DNA of 63,538 nt, the filler included, from Klebsormidium nitens (taxonomy: Eukaryota > Plantae > Klebsormidiophyceae): assembly GCA_000708835.1 (NCBI GenBank). It is 5 parts of 5 records of this genome, joined end to end, with 100 filler letters (N's around TTAATTAATTAA, not from the genome) between each part and the next. Parts side by side here need not be neighbours in the genome. Positions count along the whole stretch, not along the records: positions 45,201 to 63,538 come from DF237569.1; 4 more parts are not named here. One strand, written 5' to 3'. Positions 1 to 63,538 of the stretch are shown here, piece by piece; the stretch's first letter is position 1; the number at the start of each line of letters is the position of its first letter. The notes beneath the pieces are model-generated. The model did not search any database. It was given only the letters and a program-made list of their open reading frames with translations, and was not told the origin of the DNA. The position numbers were made by a program, and so were the translations under genes.

Positions 1-191
1 TCTGAACATACTGTAGGTACCAATCCCGAAGACCATTGGATCATTTTGGAATGAACACTGTCGAGAAAGTGAGTAAGCAGTTTCGATCATGAGGCTCGTG
101 CAGTGCAATCAGCTTCGTAACCTACATGTTATCACGCTACAAAAATGAGCGTTTCTTGATGCGTCGATTTTTCTGTTAGGATAACAAGATC

Positions 192-1013
192 ATGAGGAAC
201 AGTACTGCTCTCTTCGCCTTGTATATAGAGAGCAGCGATCGGATGGCGAATGCTACTCGGACCCTGACTTTCTTGCTCGAGAACCTTCCTGGTATCAGCA
301 TAATCATCATAGAGGTCGGGCGTCCGAAGCTGATGGAGCTCGTCCGAAAGCTCAATAGTGATCATGATGAGCGAATAGACTACGAATTCATACCTGACGA
401 GAACCCCATCTTCCACCGGACCAAGTATCTCAATATCGGCTTGCGTAAGGTGCGTACTAAGGTGGTTATCATTCACGACATAGATTGCATTTTGCCGGTA
501 GATTCTTATGAGAAAGCCGAGGAATTGGTAGCTAGCGGTGATTACCAGATAGTCAGCCCATTCACGAATCCTCCAGGTGTTTACTACGTAGCACAGGACA
601 TAGCCGACGATCTTCTCGATATAGACAAGCATGATGCGGTCTTGAGAGCATCGAGACGTGGTCATGCGGGGAACGGCTTCGTGGTCTTTCTCGATAGCAG
701 AGCATATGCTCGTAACGGTGGTGAGGATGAGACATTCTTCTCGTGGACTTGCGAAGATGACAGCAGGATATACTGCAACGAAAAAATGGGATTGAGACAC
801 GGACGAGTAGAGGGCCACGTTTTTTATTGCGAACATTTCAGGGGAGTCAACAGCAGCAAGGAGAATCCTTACTGGCAAGCCGGGGAGATGCATTTCCGCT
901 ACTTGACCCGTCTAAACGCAGAACAAACGAGAGAGTACTATGCACCCAAGAAGATCGAGCTCACGGTAGGATCCAGCGAAAGTTTTCGAGGCGAGAAGCA
1001 AACGGGGGCATGA
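192..1013 (+). CDS. GT7/GT2-like (galactosyltransferase-type, GT-A fold) glycosyltransferase
   Basis: FHRTKYLNIG...VIIHDIDCILP contains the DxD motif; GEDETFFSWTCEDD resembles the Glyco_transf_7C WGxEDD region. Confidence 0.72.
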   Translation: MRNSTALFALYIESSDRMANATRTLTFLLENLPGISIIIIEVGRPKLMELVRKLNSDHDERIDYEFIPDENPIFHRTKYLNIGLRKVRTKVVIIHDIDCILPVDSYEKAEELVASGDYQIVSPFTNPPGVYYVAQDIADDLLDIDKHDAVLRASRRGHAGNGFVVFLDSRAYARNGGEDETFFSWTCEDDSRIYCNEKMGLRHGRVEGHVFYCEHFRGVNSSKENPYWQAGEMHFRYLTRLNAEQTREYYAPKKIELTVGSSESFRGEKQTGA

Positions 1014-1789
1014 GTCGGACAAACTTAGTCATCGTAGCTGCGGGCGATCATTCGCTGCATCTGGAATGGTTCTTCGCAGAGCGGTCGTTCGACCTGTGGG
1101 TGATTTACTACGGAGAACGCGAAGAGGTGAGGAGCAAGTACGAGTCCTCGTGCGATAGATTCTTCGTGGAGAAAGGCCTAAAGTACGAGATACTCAGGAA
1201 GGTCTTGACAAAGGTCGGTGATGACGTCCTGAATGCTTACCGAAACGTGTGGCTCCCTGACGACGATATAGAGATGTACTACGGGCAAGAAAGCGTGGAT
1301 ACGATGTTCAAGGTAGTAGAAGAGACGGGGGCTGACATCTTCCAGCCAGCGATCGGAAATGTTCTCACCCACCCGAGAGCGGTCCAGCACTTTTACTCTT
1401 CGGGATGGTCCGGCAGCCTTCTCTTGAAGAATGCCTTGTACCATACGGTGACAAAGGTCGAGATCATGATGCACGGATTCGGCAACCATACGTTCGTGCC
1501 GGTCTTCATGCGAGCCCTGCGAGACTACCCAGATCTGAAGGCTGGTTGGGGCCTGGAGGACGTCCTCCGAGAATACCTCAAAGAAGCGAAGCGGGAAAAC
1601 GGGCTTACCGTGGTATTGGACTGCGTTCCTGCCATCCACACCAAGGCCGTGAGCGAACACTCTGGCCTCCATGCTATCGGCCTCAATGAGCTGGTTAAGA
1701 TCCCAAAGGACATCTACAAGCCCCAAGAAATCCTGGAGGTCTTCATGGACCAGAACCGCAGCACAAATGAAGAGATCAGAATGTGCTGA
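1010..1789 (+). CDS. DUF707-like / GT-A fold putative glycosyltransferase
   Basis: Likely start is the ATG at 1010, which overlaps the upstream TGA. Motifs FDLWVIYYG, GLKYE, YRNVWLPDDDI, IFQPAI and GWGLE match the DUF707 pattern. Confidence 0.65.
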   Translation: MSRTNLVIVAAGDHSLHLEWFFAERSFDLWVIYYGEREEVRSKYESSCDRFFVEKGLKYEILRKVLTKVGDDVLNAYRNVWLPDDDIEMYYGQESVDTMFKVVEETGADIFQPAIGNVLTHPRAVQHFYSSGWSGSLLLKNALYHTVTKVEIMMHGFGNHTFVPVFMRALRDYPDLKAGWGLEDVLREYLKEAKRENGLTVVLDCVPAIHTKAVSEHSGLHAIGLNELVKIPKDIYKPQEILEVFMDQNRSTNEEIRMC

Positions 1790-2615
1790 TCACGGTCGAC
1801 CCTCTGAAGTACAGATCTTCCGTGTCGTAGCCGTGCAAGGTCCACCAGGGTTTGGGAAGAGTCACGAGCTTGTCGTCGTTGGGAATGAGGTATGCACCGA
1901 ACCAGGAGAAGGTAGAATTGGCAGCGATGCCCCCCAAACGACAGAGCGTCATCAGGCACAGTGTCTCTACCTCGTCGAGATCGCGCACTAACGTGACGTT
2001 GCTTCGGCCTTTGAAAGCGCGCATGCCTTCGCAATGCTCTATATCATCGCTCACTACGAACAATTGCCAGGTTTCGGCGGCGTACCGGTCTTCGAACATT
2101 TGCAATGCCTTCTCGTAGTACTTCGAGAGGTCTAAATAGTGTACGATATGGTCGAGAGTCAGATAATCACCACGCCGCACATGGATGAAAGCCCCACTCG
2201 TCACGCCAGGGTAAAGCTGGAGGACCCTCGAGGGCAGAGCTCCTTTGGCTAGTCCGAGCCAATCTAGTATGTCCTCGCGGCTTATCACGTCCTCGAAATG
2301 CTTGGCCGTCTGAAAGTAACCATGGTATAGCGTCGGCACGTCTCTAGGAGGGTATGTCACATGCCGCCAGGGACCCATGGGATCTTCGTACACTTGCGTG
2401 TACACCAACCTAGCTGCATCCTCATCTAACATAGGAGCGAAGCGCGCGAATACGTTGTCGAAATAATTCATGTCGCTGTGCCTATTAGGCTCTACCTGTA
2501 CTATCTTCAGTTCCTTGCCATGCCGCAGGGCGAATGCTCGAGCGAACAACAATTGAAAGATTTTGTTGCCGAGGCCTCCATGCAGGCGAATGCCGACGAA
2601 AGCCATGCTTGACAT
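1776..2615 (-). CDS. Alpha-1,2-fucosyltransferase (GT11 family)
   Basis: Canonical GT11 motifs GGLGNKIFQ, GYFQ, FIHVRRGDY, FVVSDD and IAANSTFSWFGAYL. Confidence 0.92.
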   Translation of the reverse strand: MSSMAFVGIRLHGGLGNKIFQLLFARAFALRHGKELKIVQVEPNRHSDMNYFDNVFARFAPMLDEDAARLVYTQVYEDPMGPWRHVTYPPRDVPTLYHGYFQTAKHFEDVISREDILDWLGLAKGALPSRVLQLYPGVTSGAFIHVRRGDYLTLDHIVHYLDLSKYYEKALQMFEDRYAAETWQLFVVSDDIEHCEGMRAFKGRSNVTLVRDLDEVETLCLMTLCRLGGIAANSTFSWFGAYLIPNDDKLVTLPKPWWTLHGYDTEDLYFRGSTVISTF

Positions 2616-2658
2616 ACGCATGCGCAATCGATCCGAACGATCTGACGCGGAAAGATGA

Positions 2659-3615
2659 TCACTTCCAGATGACCTTTACATCGATGTTCGCATCTACCAG
2701 GTACTCGACGAAGAACTTTGTCCATGACTGCTTAGAGTCCAAATACACTTTCCCTGGTGAATACGAGAGGCTGCCTGGGTATGACTTTTTGCCCCCAAAC
2801 TCATAGTGCTTGTGGAGGTTGAGAGAGAGCCGATTCCTTCCGAACCAGCACGGTATCTCATCGTGTAACGTCTCGATGAGCAAGTCGACGACTACATCCT
2901 GCCATTCTCCTTGCTTGACGATTTTCATCATCTTGTCCAAGTGCTCCCAGTGAGGTATCTGTAAAGTGAGGTGCATCCTAGAGAAATCCTCTCTGGACGT
3001 CAGGAGATCTACCAGGGCGCTGACCTCCTCCCAGGTCACCCATCTGATCGCCCCCACCACCAGCGAGATGCTACTCGACTCTGGACAGGCAACGAGCGTG
3101 GCCCAAGGTGTCTCTACACAAAAGTCCTTGATATCAAGAGTTTTTTGCAACATCTCGAAAAGAGTGCCGACCCCTCTTTCTATCAGCACCACCAATGTGG
3201 TCAACTTTGGAAACCTGTCGCTGCTCCCTAGCTCCCTGAAATCGAACTTGGAAGGTTCCAACCACATACCCCTCAGGTCCAGCACCAGCTCGCACAGCGT
3301 ACGGGTCTTCTCTGCATCTCTCAGCACCTCAAACCACGGCATCATCTTCCTGCCTCTGAAGGGATCAGAGGGGTTGCAGATAGCCAAGTGTGTCAGCCCC
3401 GACCTCACAGCCCTGCAGACCGCTCCGGACTCGTCCATCTCCGACGAGAATCGCAGGACAAGCCTAGGGTTTCCCTTCCTGTCTGCATCACGCGTTTCCC
3501 TGCACAGCAGGGGGAGCATGCTGCACTGAGGATACCGCTTATCTTTCCAGAGATGCTCAGAGTACCAAGCTAGGAAGCACTCGCTCGACAGGACGGATGC
3601 AGCCACACCCTCCAT
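2659..3615 (-). CDS. Hypothetical protein, weakly F-box/LRR-like
   Basis: ~318-codon ORF in a dense viral block. LPLLCRETRDA and FPKLTTLVVL are faintly reminiscent of F-box and LRR segments. Confidence 0.55.
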   Translation of the reverse strand: MEGVAASVLSSECFLAWYSEHLWKDKRYPQCSMLPLLCRETRDADRKGNPRLVLRFSSEMDESGAVCRAVRSGLTHLAICNPSDPFRGRKMMPWFEVLRDAEKTRTLCELVLDLRGMWLEPSKFDFRELGSSDRFPKLTTLVVLIERGVGTLFEMLQKTLDIKDFCVETPWATLVACPESSSISLVVGAIRWVTWEEVSALVDLLTSREDFSRMHLTLQIPHWEHLDKMMKIVKQGEWQDVVVDLLIETLHDEIPCWFGRNRLSLNLHKHYEFGGKKSYPGSLSYSPGKVYLDSKQSWTKFFVEYLVDANIDVKVIWK

Positions 3616-3839
3616 CGGACCCAAACTGCCGGTAATGGTGCGTTAGGGAGCCAGACGACACTGTGACTCGATTTATAGGTCGATTTGCGTCCGTCCGGGG
3701 AACGCTCACGCGGTTCGAATCGGGACGCGGCGATTGGTCCCGGCCACGTCACGACCACTGACTCATAATCGTTGCCGTCCGTTACGATAGGCTTATCGCC
3801 GAGCTAGGATGAGGTACGCGTCTCTCTCAAGGCAGCCAT

Positions 3840-4901
3840 GTGCACCATTATCAGCACCTTCATTTCATCAAGGAGCACATGCAAGGGGATCTACAAGCGC
3901 TACTCTCACATATGGAGAAAGGAGCGAAGATGCCGGTCTCCAGGAGCGCCGACTTTCCGATAGACCTGGATGACTGTCTGGATATCCTCAAGGGTCTCTA
4001 CAGCAGAAAGAACCATGTGGTCGCCCGACTACAGACTGCTTTCTTTGAGCCAGGGAAGGACTATATCGTGTCCAAAGTCCCCCTCAGCAAGCATAAGTAT
4101 TTCCTGACGCCATCTTGCCTCGTGAGATTGACCGCCCAGAGGGGTCTCAATGTCAGGAGGTATAAGAGAGCTCTGCGCAAGCAGGGAGGTGGACCGGACT
4201 CCTCAGAGCAGATGCAACCCGTCGTTGAGATGCTCAGAGAGTTGCAGAAAGAGCAGCAGATCGTTCGGACCGCGTTGAGCAACTTAGAGGAGAGGAACAG
4301 GGTTCCGAATGAGCAAAAACCCAGATCCATAGTACAGAGCATCGTAGACTGTGGATACTGGAAGGGAGCGGGTTGGGGCAAGGTCGATGAGCTGGTAGAT
4401 GGGTTCCGGGCTTGTGAGAGAGAACTGAGGGCGTCGCTGGAGATGGACAGGTCTCTCGTCCAGCAAGTAGAACCCGGGCTGTATGGCATGCCATGTCCTG
4501 ATGAGGTGAAAGGGTTGCGAGCTGAGGTCTGGGGGCAGCTGAGCACCGCACTGGGAAACTAGTATTCTCTACTGAGGACTAGGATAATCACAAACGATAC
4601 CCAGTCGAACGACCGACCTTTTCGAAGAGGGGTGGATTCCGTACAGAATCCGCCGGTGCTGCTGATCTTCGTGCTGCCGCTGGTGGAGGTGACCGCAGAG
4701 AAGGGGCCTATCGAGGTCCTGTGCCCGAATGGGAGCGTGGTGCTGACCACGAGGGTGGGCGAGATGTACGGTTTCGATGGATCCTTGGAGCATAGGTTCA
4801 CGGCTAATAGAAGTGCTGCATGCACGCCCGCCCTAGAGTTGAGCTTCTGTCTGTCCATTGCGAGGATCACGCTCATGATGGATCCACGACTCACTGGTTA
4901 G
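3840..4901 (+). pseudogene. MSV199-like DNA-binding domain fused to a PhyH-like 2OG-Fe(II) dioxygenase fold, interrupted by an in-frame TAG at 4560-4562
   Basis: N-terminal FPIDLDD...YSRKNHVVARL...FEPGKDY...YFLTPSCL matches the NCLDV MSV199-type pattern. The frame stays open from the TAG to 4901 and encodes LIFVLPLVEVTAEKGP and FDGSLEHRFTANRS, both PhyH-like. Confidence 0.55.
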
Positions 4902-4932
4902 ATACCATGAAGGACATATAGGGACAGAATAG

Positions 4933-5262
4933 TCATGCATATGTTTTGAAAAAATCAGCTGCTTTCAGCTGCCACTCATACTCTCCTTTTGGCTCGGAAT
5001 CGAGCTTGCAAAAAACCGTGAACAGCATGTTCTTGTATCTCGCTTCGCTCCTATTCTCCGGTGCCCTGTACCCCATGTCGTTTATGATCCATTTGTCCAT
5101 CGCGATCACACCATCTAGGACGTGTTGTGGAGCTCCAAACTCCGTCAGTATGTCTATCAGACCTGTGCTGTAATCGTCGTACGAAAGGATGTTCCTGCTA
5201 TCTCCGTCAGACATGTCTCCTGAAAGTACATGTAGATATTCTTCACGACCGAACGAATGCAT
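4933..5262 (-). CDS. Hypothetical protein (109 aa)
   Basis: ATG-started ORF filling the space between genes in the viral block; no recognisable motif. Confidence 0.5.
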   Translation of the reverse strand: MHSFGREEYLHVLSGDMSDGDSRNILSYDDYSTGLIDILTEFGAPQHVLDGVIAMDKWIINDMGYRAPENRSEARYKNMLFTVFCKLDSEPKGEYEWQLKAADFFKTYA

Positions 5263-5341
5263 GAGTGCCCATATTCGGCTATGTGACGCAAGATGATCGG
5301 GGATGTTAGGGTTCGGTGCATGTCACACCACATCGGACGCT

Positions 5342-6560
5342 TTATGCGATCAGAGCAGACAGGATGCAGCCGACGATCGCTACGGCGATCAGGGACTGCG
5401 ACAACGTCCCTGCGGAAGAAGGCTGAGATGTGACGAGGCTGGGAACGACCTGCTGGGGGGGAGGGGCTGGGACCAGACGCGTAGGAGCCGGGGCTTGGGC
5501 CGGTGCCGTTTGTACGTTCGAAGGTGCTTGTGCAATCGATGGTGCTGGCGTAATCGATGGTTCTGGACCGGCCGCTGGAGTGTCATTTCTTCCAAACCAC
5601 CATACATAAGGCGTCCCAGTAGGAACCAGAGGAGATATGGTGGCGTTGTTAAACTGGCTGGGAGCTGGGGACGGGTCGCTCTCGTTGTTGAACGAGAAGT
5701 ACGGCGTGGGCGTGGGAGCGAGAGTGGGATTGAGGCTAGCAGCAGTCGCGTTGGGAACAGGGGTGAGGGTCGAAGTAGGAGAAAGCGCGACGACGGGAGG
5801 GAGGGTGCTAGAGTTCGTAGGAGCTGCGTTCGAAAAGGAGAAAGATTGCACGTGAAAGGTGACGGGCTGCGAATCGGTCGGGCCGTTGCCAAAGTTTTGC
5901 CAAGCGTTCAGGTGGAGCCTCTCTTTCCCGCTGGGGACCGGGATGATGCTGGAATCCCTGGGCCCCCAAGAGAAAGAGTAACCCGTCTCCGGGCACGCGA
6001 TGGTCATCTGGAGCACAGTGGGGGACCATTGCAGCGTCAATACGGCGGAGGTCGCCGATGCCGGGATGGCGAACCGGTTAATGCGCCCGTCTACGTTCCA
6101 GGGGGCAATGACAAACTGAGCGTTGAATGGATTGAACGGGTCGCCGAAGCGAGAGGCTTCCATCATGTCTATCTCGCCGTTGTAGACAGGGTTCGTCTCG
6201 TCCCAGATGAATGCTCCGAAGACGATGTTCTCGTTGTGGAGCGCCAGGGCGTCTTTCACGACGATCTGATAGGTCCCGTATCCGAAACTCTCGTCGATCA
6301 TCACCTCGCTGGACATCCACGAACCGGAAGCGGCTTTGGCTACGCTCAAGAGGAGCTGGCCGGCGTCCGTCTTCACGTTGTCTGCCGTCCAATAACAGGG
6401 CCCTGGTTGCAAGGGCTCCAGAGAGTCCTTGATATACCACTTATGCCCGGAAAAGTCGACCGTTCTCTCCGTGATCCCCCAGGAGAAGGAGGCGTCCGCA
6501 TCTGGCTCGGAGCGTGAGCATGAGGAGCACGGCAGCTTGGAAGTAGAGAGCGTTTGTCAT
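5342..6560 (-). pseudogene. Membrane-anchored GH16 beta-glucanase-like protein (signal peptide, GH16, Pro/Thr/Ser stalk, C-terminal TM) with a 1-nt frameshift
   Basis: Catalytic motif GEIDMME is intact. The signal peptide MTNALYFQAAVLLMLTLRA starts at ATG 6560 and sits one base out of frame with VDFSGHKWYIK...PGPCYW. Removing one base from the C5 run at 6476-6480 restores a single ORF. Confidence 0.78.
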
Positions 6561-6582
6561 GGAGTGGTACTATATGCACAGA

Positions 6583-8553
6583 TTATTTAGTGCGAAAGAC
6601 GCATTGCAGGAGGCGGGCGAACTCGGGGGGAAAGACCTCTTCGGGCGCCACTTTCTGACGCAGCTTAGCTCCCACGCGCTTGGCCGTCCGAAGGGTCCCG
6701 GTGCAGTTGCCGGAGTGGGTCATAGCGATGAGGTGGAATTGCGAGGGGATGTCTACGATCTTGTTCAGGTCTCTTCCACTTAAGAAAGCTTTGCCTTCCT
6801 CAAAGTGGACGTCCTCCCATCCCTTCTCTTTCCAGAAACGCTTGGTATAAGCGAGGCCCGCCTCGGGTAGTATCGTGCGATCTCCGAAAGCGTCGGCCGA
6901 AGGCCAGTTGTACAGCTCTGACGTGCTGATGTCGTAGCAGAGGATGTTGGTGGACCCCACGCACTCGGCATCGTAGGTCAACAGGGACTTGACTCGCGCG
7001 GTTATGGCATACGAGGGGACCAGGTCGTCGTCGTCCATGTGGAGGAAGACGTCTCCGGTGGCGTTCTCGCAACCAATCTGCCTCTTCCGGCCGATGGTCA
7101 GAGCCCGAGAGTCTTTAGTCCGAAGCCGGACGAATCTCACGCGCTTGTCCGACCTCAGCGCACCGAGGGCCGGCTTGGCATCATGACCGACTTCGGAGTC
7201 GTCCACTATGACCCACTCCAGCTTGTCCTTTGGATAGTCAAAGTTCATAAAGTTGTTGACGGGCAGAGCAAAGAGCCTGTGGTGGTTCCTGGTGACCGTG
7301 ATCACGGACACTCGAGGCAGATCGTCTGGGTCCACCCTGTCCAGGCACAGCGTCCTACCCTCGTTCCTCACGCGAGCTTTGGGGATGCTCTTTCTCTCGT
7401 AAGCAACGGGATATTGCGGAGGTCTGTTGTACATGTGTAGCTTCCTGTAGTCCACGGCCCTGGCTTCGATGTCGCTGAAGCTTGGGATCTGAGAGGCCAC
7501 GGGCTTCAGGAGCGAGTAACACTGGATCGTCGGGTGCAGCTGCGTCTGATAGACCACGTCGACCGGCTGTATATCTTCCAGAGGTCTATCGATATTCGCC
7601 GCTAGCAGATCGATGGCCCGTGAGTATGTGTCCCTCTTCAACACGTAACAGTGCGTGGACAAGCAGGTGGAAGGCAACCACAGTCTCCTCTGCTCGGCGG
7701 ATCGTCGGAGCAGCTCCCATTTGCAGTCGAATATCTCTTGCGTGTCCGCCGAGTGAGGGGCGTGCACTGCGGGCATGAAGATGATCTCTTGCAACCTGGA
7801 GACGATGGCGGCAATGTTGGCTACTCCGATGAGTTGCGAGCTCTGCTCGCGGAAGCAGTCGGTCATCTTGGCTCTGTGATAGAAGTCCTTTGCGAAGCGC
7901 ACCCCCTTGACCTGCTGTCTGGTCGCTATTATGTCGGATTCCCCCGCGACTTCTCCGGAAACTATGTATGCATTGGAGTAGTCGGTGGCCCCGAATGTTT
8001 CGAAAGCGCTGTCGGGGCTCTCGTCCATGGTGAGCACCAGCACATCCTGTCTTCGGGACCTGATGAGCTTGTCCAGGTCGAGGAACGTGTGAGTGGGTTT
8101 GACCGTTAAGAGCCCAACGGTGTCGCTGCCCTCCAGTCTGGTGGGTTCTTCAAAGTAAATCCGACTGAGCGTCCCGCCGAGGTATAGCATGTTCGCCGGC
8201 AGGCCCGGAGGGCCGCTCGCATATTGCAGAGGATCCTCCTCGAAGCATACGTCGTTCTCGATTATCATCACCTCGTCAAGATCTCGCTGCTTCGCCATCT
8301 CGATGATGGCTTGATGCGACGTGCAGCATCCTCTCATCGGCGACTCTTCGTCCCTCTCGAACTCGACGATTTCGATCTCCAGGCCATACTTTTCGGCCTG
8401 TTTTGCGACGTTCTCCTCGCGGTCGGGTCGATCCTCCGTGTGCACGCAGAACATATGCATCCTTCCTTCTAACGACTGGAATAAAAAATTGCGATCGAAA
8501 GCCGCGGACGGGAGAGTATCAAGATTTTCTGTCTTTAGGGACAGACCCATCAT
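6583..8553 (-). CDS. Bifunctional glycosyltransferase: N-terminal GT25-like plus C-terminal GT2 domain
   Basis: GT25-like motifs: FCVHTEDRPDRE, RGCCTSHQAII, VMIIEND, LYLGG, THCY. GT2 motifs: PRVSVITVTRN, LEWVIVDDS, ATGDVFLHMDDDD. Likely start is the MMGLS ATG at 8553. Confidence 0.85.
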   Translation of the reverse strand: MMGLSLKTENLDTLPSAAFDRNFLFQSLEGRMHMFCVHTEDRPDREENVAKQAEKYGLEIEIVEFERDEESPMRGCCTSHQAIIEMAKQRDLDEVMIIENDVCFEEDPLQYASGPPGLPANMLYLGGTLSRIYFEEPTRLEGSDTVGLLTVKPTHTFLDLDKLIRSRRQDVLVLTMDESPDSAFETFGATDYSNAYIVSGEVAGESDIIATRQQVKGVRFAKDFYHRAKMTDCFREQSSQLIGVANIAAIVSRLQEIIFMPAVHAPHSADTQEIFDCKWELLRRSAEQRRLWLPSTCLSTHCYVLKRDTYSRAIDLLAANIDRPLEDIQPVDVVYQTQLHPTIQCYSLLKPVASQIPSFSDIEARAVDYRKLHMYNRPPQYPVAYERKSIPKARVRNEGRTLCLDRVDPDDLPRVSVITVTRNHHRLFALPVNNFMNFDYPKDKLEWVIVDDSEVGHDAKPALGALRSDKRVRFVRLRTKDSRALTIGRKRQIGCENATGDVFLHMDDDDLVPSYAITARVKSLLTYDAECVGSTNILCYDISTSELYNWPSADAFGDRTILPEAGLAYTKRFWKEKGWEDVHFEEGKAFLSGRDLNKIVDIPSQFHLIAMTHSGNCTGTLRTAKRVGAKLRQKVAPEEVFPPEFARLLQCVFRTK

Positions 8554-8908
8554 GGCCGTCCTGGACACACTCTTCTTCCTGCTGTCGTACATCTCCAACC
8601 TGGAGCTCTGGAGCTGGTTCCAGAGTGCGCTGCCGGCGTGGCCCGTCAAGAATCAGGACCTCGTCGACGCGGTCGTGTCCGCGCATTACGTGGACCCCGA
8701 CACCGGCCTCGACGCCTGCGTCGCGCAGCGCGTGAAGAGCTCGTTGCGGAGCGCGAGCTGCGACTATCTCAGCGTGAAAGACATCTGTCCAGAGCTCTGC
8801 GAGTTCTCGGACGAGGGGGCTCTGGTGTTACGTTGCAGGGTGGGGGTACGGAATTCGAAGTCCGAGAGCCCGACCTCGTTGACCTCAACGAGCTGCGGGA
8901 CCGCGTAA
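8552..8908 (+). CDS. Hypothetical protein (118 aa)
   Basis: ORF MAVLDTLFFLLSY... fills the gap before the patatin gene and shows the same GC3-rich codon use as its neighbours. Confidence 0.4.
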   Translation: MAVLDTLFFLLSYISNLELWSWFQSALPAWPVKNQDLVDAVVSAHYVDPDTGLDACVAQRVKSSLRSASCDYLSVKDICPELCEFSDEGALVLRCRVGVRNSKSESPTSLTSTSCGTA

Positions 8909-8942
8909 GGCTGTGGGACGAAATCTCTGGACCGAAAGCAGA

Positions 8943-9794
8943 ATGATGCTGAGAGCTCTCGTGTTCAGCGCGGCCGGAGCAGGAGGCTTCCTGCAGTTGG
9001 GGGTCCTACAAGCCCTTAGAGAAGCGCGCATGCTGACCGGCGTCCGAAAGTTCGTCGGGACGTCAGCCGGGTCCATCCTAGCCCTCATGGGCGCGCTAAA
9101 TATCTGCCCGAAAGAGGTGTTGCGGTCGGTCTTGTCTTACGAAGCGGCGCACTCGCTCCTGTTTTCCATCCGAATCTCCAAGTTGTTCACCGACTTTGGT
9201 CTGGACGACGGCGAGCGGCTCTTCGACTTCATCTTTAGCATTCTAGAACGCCTGAGTCCAGGATTCCGTGACCTCACTTTCGTGGGGCTATTACAGAAGA
9301 CTGGGAACGAGTTGCACATACCGACCACCTGCGTGACCACGGGGTCGCTGGTGCTCATGTCCGCGGACACCACCCCCGACCTCAAGATCGCAACGGCGAT
9401 ACGCGCCTCCTGCTCCATCCCTCTCATCTTCACCAGCCCTATCATTGACGACAAGCGCTTCTGCGACGGAGGTCTGGTAGCTTACAATCCCGTGTCGTTC
9501 GTGTCCCAAATACCTCCAGAGGAGAAGCTGGCCATCTTGGTACTGCCGGACTACGACCGAGAGGACGTGAACGACGTCCTGGCATTCACCGCTCGAGTCA
9601 TCAGGCTGGTGTGCACCTACCATCAACTCCAGGCCATAGAGCGGGAAGATTGGGTGTTCTCGTCCACATCGACCGACGGGATGGGCGTTACCATACCAGA
9701 TACGACCGCCATGGTGACCGATTTCGAACGAGGCCGAAAGGAGGCGGGCAGCTACCTTTTAAAGAGATTCAAGCCCAAGGATAAGCTGGATTGA
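8943..9794 (+). CDS. Patatin-like phospholipase
   Basis: Gly-rich oxyanion motif AGAGGFLQLGVL, nucleophile elbow GTSAGS, RASCSIPLIF and DGG. Confidence 0.93.
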   Translation: MMLRALVFSAAGAGGFLQLGVLQALREARMLTGVRKFVGTSAGSILALMGALNICPKEVLRSVLSYEAAHSLLFSIRISKLFTDFGLDDGERLFDFIFSILERLSPGFRDLTFVGLLQKTGNELHIPTTCVTTGSLVLMSADTTPDLKIATAIRASCSIPLIFTSPIIDDKRFCDGGLVAYNPVSFVSQIPPEEKLAILVLPDYDREDVNDVLAFTARVIRLVCTYHQLQAIEREDWVFSSTSTDGMGVTIPDTTAMVTDFERGRKEAGSYLLKRFKPKDKLD

Positions 9795-9968
9795 CGATAT
9801 AGGGCGGCGAGAGGCTTTCGTTGTTCAGAGAGGTATGGACACCACGGCCATGCTCATATTCCTCTCGTTCTTGGTCCCAGCGGCCCTCTTGGTATATCTG
9901 ACTTTGATGATCTCCAACCACAGATTCGCCATGCGGGCTCTAGAAGCACGTACCGAACAGCCTTGAAC

Positions 9969-10662
9969 ATGGAGGGGCTCCGAGCGTTTCACAACGTGGT
10001 GAAGGAGACCCTGCTGTCTGAAGCTCTCTCGAGATGCAGGAACGGCAGGGACTTGAAGGTGTTGGACCTCGCGTGCGGGTGCTTGGGGGACGTGCATAAG
10101 TACGACCGCACCGGTAGGATCCGCAGGGTCGTTGGGCTCGACGTTGACGGGAAGGCGCTCGAAGAGGCGGAGAGGCGCAGCAGACCGTATGCTGGGAGGA
10201 TGGACGTCAGCTTACTACCTCCTATCGACTGTAGGGACCTCGATCTCGCGTCCGAAGCGCTGGGCGGCGAGAGATTCGACCTGCTGGTCTGCAATTTCGC
10301 CGTGCAGTACTTCACAACCGGGCCCAAGGAGACGGCCCGCTTCGCGTGCTTCATCAAAGGACACCTGGACGGTCCTCGTTCGATATTCATCGGTTGTGCG
10401 ATGAACGGAGACAAGGTGGACCTCATATCGGACGCCAGCGGGACGTTCGCCAACGACATCATCGGCGTACAAAGGGAGGGAGAGACGTTCGCGGTCGCGA
10501 TGAACGAGAGGACCAGATACTATGCGAAGCAGGGGGCGAGCATATCGGAACCGATATTCCGTCCGGAGAGTCTCATCACGGGGGCTCTCGAGTCGGGGCT
10601 TCGACTGCTGGATTGGAGGTCTTTTGCGGAATACGGTTGGCCCGCGCGTTACTCGCCCGCGC
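9969..10662 (+). CDS. mRNA cap guanine-N7 methyltransferase, stand-alone; 3' end lost in gap
   Basis: LRAFHNVVK, VLDLACGCLGDVHKY, VVGLDV, FDLLVCNFAVQY and FIGC match cap N7-methyltransferase motifs. Confidence 0.88.
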
Positions 10663-10762
10663 NNNNNNNNNNNNNNNNNNNNNNNNNNNNNNNNNNNNNN
10701 NNNNNNTTAATTAATTAANNNNNNNNNNNNNNNNNNNNNNNNNNNNNNNNNNNNNNNNNNNN
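10663..10762. other. Assembly contig-join spacer (44 N + TTAATTAATTAA + 44 N); identical spacers at 26667-26766, 41766-41865 and 45101-45200
   Basis: The same 100-bp construct with a six-frame stop linker occurs four times. Confidence 0.97.
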
Positions 10763-11768
10763 GTTTACGACCCTCCCCGCCCATGCACAGGAGCTGTGCC
10801 TCGGGCTTCTCCTGCAACTCGTGCGTCTGGCCCCTCTCGTGACGAATCCGGAGGGGAGTGACGGCACGGAGACGGCAAAAGAAATACTCGGCAGACTTTC
10901 TGGTGCCGCTCGGACTTATTTGACGTCCGAGCAACCCCCCTTCCTGGTGCGCCTCCTCGAAAAACAGAAGGTCTCCCCGGATGATACCATCCAGCACGCC
11001 TGGAATGCAAAGTGGACCCTAGAACTCGGGGAGATCCTGGGGTGTGGCGAGGCTGCAGCGTGGCTCCGGGGCATCGAGACGGCTAGGGGGGTCGACAAAC
11101 TATTGGCGAAGGCCACCCAGTTGGAGGAGGGTGGCACGTCCGCGGAGGCAACGCGGGCGCAGAAGAGCGAAAGCAAGAGGGTTCGGGAGGTACGGCAGGC
11201 GCCTGCGAAGAAGCCCAAGGCCACGGTGGTCGGGGGCGAAAAGGTACGATCGAAGGCACGCGTCGAGGCGCCGGTCGAGGAAACGTCCGAAGAGCACGAG
11301 CGAGCTACGCAGGGGTCGGAAGCGGACGGAGGCAATCTCGAAGCAGAGGAGGAGAGAATCCGGGCGCAGTTCGAGGAGCTGGAGCGGGCCAAGAAGGGAT
11401 TCGAAGCGGAGAGGGCTGAGATAGAGGGAGGACAGGCGAGTCTCCGGGCGCAGTACGAAGAGCTGGAGCGGGCCAAGAAGAGCTTCGAAGCGGAGAGGGA
11501 GAAGTGTGAGGAAGAGAAAGCGATTCTGCGAGCGCGGTTAGAGGAGCTGGACCAGGTTGATGCGGCGGAGGCGGCGCCGAATGAGAAGGGCAATGAGCAG
11601 CGTGATCAATCGGAGGATCTGGAGACAGCATCGAAGGAGCTCGAGAAGGACAAATGGCACACAAAAAGTCTACTTGGAAGTATACCATCAGCATACTTAT
11701 GCAAGTCATGGACGCAAGTATGCATGAGAATACACATGCATGATCTTGAAAGCTACCGTTCCGAGTAA
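10763..11768 (+). CDS. 5'-truncated Glu/Ala-rich coiled-coil protein with a 28-aa internal repeat
   Basis: The frame is open back to the gap. RAQFEELERAKKGFEAER and RAQYEELERAKKSFEAER recur 84 bp apart (11361 and 11445). Confidence 0.5.
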
Positions 11769-12339
11769 GTAATCGAAGCGCGTTCAAACGAAGCACAGAT
11801 AGGACCAAGCTGTGAAGACTGTACTGTTTATAAGACCGCATATGATGCATTCATCTACAGTAGCTTTTGTAATGATCACGTCCAACTTCTGAGTGCGCGG
11901 ATCTGAGTGTATATTTATAAAGGAGTTCACTGGATCAATGTCGTAGATGGCTCTCATGAAGAGCATCAGGCACATCAGGCCTTATGTAGTCACTTTATGT
12001 GATTGCTATATTCATCCTGCCCCTAACTTCTGACATAACAACACTCGACTTTACCATAGGATTCAATCCCCACATCCGTGCGCTGTTATGTTCAAACTTC
12101 ACAATCTTGTTTTACGCTGGGCGTCTATGCTATAACATCTTCCTCACTCTGCTAAATATTTCAACTCTATTGTTAATACCCCACCGGCAAAGCGTCGCTC
12201 GGCGTTTACCACATCATCTTTGCCGCGCTCAGCAGTACCACAAATCAGCATCTAACATCAGTTTTTACAACCCGCCTGCGAAAATTCGCTCAGCATTTAC
12301 ATAGTATCTCCCCCTCGCTCAAGAATACCAGAAAGCCGT

Positions 12340-12672
12340 GACCACAAACTGAGCTGACGAAGCCTCGCTCGGCTTAGTCGTACTACCAAACTCTAATTCT
12401 AAGACGAAGTTCTTAACCACAGACTCAATCAACCCGCCGGCAAAGCCTCGCTCGGCTCGGTCGTACCAGGACTCCAAATTTAAGACGAAGTTCTTAACCA
12501 CAAACTCAATCAACCCGCTGGCGAAGCCTCACCCGGCTCAGTCTTACCAGACCTAGGACGAAAGTTTTAACCACAGACTCATATGTCCAGCCTGACAAAG
12601 CCTCGCTCGGCTCAGTCGAACCGGAACTAGGACGAATGTGTATACCACAAACTCAATCACCCCGCTGACGAA
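12340..12672. repeat. Degenerate tandem repeat, ~74-83-bp unit, ~4.5 copies
   Basis: AAGCCTCGCTCGGCT-like anchors at 12360, 12443, 12524 and 12598, with recurring GACGAAGTTCTTAACCACA(A/G)ACTCAATCAACCCGC. Confidence 0.9.
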
Positions 12673-13641
12673 TCGGCATCTATCAATAAACCTGCCCCTT
12701 GCTCAGCAATACCAGAAATAGCAAGCAAGTTATGACTTCAACCCTAACTTTGATAACACTCCGACGAAGTTTCGCTCTACATTTTCGAGATCATGGAGCC
12801 TGAAACATCTGCCCCAGAGCCTGCCCGGACGTCCGTAGAGGCGGGCTTCCAAAGGTCCCCTTGAGTCCAGTCAAAATGGCTGCACGAACGGGAGGGGTCG
12901 TGAGTCGGCGAAGGGCAAACTGTATAATTTCAATGATTGCAACATTTTTGGCAACAATTGCAAAAATCAAGCAAGAAAGCCTGTCTTTGGCTTCTCACCA
13001 GATCCACCATCCGGAGAGTTGACGCCACCGGGACTTGTAAGACTGCCCTCCGCTGCGTGGAGGAAAACTCGTATGGTTTAGCATCCTGTTCCGTCTTTGT
13101 CAAAAGCGTCGACTATGTATTATAGCAGGGGAATCACAACCCACAGAAGAAGCAACAGAGACGAAGCAGCTGCTCACCTGGCAGTAGATTGTAATCAGGG
13201 ATGTCCATCACATTCCAAGCTGGCACGTCGAGATCCTGCGTGCTGCTGCCGTCTGTCTTGACACGACCTGTAAGGAAAAACAGTCCTCCGGATCATGAGT
13301 ACTTGATCGTACCAACTTTCAGTAGAACACCAATTGTACCTCTCAAGAACAGCGGATCCGATGAGACAGGTGCGTCTGCGATTGATTCCCAAAGGTGTAT
13401 CTCATGGTCTCATCTAGCTACATCACTCACCATCCTGAAAGAGGGCAGCAGTCCCTTCCTGCATCAAACCCACGCCTGCATAGAGATGTGTTGTCTCATC
13501 AACACAGATTCGGTCGGTTTCCATCAGAACCAAGCGAAACATTGCCGTTGTACCGCATCAAGTGCCTGCATTGGCTTCCACATAGAAGGACAGCTATCCA
13601 GGGTTTCTGACTTCATAATCAGTGCTAACGCCGAGATTCAC

Positions 13642-13796
13642 CTGCCACTGGGTCTCCCATGGCACAGAGTTGGCGAACTTGGTCTCTGAGTTCTCTATCT
13701 TTGGCCTCGTTCACTTCTTCAAGGAACTGTACTCGCCTCGTCAGAGCACCTATCTCCTCCCTTAGAGATTTCAATTCGGTACTCAGCGCCTCGCAC
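13642..13796 (-). CDS. Probable internal exon (coiled coil) of a spliced host-type gene spanning ~12.7-14.6 kb
   Basis: Flanked on the minus strand by TCACAG| and |GTGAAT; encodes CEALSTELKSLREEIGALTRRVQFLEE. Further donors CAG|GTGAGC (~13177) and CAG|GTAAGG (~14222). Confidence 0.35.
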
Positions 13797-15857
13797 CTGT
13801 GACAAGACAGCAACACATCACTGCTAATTGTCAAGATCTGCAAAACCTCTCTTCCTTTGGCTACAACCTAAAGCAAGAGTAGAGCGTTCGCATTTAGTCT
13901 TGTCTTGCCTGTAATAAAGCGTAGGGGGTTCTCATTCAATTCAGTTCAGGGAAACCATCTGTTGCTCACCATCGAATTTGTGCAGCCTCCTCAGAAGTTT
14001 TATGAGGCGGTGACGTGTAGGAGCGGCGCATTATGTATCACGAAGAGAGAGCGTGAACGTCGCTGAAAAGGGCGCAGTGTGCCGTGCTGCAGGCTGTTCA
14101 GAAGGGATGTTGATTGCGACAGAAAAGTGGCGCCCTTATTGTCAAGGAGACGCATTGCTGGTCGGGGCTCAGTGTTCTTTGATGTTGTGAAGTCTTTGTC
14201 ACCATTATCGAGGTCTCCTTACCTGCGCGTAAAGCTGACGTCAACTTGTCAACATAACGTCCTTGCAAAGTTTCGAGCTGACCTGGGGCAGTTCCAACTT
14301 CCTCCTGCTTGGTTGATACGGTGCCACTGGGGGGGGGAGATGATTGCTTTTTCCTCTGCATGCATTCTGCGGCTTTGTTTTATTGATGCGCAACTGGCTG
14401 TTTTTGAGATGCAGGGACTGAAGAGGGATGCTAGGTGGAGGCTTCTGCGTATATTTCGCGCTGCCGCGTTCTGATCCACATGGTGCTGACTTGGCTTACA
14501 ATGACGGATCCAGTCGGATTGGGACACGTTTGTGCTTTCCGGACACGTGGTATAAACCGTCAATTAGGAGGTTGAAATCCGCTTACGTGGGACTCAAGAG
14601 CTACCGGTACAATCTTTCCCCGGTCTGCATTCGTCGTGAGTCGACGCTCTGAAAATTGCCCGGGGAATTTAGGCGGTTGAGAGTACCAGCATGGTTACCT
14701 ACCAATCTGGGTTTCGTCTGTATGCTGTTCTTTAGCCTAACATTTTGATATCAGATGCCGCACGTGAGCATTCGGGGTAGGTCATTACTTTCACCACATC
14801 TAAAAGTTGACTTCCACTNNNNNNNNNNNNNNNNNNNNNNNNNNNNNNNNNNNNNNNNNNNNNNNNNNNNNNNNNNNNNNNNNNNNNNNNNNNNNNNNNN
14901 NNNNNNNNNNNNNNNNNNNNNNNNNNNNNNNNNNNNNNNNNNNNNNNNNNNNNNNNNNNNNNNNNNNNNNNNNNNNNNNNNNNNNNNNNNNNNNNNNNNN
15001 NNNNNNNNNNNNNNNNNNNNNNNNNNNNNNNNNNNNNNNNNNNNNNNNNNNNNNNNNNNNNNNNNNNNNNNNNNNNNNNNNNNNNNNNNNNNNNNNNNNN
15101 NNNNNNNNNNNNNNNNNNNNNNNNNNNNNNNNNNNNNNNNNNNNNNNNNNNNNNNNNNNNNNNNNNNNNNNNNNNNNNNNNNNNNNNNNNNNNNNNNNNN
15201 NNNNNNNNNNNNNNNNNNNNNNNNNNNNNNNNNNNNNNNNNNNNNNNNNNNNNNNNNNNNNNNNNNNNNNNNNNNNNNNNNNNNNNNNNNNNNNNNNNNN
15301 NNNNNNNNNNNNNNNNNNNNNNNNNNNTGGGAAACCCTGCTTCCACTACGGCCGATTCTCCGTAACCTTCATCCCAATGTTTGTCTATCAAATACATCAT
15401 GTACCATTTTGCAGTGTCGCAAAAACGTACAGGAAATCGCACCCGTACTCGCGTGCGGGAATTCGAAAGGACGTCGGCTCCTCGAGGGGCGCGCACGCTT
15501 CAACTTTTCCAGCCCAATCGGATCATCACAGGCTAAGTCGGTGCTTTCAGCATAGATCAACAGCTGCGGTGAGACCTAGCTCAGAGACCAGGAAGCCACT
15601 GACTACCTATCAGTGAACAGGAACGACCACGCCACCTTGCTTATCAGCTGGCCTGTCCCCCCAGCTCCAATGTGCTTATGGGCGCTCCTTCCTTAGCTTT
15701 CAGCGGCGTCAGCATCCGTACTTCACCCCCTTTCAGTGAGAAGAACAGGTGAGGCCAAGCTCGGGATCAGGATCGATTTATTGACTACAATGTAATGTCT
15801 GAGCTTCGTAGTAGGCGTGGGATTGCTTTTTCAGCCGTATGTCAGCTGGGCTGCCAC

Positions 15858-16850
15858 CAATGTCTTCTGGGGTTCCTAATGCAAACATCGATACCTGTCA
15901 GCTTGATCAGCATGATTGTTATCTCCTTAGCTCCCATGTCTTCTGGGGTTTCCTGTTTCAAGCGTCAACATCAGTCAGCTTGATCTGCATATAACGTCTG
16001 TCACAGTAAGAGCCTGAGCTCATTAGACGGGAAACTCCATTGAAATCAGCATAAATACTGAACAGGATGCCCTATAGCAATGTCTGGAGTGGTATTTCCC
16101 TGCCATTTTGCTTATCAGTTCAACNNNNNNNNNNNNNNNNNNNNNNNNNNNNNNNNNNNNNNNNNNNNNNNNNNNNNNNNNNNNNNNNNNNNNNNNNNNN
16201 NNNNNNNNNNNNNNNNNNNNNNNNNNNNNNNNNNNNNNNNNNNNNNNNNNNNNNNNNNNNNNNNNNNNNNNNNNNNNNNNNNNNNNNNNNNNNNNNNNNN
16301 NNNNNNNNNNNNNNNNNNNNNNNNNNNNNNNNNNNNNNNNNNNNNNNNNNNNNNNNNNNNNNNNNNNNNNNNNNNNNNNNNNNNNNNNNNNNNNNNNNNN
16401 NNNNNNNNNNNNNNNNNNNNNNNNNNNNNNNNNNNNNNNNNNNNNNNNNNNNNNNNNNNNNNNNNNNNNNNNNNNNNNNNNNNNNNNNNNNNNNNNNNNN
16501 NNNNNNNNNNNNNNNNNNNNNNNNNNNNNNNNNNNNNNNNNNNNNNNNNNNNNNNNNNNNNNNNNNNNNNNNNNNNNNNNNNNNNNNNNNNNNNNNNNNN
16601 NNNNNNNNNNNNNNNNNNNNNNNNNNNNNNNNNNNNNNNNNNNNNNNNNNNNNNNNNNNNNNNNNNNNNNNNNNNNNNNNNNNNNNNNNNNNNNNNNNNN
16701 NNNNNNNNNNNNNNNNNNNNNNNNNNNNNNNNNNNNNNNNNNNNNNNNNNNNNNNNNNNNNNNNNNNNNNNNNNNNNNNNNNNNNNNNNNNNNNNNNAGT
16801 CTCATTTTCTCTGGGATTCCCTGTTGAGCACGTCCGTCAGCTTGAACGTT
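15858..16850. repeat. Degenerate ~75-bp repeat family on both sides of an N gap
   Basis: ATGTCTTCTGGGGTT(T)CCT...GTCAGCTTGATC occurs at ~15860 and ~15936; related CTGGGATTCCCTG...GTCAGCTTGA lies after the gap at ~16812-16848. Confidence 0.5.
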
Positions 16851-17033
16851 GATCGGAAACATCTCGATTGGATCTACCTTGCAGGCTGCGCTGCTCGACC
16901 AGCCAAGCTTATATCAAGCCCGTGCTCAACGTCCCATGAGAAATTGACTCCTTTTCAATGGGGAGAAAAACTGCAGAGGTAGGTTTAGATCATATAATGA
17001 AACAGAGCGTACTGCACTGTACACCTGGGCAAA

Positions 17034-18014
17034 ATGTTTTGTGGTATTGTGTGGGGTTTCTTTTCTCCACAAAATCTCCGTTTTTGCACGTGCTTATCTT
17101 GTTTCTATCATCAGCATCTGAGCTCTATCATCGTGAGCATCCATTTCGACGAAACCGTCATTGTGCAGTCTGGAGCGGCGATCGAAGAACTTGAAGATCC
17201 GGCTTGGTATCCCGAGCTGGATTCGATTGATCCGATCAATCGTCGTCAGGTCATGAGGACATGCCCATCGACGGGGAGGGCACGTAGGTGCGGGTATTTG
17301 ACTGTCGTGCGCGGGAAGAACTCGACGAGATACAAAGTTAAAGGGAGGATAACTGTAATGCGTACCAAAATGGTAGTCAGGGACTGGTTACGTGAGAGGG
17401 GGCTGCCTATTTTTGACGCAGAGGATCGGATCAGAATGGAAGATGGTTTCAATGCGAACTTTTCGGTAGTCGACGACCCTACGGAGAGCCTGGATTATGA
17501 AGGAAGACCGCCGCCCCCGCAGCAGCCCCAGCGACCGCAGCAGCAGCAAGTTGAGCACGAATTGGGGGGTGGAGCTAGGCACACGGACGATCAGCAGCAG
17601 AAGGACGAAATCAGCGACCAGGGCAGTGAAGGACCGTCTGCCGTTTGGGGAATCAATAATTTTTCAGCCATACTGCGGGACTGTCCGCCCATGGACAGTG
17701 ACGAGATCTGCAACTTGGACCTGAGCAACGACGTGGACCTGATAAACCTGGACGGCGTGTTCGGCTGGAATGACGAGGTGACTTCGCCGTCGTCGCTGCC
17801 GCCCGTTGACTTGGGCACGAGGACCCGCCCGTCCGTCGTGCTAGGTCCGCGTCAACAATTTTTGGCCGCATCGATGAGGTACTTCATGCGCGTTGTGGGA
17901 AGCGCGAAGAAGCAGTTGAAGGGTTGCAAAGACACGCGCCAGCAGATGTTGCTGGAGTTAATCGGTTCAAACTTGCAGTTGGTGAGGGAAGTTCAACGTT
18001 GCATTTTGCAGTAA
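17034..18014 (+). CDS. Hypothetical protein, probably a terminal exon; Gln/Pro-rich middle
   Basis: 326-codon open frame with a pyrimidine-rich ...ATCAG acceptor near 17113. YLTVVRGKNSTRYKVKGRITVMRTKMVVRDWL is faintly MBD-like. Confidence 0.45.
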   Translation: MFCGIVWGFFSPQNLRFCTCLSCFYHQHLSSIIVSIHFDETVIVQSGAAIEELEDPAWYPELDSIDPINRRQVMRTCPSTGRARRCGYLTVVRGKNSTRYKVKGRITVMRTKMVVRDWLRERGLPIFDAEDRIRMEDGFNANFSVVDDPTESLDYEGRPPPPQQPQRPQQQQVEHELGGGARHTDDQQQKDEISDQGSEGPSAVWGINNFSAILRDCPPMDSDEICNLDLSNDVDLINLDGVFGWNDEVTSPSSLPPVDLGTRTRPSVVLGPRQQFLAASMRYFMRVVGSAKKQLKGCKDTRQQMLLELIGSNLQLVREVQRCILQ

Positions 18015-18436
18015 GAGAGCAGACGGAGTAAAAGCGAGTAAAACTCTGCGGTTTTGGGCGTCACCACGACGAGCAGTCCGAGAGTAGCGAGAAGTATCAA
18101 ACCCTCTTCGGTATCGTCGGTATGGTTGTATAATATGAGTGAACCTGGTGTAGATATATTTGTATAAACGACTGTGAAAGAACATAGTGTACAGCATCAC
18201 CGATGGATGAAACTTAAGTAATCCTACTCAATTTCTGTGTACCCTGCTATCTTTTTCCTCTAGCCTAGTACCAAGTCCCTCATACTTCTTGGACTAGGAG
18301 CCATCTCTCCGACCCTCTTTTGTTCACCAATGGCAGTTCCAGCACGTCCACCTGTGCCAATCAATTCTAACATGTGCGAGTGAGACCTGCCATTGCCGCG
18401 TTTCTGACTTGACTCATTTCATTGTCTTTATACAAC

Positions 18437-18925
18437 ATGGCTTCTGACTATTCATTCATGAAGGCCGGACTGCATGACGCACCGAAGGGCATAGACCCTG
18501 TGTTCGTCGCCAACGTCGAGGCCCTCGTTTATACACTCGTTGGACATGCGGCAGAGAGCGCTTGCAAGTACGCCAAACACTCTGGCAGGCACAGGGCGAG
18601 TATAAACGACGTTTTCTCCGCGCTCAGATATCAAGTGAGGCGTTTCTTGCACTACGACGCTCTGGAAAGGGACGTCAGGAGAACGGCCGAGATATTGGAC
18701 GCTCTAGCCCAGGAAGACCCAGAAGACACAGCGGAATCGGATGCAGAGTCCGCAAAGTCCGAAGAGTCCGAACATGGCGGCCTGCATGAGGCGTGCCGTT
18801 GTGACTTTTGCGGTGCCGTGGAAGCGACAAACGAAAGCTGGAACGCGTGGCAACCGAACGATCCCGCTGAGGCCTTTCACAAGCGCAAGGTTGACGAGAC
18901 GGTCGCTCGTTTCGCGACCATTTGA
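18437..18925 (+). CDS. NCLDV histone-fold-like conserved protein
   Basis: The helix pattern LVGHAAESACKYAKHSGRHRASINDVFSALRY is histone-fold-like. An acidic linker and C-terminal WNAWQPNDPAEAF match a family I recognise from green-algal viruses. Confidence 0.65.
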   Translation: MASDYSFMKAGLHDAPKGIDPVFVANVEALVYTLVGHAAESACKYAKHSGRHRASINDVFSALRYQVRRFLHYDALERDVRRTAEILDALAQEDPEDTAESDAESAKSEESEHGGLHEACRCDFCGAVEATNESWNAWQPNDPAEAFHKRKVDETVARFATI

Positions 18926-18969
18926 ATCCCGATACAGGGGCTATAATTTTCGATTGTTGTTGTAGCTCA

Positions 18970-19086
18970 ATGGCACTCCTGTTCAGTGCGCTCACCATCA
19001 TTGCCATGGCATGCTATAGCGCGATGATAGTCGCATTGATAATCGCAGTGTTGATAGACGACGAAGACGATGATGATTCGCTTTGA
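18970..19086 (+). CDS. 38-aa micro-protein: hydrophobic helix plus acidic tail
   Basis: Manual translation gives MALLFSALTIIAMACYSAMIVALIIAVLIDDEDDDDSL*, 44 bp downstream of the histone-fold gene; too short for the supplied ORF track. Confidence 0.4.
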   Translation: MALLFSALTIIAMACYSAMIVALIIAVLIDDEDDDDSL

Positions 19087-19166
19087 GTATGCGACACATT
19101 GAAATCGTTGATATGTTACACGAATACAATTTTTGGACCTACGGTCCCTTGTCTCAGAGATCGCTT

Positions 19167-20907
19167 CTAAACCTGAGTCTTAACTTGAGCTACACGTCTA
19201 GCTGGTTTTGAATCTGACGAATTGTCTAGATCGGGTGTATCAAAAGTGCAACAAGGGGGGAATCCCGGAGGGTGATCCGGTGTTCCCATCTTGATTAGCT
19301 CTGCCATCTGCGTCTCAAAGATTATGAAGCTTCCCAGGTCCGCAAACATACAGCCGTGTTGTGGAAGACAGCACGAACAACCTTCCCAGGTACAGCCCAT
19401 CAAAAACCCGTCAACCATCACGTGGTACTGACAGCGTACCGTCCTCCCATCAGCCCTGTCGAAGATGGAGAAGAGGCGTAAGTCAGGAATCTGCACCTTT
19501 TTTCTTGCATGGAAAGAGATTCTTGAGACGATCTTTGATGAGTTGAAGATTACCAGAAAGCCTTTACAGTCTGCACCGTAAACTTCCGTCCGTCAAAGCT
19601 AAAACACAATTTGAGTCGCATGGCTAGATTGTGTTGTTCACATAGTAGCGCTGCATCATTATGTAACCCCACCTCGCATTTGAAGGGCTCTTGAAGAAGG
19701 CATCCAATCCGTCCACGACGGTCCGCGGCTCTAAAAAAGTCCCCTCAGCTTCTTTTGAAGGCATAAAACTGCCAGGCAGGTTGCATGGTGCTTTGGTCGG
19801 GAAGCTATTGCCGGTGCTAGACGATGATGAGAAACGACCAGACCTACATGAGCAAGATATGTATTCAGAGGGCTTCCAGAATTCAGAAAACCGGTCCTCC
19901 GTACGTGATTATGACGATTCTGTATCAGCCCAGGAGGCCAGTCCAGCTGTTTGACGTGGTATCTATCAGCAAGCTGCCGACTCTACATCAGCTCAGGTGC
20001 CCCAGTCCAGCTGTGCTTCCAGCTCTCGGTGCTTCCAGCTCTTTATTACCATTTTCGCCCAAACTGTCGCCCCTGTTATGTAATGGGGGTCACAAGAAAA
20101 GGCGATGAATAGCAATAATGCCAGAGTTAACTGGCTATCCCTCAGCCGCCCAGCGTCCTTGGTAGGCAGAACCTGACCAGAGTAACTGGGTACTGAAGAA
20201 TACTGTTCCTTTTTGTGGACAAATACTGATGCTCCTATGCCATGCCATAGACCTCCAGCCCAAATCCAAGCGACGCTGGTACATTGCACAAAGTGCAATC
20301 GCGCTTCAGGGAAGCTCGAAGATGGGCCTTTTGATGGAGGTCTCATACCGTATGTTGACGGGGCACGCTTAGGACAGTACTAGCCACTCTTCCAGTCGGT
20401 AACAAGTGATGCTCATAATTAGAACATACAGTACATTCTGAGAATTTTCAAGGGGTTTTAAACGCACATTCAGATCTTCAGGCGTTACATATCTCAGGCG
20501 ACACTTTCGACGAAAACTGTAATAAAGTGTATCTATCAACCAGCTGCCATAAATACATGCACTCAGAGGAGCAACTGACTGCAGAGCGAACAAGAAGCAG
20601 AATCGCTTGCATGGTCTGCTCACCTGGAAGGAGCGTCCCTTGCTTCTTGTTCGCCCCCATCTGCCCAGCTCCGAATAATTGCAGCTGTTTTGGTGTTGAA
20701 GACTCTCTCAGCGTTAGCTGTCAGACTCCTTTGGCACCGTTTTTTGGATGGTGGTGGGGGGATCGACTCGATTTGTACAATCCGTGTTGACGTTGGGGTG
20801 CTGCATTCCGTCTCAGAGCAGTAGAGCGAAGGAAGACTGGGCTCCGAGGTGCACTGTACTGGAAGCCGGCGGGACCGCTTGCCTAGAGGTGTTTTTGTGC
20901 GCGCCAT
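19167..20907 (-). CDS. Probable multi-exon host- or transposon-type gene of unknown function
   Basis: Several minus-strand open segments (20907-20624, ~20346-20173, ~19496-19167) with GT/AG signals such as CCAG|GTGAGC at 20623. I could not assemble a consistent reading frame. Confidence 0.25.
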
Positions 20908-21311
20908 TTTTCTGAAGACCTAAGAGAATGAAATGAGCTCAGGACATGTTTCTATTAATTCACCAACAATCTGAAAACATGTTGACGTCACTGGCACCGC
21001 GGTTTTTGCAATGCAAAACCTAATTTCAGTACCGAGCACCGGGGGTACCATACAAGCTGTCAAATTGTACGGAGTATCGAAATTTTCACGTGACTGCCAA
21101 TTCCGAGGGTTCCACAGTCCGGTGGCTTCAACAAAACCCGCGGACTGCAGGGCGTACCGGCACCGGTGAGTCCCTTCTGGCCCTCCAAATTCAGAACCCC
21201 ACCCGAACCCTAAATAGAGAAACCTCCTCACCTGGGTCACTGCGGCCGGGGTGTCCAGATTTTACCAGCACTGTTTGCGTCGAGTACGCCTGAAATCCTT
21301 ATAGTTGAGGA

Positions 21312-22592
21312 TCAGAAACGTGCAGATGCTACGAGGCTCGCTCGGCGCGTCTTCAGGTTGTCCGCCTGGGTCTTGTTCCAACTCGTGTTGTTCTTTCGAA
21401 TCCGATTGAGAACCCCTTGCCTCTCGAGTCGGTCAATGAACGCCGCATTTCCTTGGAGATATATCTCCAGGCGCTTCTGTGAGAACAGCGTAGGTCTAGC
21501 GCTCTTGTCGTCTGAGAATATGCGCGAGAGCTTCGCTTTGAGGCCGCGCTTGTCCGCCTCGCTGGCGTCAGATACCTCGTTATTCGATTCTAAGTGCATA
21601 GTTCGAGAACCTTTCGAAGACAGTAGCCAGAATGAGTTCGCGCAGAACTCCGACTCCGCTGGGGAGGTCAGCGGCACCACGGCAGTTCGGCCGCACTCAA
21701 AGGTATGGCCGCCGAAGATCCAGTTGCAGTAGACGGCGTTTCCGAGGCGTTCGAAGATTCCCACTTGATGAGAGCCGGTGTCGCAGTCGACGAGGCTGCA
21801 AGCACCGGCGTTGGTGGTGATGCGGATCGACGACACCGCCCTGACGCTGGTGCCACCTTTCTCTTGTCGCGACGAGATGCGAGCGATCGTCGTGACCTTC
21901 AGGACTAGGGACGAGTCGTCCGCTTCCGGCATCGGCTCTCTGATCCCGAGCCGCACGTCCAGATCGGAGTCGGCACCTTTGTTGGACTTGCCTTGCATCC
22001 TCGCGGACAGCGTTCTTATGGTGTAAACGACGGAGCGGCCCTTGAAGTTGTCGTTCTGCGCCTTCGGAGGCGGGCGGCCATCGAAAGAGGTGCGCCTGGA
22101 ACTCACTCTACTCCGGGGCGTCCACTCCCGAAGCACCTTGTATCCGGAGGACTCCCACATCTTGCTCCTCTCCAAGACGTCTGGGTCGTCATCGGTCGCG
22201 TCCGCGCCGCTCTCCTCCCTGAGCAAAACCCTGATGGGCTTTGTGCTCCTGGGGTGGAAGGAGATGCTGATGTCGTAATCTCCTTCCAGGCTGAGACCGA
22301 GGAAGCTGCAAGCGGAGGATGCGTCCACGAAGCGCACGTCGAGCACAGAGACGTCATCGTCCCGAAAAGTTACGGGCTCGCTTGGGTCATGGGCGGCGGC
22401 GGCTTCTTTCAGGTCCGCCGTGTAGTCGCCATCCCTGCTCCACATGAGAAAGCACTGTGCCTCGTAAGCGTCTCTCAGGGAAGGGGGCAAGTCACCCCTC
22501 AGCCGCCCCTCTACTATATGGTCGATCGCGAAGCCGTCGCCACCATTGGCAGCGTTCAAGAGCTTATCCCATTCCTGTTGGGTCGTGTCCAT
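21312..22592 (-). CDS. Hypothetical intronless protein (~426 aa)
   Basis: Long GC-rich ORF starting MDTTQQEW; same compact organisation as the flanking viral genes. Confidence 0.65.
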   Translation of the reverse strand: MDTTQQEWDKLLNAANGGDGFAIDHIVEGRLRGDLPPSLRDAYEAQCFLMWSRDGDYTADLKEAAAAHDPSEPVTFRDDDVSVLDVRFVDASSACSFLGLSLEGDYDISISFHPRSTKPIRVLLREESGADATDDDPDVLERSKMWESSGYKVLREWTPRSRVSSRRTSFDGRPPPKAQNDNFKGRSVVYTIRTLSARMQGKSNKGADSDLDVRLGIREPMPEADDSSLVLKVTTIARISSRQEKGGTSVRAVSSIRITTNAGACSLVDCDTGSHQVGIFERLGNAVYCNWIFGGHTFECGRTAVVPLTSPAESEFCANSFWLLSSKGSRTMHLESNNEVSDASEADKRGLKAKLSRIFSDDKSARPTLFSQKRLEIYLQGNAAFIDRLERQGVLNRIRKNNTSWNKTQADNLKTRRASLVASARF

Positions 22593-22700
22593 CGACCGGT
22601 TATATCCCACTTCAGAAATAAGTTGCGGCCTCAGCTCGTCCGACCGGAAAGTCCGCGAACGGGCGTCACCATATTTTTTCGTATACTTGCATCAAGGCGG

Positions 22701-23045
22701 ATGGCTTCGAGCAGCGTGCTCGCGTTCCGCGCGCATGTCATGAGCGGAGGAAGCACCATGGCTCCACCGCACGAGCCTCTGAATAAGTACAAGATAGGGC
22801 GATTCTGCGTGAAGGTCAGCACCAACATATTGGACTCTCGGGGCCAGTCTCGTTATTCATTCAAGGGGTACGGGCCCGACGAGAGTCAAATCAAAGCCAA
22901 AACTATAGCAGCTCGAGACAAGCGCTGCAGACCAGAAGACCGCGTGACGGAGCCTCTGGTCACTACGCTGCCCATCTGCGACGTATGCGACGACCGTATC
23001 GAAGTGTTTGATGTTTCGCAAGATTTTCACTATTACCTCATGTAG
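22701..23045 (+). CDS. Hypothetical protein (114 aa) with a CxxC near the C-terminus
   Basis: ATG at 22701 (MASSSV...), divergent from the 426-aa ORF; contains ICDVCD. Confidence 0.4.
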   Translation: MASSSVLAFRAHVMSGGSTMAPPHEPLNKYKIGRFCVKVSTNILDSRGQSRYSFKGYGPDESQIKAKTIAARDKRCRPEDRVTEPLVTTLPICDVCDDRIEVFDVSQDFHYYLM

Positions 23046-23114
23046 CCATCCAAACCAAATCCAAGACTCCATCTGCTTTTCTATTGTTTCAAAACGACCC
23101 TCGCGCCTTTTCCT

Positions 23115-24587
23115 CTAGACCGTGGTCGCGAAAGCGTCCTTGATGAGCTCCTCGGCCCCGTCTTTGGGATAGGTCCAGACGTTGAAAGTCTGTCCCGCCC
23201 CGACCTCGTTCGTTCCCAAGTACGCCTGCGAGAACCTGATGCGATGGCGCGCCAGCATGTCCGGCGTGATCGCATGAACCGCCTCCTTGCGCACGATCGC
23301 GTCCTCCTTGTACGTGCGCTCCCACTCGTTCTGACCGTTCTGGTCGAGACTCCCGTTTCCGGAGATGCTCATCCAGCGCTTTCCCACGGCGAGACCGACC
23401 TTGGACAGGTGGCTCGAGACCAGACGGTCGGATTTGAGGCGCAGAACGTCCCTCCCGACCTCCAGCACCGTCACTCGCTGTGCCGTCGCCGCAGGTGCAG
23501 CGGGAGCCGGCAGAGCCGGAGGGCCGCCCTGGGAGCCGGAAGCGACGTCGCCGGTCAGTGCGCTCAGCTGCGCGATAGCCTGCGACGCGAAATTGTGGCG
23601 GGCAGCGTTGAGCATGCCCAGCAGTGCGGGGGGCGTGGGGAGACCAGCTGCGCTTCCCGCCAACAGGATCTCGATGATCTCGCCTTTCGCCTGAACGGTC
23701 TCCCTGCAGTCCTGCAGCTTGATGGCGCGCACGTTTTTCTTTCCCCTCTCGATCTCCTCATCCAGCTCGTTCTGCAGCTTCTGGCGCTTGAGGGCGCGCT
23801 GCACGTCGCAGTCGGGGTCGGCGGGCTCGGTCCCACGCTCCACCTCCACCGTCTGACCGAAGATCCTGAGCGGGTGGTCCTCCGGAAGACGCTCCTGCGC
23901 ATCCCTGATGCTGCGGATCTCGCCGATCAGCGTCTCGTCCCCGCCCAGGTAACGAACCAAGGTGTCGGCGAACTTCTCACGGAACTTTCCGGCACGCGTC
24001 CCACCGAGGCGGTTGATGATGGTGACCACGCCCCGCGCATCCGTCACCGGAGTGTCGTTTTGGCCCTGCCCTGGGAACTTCGCGAAGTAGTTCCCAACGG
24101 TAACAGCTTCCTCTTCAAACCGTTTGGATAGGTCGTGCCAAGTTTTTCTGGAATTCAAAGCGCCCGTGACAGCCGCAATCAGGTCGATGATGCTGATCTT
24201 GGGTGGCACATCAGCCGTCTTCCTGATGCGAGCGCCTCGGAACTCCCCAAATAGTTCATGGTCGAGAACCAGGTCCGTCGGCTGGATGCTGACGACCGCA
24301 CCGACGTCGTCGAGCGACGGCGTCTGTTTGACAACCTCAGCGGTGAACTCGACCACCGGACGTAAACCTAAGCCGACGTAGACGCCGGTGCTCTTTCGGT
24401 TCGGCCCGTACGCCCTAGTCGCGATTGTGTAGCCCGCCGCCTCCACGGCCTCGGAGAAACCCCTGGGAACGGGCTCTCCTCCCTGCCACGCCTGGAACGC
24501 ATCTCTGAGCTCGCGGCGCGCGACGAGCAACCCCTTGCCGGCGTCGCACCGCGCCGAGACGAAAGCGCGAAGCTTGTCGGAGTCCAT
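23115..24587 (-). CDS. D5-type C-terminal winged-helix domain + Bro-N-like domain + coiled coil
   Basis: N-terminus FVSARC...VARRELRDAFQAW...FSEAV...GVYVGLGL matches the primase/helicase C-terminal wHTH pattern. Middle IRKT..PPKISIIDLI..VTG...FPGQGQNDTPV...YLGGD.TLI.EI matches a Bro-N-like family. Confidence 0.7.
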   Translation of the reverse strand: MDSDKLRAFVSARCDAGKGLLVARRELRDAFQAWQGGEPVPRGFSEAVEAAGYTIATRAYGPNRKSTGVYVGLGLRPVVEFTAEVVKQTPSLDDVGAVVSIQPTDLVLDHELFGEFRGARIRKTADVPPKISIIDLIAAVTGALNSRKTWHDLSKRFEEEAVTVGNYFAKFPGQGQNDTPVTDARGVVTIINRLGGTRAGKFREKFADTLVRYLGGDETLIGEIRSIRDAQERLPEDHPLRIFGQTVEVERGTEPADPDCDVQRALKRQKLQNELDEEIERGKKNVRAIKLQDCRETVQAKGEIIEILLAGSAAGLPTPPALLGMLNAARHNFASQAIAQLSALTGDVASGSQGGPPALPAPAAPAATAQRVTVLEVGRDVLRLKSDRLVSSHLSKVGLAVGKRWMSISGNGSLDQNGQNEWERTYKEDAIVRKEAVHAITPDMLARHRIRFSQAYLGTNEVGAGQTFNVWTYPKDGAEELIKDAFATTV

Positions 24588-24751
24588 CCTGATTATGATA
24601 TCTGAGGGGACTCCTTCTGCTTTCTTATAGTGGCGGCGTCAGACTTGTCGCCGAAAAGTCCCTCGAAGCAGCACAGAACCTGTGCGTATAGTCTTTATTT
24701 CTCCAGTGTAAGGGTCAATCTTTCAACTTTTGGGGTGTTGATGTTTTAGGG

Positions 24752-25240
24752 TCCAGAGGGCCAGTAGAGGGCCAGCGGAGGGGCGGCGGAGGGCCAGTTT
24801 GAGTGCCAGAAAGGGCCCGGTGGAGCTGCGCAAAGTCTATGCCAAGGTGCAACGGGGAGCGATATCTTCCTTCACGAGCACCAAGGGCGAGCAGAGCGCG
24901 CTTCGGCTCTGCGCAAAGTATATGCCAAGGTGTAACGGGGAGCGATATCTTCCTTTCTGTGCACTGAAGACGTTGAGCGCGCTTCGGCCTCTGCGCAAAG
25001 TCTATGCCAAAGTGTAACTGGAATGGGTATCTTCCTTCGCGAGCACCAAGGGCGAGCAGAGCGCGCTTCGGTTCTGCGCAAAGTCTATGCCAAGGTGTAG
25101 CGGGGAGCGATATCTTCCTTTCTATGCACTGACAACGTTGAGCGCGCTTCGGCTCTGCGCAAAGTCTATGCCAAAGTGTAATTGGAATGGGTATCTTCCT
25201 TCACGGGCACCACGAGGTGAACAGAGCGCGCTTCGGCTGT
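24752..25240. repeat. ~82-bp tandem array (5 full units plus a partial) with dimeric higher-order structure, preceded by short GAGGGCCAG repeats
   Basis: CTGCGCAAAGT anchors at 24826, 24909, 24991, 25074 and 25155 (spacing 83, 82, 83, 81); two unit tails alternate. Confidence 0.95.
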
Positions 25241-25357
25241 ATGCAGAGGTGTAAAGAGTTCATGATACAAGAAGGCATGACATGGGTCATCGGATCTCAA
25301 ACATGTATCCAAGTTCATAGAATCAACAGCTCTATCTTGAACAATCCTCAGTTCCGC

Positions 25358-26065
25358 CTACCTAAAAGACTGAGACATCTCATATCCGTCGTGGATGCCA
25401 CGGATCTCTCCTATCAACCTCTCGTCCCCGCCTAGATAACGGACTAAAATGTCGGCAAATCTCATGCGAAACTTTGCAGCGCCGCTTCCACCCAGATTAT
25501 TGATGATGGTGATCATACCGGAGGCGTCCGTCACCGGTGTATCGTTCTGACCGCGCCCAAAGAATCTTGCTGTTGATATGTTCAGGCGGGTCCCTTCGTC
25601 TTCAAATCGTCTCGATAGATCGGCCCAAGTTTTTCTGGCATTGACCGTCCCAGTGATGGCAGTGATAACATCAAGGATACTGATCTTTGGTGGCGCGTCA
25701 TCAGTCCGTTTGATGGATGCGCCACGGAACTCTCCAAATAAAGAATTGAGTACCAGGTCCGTATGTCCCTGCGGAACGTTGACTACGTGTCCACGAGGCA
25801 CACTGAAAACCTGTGGTCTTGGAAGGATCTGTTGTGTTTGTAGGCGGAGGCCAAGATAGACGCCAGTACTCTTTCTTTCCGGACCGTAAACTCTAAATGC
25901 TAGAGCGTAGCCTCCCTCCTCCATGGCTCCGGGCAGACCTTTTGGAACGCTCATCCCTCCATTCCAATCCATGAAAGCATCTCTGAGTTCGCGGCGCGAC
26001 ACGACCAAGCCCTCGCCGGTGACGCAGCGCGCCGAGATGAATTCTCGAAGCTTGTTCGGGTCCAT
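25358..26065 (-). CDS. Shorter paralogue of 23115-24587 (wHTH + Bro-N-like, no coiled-coil tail)
   Basis: MDPNKLREFISARC...RRELRDAF...GVYLGLRL and PPKISILDVI...GQNDTPVTD...YLGGDE align directly with the longer paralogue. Confidence 0.72.
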   Translation of the reverse strand: MDPNKLREFISARCVTGEGLVVSRRELRDAFMDWNGGMSVPKGLPGAMEEGGYALAFRVYGPERKSTGVYLGLRLQTQQILPRPQVFSVPRGHVVNVPQGHTDLVLNSLFGEFRGASIKRTDDAPPKISILDVITAITGTVNARKTWADLSRRFEDEGTRLNISTARFFGRGQNDTPVTDASGMITIINNLGGSGAAKFRMRFADILVRYLGGDERLIGEIRGIHDGYEMSQSFR

Positions 26066-26281
26066 CCTGTTTATGAGGGACTCTGAGAAGTATCCGTCGC
26101 ATTTGTACGAGCCAGGCTGGACTTTTCGACGAAGTGTCTCATCGAAAAGAAGCAATCCAAGCTCTTTGAGTACAGTCCGTTTACACGTGGCGACGAACTG
26201 TTCGCAGCATTAATTTCGCCACACAAGGCATGAAATATTTCTGCTGGCGCGGGCGCCATCACCGAATATGCCGACGACAAG

Positions 26282-26581
26282 ATGGCGGGACAGATGGCGC
26301 TCGCATCCATACTCATTCCGACGACGGGAAAAACCGTAGCAAGCTGCATTCTGCTGACGCTGTGGTACTTTACGGAGTTCGCATGCCTGGCGGTAGGGCT
26401 CTTCTACTCATCCAAATGGATGATCAAACATCGCACGGATCATCGTCAATTCGCCGAGGCGGTGTGCCTTTTCTTGTTCTTGTTGATACTCTTCGCCCTG
26501 GCGACCACCGGACTGGTTCTGAACATCAGAGCTCTGGCTCGACCTAAACCTGCCCCGACGTCCGCACTCAAGACCACTTGA
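26282..26581 (+). CDS. Small two-TM membrane protein
   Basis: Two hydrophobic segments, CILLTLWYFTEFACLAVGLF and AVCLFLFLLILFALATTGLVL. Confidence 0.45.
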   Translation: MAGQMALASILIPTTGKTVASCILLTLWYFTEFACLAVGLFYSSKWMIKHRTDHRQFAEAVCLFLFLLILFALATTGLVLNIRALARPKPAPTSALKTT

Positions 26582-26885
26582 CCGACTCAATCTATCTCAT
26601 GTCGAATCCAAGTCTGCTCGTTCACCGCGGCTCCCACTCGTTCCTATTCAGCAGATGCCACACCGANNNNNNNNNNNNNNNNNNNNNNNNNNNNNNNNNN
26701 NNNNNNNNNNTTAATTAATTAANNNNNNNNNNNNNNNNNNNNNNNNNNNNNNNNNNNNNNNNNNNNCGGTGATCCGGTGGCTTTTCTAGTTCAATACAAA
26801 TGGCGTCAGAAAAGTTTCATAAAAAAATCTAATTTAGGAATAACTATAAAGTAGAGGACCGTAGAGGAATTTCCATAAATGTGAA

Positions 26886-27362
26886 GCCCCGGGCGAAACT
26901 AAAAACCCAGGGTAGTGTGACCGACAGACCCTTATGTCACCGGGAAGTGCCCGGTTGTCACCCGGCTGCTCGCCGGCGAGACCCTAATGTCACAGGGAGG
27001 CCCGGTTGGCTCGAGTCCCGGCACGGTACGGATAGTACCCCGCGCAGCCTCCGGGGGTACAGTAAAAGGTACAGGGCCTTATACGTACAAAATTTTATTT
27101 TTGCCGTATACCGGTACCGGTAAGTATCAATAACCCCAATTGTGCTCTCAGGAAGAAAAGCATAAAGGTTTGTACGTATAAGTACTGTCCTCTATGAGGA
27201 AGCACATTAACCGCAGAGGAATGTTGTACATGTACGGAGCCCCGGGGACCGCTAAAAACCCAGGGGAATATGACCGACAGACCCTAATGACAAATGTCAC
27301 TGGGAAGTGCCCGGCTGTCCCCCGGTTGCTTGCGAGACCCTAATGTCACAGCCAGGGAAGGC
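26886..27362. repeat. Two diverged ~115-125-bp direct repeats (26886-27000 and 27239-27362)
   Basis: Shared CTAAAAACCCAGGG...TGACCGACAGACCCT...ATGTCAC.GGGAAGTGCCCGG...GAGACCCTAATGTCACAG. Confidence 0.85.
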
Positions 27363-27933
27363 CTGTTTGTCCCCCTGTGACTGTGACTTGAGACTTTTAA
27401 ACTATGACTGTGACTGTGACGGTGTGACCGGAAAGGTTGAAAGGTCCCCGAGAAGTAGGCCGGTGCCAGGCCGGTGCCCGGTCAAAGAGGACCGGAGTCC
27501 TGCATCCAAGCAATCAGAATCCAGATCGCTCTGACACATGTCAGAACATTAAGTTCACCGATGATTAACCAGTGCCTGTACAGTTTGACGCCATGTGAGA
27601 TTACGGTATTTACTCTGACAAAGCGACCGGAGACACGGTACAAACAGTGTATACTTTGTCGGATGTCCTACCTACTTGCGCCAGTGCCTGTGTACGGTAC
27701 ACTGCGAGTGTTCGCGGCGCTTCGCGCACGGCATCCAAGATTGCGAGTGTGCCAGAGGGCGTCAGTCCGCCATACCTCGTAGATAAATCTATCCTAGGAT
27801 AGGCGAGCTAAACGCGTGGTCACCATCACTGGCATCAGAGAACTTTGCTTGAAGCTTATGGCCGAACTGGCTAGCTTTGAAAAGAGACCATCTCCTGCTC
27901 GGTATTTTGTTTGGAACTGGTTGATTTTTATCC

Positions 27934-28455
27934 ATGGCAAATCTGACCGGAGCAGCCAGGGCGTTGCTCCTCCTTCTGTGGGCTGTCCGTGCTGTTGCCA
28001 CTGATTTCTGCTCGAATTCTCGAGCAATCAATGACCCCATGTGTGGCGCCACCCCGTCCTTGACAAGTTGCAGTGACCCGGCGTCGCTAACCATACACAA
28101 GGGATTTATCCTTGCGGCGACAAACGCTGCAGGGGCGATCACAGTAGTCGGCAGTTATAACATTGAAGGTTCCGGGAGCCTTGCAGCTTGCTGCGCTGCA
28201 TGTCAGAAAGACCCGGGTTGCGATGCTTGGAACGTCGCTGAGTTGTCCTCTGGTACTTCCTGCTACCACATCTCATCGTCCAATGAGTGCGAATTTGAAA
28301 TCTTCAATGAAATCCCCCTCAGCAAACCAGACGGCTATTATTACCATGGGACTGGGGGCGTGCATGCACAAGCGAGATGCAATCCATGTGAGCTTCTGGC
28401 GTCCTCCCTTATCTCACTGTATCTTTACACAGTTGCATCGGCTTCTTTTGGTTGA
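27934..28455 (+). CDS. Secreted Cys-rich protein with a PAN/Apple-like module (host type, probably first exon)
   Basis: Signal peptide MANLTGAARALLLLLWAVRAVA; CCAACQKDPGCDAWN...CY is PAN/Apple-like. Confidence 0.55.
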   Translation: MANLTGAARALLLLLWAVRAVATDFCSNSRAINDPMCGATPSLTSCSDPASLTIHKGFILAATNAAGAITVVGSYNIEGSGSLAACCAACQKDPGCDAWNVAELSSGTSCYHISSSNECEFEIFNEIPLSKPDGYYYHGTGGVHAQARCNPCELLASSLISLYLYTVASASFG

Positions 28456-31400
28456 GGGACTTATGCTTTTGATCAGCCTAGCACCGTATCTTTACACCCC
28501 AGGGGATCTCTGCCAATTGGAAATACATGCTTTGGATGCTTCCTTTCTTCAAGAACCACCCCCCGCCCAACTTCTTGTCATTCTCTGAAATTCTTCTAGC
28601 ACAACCCCTTTCTGACCTCCATTCTGGTTGATGGTCAGCAGCGCTTGTCTACCAGAGTCGTTGGGAACACAACCTTAGTGAGGGGGCAATTGCTGCTAGG
28701 ACAGATGTTGGCTCCACTTCTTTGATCTTACTGGGCTTACTTGGCGCTCAAGTGTCACATCCTTTCCTTGACAATGGCTTGTGTGACCCCCCGCAGCGGC
28801 GGGCATGGCGAATGGGAAGCTGGACCCCCACTTTCAGATCACACGCCTCAACAACGTCGAAGAGCTCAACTCCTCCTTCACGTTCGACTTTCATGGGAAT
28901 GAGCTGGTTTGGTTTGATCGGGATAGCTTGTGTTCAGACTTTCCTAGCATCAATTCCACCCTGTTTAGCCATCCCGGTGTGTGTGGCTTGCACTTCTCTT
29001 AGCAGACAAGAAAAATCGCCCCAAGGCCAGACTATCCGCTGTAGGTGACTTGTCCACCATTTTAGATGAATAGCTGTGTTGACAGCTGGCGTGTCAGGTG
29101 GGGGTGTCCATGTTGGGGTATTAGGTGCAGCAGATTGACAGGATCGTCAAATCGGTCAGGGTCATCAGACTTTAGGGTCATTGGGCGTTTCCAACACTGC
29201 TGCCTTATTCGGTGCTCACGAGATCCTGACAATTCTCGATCAGGGAGCACCCGAAGAGAGAGATCGATTGTCAGTGTTCGTCATACTCAGGAGTATCGTT
29301 TGAGATCTGTTACGAATCCATTGAAATCAACCCCAACAGTACCTCTCCTTTACTTTCAGGCGAAAAGAGCCCTTTTCTTTCATGCAGAGCAAGTCGTTTC
29401 TCACTCCTTGGAAGAAGTTTTTACGTTCTCAGTTTCTCTCCATGTTCGTTGATCATTTAAGCAAGACCCCTTCTCTGTCACCAGTGCCCAGACTCATGAA
29501 AGAGCGCTAAGTCAGTAGTATTTTCGACCACTCTGATTTTCCCTCCAGGTGTGAAGCTGTGGAGCTGTGGAGCTTCCCTGCTGCGCGTGCACCAAGCTGC
29601 GCGTGCTTGCGTGCGGCGCTGCCGGCCACACATTCACCGACGGCTGCAAGCTACATGCTCGGCAATCAGCCCTGCGCTTGACGGAACCTGTGACAAGAGT
29701 GAGTCGTTCCTACTGAGTGGCGGAAAGAACAGAAGTAAGATATGTGGCGTGTGTCTAAAATCCTTAACTTGCCACTAACCTTTCCTTAACCATCATTCAG
29801 AAGCAATTTTTAGGGACGCTTCCGCTTCCTGCCACGCATCTTTCTACCCCTGGCCCCTGCCATCTTATGGTGAAGACAACTTTTAGAGCATTGCATGGAC
29901 CTCATTGTTAGGCGAGTCAAGCAAAGAACCACCGTCTGACGGCATACTGCTCCTTGCGCAGACCGCATTGGCGTGTAGGCCCGGCTTCAACCGGTGGCTG
30001 CTTCGAGCCTCGACTATACGACCACGACTTGCTTCTGGAGCACTTCTACCAGGTGACACCATCTGAAACGCAGCCTATATCAACCTTCTGCTCGAGCCTC
30101 TGTGTTGGGGTGTACACAAAAGTGTACTCTCACGCTTCTGTAGCAATTTTAAGTATGTTCATAAACCTACACCTGATTTGCGATACAGCCCAGCCCAGAG
30201 ACAATAACCTCCGATTAGCTTTTCTGCTGGCCTTTGCCCTGGTTCAGGCTCTTGGTTCCAGCCTTGTCTTGCCTGGCGGATGTGGGCGCCAGACAACATA
30301 TGTGTTCACCTTCACACATGTAGCACTGTTTAGACTCTCTTCGGCGGAGATATTGGATATGGGCGCGTTGCTGAGAGCCCCGGCATCATTCAACAGTTGC
30401 ATATTTTAGATGTTTTATATGACCCACTTTCGTTAATCCGCGTCGTAATTAGTGCCCCCTTTTATTCCCTCTCCGCTTCTTTTTTCGGTATGCCACCATC
30501 AGCTCGCCTTCTCGACTGACCCATACACCAGAGCCGCGCTTCTTCAATCGAAGGCCTTTGCAATCCCGGCGCCATTCCGCTCTGAACGCTTGTTCGATTC
30601 TGCCGTTGAAGGATCACCGGCCGTCGCATAGCGCCCTCTCTCCCATTCGTGAAGTCCCAGGTGTGAGACACCCCTTTCACAACAGTCTTTCGGCCGTTTG
30701 AGAACATTTTTAAGAATCTGCGAAGCTTATACAAAGCCGCGCCCTCCAACTTTGACACCGCAGGTGGGGACTAGTCGGTATCAAGGTGGTGGCGCGGTCG
30801 TGCAATCAACAACATCGAACCGGAGGCGTTCGTGGAGCCCACGTGCTGGAACAGGACGTGGCGACCATCTCAAGCGTGACTCTTCAACAACAACGCCGCC
30901 ATCCGGACAGCGTACCCCGACACGCTTGCCAGGTGATTGTCCGTCGTTGCACCTTTCTTTTGGGTGTTAAGGAGATTTATTGCAGGTGTCCAAGTTGCAT
31001 GCGGCGGGCTGCTCAACCAGTAACCTGTACTTGATCTTCCGGCGTACCCCAACACTTCCTAGGTGCGTCTACGGACCATTACCTTCTGTGGACATTTTTG
31101 TGGAAAATATTGAGTCCGAATGTCATGCGAGTGATGCCTTTGGCTGAAGCAGAAAGGCGCTTTTGTTCTCGTCTCAGTTTCACAAAGGCCGCCAGCCAAG
31201 GTTGTCTGATGCCATTTTCATATTTCGTCTCTTGGTCCCGAGTCTTTCCCATTTCGGCCCTCTCCACCCAAGTCAATTTGTAAGTCGGTGCAGAGGACGC
31301 CGCTCTTTTAGCCGACCAGGTCCATTACGAAAGCAGAACATTGACTGTACTTGTGCTGATCGTCCATCTAGATTTTCCCGTTTCTTCGACCATCAAGGAC

Positions 31401-33071
31401 TAGCTTTCAAGTGTCTACAGAACCTCTTTAAAAGAGTTCATGCAGTCCCTTGGTTGTTCCTCGTTGGTCGAGAATTTTGAAGCGAACGTCTCCGCTCCGC
31501 GCAGCGACCTTGTCAGCAACTCGGACGCCAAGGCAATCCGGACGCCTCAGCCAACGACAACGAGCTGTCGCGAGGTCCCCAACAAACCGTCCAAAGATAC
31601 CGTCCCTCGTGTAAGTAATGCTCGGCATGGATTCCTTGTTCCGTTTGCCGTCGTGTGTTGGGTATTCAATGTTTTCGAGCTCCTCTGCTGCCTTCTCTGC
31701 TTCAGTCCACGATCTGAAATGTCCGCGTAAAAGCAGTTTCTGGGCGAGTCTCGCTTTTTTGATATCCTCCCCCAGTTGCGTTTCCTGTTATCTTTTCTCT
31801 TACCCCTCGGGCTGCAGCAGTAGGTGCCGTCCGTCTTATGGCACCTTCTTTGCCGATCGAAGGTTCTACCTAGCTTGCCGAAGTTATCTGCTGGAATTGG
31901 CGCGGCCTTGTTTTCCACCACCTTCATTCCGGATTTTGTTAGTTCTCCTTCCACATCGTAGTTCTGTGCAGAGGGTGCTCTGTGGGGGTGCTCGGTCACC
32001 TCTGTGGTCCTTCTTCCGGCGAATCTCCTCACCTTCGTCATCATTTACGTCACTCTTCTGAGGAGGCAGTCTTTGTGATGTCAAGGACATTCGCTTTCCA
32101 CGAACCGTTGACGTCTTTTGGAAGCTCGTGGAGGCGGGTCGAGGACCTTTGCATCAGCTTTTTGGCGACAGTTGACCGGAAAATTCTTTTCGTACGCAGG
32201 CTGTGGTGGCGTGGCGGCCTGGCTTCAATACGTAGCTGCGTTGACCTTTGCAGTGCCACGACCCCAACCTGCTACTGCGACGCTCGTGACACTCGTATCG
32301 GGTGATGCATTTCAGCTTATAACATTGACATAACCTTCAGTCTAGGTTTTCAGCCAAAGAATGAAACCGTTTGTACTCTTTTTCAGTATAGTATCCTGTC
32401 TCGGTATAGTGTCCTGTGTGCTAGTGCTTCTACGGCATGGCTTTTGAATCCGGCCATGGATAAAGCTTCGATCCCGGGTTACGTTTACTTGCACCTCCAC
32501 GCTAACCGACGGTTGTCCAGAGTAATAGTGTTCTCTTGTCGCTTCCTGTATATCGGGATTGTTCAACAGGTTTCGACTGATTTCAGGGAATCCTATCTTG
32601 CCCAGTCAATCTAAGAAGCTCCTATAACTCCGTTTAAGTTGGAACCTTCTGTTTGGTCAGCTTGACTACCTGTGGTCAAGTGTCAGGGGTCTCGTTCCCG
32701 TTCAAGTTTCTTCATTTGCGCGCTTTTCTTCTCTGCCGTAACCTGTCACATCCTAGTATTTAGATCAGGTTCGTAATGCAACTATTTTTCTGTCCAATAT
32801 GATACCGAACGGTTCTACATGAACCAACTTAACTCATCTCTGACGATTTTTACAGGCTCTTAGTTTGCAGAGTGTCACACTTCCAATGTCTTCGTCCCAA
32901 ACCTGGAGAGTAACAGTCGGGCCTGTTTGTCTCTCAGATTCTTGGCGATGTCCACCTGCCTGACGACGTGCTCGCTGACTTGATGAATAATGAAGAACCT
33001 TTCGACTTTCTCTAATTGTGGTGATACTTTCATGACCTTGAACTGAAGTTTTCTTTTGGCTGACAGGCCTC

Positions 33072-33923
33072 ATGCCCGAGGACGACACCGTCAGGTGCTT
33101 CCCGAAGCACCTGAACAAGCACATCCACGACTTCGACTCGCCGCAGGGCCCCACCGTCATCCGGGGCATCTCCTTCCCTCCGAAGGAAACGGCGGGCGGC
33201 ACCGACTTCGAGACAGACCCGCACGATCGAGAGGCGATTGCGGAGCTGGGGCTCCTTGATCTGGACAACGTGCCGGAGCCGCTCGGGTCGCGCCGCATCC
33301 ACAGCGTCCATCAGATCGGGAGCATCCTGGAGGTTCTGCTCCCGCGGGACGACTTCGATCCGGAGGCGGAGAAGGAGCAGGTTGTAGACGTGTTCAAAAA
33401 CTTTGCAGAGATAGGGTGGGTGGAGGAGATGGACATCGGGCTGTACCCCGCCGCCTACCTCCCGGGGACGGAGGAGGATCGGATTGGCCGGACGCGGGTG
33501 TCGGCGATCATCGCGTGCGACAAGATGAAGAATTCGGACGGGCAGCACCAAATGATCCTCCTGGATTCGTTGAGCCACGTCAACTGGGCGATGCTGAAGG
33601 TCCGGCAGCGGACGGTGCGGAGGGACGACGGGGGGCTGGGGTCAGAGCGGTGGTTCTTGCGGGCCTACGGGCAGGGCTACGACCCCATCAAGGCGCCGTA
33701 CAAGTGGGGCCCGGATATGGCGGACACGTTCCTGGGGCGCAACGGCCGGGCGTTTACGGGGCCAGAGTTTACGGGGCCGTATGCGTACGCCGAGAACCAG
33801 AAGCGCTGCATTCTGCTGCAAGCGTATGATTCCAAGTACGGGTTTCCGGGTCACGGCTACGGAATCAAGTCCGAGAATGTGGGCATCCACTGGTGCGCCC
33901 AACGTGATGTGTACCGGGGCTAG
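33072..33923 (+). CDS. Hypothetical protein (283 aa), possibly a terminal exon
   Basis: Strong GC3-biased ORF, preceded by a TTTTCTTTTGGCTGACAG| acceptor ending at 33066. Confidence 0.6.
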   Translation: MPEDDTVRCFPKHLNKHIHDFDSPQGPTVIRGISFPPKETAGGTDFETDPHDREAIAELGLLDLDNVPEPLGSRRIHSVHQIGSILEVLLPRDDFDPEAEKEQVVDVFKNFAEIGWVEEMDIGLYPAAYLPGTEEDRIGRTRVSAIIACDKMKNSDGQHQMILLDSLSHVNWAMLKVRQRTVRRDDGGLGSERWFLRAYGQGYDPIKAPYKWGPDMADTFLGRNGRAFTGPEFTGPYAYAENQKRCILLQAYDSKYGFPGHGYGIKSENVGIHWCAQRDVYRG

Positions 33924-34495
33924 GGGCCGTGCCGGGGCCGCGCATGGCGGTGTCTTGTGGACCTCGTCTCGGAGTGAGTCTTGAAGTTCCAATTCCCAAG
34001 AGGTCTGGTTTCGTGGTCACACGTTTTCTTGACACGACGTGAAAGGCACTCTCACTGGAAAAATAGGTGAGAGTATTAACGGTCTGGAGGTGTTCTGGCG
34101 TTGGCCCTTTCCTTGGCCTGAGCTATACGGGTTTGGAGGTTAGAATTTGTAGTCAAAGGTGTGTTTATAGGAGGAGCTGGAGTGAGGCGAAGTCCGTGTG
34201 CAGTGACTTACAACTTTTGCGTGTCCTGGTTTTTAAGGACCAAGTAGACGCAATCGAGATAATCGCGCTTTAGGTAAGACGAAGCAGCTTGAGCGGGAAC
34301 TATGACGCCGCGATGTGACGCCGCAGTTTGAACAATGGCAGAGGCTCAGGACAGTTCCTGCACAAGTCACGACACTTGGGGGAAGAGAGAATCGACGAGC
34401 GCACAGGAGCTGTGGAATTAGCGATTTCGGTGTTCGTTGTAACTATGCATTGTCTTTCGCCACATCAATGCACCTATCTGTGCGCAGGCTGTCAG

Positions 34496-35902
34496 GCATT
34501 ACTCGGATCGGTGACCTCGGGCGCCAACAGAACCTCCACATGATCGCCATCATTCTTTCGGTGGCGTACCAGTTCCTGATCGACGCGAGCTTTCAGGACG
34601 AGAGGTGAGTATCTCGACAGCGTTGTCTGACGACAACAGTTCTTTGACAGCAGTTCTTTCAACTGCGAAAAAGTATCAAAGACCTAGACAAATGGACAAG
34701 AACAAATTGACAAAGACTTTCTAGGCGCGACGTTCAAACCTCGTAACACTTGCAACACTTGAGGAAAACCCTTTCTCACCCCCTCCTTCCCTACGGGCTA
34801 CACTGATCTCCTCCCCTTGTTATGCTCTTGCCTCGTCCTTTCTAATTGTGTCCGCCCACTCGTTCTATCCGGGAATCACTGAGACATCTCCGCTCATTTT
34901 CAATTGAGAGGAATCTGTGCCCGGTTTTGAAGGGGGATAAATGTGCACGTCTGGATTTTTCTGCTAAATGTGCAATGGTGGAGCTTTGCAGTCGAGTAAC
35001 AAGCGGTGGCTCGACGTGATTCTTGAAGAGAATTGTCTGCTTCCCCCGTTGCTTGCTTCATGGTTGTCAATATCGAGTGGCCGCAAGTCGATGCTATGAC
35101 CTTTTTGTCCATGCAGTTTCGACTTAATGACAGCCGACGTGGGAAAGAAGGTGGCAGTGGCCGCCAACTTCCTCATCGCCTACGAGCAGACCCGCCACGT
35201 GAAGATTGGGCGGGTAAGTGTTTCATCTAGTACCATCGAGAATATTTTTGACTGAAATTGTCATTTCAGAACGTCGTTACAAGGATTGGCGTCAATCACC
35301 GCCGAGATGGCAACTTACCTGACTGGAATCTCTTACCTTCTCACTGCCAGCGTCGACGACCTCAATTTCTTACGCAGTCACACTTTGCGAAGCCGTTCCC
35401 GAGCAGACGTGCCCTGTTTACAGGACACTTTTCACTCTCCGCCGACATCTTCCCTGACTGAAATCTCTTACCTTCTCAATTCAGCTCTTACGACTCCGTT
35501 TTCTCCTGCAGTCACACTTTGCGAAGCCGTTTCCAAGCAGACGTGCCTTGTTTACAGAACACTTCCACTCTCCGCAAAATTCTGCTTACTGCGGACTGCG
35601 GGCCGGCTGTCTTTCCTGAACAAGTGTGTGTTTCCCTTCTGGTCAAGATTTCCTTTGTGAACAGATTGTGTCTGGACTGCATCATTTGCAACTTAATGTT
35701 AATTGTTCTGGGCTCGCTTGGTTTCTGGACAAGAGTAGGGAAACGGAAAACGTGGGTTAGCGCGTCAAACCTTGGGGACTGGCTTCGTTAACCCCTTAAG
35801 GCGTCAGACAAACAGATTGACTATTCTTTACGTTGCCCGCAGCCGGCGAACAACCCCCAGGACGTCAACTTCAAAGCCTACATCCATCAAGACGTCCTGT
35901 CA
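34496..35902 (+). CDS. Probable spliced gene of unknown function
   Basis: Short open exons bounded by AG/GT: ...QNLHMIAIILSVAYQFLIDASFQDE|GTGAGT; CAG|FDLMTADVGKKVAVAANFLIAYEQTRHVKIGR|GTAAGT; CAG|PANNPQDVNFKAYIHQDVLS|GTGAGC. Confidence 0.35.
35319..35575. repeat. Tandem duplication, 135-bp period, 2 copies
   Basis: CTGACTG.AATCTCTTACCTTCTCA...GCAGTCACACTTTGCGAAGCCGTT..C.AGCAGACGTGCC.TGTTTACAG.ACACTT.CACTCTCCGC at 35319 and 35454. Confidence 0.9.
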
Positions 35903-36874
35903 AGTGAGCCGGAAGAGTGGGCAGCAATCCAGGCGGAATTCGGTTTGAGCAAGTTAGGAGAACCGCTAACAAAGCCGGGGTTGCACGAAGCAGTAATGGG
36001 GAGCGAGAAATTACAACATTTTTACTCATTTTCAGGCTCCTCATTTCATCCTTCTCTTAATGAAGAATGAGACTTTCATCGTGAAAATCCGCACGTTTCT
36101 CATTGGATGCTTCATTCTCTTCACAGTTTATAATGAAGAGAGTGAGAATGAGGAAATAATCTGTATACTTGGTTTATTTTGGGGTCGCGAAAACAAACTT
36201 CCTCATTCTGTGTTCATCCTCGCTTTCATCATTTTTAGTTCTCTATCTGCTAGAGAACGGCTCTCATCATTCTCATTTTCCTCTTTGAGAAGAATGATTC
36301 GACTGAAGGCATGTTGTCTTTGCCGACTCGACACCGGANNNNNNNNNNNNNNNNNNNNNNNNNNNNNNNNNNNNNNNNNNNNNNNNNNNNNNNNNNNNNN
36401 NNNNNNNNNNNNNNNNNNNNNNNNNNNNNNNNNNNNNNNNNNNNNNNNNNNNNNNNNNNNNNNNNNNNNNNNNNNNNNNNNNNNNNNNNNNNNNNNNNNN
36501 NNNNNNNNNNNNNNNNNNNNNNNNNNNNNNNNNNNNNNNNNNNNNNNNNNNNNNNNNNNNNNNNNNNNNNNNNNNNNNNNNNNNNNNNNNNNNNNNNNNN
36601 NNNNNNNNNNNNNNNNNNNNNNNNNNNNNNNNNNNNNNNNNNNNNNNNNNNNNNNNNNNNNNNNNNNNNNNNNNNNNNNNNNNNNNNNNNNNNNNNNNNN
36701 NNNNNNNNNNNNNNNNNNNNNNNNNNNNNNNNNNNNNNNNNNNNNNNNNNNNNNNNNNNNNNNNNNNNNNNNNNNNNNNNNNNNNNNNNNNNNNNNNNNN
36801 NNNNNNNNNNNNNNNNNNNNNNNNNNNNNNNNNNNNNNNNNNNNNNNNNNNNNNNCCTTCTACCTCTGAAATCC

Positions 36875-37150
36875 GCCTTCCTCATTCTCATTTTCCTCAT
36901 TTTGCCAGGATGAGGAGAATGAGAATGAGGAAGGCCGCTTCTAGCCTTGGAGACCCAAGCCACCCCCCCTCCCTCAGAAAGGGCCTTCCTCATTCTCATT
37001 CTCCTCATTTTGCCAAGGATGAGGAAAATGAGAATGAGGAAGGCCGCTTCTAGCCTTGGAGACCCAAGCCACCCCCCTTCTCTTAGAAACGGCCTTCCTC
37101 ATTCTCGTTCTCCTCATTATCCGAGAATGATGAAAACGAGAATGATGAAG
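36875..37150. repeat. Array of three long palindromes (~24-27-bp arms, 9-10-nt loops), ~105-bp period
   Basis: CCTTCCTCATTCTCATT(T/C)TCCTCAT-loop-ATGAGGA(G/A)AATGAGAATGAGGAAGG at 36876-36934 and 36984-37043; degenerate third copy at ~37094-37150. Confidence 0.92.
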
Positions 37151-37325
37151 GGGGGTTCCGGGGGGAGACTCCCGAGGAAATGATGAGCGTGAGAATGATG
37201 AAGGGGGGTTCCGGGGGGAGACTCCCGAGGAAATGAGGAGCGTGAGAATGATGAAGGGGGGTTTCGGGAGGAGACTCCCGAGGAAATGAGGAGCGTGAGA
37301 ATGATGAAGGGGGGGTCCGGGGGGG
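37140..37325. repeat. 53-bp G-rich tandem repeat, ~3.5 copies
   Basis: GAATGATGAAGGGGGG(G)TT..GGG.GGAGACTCCCGAGGAAATGA.GAGCGTGA at 37140, 37193, 37246 and 37299. Confidence 0.95.
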
Positions 37326-37534
37326 GACTGGGCACGGGCGTACCGGTACCTGCCTATATATGTATACGTATATATTAAATAAGCGTTTATATAGGGTAGG
37401 AAGCATGTATATATAAAAAACCTCTTGTATACGCAATTTTAAATGAGGCCGGAAAATGAATCGCTAGGCATCATGTAATTATTCGCGCCCGGTTACGACT
37501 CTCTCCGGGGTTGACCAGCGAGGGGATCGGGCAA

Positions 37535-37940
37535 ATGGCTCACGGATGGTCCACCAACGGACCAAAAGGAGACCAGAAACATTACGAAAGGCAGAGTGTG
37601 CCTGGTCCAAAGCAGAACAGCGTTCGGGAGCCGGAGTACAACTCGGACGGGGAGAGGGTAGATCCGAGCTACACCCTTAAGGGGGGGAAGAACCAGAGAC
37701 GTCTCCGCGACATCGACGACGGGATGTACGGGCACGCAGAGTCGGACGGCACCCGAGGCGCGGCGAGGAAACTGTACGAGTGCGTGATGTCGCACCTCGG
37801 GTTCTCGCAAGAGGACTTCCTGTCAGGAAAGCGGGAGGAGTTGAGTGCGAAGAGGAAAGCAGAGCGGACGCCGGCGGAGGTGGAGGCGGCGCAGGCAACG
37901 AAGAAGGCCAAGCGATGGAGGCATCGACAACGCAAAAAGG
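37535..37940 (+). CDS. Possible first exon of the downstream Tudor/KDZ locus (Lys/Arg-rich, NLS-like end)
   Basis: GC3-biased frame from ATG 37535 ending KKAKRWRHRQRKK, followed by a possible G|GTGATT donor at 37941. Confidence 0.35.
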
Positions 37941-38855
37941 GTGATTATGCGCTTTTTCCCCCTTGAATTGCACGTCTGAGTTGCAACAATTCACAGTTCT
38001 GTGAGCATTTCAACTCAATGTTCGGTCTTTTTGCGAATCTTAGACACGTGTCGTGTGAATTTTTTTTGGAGGCTTTGAAACGGTAGTCTACTTTTGAAGC
38101 ACCTTTACCTACTTCAGCGTTAGCGCCCTGTTCCCTCGAAGACATGAGCCTCGTCTTTTTTTCTACCTTTTACCTGGGGATCCTGGCTACTCTAGGTAAA
38201 GCCAGCCTCTTGTCTTCTCTTTGAGCATTCACTAACGAGTCTCATTTCGTTTGAAAGTACGAGATTGAACTTAAGACGGAGTGAGAGGAGGCCAAGATAG
38301 CGGCTGCCTCTCGACCAATCTTATGCCGTTTCAACTCTTTCTGAGAACATCATCTCCTTCTCTCAGAAACACCATCTCCTTCTAAACACCATCTCCTTCT
38401 GATCTCATCTTCTCATTTCTATTTCGCCAGAAGAAAAAGCAACGGAGCAGGTTGGAGAACATGCCCGGAAGTCCACTGTGGAGGCAAGCCGCACGCAAAG
38501 CGGCCTGATCGAGGTACGTGCGGTGTTGTGATCTAATCTGTTTCCTCCTCATCTGGTCCTCTTTACAAATTGAGGCCAATGAAGCGACGATGTCGTGTCG
38601 CCCTCGTTTATTCCTTGATTGTCCAGTAACCTGAGGAATGTGTTGCCGTCTCCACTAGAGTACCACGATGCAGGCCTTGATTGAGTTTGTCATGTTTTGC
38701 TCAAGTGTCTGGTTTTTACTCACCCTTTTCTTCCCGTCTCCCTCCTATGCGTGCCGTAAGCATTGAAATTTCGGGCTTTAAGCTCGTCTCAGCCAATCTT
38801 TGCTTGTGATGGAGACGAAGGCGGGTTTTGAACAGATGCAGATGGTTTTTTGCAG

Positions 38856-40048
38856 GATGTTCCTTTGTCCGCCTTGCCTCCCCACGCGTTGGCCAGCCCA
38901 GCGCTGGCGCCAGCGCCGGCATCGGCGCCAGCAAATGCTCCAGCGCCAGCGGATGCTCCAGCGACCCCGGCTCGTGTTCCAATCGCCCCCACTGGTGCTG
39001 ATCTTGTCAGCAGACGGGTTGGAGTTTGGTGGCCGATTGATGACGTGTGAGAAACCGTACCGCTTATATTATTATTACATCACCGCTTCTTCCGTCAATT
39101 CTTGGTTGGCACGTGCTTTGAACAGCGGTGTTAACTGGAAAATCACAACTCCATCGCAGGATTCTCTTCTTAGTTTACTTGATTCCCCATGCAATAAGAG
39201 AGTCATAGGAGAGTCAGGATTGGGCCCAACATGGACACCGCGGACTGTATAAGGTTGACATGCTTAGTGGGATGGTTAGTGTTCAGACGCTGAGTGATTT
39301 GTCTTGGTTGACCTGCTGCAAGTCTCCTCAAACAAACTCAAGGTCTTCTACAACTTTCCTTTTCTTTGACACTCTCCCTGTTGACGTCTCTCTCGTGGAA
39401 CTTGGAACTTTCGCTGACGAGGCACCTCGTTTGCCACCCCCACAACCCGACCCTCCCGGGCAATTGATTGAGCTTGGTTGGGAGCGCAAGCAGATCGTCC
39501 GATTACGTTTGGTTAAAGTACTGCCGTGAGTCTGTGGCGCCCATCAGGTCAGTCGCTTATGTCGGGAACTTAGAGTATTACTGAACCATGCGCTGGCGCT
39601 TTGGCATGCAGGTTCCTTCCTGGGCGGGTTGTACACTATACACGCTGGAATAACGAACACGAGGTAAAAGTCCCCTTCTCTAGTTACGGTTCCTTGGCCG
39701 AAATGCCCTAATCTTGAGATAGGATTAGACCTCTTTCTACGTATCCCCAAGCCAGGTTCCCATTTCAGAGGGGTCCAAACGTGGCAGATCGCTACAATGG
39801 GACGGAGACATCTTAGTCATATCTTTCAAGAACTATCGACAAGCACAGGGTGTTGTCTAGGGTGTTGTCTAGGGTGTTGTCTGCACTTGACATACATTTC
39901 TATCAACCTTTGCAGGTTCTGTACGACGGTGGGTCAAGAGAGAGCCTCGACCTGTCAAACGAGCGGTGGAAGATTCTTGAAGCGGAGGACGAGGCGTCTC
40001 CTTGCTCCTCAAGGGACGGACCCTGCAACGAAGCACCAAGATCTGGAG
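38856..40048 (+). CDS. Spliced PDS5/MSH6-type Tudor domain (exons 38856-39046, 39612-39663, 39916-40048)
   Basis: Canonical GT-AG joining in matching phases yields LVSRRVGVWWPIDDVFLPGRVVHYTRWNNEHEVLYDGGSRESLDLSNERWKIL, a textbook plant Tudor pattern, after an Ala/Pro-rich linker. Confidence 0.75.
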
Positions 40049-40270
40049 GTGAGAGGAGGAGACAGATTGAAACTCGAACGGGGCGTTTGAACATGCCTAC
40101 CCCGTCGTTTCAGCTCGTTTCAGGATGTCCTCAGCTTTTACGTTGCCGTGTCGGACTCCGTGCCTTGACTCCATGTCCCGAGAATCGTAAAACTCGTAGA
40201 TTTTGTGCGCGATGATGACCTTAAAGGTTGCCGTTGTCTCACTTTCACTTAGCCAGCGGCTCTGAGCAGC

Positions 40271-40514
40271 CTGGTTGGACGTGCTGACTCGTTCCTGTGT
40301 ATGTGGGTTCGAGTAATCCGCCCACCACTTATTCTCACTGTTTCAGCCTCTCCACTCTCCACTGTGTGTACGACCGTTGCCAAAGCTCTCACTTGCACCT
40401 AGCCCGCGGGCCTCTGTGTCGCACCTGGTTGGAAGTGCTGACTCGTTCCTGGGTGATTCGTGTGGGTTCGAGGACGCTGCCCAGCACCTATTTTCACCGT
40501 TCCAGCCTCTCCAC
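40271..40514. repeat. Two diverged ~85-90-bp direct repeats, 154-bp period, intronic
   Basis: CTGGTTGGA.GTGCTGACTCGTTCCTG...GTGGGTTCGAG...CAGCCTCTCCAC at 40271 and 40425. A separate (AGGGTGTTGTCT)x3 microrepeat lies at ~39847-39882. Confidence 0.85.
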
Positions 40515-41334
40515 CTTGTGTACCACCTTGCTCACCTGCTTTCGCTACGCTCTCAGCCTGCCCACCGTGTACACCGTGTCACCACTTCAAGCCCGGTCGT
40601 TTGGATTCTTCTGGCCTCTTTTGCTGATTGACTGCACACGCGGAAGTTTGAAGTGCGCCGGGTCGAAATAATCTTTGGTGGTCTGTAGACTTGGGTGGGC
40701 TCCCGATTGACTTACAGGGACGTTTCCAGGGAAGCGTCCAGCTCAATTGTTGTCTGTGTACCGATGAAGGGATGGTGTCTAACTTGCGATGATTTTCCTC
40801 TTGGTCTTGCATATGATCGACAACCTCGGGCAATCTGCACCGAGACCCGAACTCGGGGGTTCGAATTGCCAGTAGAGCACACCCCCCCCGCACGGGCGCT
40901 GGACGGAACAAAGGGGGAGCCGACGGCGGAGCAGGAACCATGGCTGGAGCACCCAGAGAGCATGCGAGGTCGCTGCTCAGTGGAAAGGTGTGTCCTCGAT
41001 CAATCATGTATTCTTGAGATAAACTTTTCAATCCTTTCGCAATGAACGTGGTCGTCAGTACGAGCAGATTGGAAGTGCTTTCATTTTGCAGTAGCTACTT
41101 CAACGAGAGAGTATGTTGTTGAAGTCCTCCTTTCCGGTACACTGTGTTGCTCTTCATACATGGTTCATCTCCTGCTTGAACTTTTTTCAAAAGCTTGCTG
41201 CCAGGCAGATCTAGGCTGTGCTTCTACTTGTCGGAAGTCATCCCTTGCTTCTCGTATTTGGGTGTCGCACTCTCTGAGGCGGTATATGGAGGTCGATAAA
41301 TCTACGAGAGCTCACTCCGAAAATCTTGTCGCAG

Positions 41335-41474
41335 GCCCGTTCCAGAGGGCCCAATTCCAGCTCGTGGACCTGATGGCCGGGTTGAGGCCTGGTGTGCGGC
41401 TTGAACGAGACCCCGTGCGCGAGACCACGCGCAGCACTATTCGAGACACGGGGCTGCTGGATTACGTTCTCAAG
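41335..41474 (+). CDS. Exon encoding an MMD1/PTC1/DYAD-type winged-helix motif
   Basis: GCAG| acceptor, phase-compatible with the Tudor exon ending at 40048. Encodes RAQFQLVDLM...RDPVRETTRSTIRDTGLLDYVLK, matching the plant R..LR..AR..IGDTGLLD..LK motif. Possible GC donor AAG|GCAAGC. Confidence 0.6.
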
Positions 41475-41866
41475 GCAAGCCGTCTGCAATCTTTTTGTGT
41501 CCTTCGACGCAGGCGTGTTCGCTCATAACCTTTATTATCAACTTTCACGCTCATAAGGCTTCGCAGAGCGAGCGCAGGACCGATCAGAGGACCGATGCCA
41601 AAGCGACCGAGTTGACATTATGAAATTGTCTGGAACTCCAGAATGAGAGCGCTTTTCCTGCACTCTTGGAAGCTTACGTACTTGAGCATTCCTCTACCCT
41701 CCTCCATCTCTGCTGTCTCATCCCCGCTCATCAAGCTCAATATTGCGCTCAAACTTTGAGCGATGNNNNNNNNNNNNNNNNNNNNNNNNNNNNNNNNNNN
41801 NNNNNNNNNTTAATTAATTAANNNNNNNNNNNNNNNNNNNNNNNNNNNNNNNNNNNNNNNNNNNNC

Positions 41867-44800
41867 AAGCTGCTCGCTGAACGGGCAGAGGAAGAGGGTC
41901 TTCTTCGCCCTGGTGAGCATAGCAACCCTGTCTGAAAGCTCTGAAGTGTGCCTAGTTGAGAATGTTACGCACCACCACCAGCACAATCTCCTTGCATCCA
42001 GAACAATGCTGCAATTCTGCAAACAACTGGGCATGCGTTTTTTGTCCCCCTCCTTACCTGCTGCAAAGGTTTTCACCTCTCTGCTTGGAATCCTCATCAG
42101 GCTCCATCCAAAGTCCCACCTGACAGACTTGTCATCTCTGCAGGCCGGGAGCCACCTCTGGGCCGAGATGCCTTGACAAGCTGGTTTCAAGACTACCTGC
42201 GCTGGACCCTGGCCAATGCACCTCGCCTTGAGCTTCCGCCACAGCCAGGCCCGAACCAGTGGACAACTGCCCTGCGGGGGCTGTTGCGAGAGACCCCAGT
42301 ACTTCCGCTGGAGCCTGCAGACCCTCAGACGCTCGTGGGTCGAACCCTCTGGAAGCTGTTCTGGGAGGATCAGAAGTGGTGGCGGGGGCGTGTCATCGGC
42401 CACATGCAGAACAATGACGAAGGGGACTGGGGCCCACACTACAAGGTGCGTGGTTGTTTTGGTGTATGTGGGTCAGGAATGTTCACATCAAGCTTGCGCG
42501 GATATAGCAATGGAGGTGTACTTTCAGAATCTCACAGAATCTTGAGACCCCATCGATAGGAGGGACTTTGAAACACCTGTGCATTCTGGGATCTGTGCGT
42601 TTGCGCAAGGGGTATTCTGGGAAGATTGAGAAAGCCTTGTAGTTGACCGCATGCGTGTTCTGTCTTTGCCTGCAGGTCGAGTATCCTGGGGACAAGACAA
42701 CTGAGGACATGACTTGGCGCGACCTCTGCAACCGGCTAAATCCGCTTGAGGTATGGCTTGGCCTGTTCTGTCAGAAAGCTCTGCATCTCGTACCCAGACA
42801 TCTTTGCACCTACACTCCGTTCATTGCCTACCATGTCCCTTTGATATTCTCATTCTTGCCTCAGCCCTGGCTGTCTTCTGACGGACTTGTCTGCTTTCGC
42901 AGGACGTCGACCCATCGGACTGGGGCCCGCATCCCCGCGACTGGTCCCCACCGGACTGGCATGTCAAGATGGACGCGCCCTCTGCCCCTGCCAAGTCGGA
43001 CGTCCTCGCAGATCACCATCAAAAGCCCTGGGCCACCTGCCTAATCTGCAAGGAGTTCCCGGAGGCTCTGTACATTGACTGCAGGGAGGCGCACATGAAG
43101 CGCAAGTACAAAGACCCCCATACCGGGGAGAACGTGAACCTCCTTCCAATCACTTACCCCTTCCACGACAGGGTCGCAGCATACAACGTCAACCCCTACA
43201 AAGCAGGTTGCTGCTGTGAGAGGCCAAACCAGATGAGCAACAACAGCTCCATCGTGGGTGCTCCAAAGCTTGTAGCACGCGCGCAGCTGCGGAAGCTCCT
43301 GAAGCGGTGGAGCGGACACATCCCGGTATCGATGAAGTACGAGCGGGGGAAGAAGGAAGCAGTGCCTATCCCTGTCCCTGATGCCCAGCCTGAGCCTCTT
43401 AGTGCGGCAGAACGCAAGGTGCGTCACATTTGTTCCCCTTCCCTCTTTGCAGCAACCCCCTTCTTGCTATTCAGAAAGTAGAGTTTAACTTGCACTCATT
43501 TTGCACATTTGCTAGCACTTGTCAAGCTCGCTCGAAGAACACCGCTTTGCCCGATTTTGTCTCTCCCGCGTCTTTCCAAGTCCGATTCTCTGTCAGCTTT
43601 TCGTGCTCCCTCGCTTCTCGGGTCAGTGCATGCTCTTGCACTCAGGTTGACAATATTCTATATGGATTTTGTAGACGCTCGGCACTCTCGCCCCGTGCGT
43701 CTACAAACTCGTCAACTACATCGACCCCAACCATGCAAGCCTGTGCCCCAACCCTGCGTACCGGAAGCTGTTCTACCACCTGGGCTTCATGCACAGCGAC
43801 GCCGAGCTCCTCAGGCACGGGGCTCAGGACACGGTCGTGCAGATCTTGACGACTCTCAAGCTGTCCAAGGGGGCTCCGTTCATCGAGATTGAGTGCGAGT
43901 GGGATCAGGCCCTGCACACATATGCCCCATGCCTGCAGGCCGTCCTGCTCAGCGGCAAGGCCCCTGACCGCCATCAGGCGCGCAAGGGGTTCCGGAAGTC
44001 CGGGAGCACGTGGAAGTCGGGGGAGAAGCGGCAGGGCACCGGCTACAATGTAAAAGCAGAGCTGCTGTACGCCATCGCCCCGCTGCTCCAGCACCTGCTG
44101 CGCCTCTCATTCTGGGAGACGGACTACATCGCGAACCACCAAGCGTCCGCGCTGCTGTGCGAGGCCCTGGGGGTGGAGAGGGGCGAGATCTGCTGGGGGT
44201 GTCTCCCTGGGGATCGCGGGTCGCAGCGGGTGGGGAAGGACGTCTACTTCGACAGGGTGCCGGAGCTGGTCGACGAGATCCGGGAGCTGATGTCGGGGCC
44301 GTGCCGGGGCACCTCGGACGGGATCCTCGCCGGGGAGGCCTACGTTGCCAATCAGCACCGGCTCAGCTCCAGCAACGTCTACCACCGGGTGTTCCGCGAC
44401 GTCCCGCAATAAGCAGGGAAGGATAAACCTAACGGGAAATGCGTCAGTGGTGAGCGGGACGTCAAGTGCAACGAGGAGACCGACGATGGCTGTCCAGACC
44501 TGGAGATGGCGAAGAAGGGGGCCAAGAAGGGGGGCAAGAAGGTTCGGTGTCAGGTAAGATACAGCGCCGTGCAGGTGCGCGGTTGAGTTGCACCGCACTG
44601 CCCTTCCTGCTGCAACTCTTGACCGCTTCCTACCGGACAAGCATGCTGAGTGTGACAAGCGTCCTCCCACCTTGCAGAAAGCTGAGAGAAGCGACACGGA
44701 TGGGGTGATGATCGTCACGTGCAAGCACCTCTTCATCTACTACTACCACGTTCTCCTTCGACACGAGTCTCTGCGCGACGTCTTCACCTTCCTCGTCACC

Positions 44801-45097
44801 CGCTTCGAGCACCGGCCTCCCAAATTCATCATCTACGACAAAGCTTGCGAGCTTGCTCGCTATTGCAGAGCGGTAAGGCTGGCAACTGCTTGTGCCAGGT
44901 GTGTTTTGCCTCGCAGCAAAGCTTCTCGCACGAGACTTCTTTTTCCGCAATCACGAGGCACGTTCAGTGTGTGTTGATACGCTCTCGACATAATGCAGCG
45001 CTGGCCAGAGTTCTTCGCTCGCACGATGTTCCTGACGGACATCTTCCACGGTGTCACCCACAAGTGCTCTGACGAATTCAAGTACCATGCACTGTGA
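41867..45097 (+). mobile_element. Spliced KDZ (Kyakuja-Dileera-Zisupton)-type transposase gene with an N-terminal Tudor domain; nonsense codon at 44410-44412
   Basis: Exons ~41867-41912, 42144-42445, 42676-42750, 42903-43418, 43675-44541, 44642-44872 and 44999-45097 join in phase. Tudor: LVGRTLWKLFWEDQKWWRGRVIG...YKVEYPGD. KDZ core: CDK...TDGVMIVTCKH...HESLRDVF..L.TRF...PKFIIYDKACELARYC|RWPEFFARTMFLTDIFHGVTHKCS. Confidence 0.82.
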
Positions 45098-45200
45098 CGG
45101 NNNNNNNNNNNNNNNNNNNNNNNNNNNNNNNNNNNNNNNNNNNNTTAATTAATTAANNNNNNNNNNNNNNNNNNNNNNNNNNNNNNNNNNNNNNNNNNNN

Positions 45201-48200
45201 GATCTGTTCGCGGAGCGCCCGTTCTTTCTCTGCCCCTTTCCTGAGCCGCTCGGCGTCCGCAGCGCGCGCCCCCTCGTACTCTGCTTCCATCACCTTCGCC
45301 AATTCCCGCGTCCACATCTCGTGGTCCCGGTACATCCTATTCCACTCTTCGCTACCTCCTCGGCGGAACTTTCTCTCGCTGCCCGGCAGTCCGCGAGGGA
45401 CGCCTCCAACCCACGCACGCGCTCTGCGTTGCCGGCACCGGCCCCTGCATATAGGCATGTCTTCAGATCGTCGCTGACTCTCTTCAGGGACGCGTCGGCC
45501 TCCCCGAGCCGACCTGCGGTCTCTCGCAGCCGTCCCTCGCTTTCGAGCATATCGGCCTCGCTCTTCTTCAGGAGGTTCTCGAGCTTTGTCTTCTGCGTGG
45601 TGAGGTCGGTGAGCTGCTGGCCTCCGTTCGCCAGGCGTCGTGATGCCGTGTCGACGAGGCTCTCGACCGTCTGCGCGGGATCGACTCCGAGCGCTCTTGT
45701 CAGACGGCCTCTGAGGCGCGCCGCGCCCGCCGTCGTGCGGGACGTGACGGCGCGTAGCTGCGTCAGCATGAGAGGGACGGGGCCCGGGTCCTGGGGGGGA
45801 ACGGACGGCGTGTCTTCGAAAAGTATCCGCGCGGCGCTCTCCAGGTCGCCCGAGATCCGGACGATCCCGTCCGACACCGCCACGACATGTTGCATGGCTA
45901 TCGAGGCCGTCTGCGTCGTCAACGTCGGCGGCTGGACGGCTCTCGAAACGGTGGCCTGCAGATACTCAACGACCTGCCTCGCATCGTGGTACGAGTTCCG
46001 GCGTCGTTTCAGGAGCTCCACCGTTGACTTGGTATCTAGCTTCTCCGGCGCACCGTATCCCATGGCCACATCCCCGTCGAGCTCGCGGAGCAGCGCGGTC
46101 GCGTCCGCCACGTCGTTCTGGCCCGTCTCGATCAGCAGTGCGTTGACGTGCGCCTCCGCATCCGCCGCGGTCCGCATGTCGGTGCCGCAGACGAGCCTGA
46201 CGAGCCCCGGGCACTCCAGGGCGACGGGCGCCCCCCCGCGCGCGTTCAGGACCTGGGGCGTGAGCGTCAAAAGCGTCGTCTCGGTCGAGAGCGGCGTGGC
46301 GGCGTCTCCCTTTCCGAGGTGGGTGAGACATTGCCCCCGGACGTTCCGGACGAACTCGAGGAGGAACCTTACATCTCCGGGGATTACACAGTCGTTGAAC
46401 TCCCAGGTGGGTTCCCTCACATACAGGGTGTTTCTGAGGTCCACCAGGTCGCGGTCCGAGCCGTGGGCCATGCCGGCGCAGAGCTCCAACTTTGCGGCCA
46501 GATCCTCGCAGCGTCTCTTGAAACCATCACCGTCCCCCACCTTCGACCGTATGTGCTCTTTCAGGGCCGGGATGGCGGCCCGGACCAACACCCCTCGCGC
46601 ATCGAACGCCTCCCCGATCTTCTCGAGCACGCCCCCGGATGCCAGGAACCGGACGGAGTTCGTCCGCAGGAACCGGATGGCGCAGTCGGCATCGCGTTCG
46701 TCCCTGGAGCAGCTGGTCTTATCGAAGCCGTAGGTCCCCAAATTTCTCAAGATCTCATCTATGCCCTCGACCAGCTTCCCGTGATCGTGCACGATCTCGT
46801 CGATCGATTTCAGCCCGGTTCCGGCGTAGAGGTGCTCCATCCGTCGAATCGCGTCCTGAGGGCCGACCGCGGCCGGTGCCGGCACGTTCGCGCNNNNNNN
46901 NNNNNNNNNNNNNNNNNNNNNNNNNNNNNNNNNNNNNNNNNNNNNNNNNNNNNNNNNNNNNNNNNNNNNNNNNNNNNNNNNNNNNNNNNNNNNNNNNNNN
47001 NNNNNNNNNNNNNNNNNNNNNNNNNNNNNNNNNNNNNNNNNNNNNNNNNNNNNNNNNNNNNNNNNNNNNNNNNNNNNNNNNNNNNNNNNNNNNNNNNNNN
47101 NNNNNNNNNNNNNNNNNNNNNNNNNNNNNNNNNNNNNNNNNNNNNNNNNNNNNNNNNNNNNNNNNNNNNNNNNNNNNNNNNNNNNNNNNNNNNNNNNNNN
47201 NNNNNNNNNNNNNNNNNNNNNNNNNNNNNNNNNNNNNNNNNNNNNNNNNNNNNNNNNNNNNNNNNNNNNNNNNNNNNNNNNNNNNNNNNNNNNNNNNNNN
47301 NNNNNNNNNNNNNNNNNNNNNNNNNNNNNNNNNNNNNNNNNNNNNNNNNNNNNNNNNNNNNNNNNNNNNNNNNNNNNNNNNNNNNNNNNNAGCAGCTGGT
47401 CTTATCGAAGCCGTAGGTCCCCAAATTTCTCAAGATCTCATCTATGCCCTCGACCAGCTTCCCGTGATCGTGCACGATCTCGTCGATCGATTTCAGCCCG
47501 GTTCCGGCGTAGAGGTGCTCCATCCGTCGAATCGCGTCCTGAGGGCCGACCGCGGCCGGTGCCGGCACGTTCGCGCAGACGAGGGCGACGACCCGCCTGT
47601 TCGCTTCCTCGCCTCTCTCGACCGCCTCTACGAGCTGCGGGAGCGTCGTGGCGGCGACTAACGTGGCGCGTCGGAGACGTTTCGCGTTGGTGTCGATCGC
47701 TTCGACGATCTCAGAGGCGAGTCCACTCCAATCGAGACGCGCGGAGGCGCCGTCGTCCGGGACCAGCCGGGAACGGGCGGTGGCCAACTTTCGGTGGAAG
47801 TCCTCGGACCAGGTGCGGAATTGCCGAAGTAGCTTCGATAGCCGCTCGCGACTTCCCGGTGCGGTCAGTAGGATTCTGTGGGCCGCGGTGGGGTCGGGTG
47901 CACCCGAGGAATCGAACAGCTCGTACAGACCGCTCCTCTCCTCGTCCGCCGCGCGTGCCCAATTCCGGAAGAGCTGTGCCGTCATGGGCAGAACTCGTGC
48001 GATGTTCCCGTCGATTCGCTCTCGTGCCTTGGATGTCCACGCCGTAGTGTGCATCTCGACGCCCAATTCGACGTCTTCCTGGGCGCTGACGCCGTCGGGG
48101 GCCGCAGGCGGAGGAGGTCCCGTCGGTGGGGGCACGCGCATCAGCTTATCGTAAGCGCCGACGAACGCATCGTACTCCTCGTCGCCCAGCAGTCCTCTGA

Positions 48201-49908
48201 ACAAGTTTTCTCTGGCCTTGGCGTCGTTCAGGAGGGCCTCGGGCCCCGCGGAGGGAAGCTTGATGACGCCTTCCGTGTACAGGCGGCATTGCTCGTCCAG
48301 AGCACGGATGGATGCCAGGAGGGCGTCAAGGCCCGTCCCGCGTGCGGCGTTCGAAGCGAGTTTCAGCTGGGCGGACCGCGTTAATCCCTCCCGCAGGCGC
48401 TGGACCCGCTGGTGGGCTTCGGACGGGGCCGGAGCGGGGCCCGTGAGGAGGCCGATGGCGCTCACGAGCTGATCCTTGGTCCGGATGCCGTCGTGCAGCG
48501 GCGCGAGCTTGTTCGTGATCTCGTCGAACCACTCGCGGACGTATGGGTCCTTTTCCTGGAGAACCGCACGAGTTTGGCTGACTTGTTCAGTGCGCGCGGC
48601 CGAGTCCTCCCCTATGAGTAAGGAACCAGGATTGCAGACAATGTCGGCCAACCGGTAGAACCGACACGCTTGCCGGGTGCGCACATAGAACCAACTCAGT
48701 AAGTCGTCGTGAGGGGTACGCGCGGCTTCAATCTCTGCGGTCACCGCCTCTACGCTCTCACAGAACGCCTTGAGGTCCTTCCGGGCGGGATCGGTGTTCG
48801 ATGAGCGCTCCATCGCCTGCTGAGTATCTTCGAACACCTTACGGACGGACCTGTGCAACGGAGCGCTCGACCGCAGATGTCCGACCACCAAATTGAGAGC
48901 CGCCGCGCCATCTGCACCGAGATCCGTATTCAATGCCTCTCGAGGCTCGAGGGTCGCCATGAGGGCCTCCGGCCCGTCCGGCGTGGCCAGGGCGACGAGG
49001 CGGTAACGCTCCCGCTGCCTCGCGACCGCTCCGACCGACGCGACGAGGCTGCTCGCCTCCGGGGAGAGATCCTTTCTATCGAGGAGCGAGTCGAGGCCGG
49101 TCATCAGGACGTCCGCACGGACGTGGGCCGGCCGATCGGCGTACGCGTTCGCCCCGGTGCCTCCAATCAACGCCGCGATCACGTGGTCGGTGTCGATGAT
49201 CTTCTTGAGGAAGTCACACGTTTTTGTGACCCGCTGATCGTGCTGTCCCGGCCGGCACACGCGTTCCAATAGCCCTCGGGCGCGCTCGGGAAGGCCGGCG
49301 AGGTCGCCGTCGATCAGATCCGTCAACATCGTTCCGGCGTCTTGCGCCTGGGGTTGCTGCGGGCATACCGCCCACATCGTCCGCAGGAAGGCGCCCAGAT
49401 CGACCCGATGCCCTTCGGCGAGCTTCGCGAGGGCTTCGTTCGCGGTGCGGTAGACGGTGACGAGGCCGACCGCGTCGGGCCTGTTCTGCGCGCTGTTTGC
49501 CAGGACTCGCAGCGCGTCGCACGCTCCCCTAGGCCACTCGGTCACGACATTGAAGAGGTCCGTGAGGTACCCGAGCGCGATCTTGCACGAATCCAGTTCA
49601 TCGTGGCACCTGGCGCTCTCCTCGTTGAGCTCCATCTCGTCGTCAGCCCGGAACGCCGACGACAGCTGGTCCCGGAATCCGTCGAGGTCGAATCCCTGGG
49701 GGTCTTTGATGGCGGTCCTCGCTTCTTCGTACTTTCGTCGGAGGTCCACGACCTCGGGCGTGAGGGGTCCGTTCGACAGGGCTCGCAGCGCCTCCTTCAG
49801 CCCGCCCGAGAACCCGACAAGAGCCCCGAGCAATCGGACGAGCGCCTTCGTGGTTTCCTCAACGGATGCCGCGGCCTCGGCGGCTTCGCGCCGTTCCTTG
49901 TTCGCCAT
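45201..49908 (-). pseudogene. Very large Ala/Leu-rich helical/coiled-coil protein (>1,310 aa once reassembled), frameshifted near the 3' end
   Basis: The two track ORFs overlap in an exactly duplicated 186 bp, so they are one gene. At ~45347 the coiled-coil-like sequence continues in another frame (EWNRMYRDHEMWTRELAKVMEAEYE...) into the gap. Start may be 49908 or 50010. Confidence 0.7.
46708..47576. other. Assembly artefact: 46708-46893 is identical to 47391-47576 across a 497-N gap
   Basis: Exact 186-bp duplication at the two gap edges indicates overlapping contigs (a negative gap). Confidence 0.85.
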
Positions 49909-50202
49909 GCTGATCGCGTGGAATAGACGATGAGCGAGATTGGAGGGAGCCCCGTTGCCGGGCGGGATGATTTCCGTCAACTTCTCGCTCAGACGCACAG
50001 CATTATCCATCCACAACTCTCCCACTCTCTTCTGCTGTACTCCGGGCACCTCGAACCGATGGTGCAATTTGTTTGCTCGATTCGCCCAGTGCGGCGGCGC
50101 CATGACTACATCTACCCGGAGATAAATGTCCCTCATAGTCGCGTCCCACCGCGACCCCGCATAAGGAAGCACCCGGGGGTCCCCGGAGGCACGCTCGACG
50201 GG

Positions 50203-50694
50203 ATGGCCCTCACGGTGCGCGCGTGCTTCTCCGCGCCGATCGCATGCGGGCTGCGTCCCTCCTCGCGTGCGAATAACCGCCGGGTGTACGTGCTGCGCGA
50301 CGAGACGGCGTTCGTGGGGGTGCCCGGCACCGGGGCCGGCGGCCCTCAGACTCATCTGCTGGCCTTCTCCGAGCGGGCCGACGCGGAGCAGACCCTGCGC
50401 GAGATCCACGAGTTTCGAGATGCGGAAGGACGGTGGCCCTCGGTGAGCGAGCTTCCCAGCCGCCTGGATGCGTCGAAGGGGGAGGAGCATCGGGAGGATG
50501 ACGGAGGGGTCACGCAGGTCTCCCTGCACGAGCTGGACGCGGAGGACGTCCCGCTGAAGGTCCTGAAGGACTACGCGCACGCCCGGGGGCTCGCCGTGGA
50601 GGTGGTGGAGAAGCGGAGGGCGATGATGAGCCGCCCGCGCCCGACTTACAAGCAGTACAAGCCCTACCTCGAGAAGCTCGTGCAGATCCCGTAG
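50203..50694 (+). CDS. Conserved green-algal-virus-type hypothetical protein (163 aa)
   Basis: LLAFSERADAEQTLREIHEFRDAEGRWP resembles a pattern I recall from prasinovirus hypothetical proteins. N-terminus MALTVRACFSAPIACGLRPSSRA is transit-peptide-like. Confidence 0.55.
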   Translation: MALTVRACFSAPIACGLRPSSRANNRRVYVLRDETAFVGVPGTGAGGPQTHLLAFSERADAEQTLREIHEFRDAEGRWPSVSELPSRLDASKGEEHREDDGGVTQVSLHELDAEDVPLKVLKDYAHARGLAVEVVEKRRAMMSRPRPTYKQYKPYLEKLVQIP

Positions 50695-50749
50695 GGAGGG
50701 AGGCGCGTCCGGCTCCGAACATTGCGCGGCGCTTACGGTATCGGGTGCC

Positions 50750-52000
50750 ATGGCTTCGGCGGGTCCCAGCACCGGCACGCTCCTGCAGCTGCGGCTCGCC
50801 GGCCTCGAGGATAGACACCTCTGGATAGACCCGCAGGCGACGCTCTTCGGCCCCGCCAAGCCGGCGGATCACAGGCCCTTCTCGGCGACGGTCATGGAGT
50901 GCCTCTTCGAGAGTCAGCCGCTGCCCGCCTCGCGCGCCACGACGGGCCTGGCTTCCGCGTGCGCCCTCCGCAAGTCCGGGTCGCACGTGGGCATGATGCA
51001 CCTGGAGATACGCCTCCCTCTCGCGGACCCGGCGAGCGGGGCCCCCATCCGGTACCGTCCCCGTCTCGGCGCCTTCATCGTCGAGACGGCGAGGCTGACG
51101 TCGTCCGGGCGGGAGCTGGAGCGCCTGAGCGGGGCGGCCATGCGGTGGTACTTCGAGACGGTGGACCCCAAGTTGCGCACGGACGCCCGGGCCCGCGCGG
51201 CGCTGTTCTCGGCGACAACCGTGGGGGCCGAGGTGCTCGTCCTGGTCCCCCTCCCCTTCTTCTTCGGCAGGAGCGCGGTCGGGGAGAAGCTGCCGGTGCG
51301 CGGGAACGACGTCGTGCTCGAGGTGACCCTCGCGTCGCCGGACGCCTGCACCGAGGCGGGGAGCGGGGCGCCGCCCGAGATCGTCCCGACCTCCACCAAG
51401 GTCGTCTTCGACTCCTACGCGTCCGGGGATCCCGGCAGCCCGCAGCTGATCACGCAGATGCTGTCCCAGGTGGAGCCCGTCAAGGCGGACGCCCTCTCGT
51501 CGCAGTCCGTGCATCTGAACTTCAACCAGCCGGTGAGGCGGATCGGCTGGTTCTTGGAGGACGCGAGGGGGGACGTCGTCGATTCGGCGATCCGGGCGTG
51601 CGGCATCTCGCTGAACGGCGTGAGCTACACGCAACGGTCCTCCCCGGACGGGCTCAGGGACGAGAGCTACTTCAGGCTCCTGAACCCGTTGTTCCACGGC
51701 GGCATGCCGCGACGGGGGTACTACTCCTTCGCGTTCGCCCTGGATGCCTCCGACGGGCTGGAAGCAGTGGGCGACCTGGCGGGGCGGACGGGGCCGATCC
51801 TGTACCCGCTGGGGCCCGACCCGGCCACCCCGCCGGAGCTGGTGCGGCAGCCCAACGGCGCCCTGGACCTGTCCGGGTTCACGGTCATGCTGAACCTCAA
51901 GTACGTGGACCCGTCGGTGACGCTGCGGGGCTACCGGCTGGTGGTGGTGGCGGAGGGCTACGACGTGCTCTCGGAGCGCCTCGAGCTCTCGCACATATAA
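50750..52000 (+). CDS. Divergent NCLDV major-capsid-protein (double jelly-roll) paralogue
   Basis: N-terminal GTLLQLRLAGLEDRHLWIDPQATLF matches MCP [25 protein letters not shown]. C-terminal LNFNQPVRRIGW, SLNG, GYYSFAFAL, QPNGALDLS and VVAEGYDVL match the MCP C-terminal motifs. Confidence 0.88.
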   Translation: MASAGPSTGTLLQLRLAGLEDRHLWIDPQATLFGPAKPADHRPFSATVMECLFESQPLPASRATTGLASACALRKSGSHVGMMHLEIRLPLADPASGAPIRYRPRLGAFIVETARLTSSGRELERLSGAAMRWYFETVDPKLRTDARARAALFSATTVGAEVLVLVPLPFFFGRSAVGEKLPVRGNDVVLEVTLASPDACTEAGSGAPPEIVPTSTKVVFDSYASGDPGSPQLITQMLSQVEPVKADALSSQSVHLNFNQPVRRIGWFLEDARGDVVDSAIRACGISLNGVSYTQRSSPDGLRDESYFRLLNPLFHGGMPRRGYYSFAFALDASDGLEAVGDLAGRTGPILYPLGPDPATPPELVRQPNGALDLSGFTVMLNLKYVDPSVTLRGYRLVVVAEGYDVLSERLELSHI

Positions 52001-52038
52001 GAGAGGGCCGGGCGGCGCTTCGGGGGCAAGCGGCGGAC

Positions 52039-52935
52039 ATGGACGCCCTGAACGCCCCCCTCCTGGTGGAACTCCTGGACGTCCATTCGAACATCGATGC
52101 CACGACGTTGAGCGCGCTGGCCTGCACGTCAAAGTCCTTCGAGGCGGCCGTGTCCCTGGTCTGGCCGGACAGGGAGCGAGCGTACGAGGAGAGTAGAAAC
52201 GGGGCGAACGTGCCGAGGGGGGAGTCCCTCCCGCTCCCGATGGACCACGACGTCCGCCTGTTTCCGGACGCGAAGACTGCGTGCACGTACGAGCTGCTCG
52301 AGCGGGCAGAGGGAAAGCCCCTCGTCGTGCTGGAGATGGATTCCGATGAATCGGAGAGGACTCGCCGCAACGCATTGATGCCGGGCGAGCTGGCCAAGCG
52401 GGATTACTTCCTGGACACGGCGGACCTGAGGTTGCTCCGACCGTTCAGGGACGGGAAGGGGCCGCGCTGGTTTCGGTTCGAAGACGTCCTGAGCGCGGCG
52501 ATGCTCCGTCACGGCAGGAGACGGCTGGCGGACATGATGGTCGCCCGCGCGACCAAGCGCGGACGCACCCACCGGCGACAGGGGGAACGTTGGAGGGCGG
52601 TGTGGTCCTTGTCCGACCGCCTCCTGTTGCCGGGTGAAATCAGTACGAGCGTCGTGCGCACGTACGCCGAGGACTACGTCCGGGCGGGGCGGGGTGGCAT
52701 CCGCGGCTTGAGGAATCGGCTCATCATGCAAATCATGTTCTCGTCCCGAGTCCATACGCGCGCTACTCCGTTCGAACTCCGTGGGCCGCTGTTTCCGCCG
52801 GATCTGGGGCCGCTCGAGCGGAATGCGATCGAGCGCTTGCAGATCGCGTCTGTGATGACGGAGGACGAGGCACTCATCGAGCATGCGATTGACGTCGTCG
52901 CGCGGATGCGTCGGGCGGCCTTTGGTGTCACATAA
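52039..52935 (+). CDS. F-box-like N-terminus plus XPA-C-like domain protein
   Basis: N-terminal LLVELL...IDATTLSALACTSKSF is F-box-like. AKRDYFLDTADL...WFRFEDVLSAAMLRHG resembles the XPA C-terminal Ak..YlL...dL...LY....V...A...wG pattern. Confidence 0.6.
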   Translation: MDALNAPLLVELLDVHSNIDATTLSALACTSKSFEAAVSLVWPDRERAYEESRNGANVPRGESLPLPMDHDVRLFPDAKTACTYELLERAEGKPLVVLEMDSDESERTRRNALMPGELAKRDYFLDTADLRLLRPFRDGKGPRWFRFEDVLSAAMLRHGRRRLADMMVARATKRGRTHRRQGERWRAVWSLSDRLLLPGEISTSVVRTYAEDYVRAGRGGIRGLRNRLIMQIMFSSRVHTRATPFELRGPLFPPDLGPLERNAIERLQIASVMTEDEALIEHAIDVVARMRRAAFGVT

Positions 52936-52950
52936 GGAAGGGGAGGGGCG

Positions 52951-53253
52951 TCACCGCAGGAAGGAGAGCAGGATCAGGAGCAGCCCGAGGGAGCCTACGC
53001 CGATGCAGATCATTCCCAGGTTCTTCCCTCGAGGATCGTCTCCGGAGCCTCCATCGAAGCGTTCCTCCAGGACGTAGTCGCCCATCTCGTCCGCCTTGTC
53101 GTCATTCTCGTCGGCGTACCTGACGTAAGCCGTCGCCAGGGCCTTCCTCGCCGCCACCCGCTGCAGCCATTCTATCCTGTTGGAGACGGCGTTCGCGTAC
53201 AGCTTCTTCCCCCACCTGCGCTCGGCGACCCACTCCGTCGGAGGCAGGCTCAT
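52951..53253 (-). CDS. Small protein with a C-terminal TM helix
   Basis: 100-aa ORF ending MICIGVGSLGLLLILLSFLR. Confidence 0.5.
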   Translation of the reverse strand: MSLPPTEWVAERRWGKKLYANAVSNRIEWLQRVAARKALATAYVRYADENDDKADEMGDYVLEERFDGGSGDDPRGKNLGMICIGVGSLGLLLILLSFLR

Positions 53254-53316
53254 CGTTCGTACAAGCTCCCACGAATTTTCATGGAGGGACGGCGAGAGCC
53301 GGCTCCTATGCGGGGC

Positions 53317-54227
53317 ATGGACGCCTCCGTGCTAGTGGAGCTGCTGGACAACCACTCGGACATCGACGCCACGGCGTTGAGCGCGCTGGCCTGCGCGTCC
53401 AACTCGTTCGAGGCGGCCGTGCGTTCGGTGTGGCCGGCAAGGCGGGATGCGTACGCGCGGAGTCGGGAAGGGGCGGCGCCAGAGAAGCGGAAGGCCCTCC
53501 CGATCCTACACGATCCGATGGAAATGTACCCCGACCCGAAGGAGGCCTGTCGCTACCACTTGCGGGACCGCCCGCGCCGCGAGCCGAACGTCGAGCTGCA
53601 TTGGAACGAGAAGCCGATGATCTCCTTCGGCTGGGAGCAGGAGCTCTCGGACTGGACCCGGCGGACGGCGTTGGTGCCCGTCGCCCTGGCCAGGCGGGCC
53701 TACTTCCTGAACTCCAAGGACCTGAATATGCTGCAGCAGTACATGGTGCGGCCGTCCAGGGGCTGGAACGGGCCGCGCTTCTACAAGTTCGAGGAGGTGC
53801 TGGCGGCGGCGATGCTGCGCCACGGGAGAGGCCGACTGGCGGACAAGATGTGCGCCCTCGTATCCAGGACGACGCCAAGGCACGGGTTCGGAAGGAGCGC
53901 TGGCACTCCGTCTGGGACGTCGTGTCCACCAAGGGGATCGCGGAGGACTACCTCACCATGAACGTGGTGTACCCCTACGCGAAAGAGTTCGTGGACACGG
54001 GCCGGGGGGGCATCCGAGGCTTCGAGAAGCGCATCCGTCGGCACCGGACGTTCTCGTTCCTGGTCAGCAGGGGCACGGTGAACGCGCCGCTCTATCTCAG
54101 GCCCCTGGAACGCATCATGGTCTCTCACCTGCAACTGGCGTACGTGCTGACCCGGAAGGATGACTTCGTGGCGGACGCTCAGCGGGTGGTGCGGGATCTG
54201 CGGATCGCGTCGGGGGTGGTGGGCTGA
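53317..54227 (+). pseudogene. Paralogue of 52039-52935 with a 1-nt frameshift at ~53870
   Basis: One frame aligns with the paralogue up to MLRHGRGRLADKM. The remainder (ERWHSVW...YAKEFVDTGRGGIRG...PLERIMVSHLQLA) is in the adjacent frame. Confidence 0.8.
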
Positions 54228-54285
54228 GCGGGAGGCGTTCGGGAGGGTCAGAATATAATCGGAGTCTCGGCGTAGGATCGGACAG

Positions 54286-54894
54286 ATGCGGGTGCACGAT
54301 ACGAGAGAGGATATGATGCGGAGCATAGTGAGCGAGAGTGGTTGGAAGATGGCGGAGGTCGGAGTCTTCGTCGGAGACTTCTCGGAGTTTCTGACGACGC
54401 TGGAACCCGCGGAGTTGCATCTGATAGACCCGTTCGAGGGCAGGTTGTGTTCGGGAGACCGAGACGGTGTAAATATCCGCGTTTGCGATGGAGACGACGC
54501 GTACCATTACGTCTGCAATAGGTTCCGAGGAGACGCTAGGTTTCGCGTGCACCGGGGCGCATCGCCCGGAGCGTTTTTGCGTTTCGATCATGGTTATCTC
54601 GACCTCGTGTTTCTGGATGGTCTTCACACCTATGATGGCGTCAAGAAGGATCTCCGCGCGGCCCTCTCCAGGGTGCGCAAGGGTGGCTGGATCACGGGGC
54701 ACGATTATGACGTCAATCCCGAGAGATGTCCGTACGAATATACCTTCGGGGTCAGAAGGGCCGTAGATGAGTTCTGCGAGACCCACAGTCTGACCGTGTC
54801 TCACATCACCGACGATGGTTACAGGAGTTATGCCATCCAGACTCCTGAGTACGGAGTCGAGCCAGTAGCAAAGCATTGCAACACGCTTGTATGA
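54286..54894 (+). CDS. Class I SAM-dependent methyltransferase (Methyltransf_24-like)
   Basis: EVGVFVGDFS (motif I), LHLIDPF, LDLVFLDGLHTYDGVKKDL and GGWITGHDY. Confidence 0.88.
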   Translation: MRVHDTREDMMRSIVSESGWKMAEVGVFVGDFSEFLTTLEPAELHLIDPFEGRLCSGDRDGVNIRVCDGDDAYHYVCNRFRGDARFRVHRGASPGAFLRFDHGYLDLVFLDGLHTYDGVKKDLRAALSRVRKGGWITGHDYDVNPERCPYEYTFGVRRAVDEFCETHSLTVSHITDDGYRSYAIQTPEYGVEPVAKHCNTLV

Positions 54895-55014
54895 TGAGGC
54901 TACTGATGCTCGCTTAAGGAAGCACAAATCCTGAAATCTAACAGCTTTAGTTGGAAGTTCAAGGGGGGCTTGTCTTTGCGTTTTACCAGTTCGGAAATTG
55001 TATATTCTCACATT

Positions 55015-56178
55015 ATGTCATCTTCGAGGATGGACGCCGCAGTCGCTAAAGAGGTGAAACTGCTGCCGTGTCGCTTCTCCGGCTGCGCGAAGGCTTATAA
55101 AGCTGAATCAGGCCTTAGACGACATTTCCGTGCTCATACCAAAACTTGCGCACCAGCGGGAACAGAGATGGGCTGGAAGCGACATTTCAAGTACCGTCAT
55201 ATATACGGACTTCCTGACGGCAGGGTCTGGAGCTGCGCAAGTGGGCGGTATCTGACCGGAACAAAGCGCAATGGTTATATCAAGGTAGATGTTGATGGCA
55301 AAAATATCAACAGACACCGCCTCAACTTTGAGATTGCTACGGGACGTGCGATCGCTCCAGGCATGCATATAGACCACATTGTACCTTCGCAAAAGGAGGC
55401 AAACAGCTCCGAACGGCAAGCCGAGGACGACAGTTGGGCGAACCTTCAAGAGATGACGCCGGCAGAGCATATGCGGAAAACTCACGCGGGTAATGCGAAC
55501 AGAAAACAGAAGGATACTTGCGTCCCGGTGTTGGCAGCCCATGTTACCGATGGCGAAACAACGCGCTACAACTCAATGCATGATGCAGCAGCTGCTCTGG
55601 ATCTAAACGTCCAGGCTATCAAGAGACGCATTCGACAGCGTTCAAGCAAGGCAGTTGGGGGATATGTCTTCAGCATATGCCCAGCGCATCTGATAGATCA
55701 GGACGACAGAGAGGATGAGGTCTGGGTTGACGCAATCGTGGATGGAACACCTCTCGATGGTTGGAAAGTCAGCTCGGTTGGCCGGGTCCAGCTACAAAAT
55801 GGACGACGCACCGAGGGCTACGTTTCGAGAGGACGGCGGAAGGTGATACAAGTTAAGAAGCGAGGGTTGATAGGTGTACACGCAATAGTGGCTCACTCAT
55901 TTCTGGGGCCTCCACCGACCTCGAAGCATACCGTAGATCATATCAACCGAGAAAGAGCAGATAATAGACTCAAGAACCTATGATGGGCCACTCCGGAAGA
56001 ACAGGCGCGGAACAGAAAGTCTAGTAAGCAGGTCCATAAGTACGACACTGCATGGAATATCCTGAAGACATATGGAACAATCCGGGAGGCCGCAAAAGAT
56101 AACAATCTGACGGAGAAAGTGCTGATATATGCGATTAAAGTAGGCAAAATGGCAGGTGGATTCAAGTGGCAAAGATAA
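55015..56178 (+). pseudogene. HNH homing endonuclease (C2H2 finger, 2 x HNH, 2 x NUMOD1-like) with an in-frame TGA at 55981-55983
   Basis: CRFSGCAKAY...LRRHFRAH; HIDHI...NLQEMT..EH; YNSMHDAA; VHAIVAHSFLG...VDHINRERADNRLKNL*WATPEEQARN. The frame continues through YGTIREAA...GGFKW to TAA at 56176-56178. Confidence 0.9.
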
Positions 56179-56183
56179 CACGA

Positions 56184-56423
56184 ACACCTATGAAGGCCGC
56201 CGTGAGAAAGGACCTCCGCGCGGCCCTCTCCAGGGTGCGGAAGGGTGGCTGGATCACGGGCCACGACTATGACGTCAATCCCGAGAGATGCCCGTACAAA
56301 TACACTTTTGGCGTCAGACGTGCCGTAGATGAGTTCTGCGAGACCCACGGTCTGACCGTGTCTCACATCACCGACGACGGATATAGGAGTTATGCTATCC
56401 GGACTCCGGCGTGATACGGAGTC
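56184..56423 (+). pseudogene. Displaced duplicate of the methyltransferase 3' end (homologous to 54626-54858)
   Basis: Encodes KDLRAALSRVRKGGWITGHDY...YRSYAI.TP. Homology starts at ACACCTATGA, 5 bp after the HNH stop codon. Confidence 0.93.
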
Positions 56424-57079
56424 CGCCGATGGCACGTATCTGGAGTCCACCGAAGTGGCGACTTAGGCCGTGGTCAGTTGCTTCGAGATGGCCAAAAATC
56501 TAGAGTTGACTGCTGCACTTCGGTGTTCACACACGGAACCGGCTGCCGACAAGCCATATTCTTTCTCACATACTACCACCCCGGACCAAATCATCATGCC
56601 ATGAGATGTACTCCGCCATTGTAGGACATGAACATCGGCAGGCGTTGATGGCTCTCGACGGATGTCTGGCGGTTCTGCATCAAGAGATATCTATGTTCTA
56701 CTACATCGCTCCACAGCAGCGGCACATCCGCATGATGGCGACATCCTGTAAAGATCAAACGTAGCCCGATCGTCGTACTCAAATGCCAGTAGAGTCCAAA
56801 TGGTCGTTCCAGACATTCACACGCCTCTCCTTCATGTCATCAGGCCCAGTTCGTATGAGATGCTGACGCACAAATAATGCAACGCGTTGCAAAATCTCAG
56901 AATCAATGGTATATCTGAGCACCGGCAATATAAGGTCACAAAACCTATCATTACACTTTCTTGCGAAAAGCCGTCCTTAATCTGCAACTTCTTATAAGAC
57001 ACCCTCAACTGCTTGTCATCCTGAAACACCTGGGTTCGTGGTCTCTTTTCTTTCACAGGTCTCGCGCGACTGCTGATGT

Positions 57080-57830
57080 TTAACTCAGTGGTTCAACCAG
57101 CTCTGTATCTCTCTGCAGTAAAAGCCTTCTCAGAGATGCACAGGCCTCTCGTGCATCGTCAAACAGTGGAAACAGAAGACCTCTCAGTATAGGGCCTGAT
57201 TTGTTAGTCGATGTGACTGGGAAGCGGATGTCCCATCCTTCTGGTGCCCATGCAGAGAGCGGGATCCACGGCAGATAGTGTTTGCTGAAGTTACGCAACG
57301 AGTTGGCATCGATCCCGCCACTTACGGAACGGTTACGGGTCCTATTCTTGATGTCTCTTAGCTCTGCAAAGCGCGGATCAAGAAAGGTGCCATCTCTAGC
57401 CCAATAGATACGCCCCGCAGTTGCCGGCTGAGCAATCTTCTTCTCCACAAACACCGCCAACCCATCAAATAGTGCCATCAGTAGGGACGTGCCGACTTGA
57501 AAGTGGTAGCACATTAACAAGTGGTCCCCCCCCTGCTGCGCCTCTCGCAGAGCATCCACCAAATGCTCGCGGGTGAAACGGAGAGCAGTACCGAACGATG
57601 CCATCACACCCGGATCATTCAGACCAGCAATGGGGTCGAATAGGTCCTCAGCATCCTGCAAAAGAAAAGCAATGTCGAGCATTTTGCCAAGGGCTGCAAC
57701 TTTTGATGACCAATGATAATATCCACAGCGCAGCTGCCGCACAGTGCGTTTTAGAACAGAGACCAAAAACAAACACCAAAGCACCAACCCACGGAGCCCG
57801 ATTTGAGTACTTACCATTGCAACAGCAGTG
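57080..57830 (-). CDS. Probable spliced hypothetical gene, terminal exon ~57080-57740
   Basis: Long open frame with an ATG|GTAAGT donor (~57813) and a downstream GCAG| acceptor (~57740); no recognisable domain. Confidence 0.4.
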
Positions 57831-58474
57831 TGCCTGCCACTTTCCTTCCTGAAGCGGACACACCCAACCCAGGTCCGGAGACCCACCAACTTGGCGTCCC
57901 TCAAGAGCCTAACAAGAGCATGTCAAAGGAATCAGGTATTTGTTGATACGACAAGTGTGTTAAGCCCCCAAGTAAAGTGCTGTAAGGTTCTGCCTGTGCT
58001 AGCTGACAGCCTTCCCTTGAAAGAGAGTTTTGAGTCCGGCGAGTCACTCACTTTCTGCTTCTAGCATCTCCTGGATTCCCAGGTCTTCCATGCGGTCTTC
58101 CATGAGCCCAGAAATGTAAGAGTCTCGCGCAAAAACTATTGCCTTCTCAGGTTCCACTCTCTTCTTAGCAGATGTCAACCACTTACCCAACGCGCAAAAT
58201 TCTTATGTCTGATAGGCGCGCATGCAGAGATTCTTCACTAAAGCCTTTGATTTCTTCATGCTGATTATCATCCTACCTGCAGAAAGCAAGGAGCTTTGCC
58301 GAACAGAGAAAGTGCTGTCTCGTGTCTTGTGGGGTTTTTGATTAGGGAATTCGCTAGGGCATGTTGAAACTCGCGGATCCTACTCTCGTCTATGTCGAAA
58401 AACGTCAACGTGACCATACTGGGGTGGTATCTGAATGTATCTGATATATGAGGGGCGGAAAGTACGGGCGTGCC

Positions 58475-59242
58475 TCAGGCTGCGAGGCCCGGGGCGGGGG
58501 TGGGTTGGGGGATCTCGGCATCGCTCCTGGGTCCGTCGCCCCACAGAGGGTTCAGGCCGGCCAGGGAGCCCCCGATGAGCGGCCCCGCCAGAAAGACCCA
58601 GATCTCGGACCATTGGTGGCGGGCGTTGCTCCCCGACGCGACGGCGGCACCGATGGACCTCGCCGGATTGATAGACGTTCCGGTGATGGGGATGAGCGCG
58701 AGGTGGCAGACGAGGACCGCGCCGCCGATGGCGAGAGGCCCGTGCCCGTATTGCTTGGTGGCCAGGTATGATACGTGCAGGACGACGGTGACGAGGAAGG
58801 CCGTGGCGACGATCTCGGCGATGAGGGCCTGCCAGAGGGCGTGCCCGTGCGTCACGTAGTTGACGCCCCTGCCGCCCGCGTCGTAGAGGTCCCAATCACT
58901 GACGAGACGGGCGAGGCACGCTCCGCACGTGGCTCCGAGGAACTGAGCGGTGCCGTACAGCGCCGCACGAACAGGCGAGATGCTCTTGCGGACGAGGAAG
59001 CCTAAAGTAACCGCCGGATTCAGATGCGCTCCGCTCACGTCTCCGAAGGTGTACGCGAGAGTGCTGATGGTGACGCCGAACACGGTGGCCACTCCGATCG
59101 GGGCGAGTAGGTTCGCGACGCCCAGGGCTTGATCGGCGGGGTAGTTGACGACGGTGGTGATCACGGTGAACAGGAAGAGGCCGCTGCCCACGAATTCGGC
59201 ACAGGTCGCTCGATAGAGGGGGCTCTCGTAGAGGCTAGGCAT
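58475..59242 (-). CDS. Aquaporin (MIP family, PIP-like), intronless
   Basis: Both NPA boxes intact (SGAHLNPAVT, GTSINPARS); six TM helices; LYRATCAEF and HLALIPITGT are PIP-like. Confidence 0.96.
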   Translation of the reverse strand: MPSLYESPLYRATCAEFVGSGLFLFTVITTVVNYPADQALGVANLLAPIGVATVFGVTISTLAYTFGDVSGAHLNPAVTLGFLVRKSISPVRAALYGTAQFLGATCGACLARLVSDWDLYDAGGRGVNYVTHGHALWQALIAEIVATAFLVTVVLHVSYLATKQYGHGPLAIGGAVLVCHLALIPITGTSINPARSIGAAVASGSNARHQWSEIWVFLAGPLIGGSLAGLNPLWGDGPRSDAEIPQPTPAPGLAA

Positions 59243-59449
59243 ACTCAGGTAGACTGATTGCAGATTTATTTGTCAGATCAGAACGCAAATCTTCTTGTTG
59301 AAACAACTGAATTTCCATGTGGGTCATTGGTTGTCTGAGAACATTCAGCTCTCACATACATCGTTCGCATGAAAGACATGGCTAGGCGCCTCAGCAAGAG
59401 ACGGCATACATGGTTCGGCAAGCGTAATGTTTAGATTACAAAGCATCAA

Positions 59450-60855
59450 CTACGCCTTTGCTGGATGTACACTCCTACATGCTATCTTTCTATATTGGTA
59501 GCAGAACTCTGACTCGTCCTCCAATTCCAAGATCCTTTCCTCCGGATAGCCTATGAAATGAAGCAGTACCCCGGCCTCATTCTGCGCGCTCTTGTAATCA
59601 AGAAATAGGGTTCGAAGAATGTTCTCGAGTAGATTGTAGCGTCCTTCGCAGGATTGAAGCGCACAAGATGAAGCGGCACCTTTAAAACATCCTTGATCTT
59701 CCCAATGCGGTCGGCCTCGCACTCGACGGCGTAGTAACGATGGTAGGACTCGTCAACCTCCAGGATGACGACGTGTGTCTGGAACACGAAGACGTAGTCG
59801 GGGCGTGTGATGCACGAAGTGCTTTGCTTTGCCAGGTTCCGGGCGCAAGGGAGTTGCTGATCGCAGTAAGACCATACCCAGCCCAGCTGCGTCAACCACC
59901 TGGTCGTGTATACCTCCCACTGTTTGAGCGAGGTACCGGACCGGCACGTGTAGCAGGCGGCGCCTTCAAAATGCACGGAGACCTCAGAGCATACACAGCA
60001 ACGACGGCCGCCCCCGTGCTTCTTGCAGAAGGTTGATCCTCGGGCAGCTGTCTCGCATCCGGCCTCCTCGCACCGCTTGCCGCCGCCGTGCTTGATGCAA
60101 CGATCCGTTGGCCCTTCTGCGCCCTTATCGCATCCCGTTTCCTTGCATCGCCTACCACCTCCGTGCAATCTGCAGAATCATGTCGGTTTTACAGCGCCAC
60201 TCGCGCATCCGGCCTCCTCACACCGCCGGCCGCCCCCGTGTCTGGTACAAAGTAAGGATCCACTGAGCGCAGAAGTGCTGCAGCCGCTCTCTTGGCACCG
60301 CCTGCCACCACCATGTTGCTTACAAAAAGACGTTCCTCCCTGCGCGGACTTATGGCAGTCGACTCCCGCACACCTCCTGCCGCCACCATGATTGATACAC
60401 ATATTGGATGTGCCTACCGCCGACTTATCACATCCTGGCTCTAAACAGCGCCGACCGCCTCCGTGTTTGATGCAGAAGTTTGTAGACCCTTGTGCAAGCC
60501 TGTTGCATTTGGCATCGTGGCACCGCCGACCACCTCCGTGCGTTGTGCAAAAGTCGGACGGTCCAATTGCAGCCTTACTGCATCCTGTCTTTTGACACCG
60601 AGCCCCCCCGCCGTGTCTCTTGCACAACATGGTTCGCCCTATCGCGCCCTTGTTGCAATCGGGGGCCTGACATCGTCGCCCTCCGCCGTGCTTGGAACAG
60701 AAGTTGGCTGCGCTGACGGAGGACTTGCCGCACCCTGGGTGTTGACATCTGCGACCGCCGCCATGCCTCTTGCACAAGCCTTTCGCTTGCACTCCATTAG
60801 TACAGTCGTCATGGATGCATATTCTACGCTTAGGCTTACTGCCTGCGTCTTCCAT
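59450..60855 (-). pseudogene. GGGRRC (WRKY19-like zinc-finger) repeat protein with a C-terminal PD-(D/E)xK/Vsr-like endonuclease; one nonsense codon and one frameshift
   Basis: About ten C..GC.K.A.G....C..HGGG.RC units. In-frame TGA at 60180-60178 (KPT*FCRLHGGG). RPDYVF...ILEVDESYH...EADR...LVRFNP; the C-terminus continues in another frame after ~59648. Confidence 0.85.
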
Positions 60856-61017
60856 TGCTAAACGTCCTCCTTAAGGGGGATTTGATAGGGTGGTCCGTCG
60901 TTGATATGGCCGCTTCCTTATGCCCGTCGCGAGGGGGCGAGAGCATGCGTCTCGATGTGCATTTTTAATGTGGATCCTAGAACTTAGCTCCGATTCGGAG
61001 GAAGTCCCGTAGAAGAG

Positions 61018-62940
61018 ATGTCGAGCCTGCCATTCACGGGCCGTCTGGGCGCGTCCTCGTCGTCCTCCTTCGTCACAGATTCGACTGGCACTTCAGTCGC
61101 GGTCGGGCAGGGTACGGGCGTGGATGCGGGTGGCACTCAGAACATATTTTTGGGCTTCAATGCCGCCAAGAGTAACACTGGGAGCTCAAACCTGATCGCT
61201 GGATACGCGGCGAATAGCGAGTCGACAGGATCGACTACCGGGGCGGTCATCCTTGGCGCGAATGCGGGCCTCCTGGCGAGCAATTCGTCGGACAACGTGC
61301 TGATCGGCAACGCGGTGGCCCAGCACACGCTGACCGCCAGCCAGGTGGTCGCGATCGGGGCACGTGCCTTCTCCGAGAACACGAGCGGCTGGTTCAACTG
61401 CGTGATGGGCGCGGACAGCTTCGCGAACACGGGCTCTTCGGCGAAGAACGTCGCGCTGGGTGCCTTCAGCGGGTATCAGGTGAACACGAACAACTCGTGC
61501 ATCATGGGCTATCAGGCCGCGTACGGCAAGGACGCCAGGCTGTGCGAGGGTCTGGTCGTGATCGGCTCGCAGGCGATGTACAACATATCGGCCGTCGTGA
61601 ACGGTCTCAGCATCGGCCGATTCAGCGGATTCAATCTGACGACGGCGACGGATTTCATGGCCATCGGGAGCCGAGCGGGGTATGCGGTGACGACTCAGGA
61701 CTCGGTATTAGCGGTAGGACACGCGAGCGCGCAGAACGCGCAGTTGACGGACGAGGTCACCCTGCTGGGACACGGTTCCGGGAAGAGCCTGGCGGGGGGC
61801 GGCGCGGTCGCCTTGGGGAACAGGGCGGCCGCGACGGCGAGGGGTACCGACCTGACCGCGGTGGGCATAGATGCCCTGAACGGCGCGCTCCCCCGCGCGG
61901 TGTCGTCCACCGTGGCGGTCGGCAAGCAGAGCGGGTACGGTGCCGCCTGCACCGATTCCATCTACCTGGGAAATTGCGCCGGAAAGGGGGCCACCGGGTC
62001 GGGATGCGTGTTCATAGGGCATCAGAGCGGGGCCAGCGAGACGTCGTCCTTCCGCTTCGTGCTCGGGGCCACCAGCACGAGGGCGCCTCTGCTGACGGGC
62101 AACCTGGACACGAACGCCTGCCCTTATCTGACGGTGAACGGGGCGCTGCGGATCCAGCAGTCCAGCCCCGGCAGCCCCACCGCCGTGGACGACGGGATCG
62201 TGTTCAACAAGGACGCGACGTCGTGGCAGGTCTACGTGGACGACTCGGACGGTCTGTCTGTGCGCAAGAACGGGTCGCCGGTGGTGTACTTCGACAGCGA
62301 GGCCGATCTGGCAGCCAACCTCGACTTCACGGGCCAGCATAGGACGGCCGTGACAGAGAGCTTCCGGTCCCTCGTGGTCGCAGGCACCACGCCGCAAGGG
62401 GTCCCTCTGGTCGGCTGCGTCGTGTGCAGCACGGGTCGAATCAGCTCCGTGCCAGACAAGACTGGCGTGGTGAGGACGGGTTCGGACGGGATCAGGGTCT
62501 CGTGCGCCCTGCCGGTGGTGGAGCTGAGCATGGAACGGAAGGACAAAAGGTGCTTCGGCGTCTTCGCGGGATGCGAGGACATGCTGCTGACGGGATCCGG
62601 AGGAGCCAGGTCGAGAGTCTACCGAGCCGGCGGGATGAACGTCGTGGTGGCCAAGGCCTCGAACGACGATCGGGTCGTGATCAACAGCCTGGGAGAGGGC
62701 GCGTGCTGGATCGTCGGCGAGCCCGGCACGCGGGTGGAGAACGGCGACTACGTCTGTACCAGCGACGTCCCCGGCTTGGCGGAGCCGCAGGACGACGACG
62801 TGATGCACTCGTACACGGTGGCGAAACTCACCATGAGCTGCGACTTCGATCCGGACAGCCTGGACCATGCTTGCGTGGCCTTCGAGTACGACGGACGGGC
62901 GCGCGTCGCCTGCCTGTTGGCGTGCACGTACGCATTCTGA
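61018..62940 (+). CDS. Virion fibre/spike-like protein: N..G..A beta-roll repeats plus an NCLDV C-terminal chaperone-like domain
   Basis: Repeats NIFLGFNAA, NVLIGNAVA, NVALGAFSG and SIYLGNCAG. C-terminal FTGQHR...LPVV.LS...DKRCFGV...INSLGEGACW...ENGDYVCTS...QDDD..HSYTVAK.T..CDF is typical of algal-virus fibre proteins. Confidence 0.8.
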   Translation: MSSLPFTGRLGASSSSSFVTDSTGTSVAVGQGTGVDAGGTQNIFLGFNAAKSNTGSSNLIAGYAANSESTGSTTGAVILGANAGLLASNSSDNVLIGNAVAQHTLTASQVVAIGARAFSENTSGWFNCVMGADSFANTGSSAKNVALGAFSGYQVNTNNSCIMGYQAAYGKDARLCEGLVVIGSQAMYNISAVVNGLSIGRFSGFNLTTATDFMAIGSRAGYAVTTQDSVLAVGHASAQNAQLTDEVTLLGHGSGKSLAGGGAVALGNRAAATARGTDLTAVGIDALNGALPRAVSSTVAVGKQSGYGAACTDSIYLGNCAGKGATGSGCVFIGHQSGASETSSFRFVLGATSTRAPLLTGNLDTNACPYLTVNGALRIQQSSPGSPTAVDDGIVFNKDATSWQVYVDDSDGLSVRKNGSPVVYFDSEADLAANLDFTGQHRTAVTESFRSLVVAGTTPQGVPLVGCVVCSTGRISSVPDKTGVVRTGSDGIRVSCALPVVELSMERKDKRCFGVFAGCEDMLLTGSGGARSRVYRAGGMNVVVAKASNDDRVVINSLGEGACWIVGEPGTRVENGDYVCTSDVPGLAEPQDDDVMHSYTVAKLTMSCDFDPDSLDHACVAFEYDGRARVACLLACTYAF

Positions 62941-63072
62941 TATGGTGAATGTTTCGGACATTTCTCTGATTCGCCCAATCTTCCGTCCGCCTCTCTGGAT
63001 ATGAGAACCGCATGCATGCCATTCGATTCCGGATCGCTTGGATTCTCGCGATACATGCATCACCGTCGTTTC

Positions 63073-63480
63073 CGTCTTACTAGCTTACTTCGTCTTAGTA
63101 ACTGAGAGAGAAAGTCCTAGCAAACTCCCTAGTAAGAAACCCCACAAGACACGATAAATAATGCGTCTTGCAGGGGCTACTCAAAGAATCTCGCCCTAGC
63201 CAAATACCTAGTCAAAATCTGCACAAGACACAAGACAGTAAGACGCATTTTTTGGGAAAGTTTCTTGAGATTCTCGAGATCGTGACGGATCTAGATCGTT
63301 CATCCGATTTCAGGGACTTTCCCAAATAATGCGTCTTACTGTCTTACTGTCTTAACTAACAGATCCACTAGGAGAATCAGACTCAAGGATCCTCCGTAAG
63401 ACACATTTTCAAATGCGTCTTATTAAGGAATCCACTAGGGATACCCGTCCCCCGAGTGCCCGGCCAAGACACATTCTCTC
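63073..63480. repeat. Cluster of AATGCGTCTTAC/GTAAGACGCATT motifs, including a hairpin with 30-bp arms (63232-63261 and 63316-63345; 29/30)
   Basis: AAGACAGTAAGACGCATTTTTTGGGAAAGT pairs with ACTTTCCCAAATAATGCGTCTTACTGTCTT. A second hairpin TAAGACACATT-TTCA-AATGCGTCTTA lies at ~63396-63421; more motif copies at ~63073, 63157 and 63466. Confidence 0.9.
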
Positions 63481-63538
63481 CCAACTGCCACGTCAGCATC
63501 CCGAAGCTCCTCTCCGAAACCGAACTCCCCAGTCAGAA

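What the first reader, a model, noticed from the sequence alone, without database searches (positions are those of the whole stretch)
54286..56423. HNH endonuclease that appears to have invaded a viral methyltransferase gene and supplied it with a replacement 3' end
Seen: the HNH gene (55015-56178) lies between two copies of the methyltransferase 3' end, 54626-54858 and 56184-56423. Over 67 aligned codons (KDLRAALS...TP) I count 15 synonymous and 3 non-synonymous codon differences, so both copies evolved under purifying selection, which a recent neutral tandem duplication would not show. Homology starts at the conserved DGxHTY motif and only 5 bp after the HNH stop. Known: homing endonucleases target conserved motifs, and in fungal mitochondria C-terminal insertion elements rebuild the host gene with their own 3' end while displacing the original. 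Inference: the mobile unit is [foreign methyltransferase 3' end + HNH], inserted at ~54626, with the original end stranded downstream. I am not aware of this having been described for giant viruses.
Basis: partly seen in the sequence, partly recalled or inferred. Interest (0 to 1): 0.85.

Follow-up and report, generated by a model that had tools for sequence, protein, structure and literature searches.

The report
Homing nuclease splitting a viral methyltransferase
In giant-virus-like DNA of a green alga, a now-broken DNA-cutting-enzyme gene sits between two differently spelled copies of the end of a methyltransferase gene, and it likely spread between related viruses by cutting that gene and bringing its own replacement ending, a trick described in yeast and fungal mitochondria but not found in my searches for giant viruses.

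Summary
The copies 54626-54858 and 56184-56423 are 87% identical, with 15 synonymous and 3 non-synonymous codon differences in 67 (dN/dS about 0.06). The similarity starts inside His114, one of 7 invariant positions of 188, 5 bp after the HNH stop. The two ORFs match a Klebsormidium nitens gene model letter for letter.

Between the loci the element (upstream end plus HNH) differs at 12 of 394 residues, the flanks at 20 of 183 (p=0.0003). That locus's stranded end groups with full-length, normally ending alleles (95/87). The HNH is an I-HmuI-related, two-unit giant-virus-type nuclease, truncated differently at each locus.

Best reading: intron-less homing of the yeast WHO / fungal mitochondrial type (0.65). 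Passive recombination is not excluded. No DNA of other alleles, no reads and no cleavage data were available.

The parts
54286..54894 (+). Class I SAM-dependent methyltransferase ORF, 202 aa, intact frame; probably a chimera of a resident 5' part and an element-borne 3' end
   Evidence: Pfam Methyltransf_24 E 1.4e-14; model pLDDT 85, best Foldseek matches include several small-molecule O-methyltransferases, TM about 0.6; relatives of 188 aa up to 94% identical
54626..54858 (+). Upstream copy of the 3' end (codons 114-187 plus a few bases), in frame with the gene; the likely replacement end
   Evidence: 2 of 84 residues differ from the second-locus protein P0011
54847..54894 (+). C-terminal extension caused by loss of the usual stop; low-confidence in the model; shared with P0011 for 10 residues
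54895..55014 (+). A+T-richer spacer (42% GC), likely holding the HNH promoter (inferred; not tested)
   Evidence: its last 13 in-frame codons translate identically to the start of P0027
55015..56178 (+). HNH endonuclease gene, 387 codons with a TGA at codon 323: C2H2 finger, then two I-HmuI-like nuclease and DNA-binding units
   Evidence: Pfam HNH_3 E 8e-16 and I-HmuI NUMOD-like E 1e-4; I-HmuI 1u3e best PDB match by profile (E 1e-12) and by fold (E 5e-8); EsV-1-119 and other giant-virus HNH proteins by fold
56179..56184 (+). Right junction: 5 bp after the HNH stop, joining to the second base of the His114 codon
   Evidence: the 14-residue junction peptide is identical in P0014; His114 is invariant in 67 of 67 rows
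56184..56423 (+). Stranded 3' end with the family-typical stop (56412-56414), a 4-base insertion near 56198-56201 and 9 bp of shared 3' flank; likely the displaced resident end

Best explanation
The HNH gene and the methyltransferase 3' end in front of it likely form an intron-less homing element of a Klebsormidium-associated giant virus, which would cut an element-free allele near the His114-Thr-Tyr codons and be copied in by recombination, leaving the gene whole and the old end stranded behind. Shown: the layout, the two selected copies, the junction in an invariant codon, and the same junction peptide at a second locus with different flanking alleles. Inferred steps: (1) in a co-infected cell the HNH nicks or cuts a sensitive allele at or near the D-G-x-H-T-Y codons; (2) repair copies from the donor, using the shared 5' part on the left and the stranded 3' copy on the right as homology; (3) the recipient gets the donor's 3' end, respelled near the site and so likely resistant, plus the HNH gene, while its own end is pushed downstream; (4) the structure probably first arose when an HNH gene lying behind one allele was joined without homology to the cut end of another; (5) both known copies later decayed, probably after entering the algal genome.
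For: dN/dS 0.06 with dS 0.43 means the copies diverged as working genes. Full-length relatives end at T-P-x-stop like the downstream copy; only the window and P0011 carry the extension. The junction is in His114, one of 7 invariant columns of 188. P0011, P0014 and P0027 share contig length 34,940 and reproduce the extension, the junction peptide and the spacer peptide. Between loci: upstream end 2/84, HNH 10/310, 5' part 15/113, stranded end 5/70 differences. Element 12/394 vs flanks 20/183, p 0.0003. The flank values match the spread among P0002, P0010 and P0013 (5' part 9/113-22/104, 3' part 4-7/74). P0014 groups with P0010 and P0013 at 95/87. The nuclease is related to the homing enzyme I-HmuI, and its first unit keeps D120-H121...N143...H152.
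Against: No cleavage data. The 5' tree is unresolved among the six close alleles except P0011+P0012, and the window's stranded end is unresolved in the 3' tree. For the methyltransferase 3' parts alone, 2/84 vs 5/70 is not significant (p 0.25); it becomes 0/84 vs 5/70 (p 0.018) only after a transition filter chosen afterwards. Differences next to the junction are not significantly enriched (4/21 vs 19/201, p 0.25). Of four shared 5' sites that separate P0010 from P0013 types, site 70 points against the pairing. The target is probably an accessory gene, while homing enzymes are usually found near essential genes (PMC10448857, section 21). The second nuclease unit has Q at the position of I-HmuI N96 across the family.
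Confidence: 0.65

Rival explanations
1. A one-off non-homologous recombination joined a donor's methyltransferase gene plus neighbouring HNH gene to the 3' part of another allele. The HNH is a passenger with some other target, and ordinary homologous recombination between related viruses later put the block on different flanks.
For: It gives the same layout and the same element-versus-flank pattern. The alleles look mosaic in any case.
Against: A random breakpoint would hit an invariant codon about 4% of the time (7/188), and it would have no reason to fall 5 bp after the HNH stop.
Confidence: 0.2
2. An old tandem duplication made two full methyltransferase paralogues; the HNH gene then replaced the 5' part of the second one.
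For: A tandem paralogue pair lies just upstream (52049-53860, 70-77% identity). Both copies show purifying selection.
Against: No two full-length close relatives share a contig length. The stranded end groups with full-length proteins that sit on their own contigs. The stranded ends of the two loci differ as much as independent alleles do, while the junction peptide is the same.
Confidence: 0.08
3. The insert is an intron (self-splicing, or a spliceosomal homing intron as in mirusviruses), and the downstream copy is the true last exon.
For: The public gene model P0015 removes the HNH as a GT-AG intron. One GC-AG pair joins homologous positions (54638/56196).
Against: No Rfam match at E<=1 over 54200-57200. 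The gene model yields a doubled C-terminal half, not a restored gene. The only homologous GT-AG pair (54609/56167) drops His114, and the GC-AG pair is out of frame in the window. The upstream copy already completes the gene.
Confidence: 0.04
4. Assembly artefact joining two viral haplotypes.
For: The window is a draft assembly with gaps and joined contigs; no reads could be laid.
Against: The junction, spacer and extension peptides recur in separately deposited metagenome proteins whose sequences differ from the window's.
Confidence: 0.03

Closest known systems
WHO elements at yeast FBA1 (Coughlan et al. 2020, PMC7282813; abstract and passages read)
   Same: Endonuclease gene between a full-length host gene and a 3' fragment of it; fragments begin at about one position; the unit is the nuclease plus the upstream 3' end; the fragment need not keep its frame and serves as homology.
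   Different: WHO proteins are intein-related zinc-finger fusions, cleavage was shown, the target is an essential nuclear gene, and clusters build up. Here the enzyme is an HNH, the target is a viral methyltransferase, there is one insertion, and cleavage is untested.
Mobile-ORF 'gene hybrids' of fungal mitochondria: Allomyces atp6, Glomus atp6/atp9/cox2/nad3 (PMC3630166, passages); Phlebia atp6/cox2 and Ophiostoma rps3 (PMC4019555, passages)
   Same: Inserted C-terminal part in frame with the gene, endonuclease ORF behind it, native C-terminal part displaced and clustering with uninvaded relatives.
   Different: Organelle genomes, LAGLIDADG or GIY-YIG enzymes, core respiratory genes.
Free-standing T4 endonucleases, intron-less homing: Seg and Mob (PMC2988022, passages)
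   Same: HNH or GIY-YIG gene next to its target gene, spreading by break repair with co-conversion during co-infection.
   Different: The passages read describe intergenic genes with distant cut sites and no duplicated gene end (the stem 'duplicat' has 0 hits in that paper).
I-HmuI (PDB 1u3e) and giant-virus HNH proteins such as EsV-1-119
   Same: Nuclease and helix-turn-helix units align; the D-H motif is kept.
   Different: I-HmuI is a single unit and intron-encoded (recalled). This protein has two units and an N-terminal C2H2 finger, and is not in a detectable intron.
Intron- and intein-borne homing endonucleases of Bodo saltans virus (PMC5871332, passages) and mirusvirus spliceosomal homing introns (PMC12768974, passages)
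   Same: Homing-type HNH genes inside genes of large eukaryotic DNA viruses, proposed to act in co-infection.
   Different: Those keep the host gene intact by splicing; here it is kept intact by a second copy of the gene end.

Membership tests
WHO elements | Nuclease gene between a full-length gene and a 3' fragment of the same gene | tested here: met
WHO elements | Fragments start at the same position in different loci | tested here: met
   2 of 2 loci; the second is known from protein only
WHO elements | Intein-related nuclease fused to a zinc finger, related to HO | tested here: not met
   HNH_3 and I-HmuI matches only; works like WHO, not a member
WHO elements | Discordant trees for the 5' and 3' parts | tested here: inconclusive
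   3' tree separates P0014+P0010+P0013 (95/87); 5' tree mostly unresolved
WHO elements | Allele-specific cleavage of the host gene | not testable with these tools
   needs an assay
Fungal mitochondrial mobile-ORF gene hybrids | Inserted C-terminal part in frame; native part displaced and grouping with uninvaded relatives | tested here: inconclusive
   Frame met; grouping met for P0014, unresolved for the window's stranded end; uninvaded status of P0010 and P0013 inferred
Fungal mitochondrial mobile-ORF gene hybrids | LAGLIDADG or GIY-YIG enzyme in a mitochondrial gene | tested here: not met
I-HmuI-like HNH endonucleases | HNH nuclease unit plus NUMOD1-type helix-turn-helix | tested here: met
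I-HmuI-like HNH endonucleases | Catalytic D-H...N...H/N residues | tested here: inconclusive
   Unit 1 has D120 H121 N143 H152; unit 2 has D308 H309 but Q at the I-HmuI N96 position and is cut by the stop (residue roles recalled)
Group I or II intron | Recognisable ribozyme core | tested here: not met
   0 Rfam matches at E<=1
Spliceosomal homing introns of mirusviruses | GT-AG ends whose removal restores the host gene | tested here: not met
   2 homologous donor-acceptor pairs found; neither restores the window's gene; RNA not examined

The most novel reading that the evidence does not exclude
Klebsormidium-associated giant viruses carry a diversified family of two-unit HNH nucleases that home without introns, each bringing a respelled end of the gene it cuts. 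Here one targets the codons of the most conserved motif of an accessory methyltransferase, swaps about 40% of the protein, and was caught on two different allele backgrounds, so such elements would drive allele exchange even in non-core viral genes.
Probability: 0.4. Interest if true: 0.7.

Novelty: new variant of a known kind. Interest (0 to 1): 0.55.

Why it matters
Free-standing HNH genes are common in giant viruses (362 structural matches at E<=0.001 in the viral library), but the giant-virus papers I read describe homing only through introns and inteins. A duplicated end marks the likely cut site to within a codon and so gives a ready substrate for testing what these nucleases do. It also means viral gene trees can be chimeric, and that annotation can hide such elements: the public gene model treats this HNH gene as an intron.

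Tried and rejected
No whole genome is held for the window and no read evidence was obtained, so splicing and element-free DNA remain unseen.

Viral-contig scans with three HNH alignments found 18, 25 and 65 pattern hits and 0 confirmed relatives. An exact junction pattern found 0.

The 166 fetched methyltransferase loci were 6 of 6, 80 of 85 and 80 of 161 confirmed hits. They are distant: full-length matches are at most about 45% identical. 0 of 166 had a match to the HNH profile; 9 of 166 had two methyltransferase-like hits, and none of these had an HNH match. This is a weak control.

A search for short stranded fragments returned 1 of 1 candidate, P0203, which starts before the motif and so is not of this kind. 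The phage collection gave only partial matches of about 28-34% among the 15 of 130 records shown.

Gene conversion from the upstream copy does not explain the window's stranded residues 146-151, since silent differences are dense there. CpG is not depleted (observed/expected 1.0-1.3), so decay is light. The bacterial promoter scan was at chance level and is not suited to this virus. A sequence-profile search of the PDB gave nothing for the methyltransferase; its substrate is unknown.

Full report
Observation. The region holds one long direct repeat, 54626-54858 against 56184-56423, 87% over 240 columns. Over the 67 codons from KDL to TP there are 15 synonymous and 3 non-synonymous codon differences; dS 0.43, dN 0.026, Fisher p 6e-8. 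Seven of the 19 base differences are transversions, so the divergence is not only methylation-type decay, although all three amino-acid changes are G/A changes at CpG. Between the copies lie a 120-bp spacer of 42% GC and an HNH frame, 55015-56178, with a TGA at codon 323. The downstream copy starts 5 bp after the HNH stop, has 4 extra bases near 56198-56201, and ends at a stop after T-P-A. The upstream copy lacks that stop and runs on 14 residues.

Source and setting. The window's upstream ORF (first 201 residues) plus the downstream frame equals the Klebsormidium nitens gene model P0015 letter for letter. That model removes 54889-56195 as an intron and so yields a doubled C-terminal half. The window is a join of contigs, and the piece holding the finding starts at 45201. 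On that piece an ORF at 50750-52000 has weak matches to giant-virus capsid profiles (E 5e-6 and 5e-4, below the curated cut-offs). The best methyltransferase relatives among viral contigs, 38-42% identical, include giant-virus MAGs. Phycodnaviridae-like core genes are reported in the Klebsormidium flaccidum assembly (PMC5294986, passages). An endogenous giant virus is therefore likely, but I did not show integration.

The host gene. It is a class I methyltransferase (Pfam Methyltransf_24). The model is confident to about residue 190 and resembles O-methyltransferases among others; the substrate is unknown. Close full-length relatives P0002, P0010 and P0013 end at T-P-x-stop, like the downstream copy. 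In 67 aligned rows (60 viral after collapsing 79 at 90% identity, plus 7), His114 is one of 7 invariant positions of 188. Three of those 7 were part of the retrieval patterns; His114 was not. The junction falls inside the His114 codon.

The nuclease. The profile of 16 family members matches I-HmuI in two stretches and C2H2 fingers at the N-terminus. The model (pLDDT 80, pTM 0.38) matches I-HmuI in the PDB, and EsV-1-119 and many giant-virus HNH proteins in the viral library. Unit 1 keeps D120-H121...N143...H152. Unit 2 has D308-H309 but Q where I-HmuI has N96, in all 14 relatives where the motif was found, of 17 checked (catalytic roles recalled). Relatives have R at the stop position in most rows, so the stop is probably a decay mutation. 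Apart from P0027 the near-full-length relatives are 38-51% identical. GC3 is 0.52 for the HNH, 0.66-0.71 for the methyltransferase parts, and 0.88-0.95 for two upstream ORFs.

A second locus. P0014 begins with the same 14 residues that the window's junction gives, and has no frameshift after them. P0027 begins with the 13 residues that the window's spacer gives and is truncated at a different place, residue 311. P0012, on a short contig, also has the upstream-type end as far as it goes. Only P0027 exceeded about 56% identity to the HNH among all proteins fetched. Hence P0002, P0010 and P0013 are probably element-free, but their DNA was not seen.

Element versus flanks. Window against second locus: 5' part 15/113 differences, upstream end 2/84, HNH 10/310, stranded end 5/70. 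Element 12/394 against flanks 20/183 gives p 0.0003. The 5' part is more variable by nature, but both flank values lie within the range among P0002, P0010 and P0013, while the upstream end lies below it. Nine of the 12 element differences can be single transitions; none of the 5 stranded-end differences can. Both stranded ends share R120 and R185 with P0010 and P0013; both upstream ends share K120 and Q185 with P0002. At the second locus the 5' part (E78, L97, M108) and the stranded end (Q146, F150, P151) both match P0013. The window's 5' part matches P0010 at those three sites, and site 70 disagrees. The 3' protein tree groups P0014 with P0010 and P0013 at 95/87 and leaves the window's stranded end open; the 5' tree is largely open. 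For the methyltransferase 3' parts alone the contrast is not significant without the after-the-fact transition filter (p 0.25 against 0.018). So the block has very likely been moved onto different alleles; the data do not separate homing from ordinary recombination.

Mechanism. I favour intron-less homing with a replacement end (0.65), as set out in Best explanation. The sharp junction at an invariant codon right behind the HNH stop is what tips it against passive recombination (0.2). Respelling next to the junction (4 differences in 21 bases) fits self-resistance but is not significant. An intron is not supported.

Known systems. It works like the yeast WHO elements (PMC7282813) and the fungal mitochondrial gene hybrids (PMC3630166, PMC4019555, PMC7487136; passages). 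It is a member of neither, since the nuclease is an HNH. In giant viruses the papers I read describe homing endonucleases in introns and inteins (PMC5871332, PMC12768974). Five searches aimed at viruses (listings only, apart from the papers named) showed no description of this layout in giant viruses. The library lacks most subscription papers and I read no supplements, so absence from print is not proven. Unchecked notes from this scan report the same layout at polB, nrdB and capsid genes of other giant viruses and in phages. These are leads, not support, and they suggest the pattern is widespread rather than unique to this locus.

Verdict. A real feature and a new variant of a known kind. 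What stands out is the long replaced part (74 of 188 codons), the accessory target gene, and two loci with differing flanks. Interest 0.55.

Noticed in passing
P0055 (K. nitens model, 605 aa, 7,941-bp contig): It aligns to the HNH in two separate stretches, as if two tandem family members were fused in one gene model; tandem nucleases would resemble WHO clusters.
   Followed up: no
window 52049-54227: Two tandem paralogous ORFs of unknown family, 70-77% identical in DNA; the second appears to change frame near 53870.
   Followed up: no
window 58475-59242 (-): Uninterrupted aquaporin-family ORF, Pfam MIP E 8e-55, on the same contig piece as the capsid-like gene.
   Followed up: partly
window 59551-60855 (-): Two adjacent ORFs of WRKY19-type zinc-finger repeats; the second ends in a segment that recalls a restriction-like nuclease (recalled resemblance, untested), possibly one split mobile gene.
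   Followed up: no
window 50750-52000 (+): Divergent capsid-like ORF with weak Capsid_NCLDV and Capsid_N matches below the cut-offs and GC3 0.95.
   Followed up: partly
window 10663-10762, 26667-26766, 41766-41865, 45101-45200: Four identical N-flanked spacers mark joins between contigs, so genes before 45201 are not necessarily linked to this locus.
   Followed up: yes
window 54622-54624: The window and four close alleles have Leu at position 113, where P0013 and most of the family have Asp; it is not specific to the element.
   Followed up: partly
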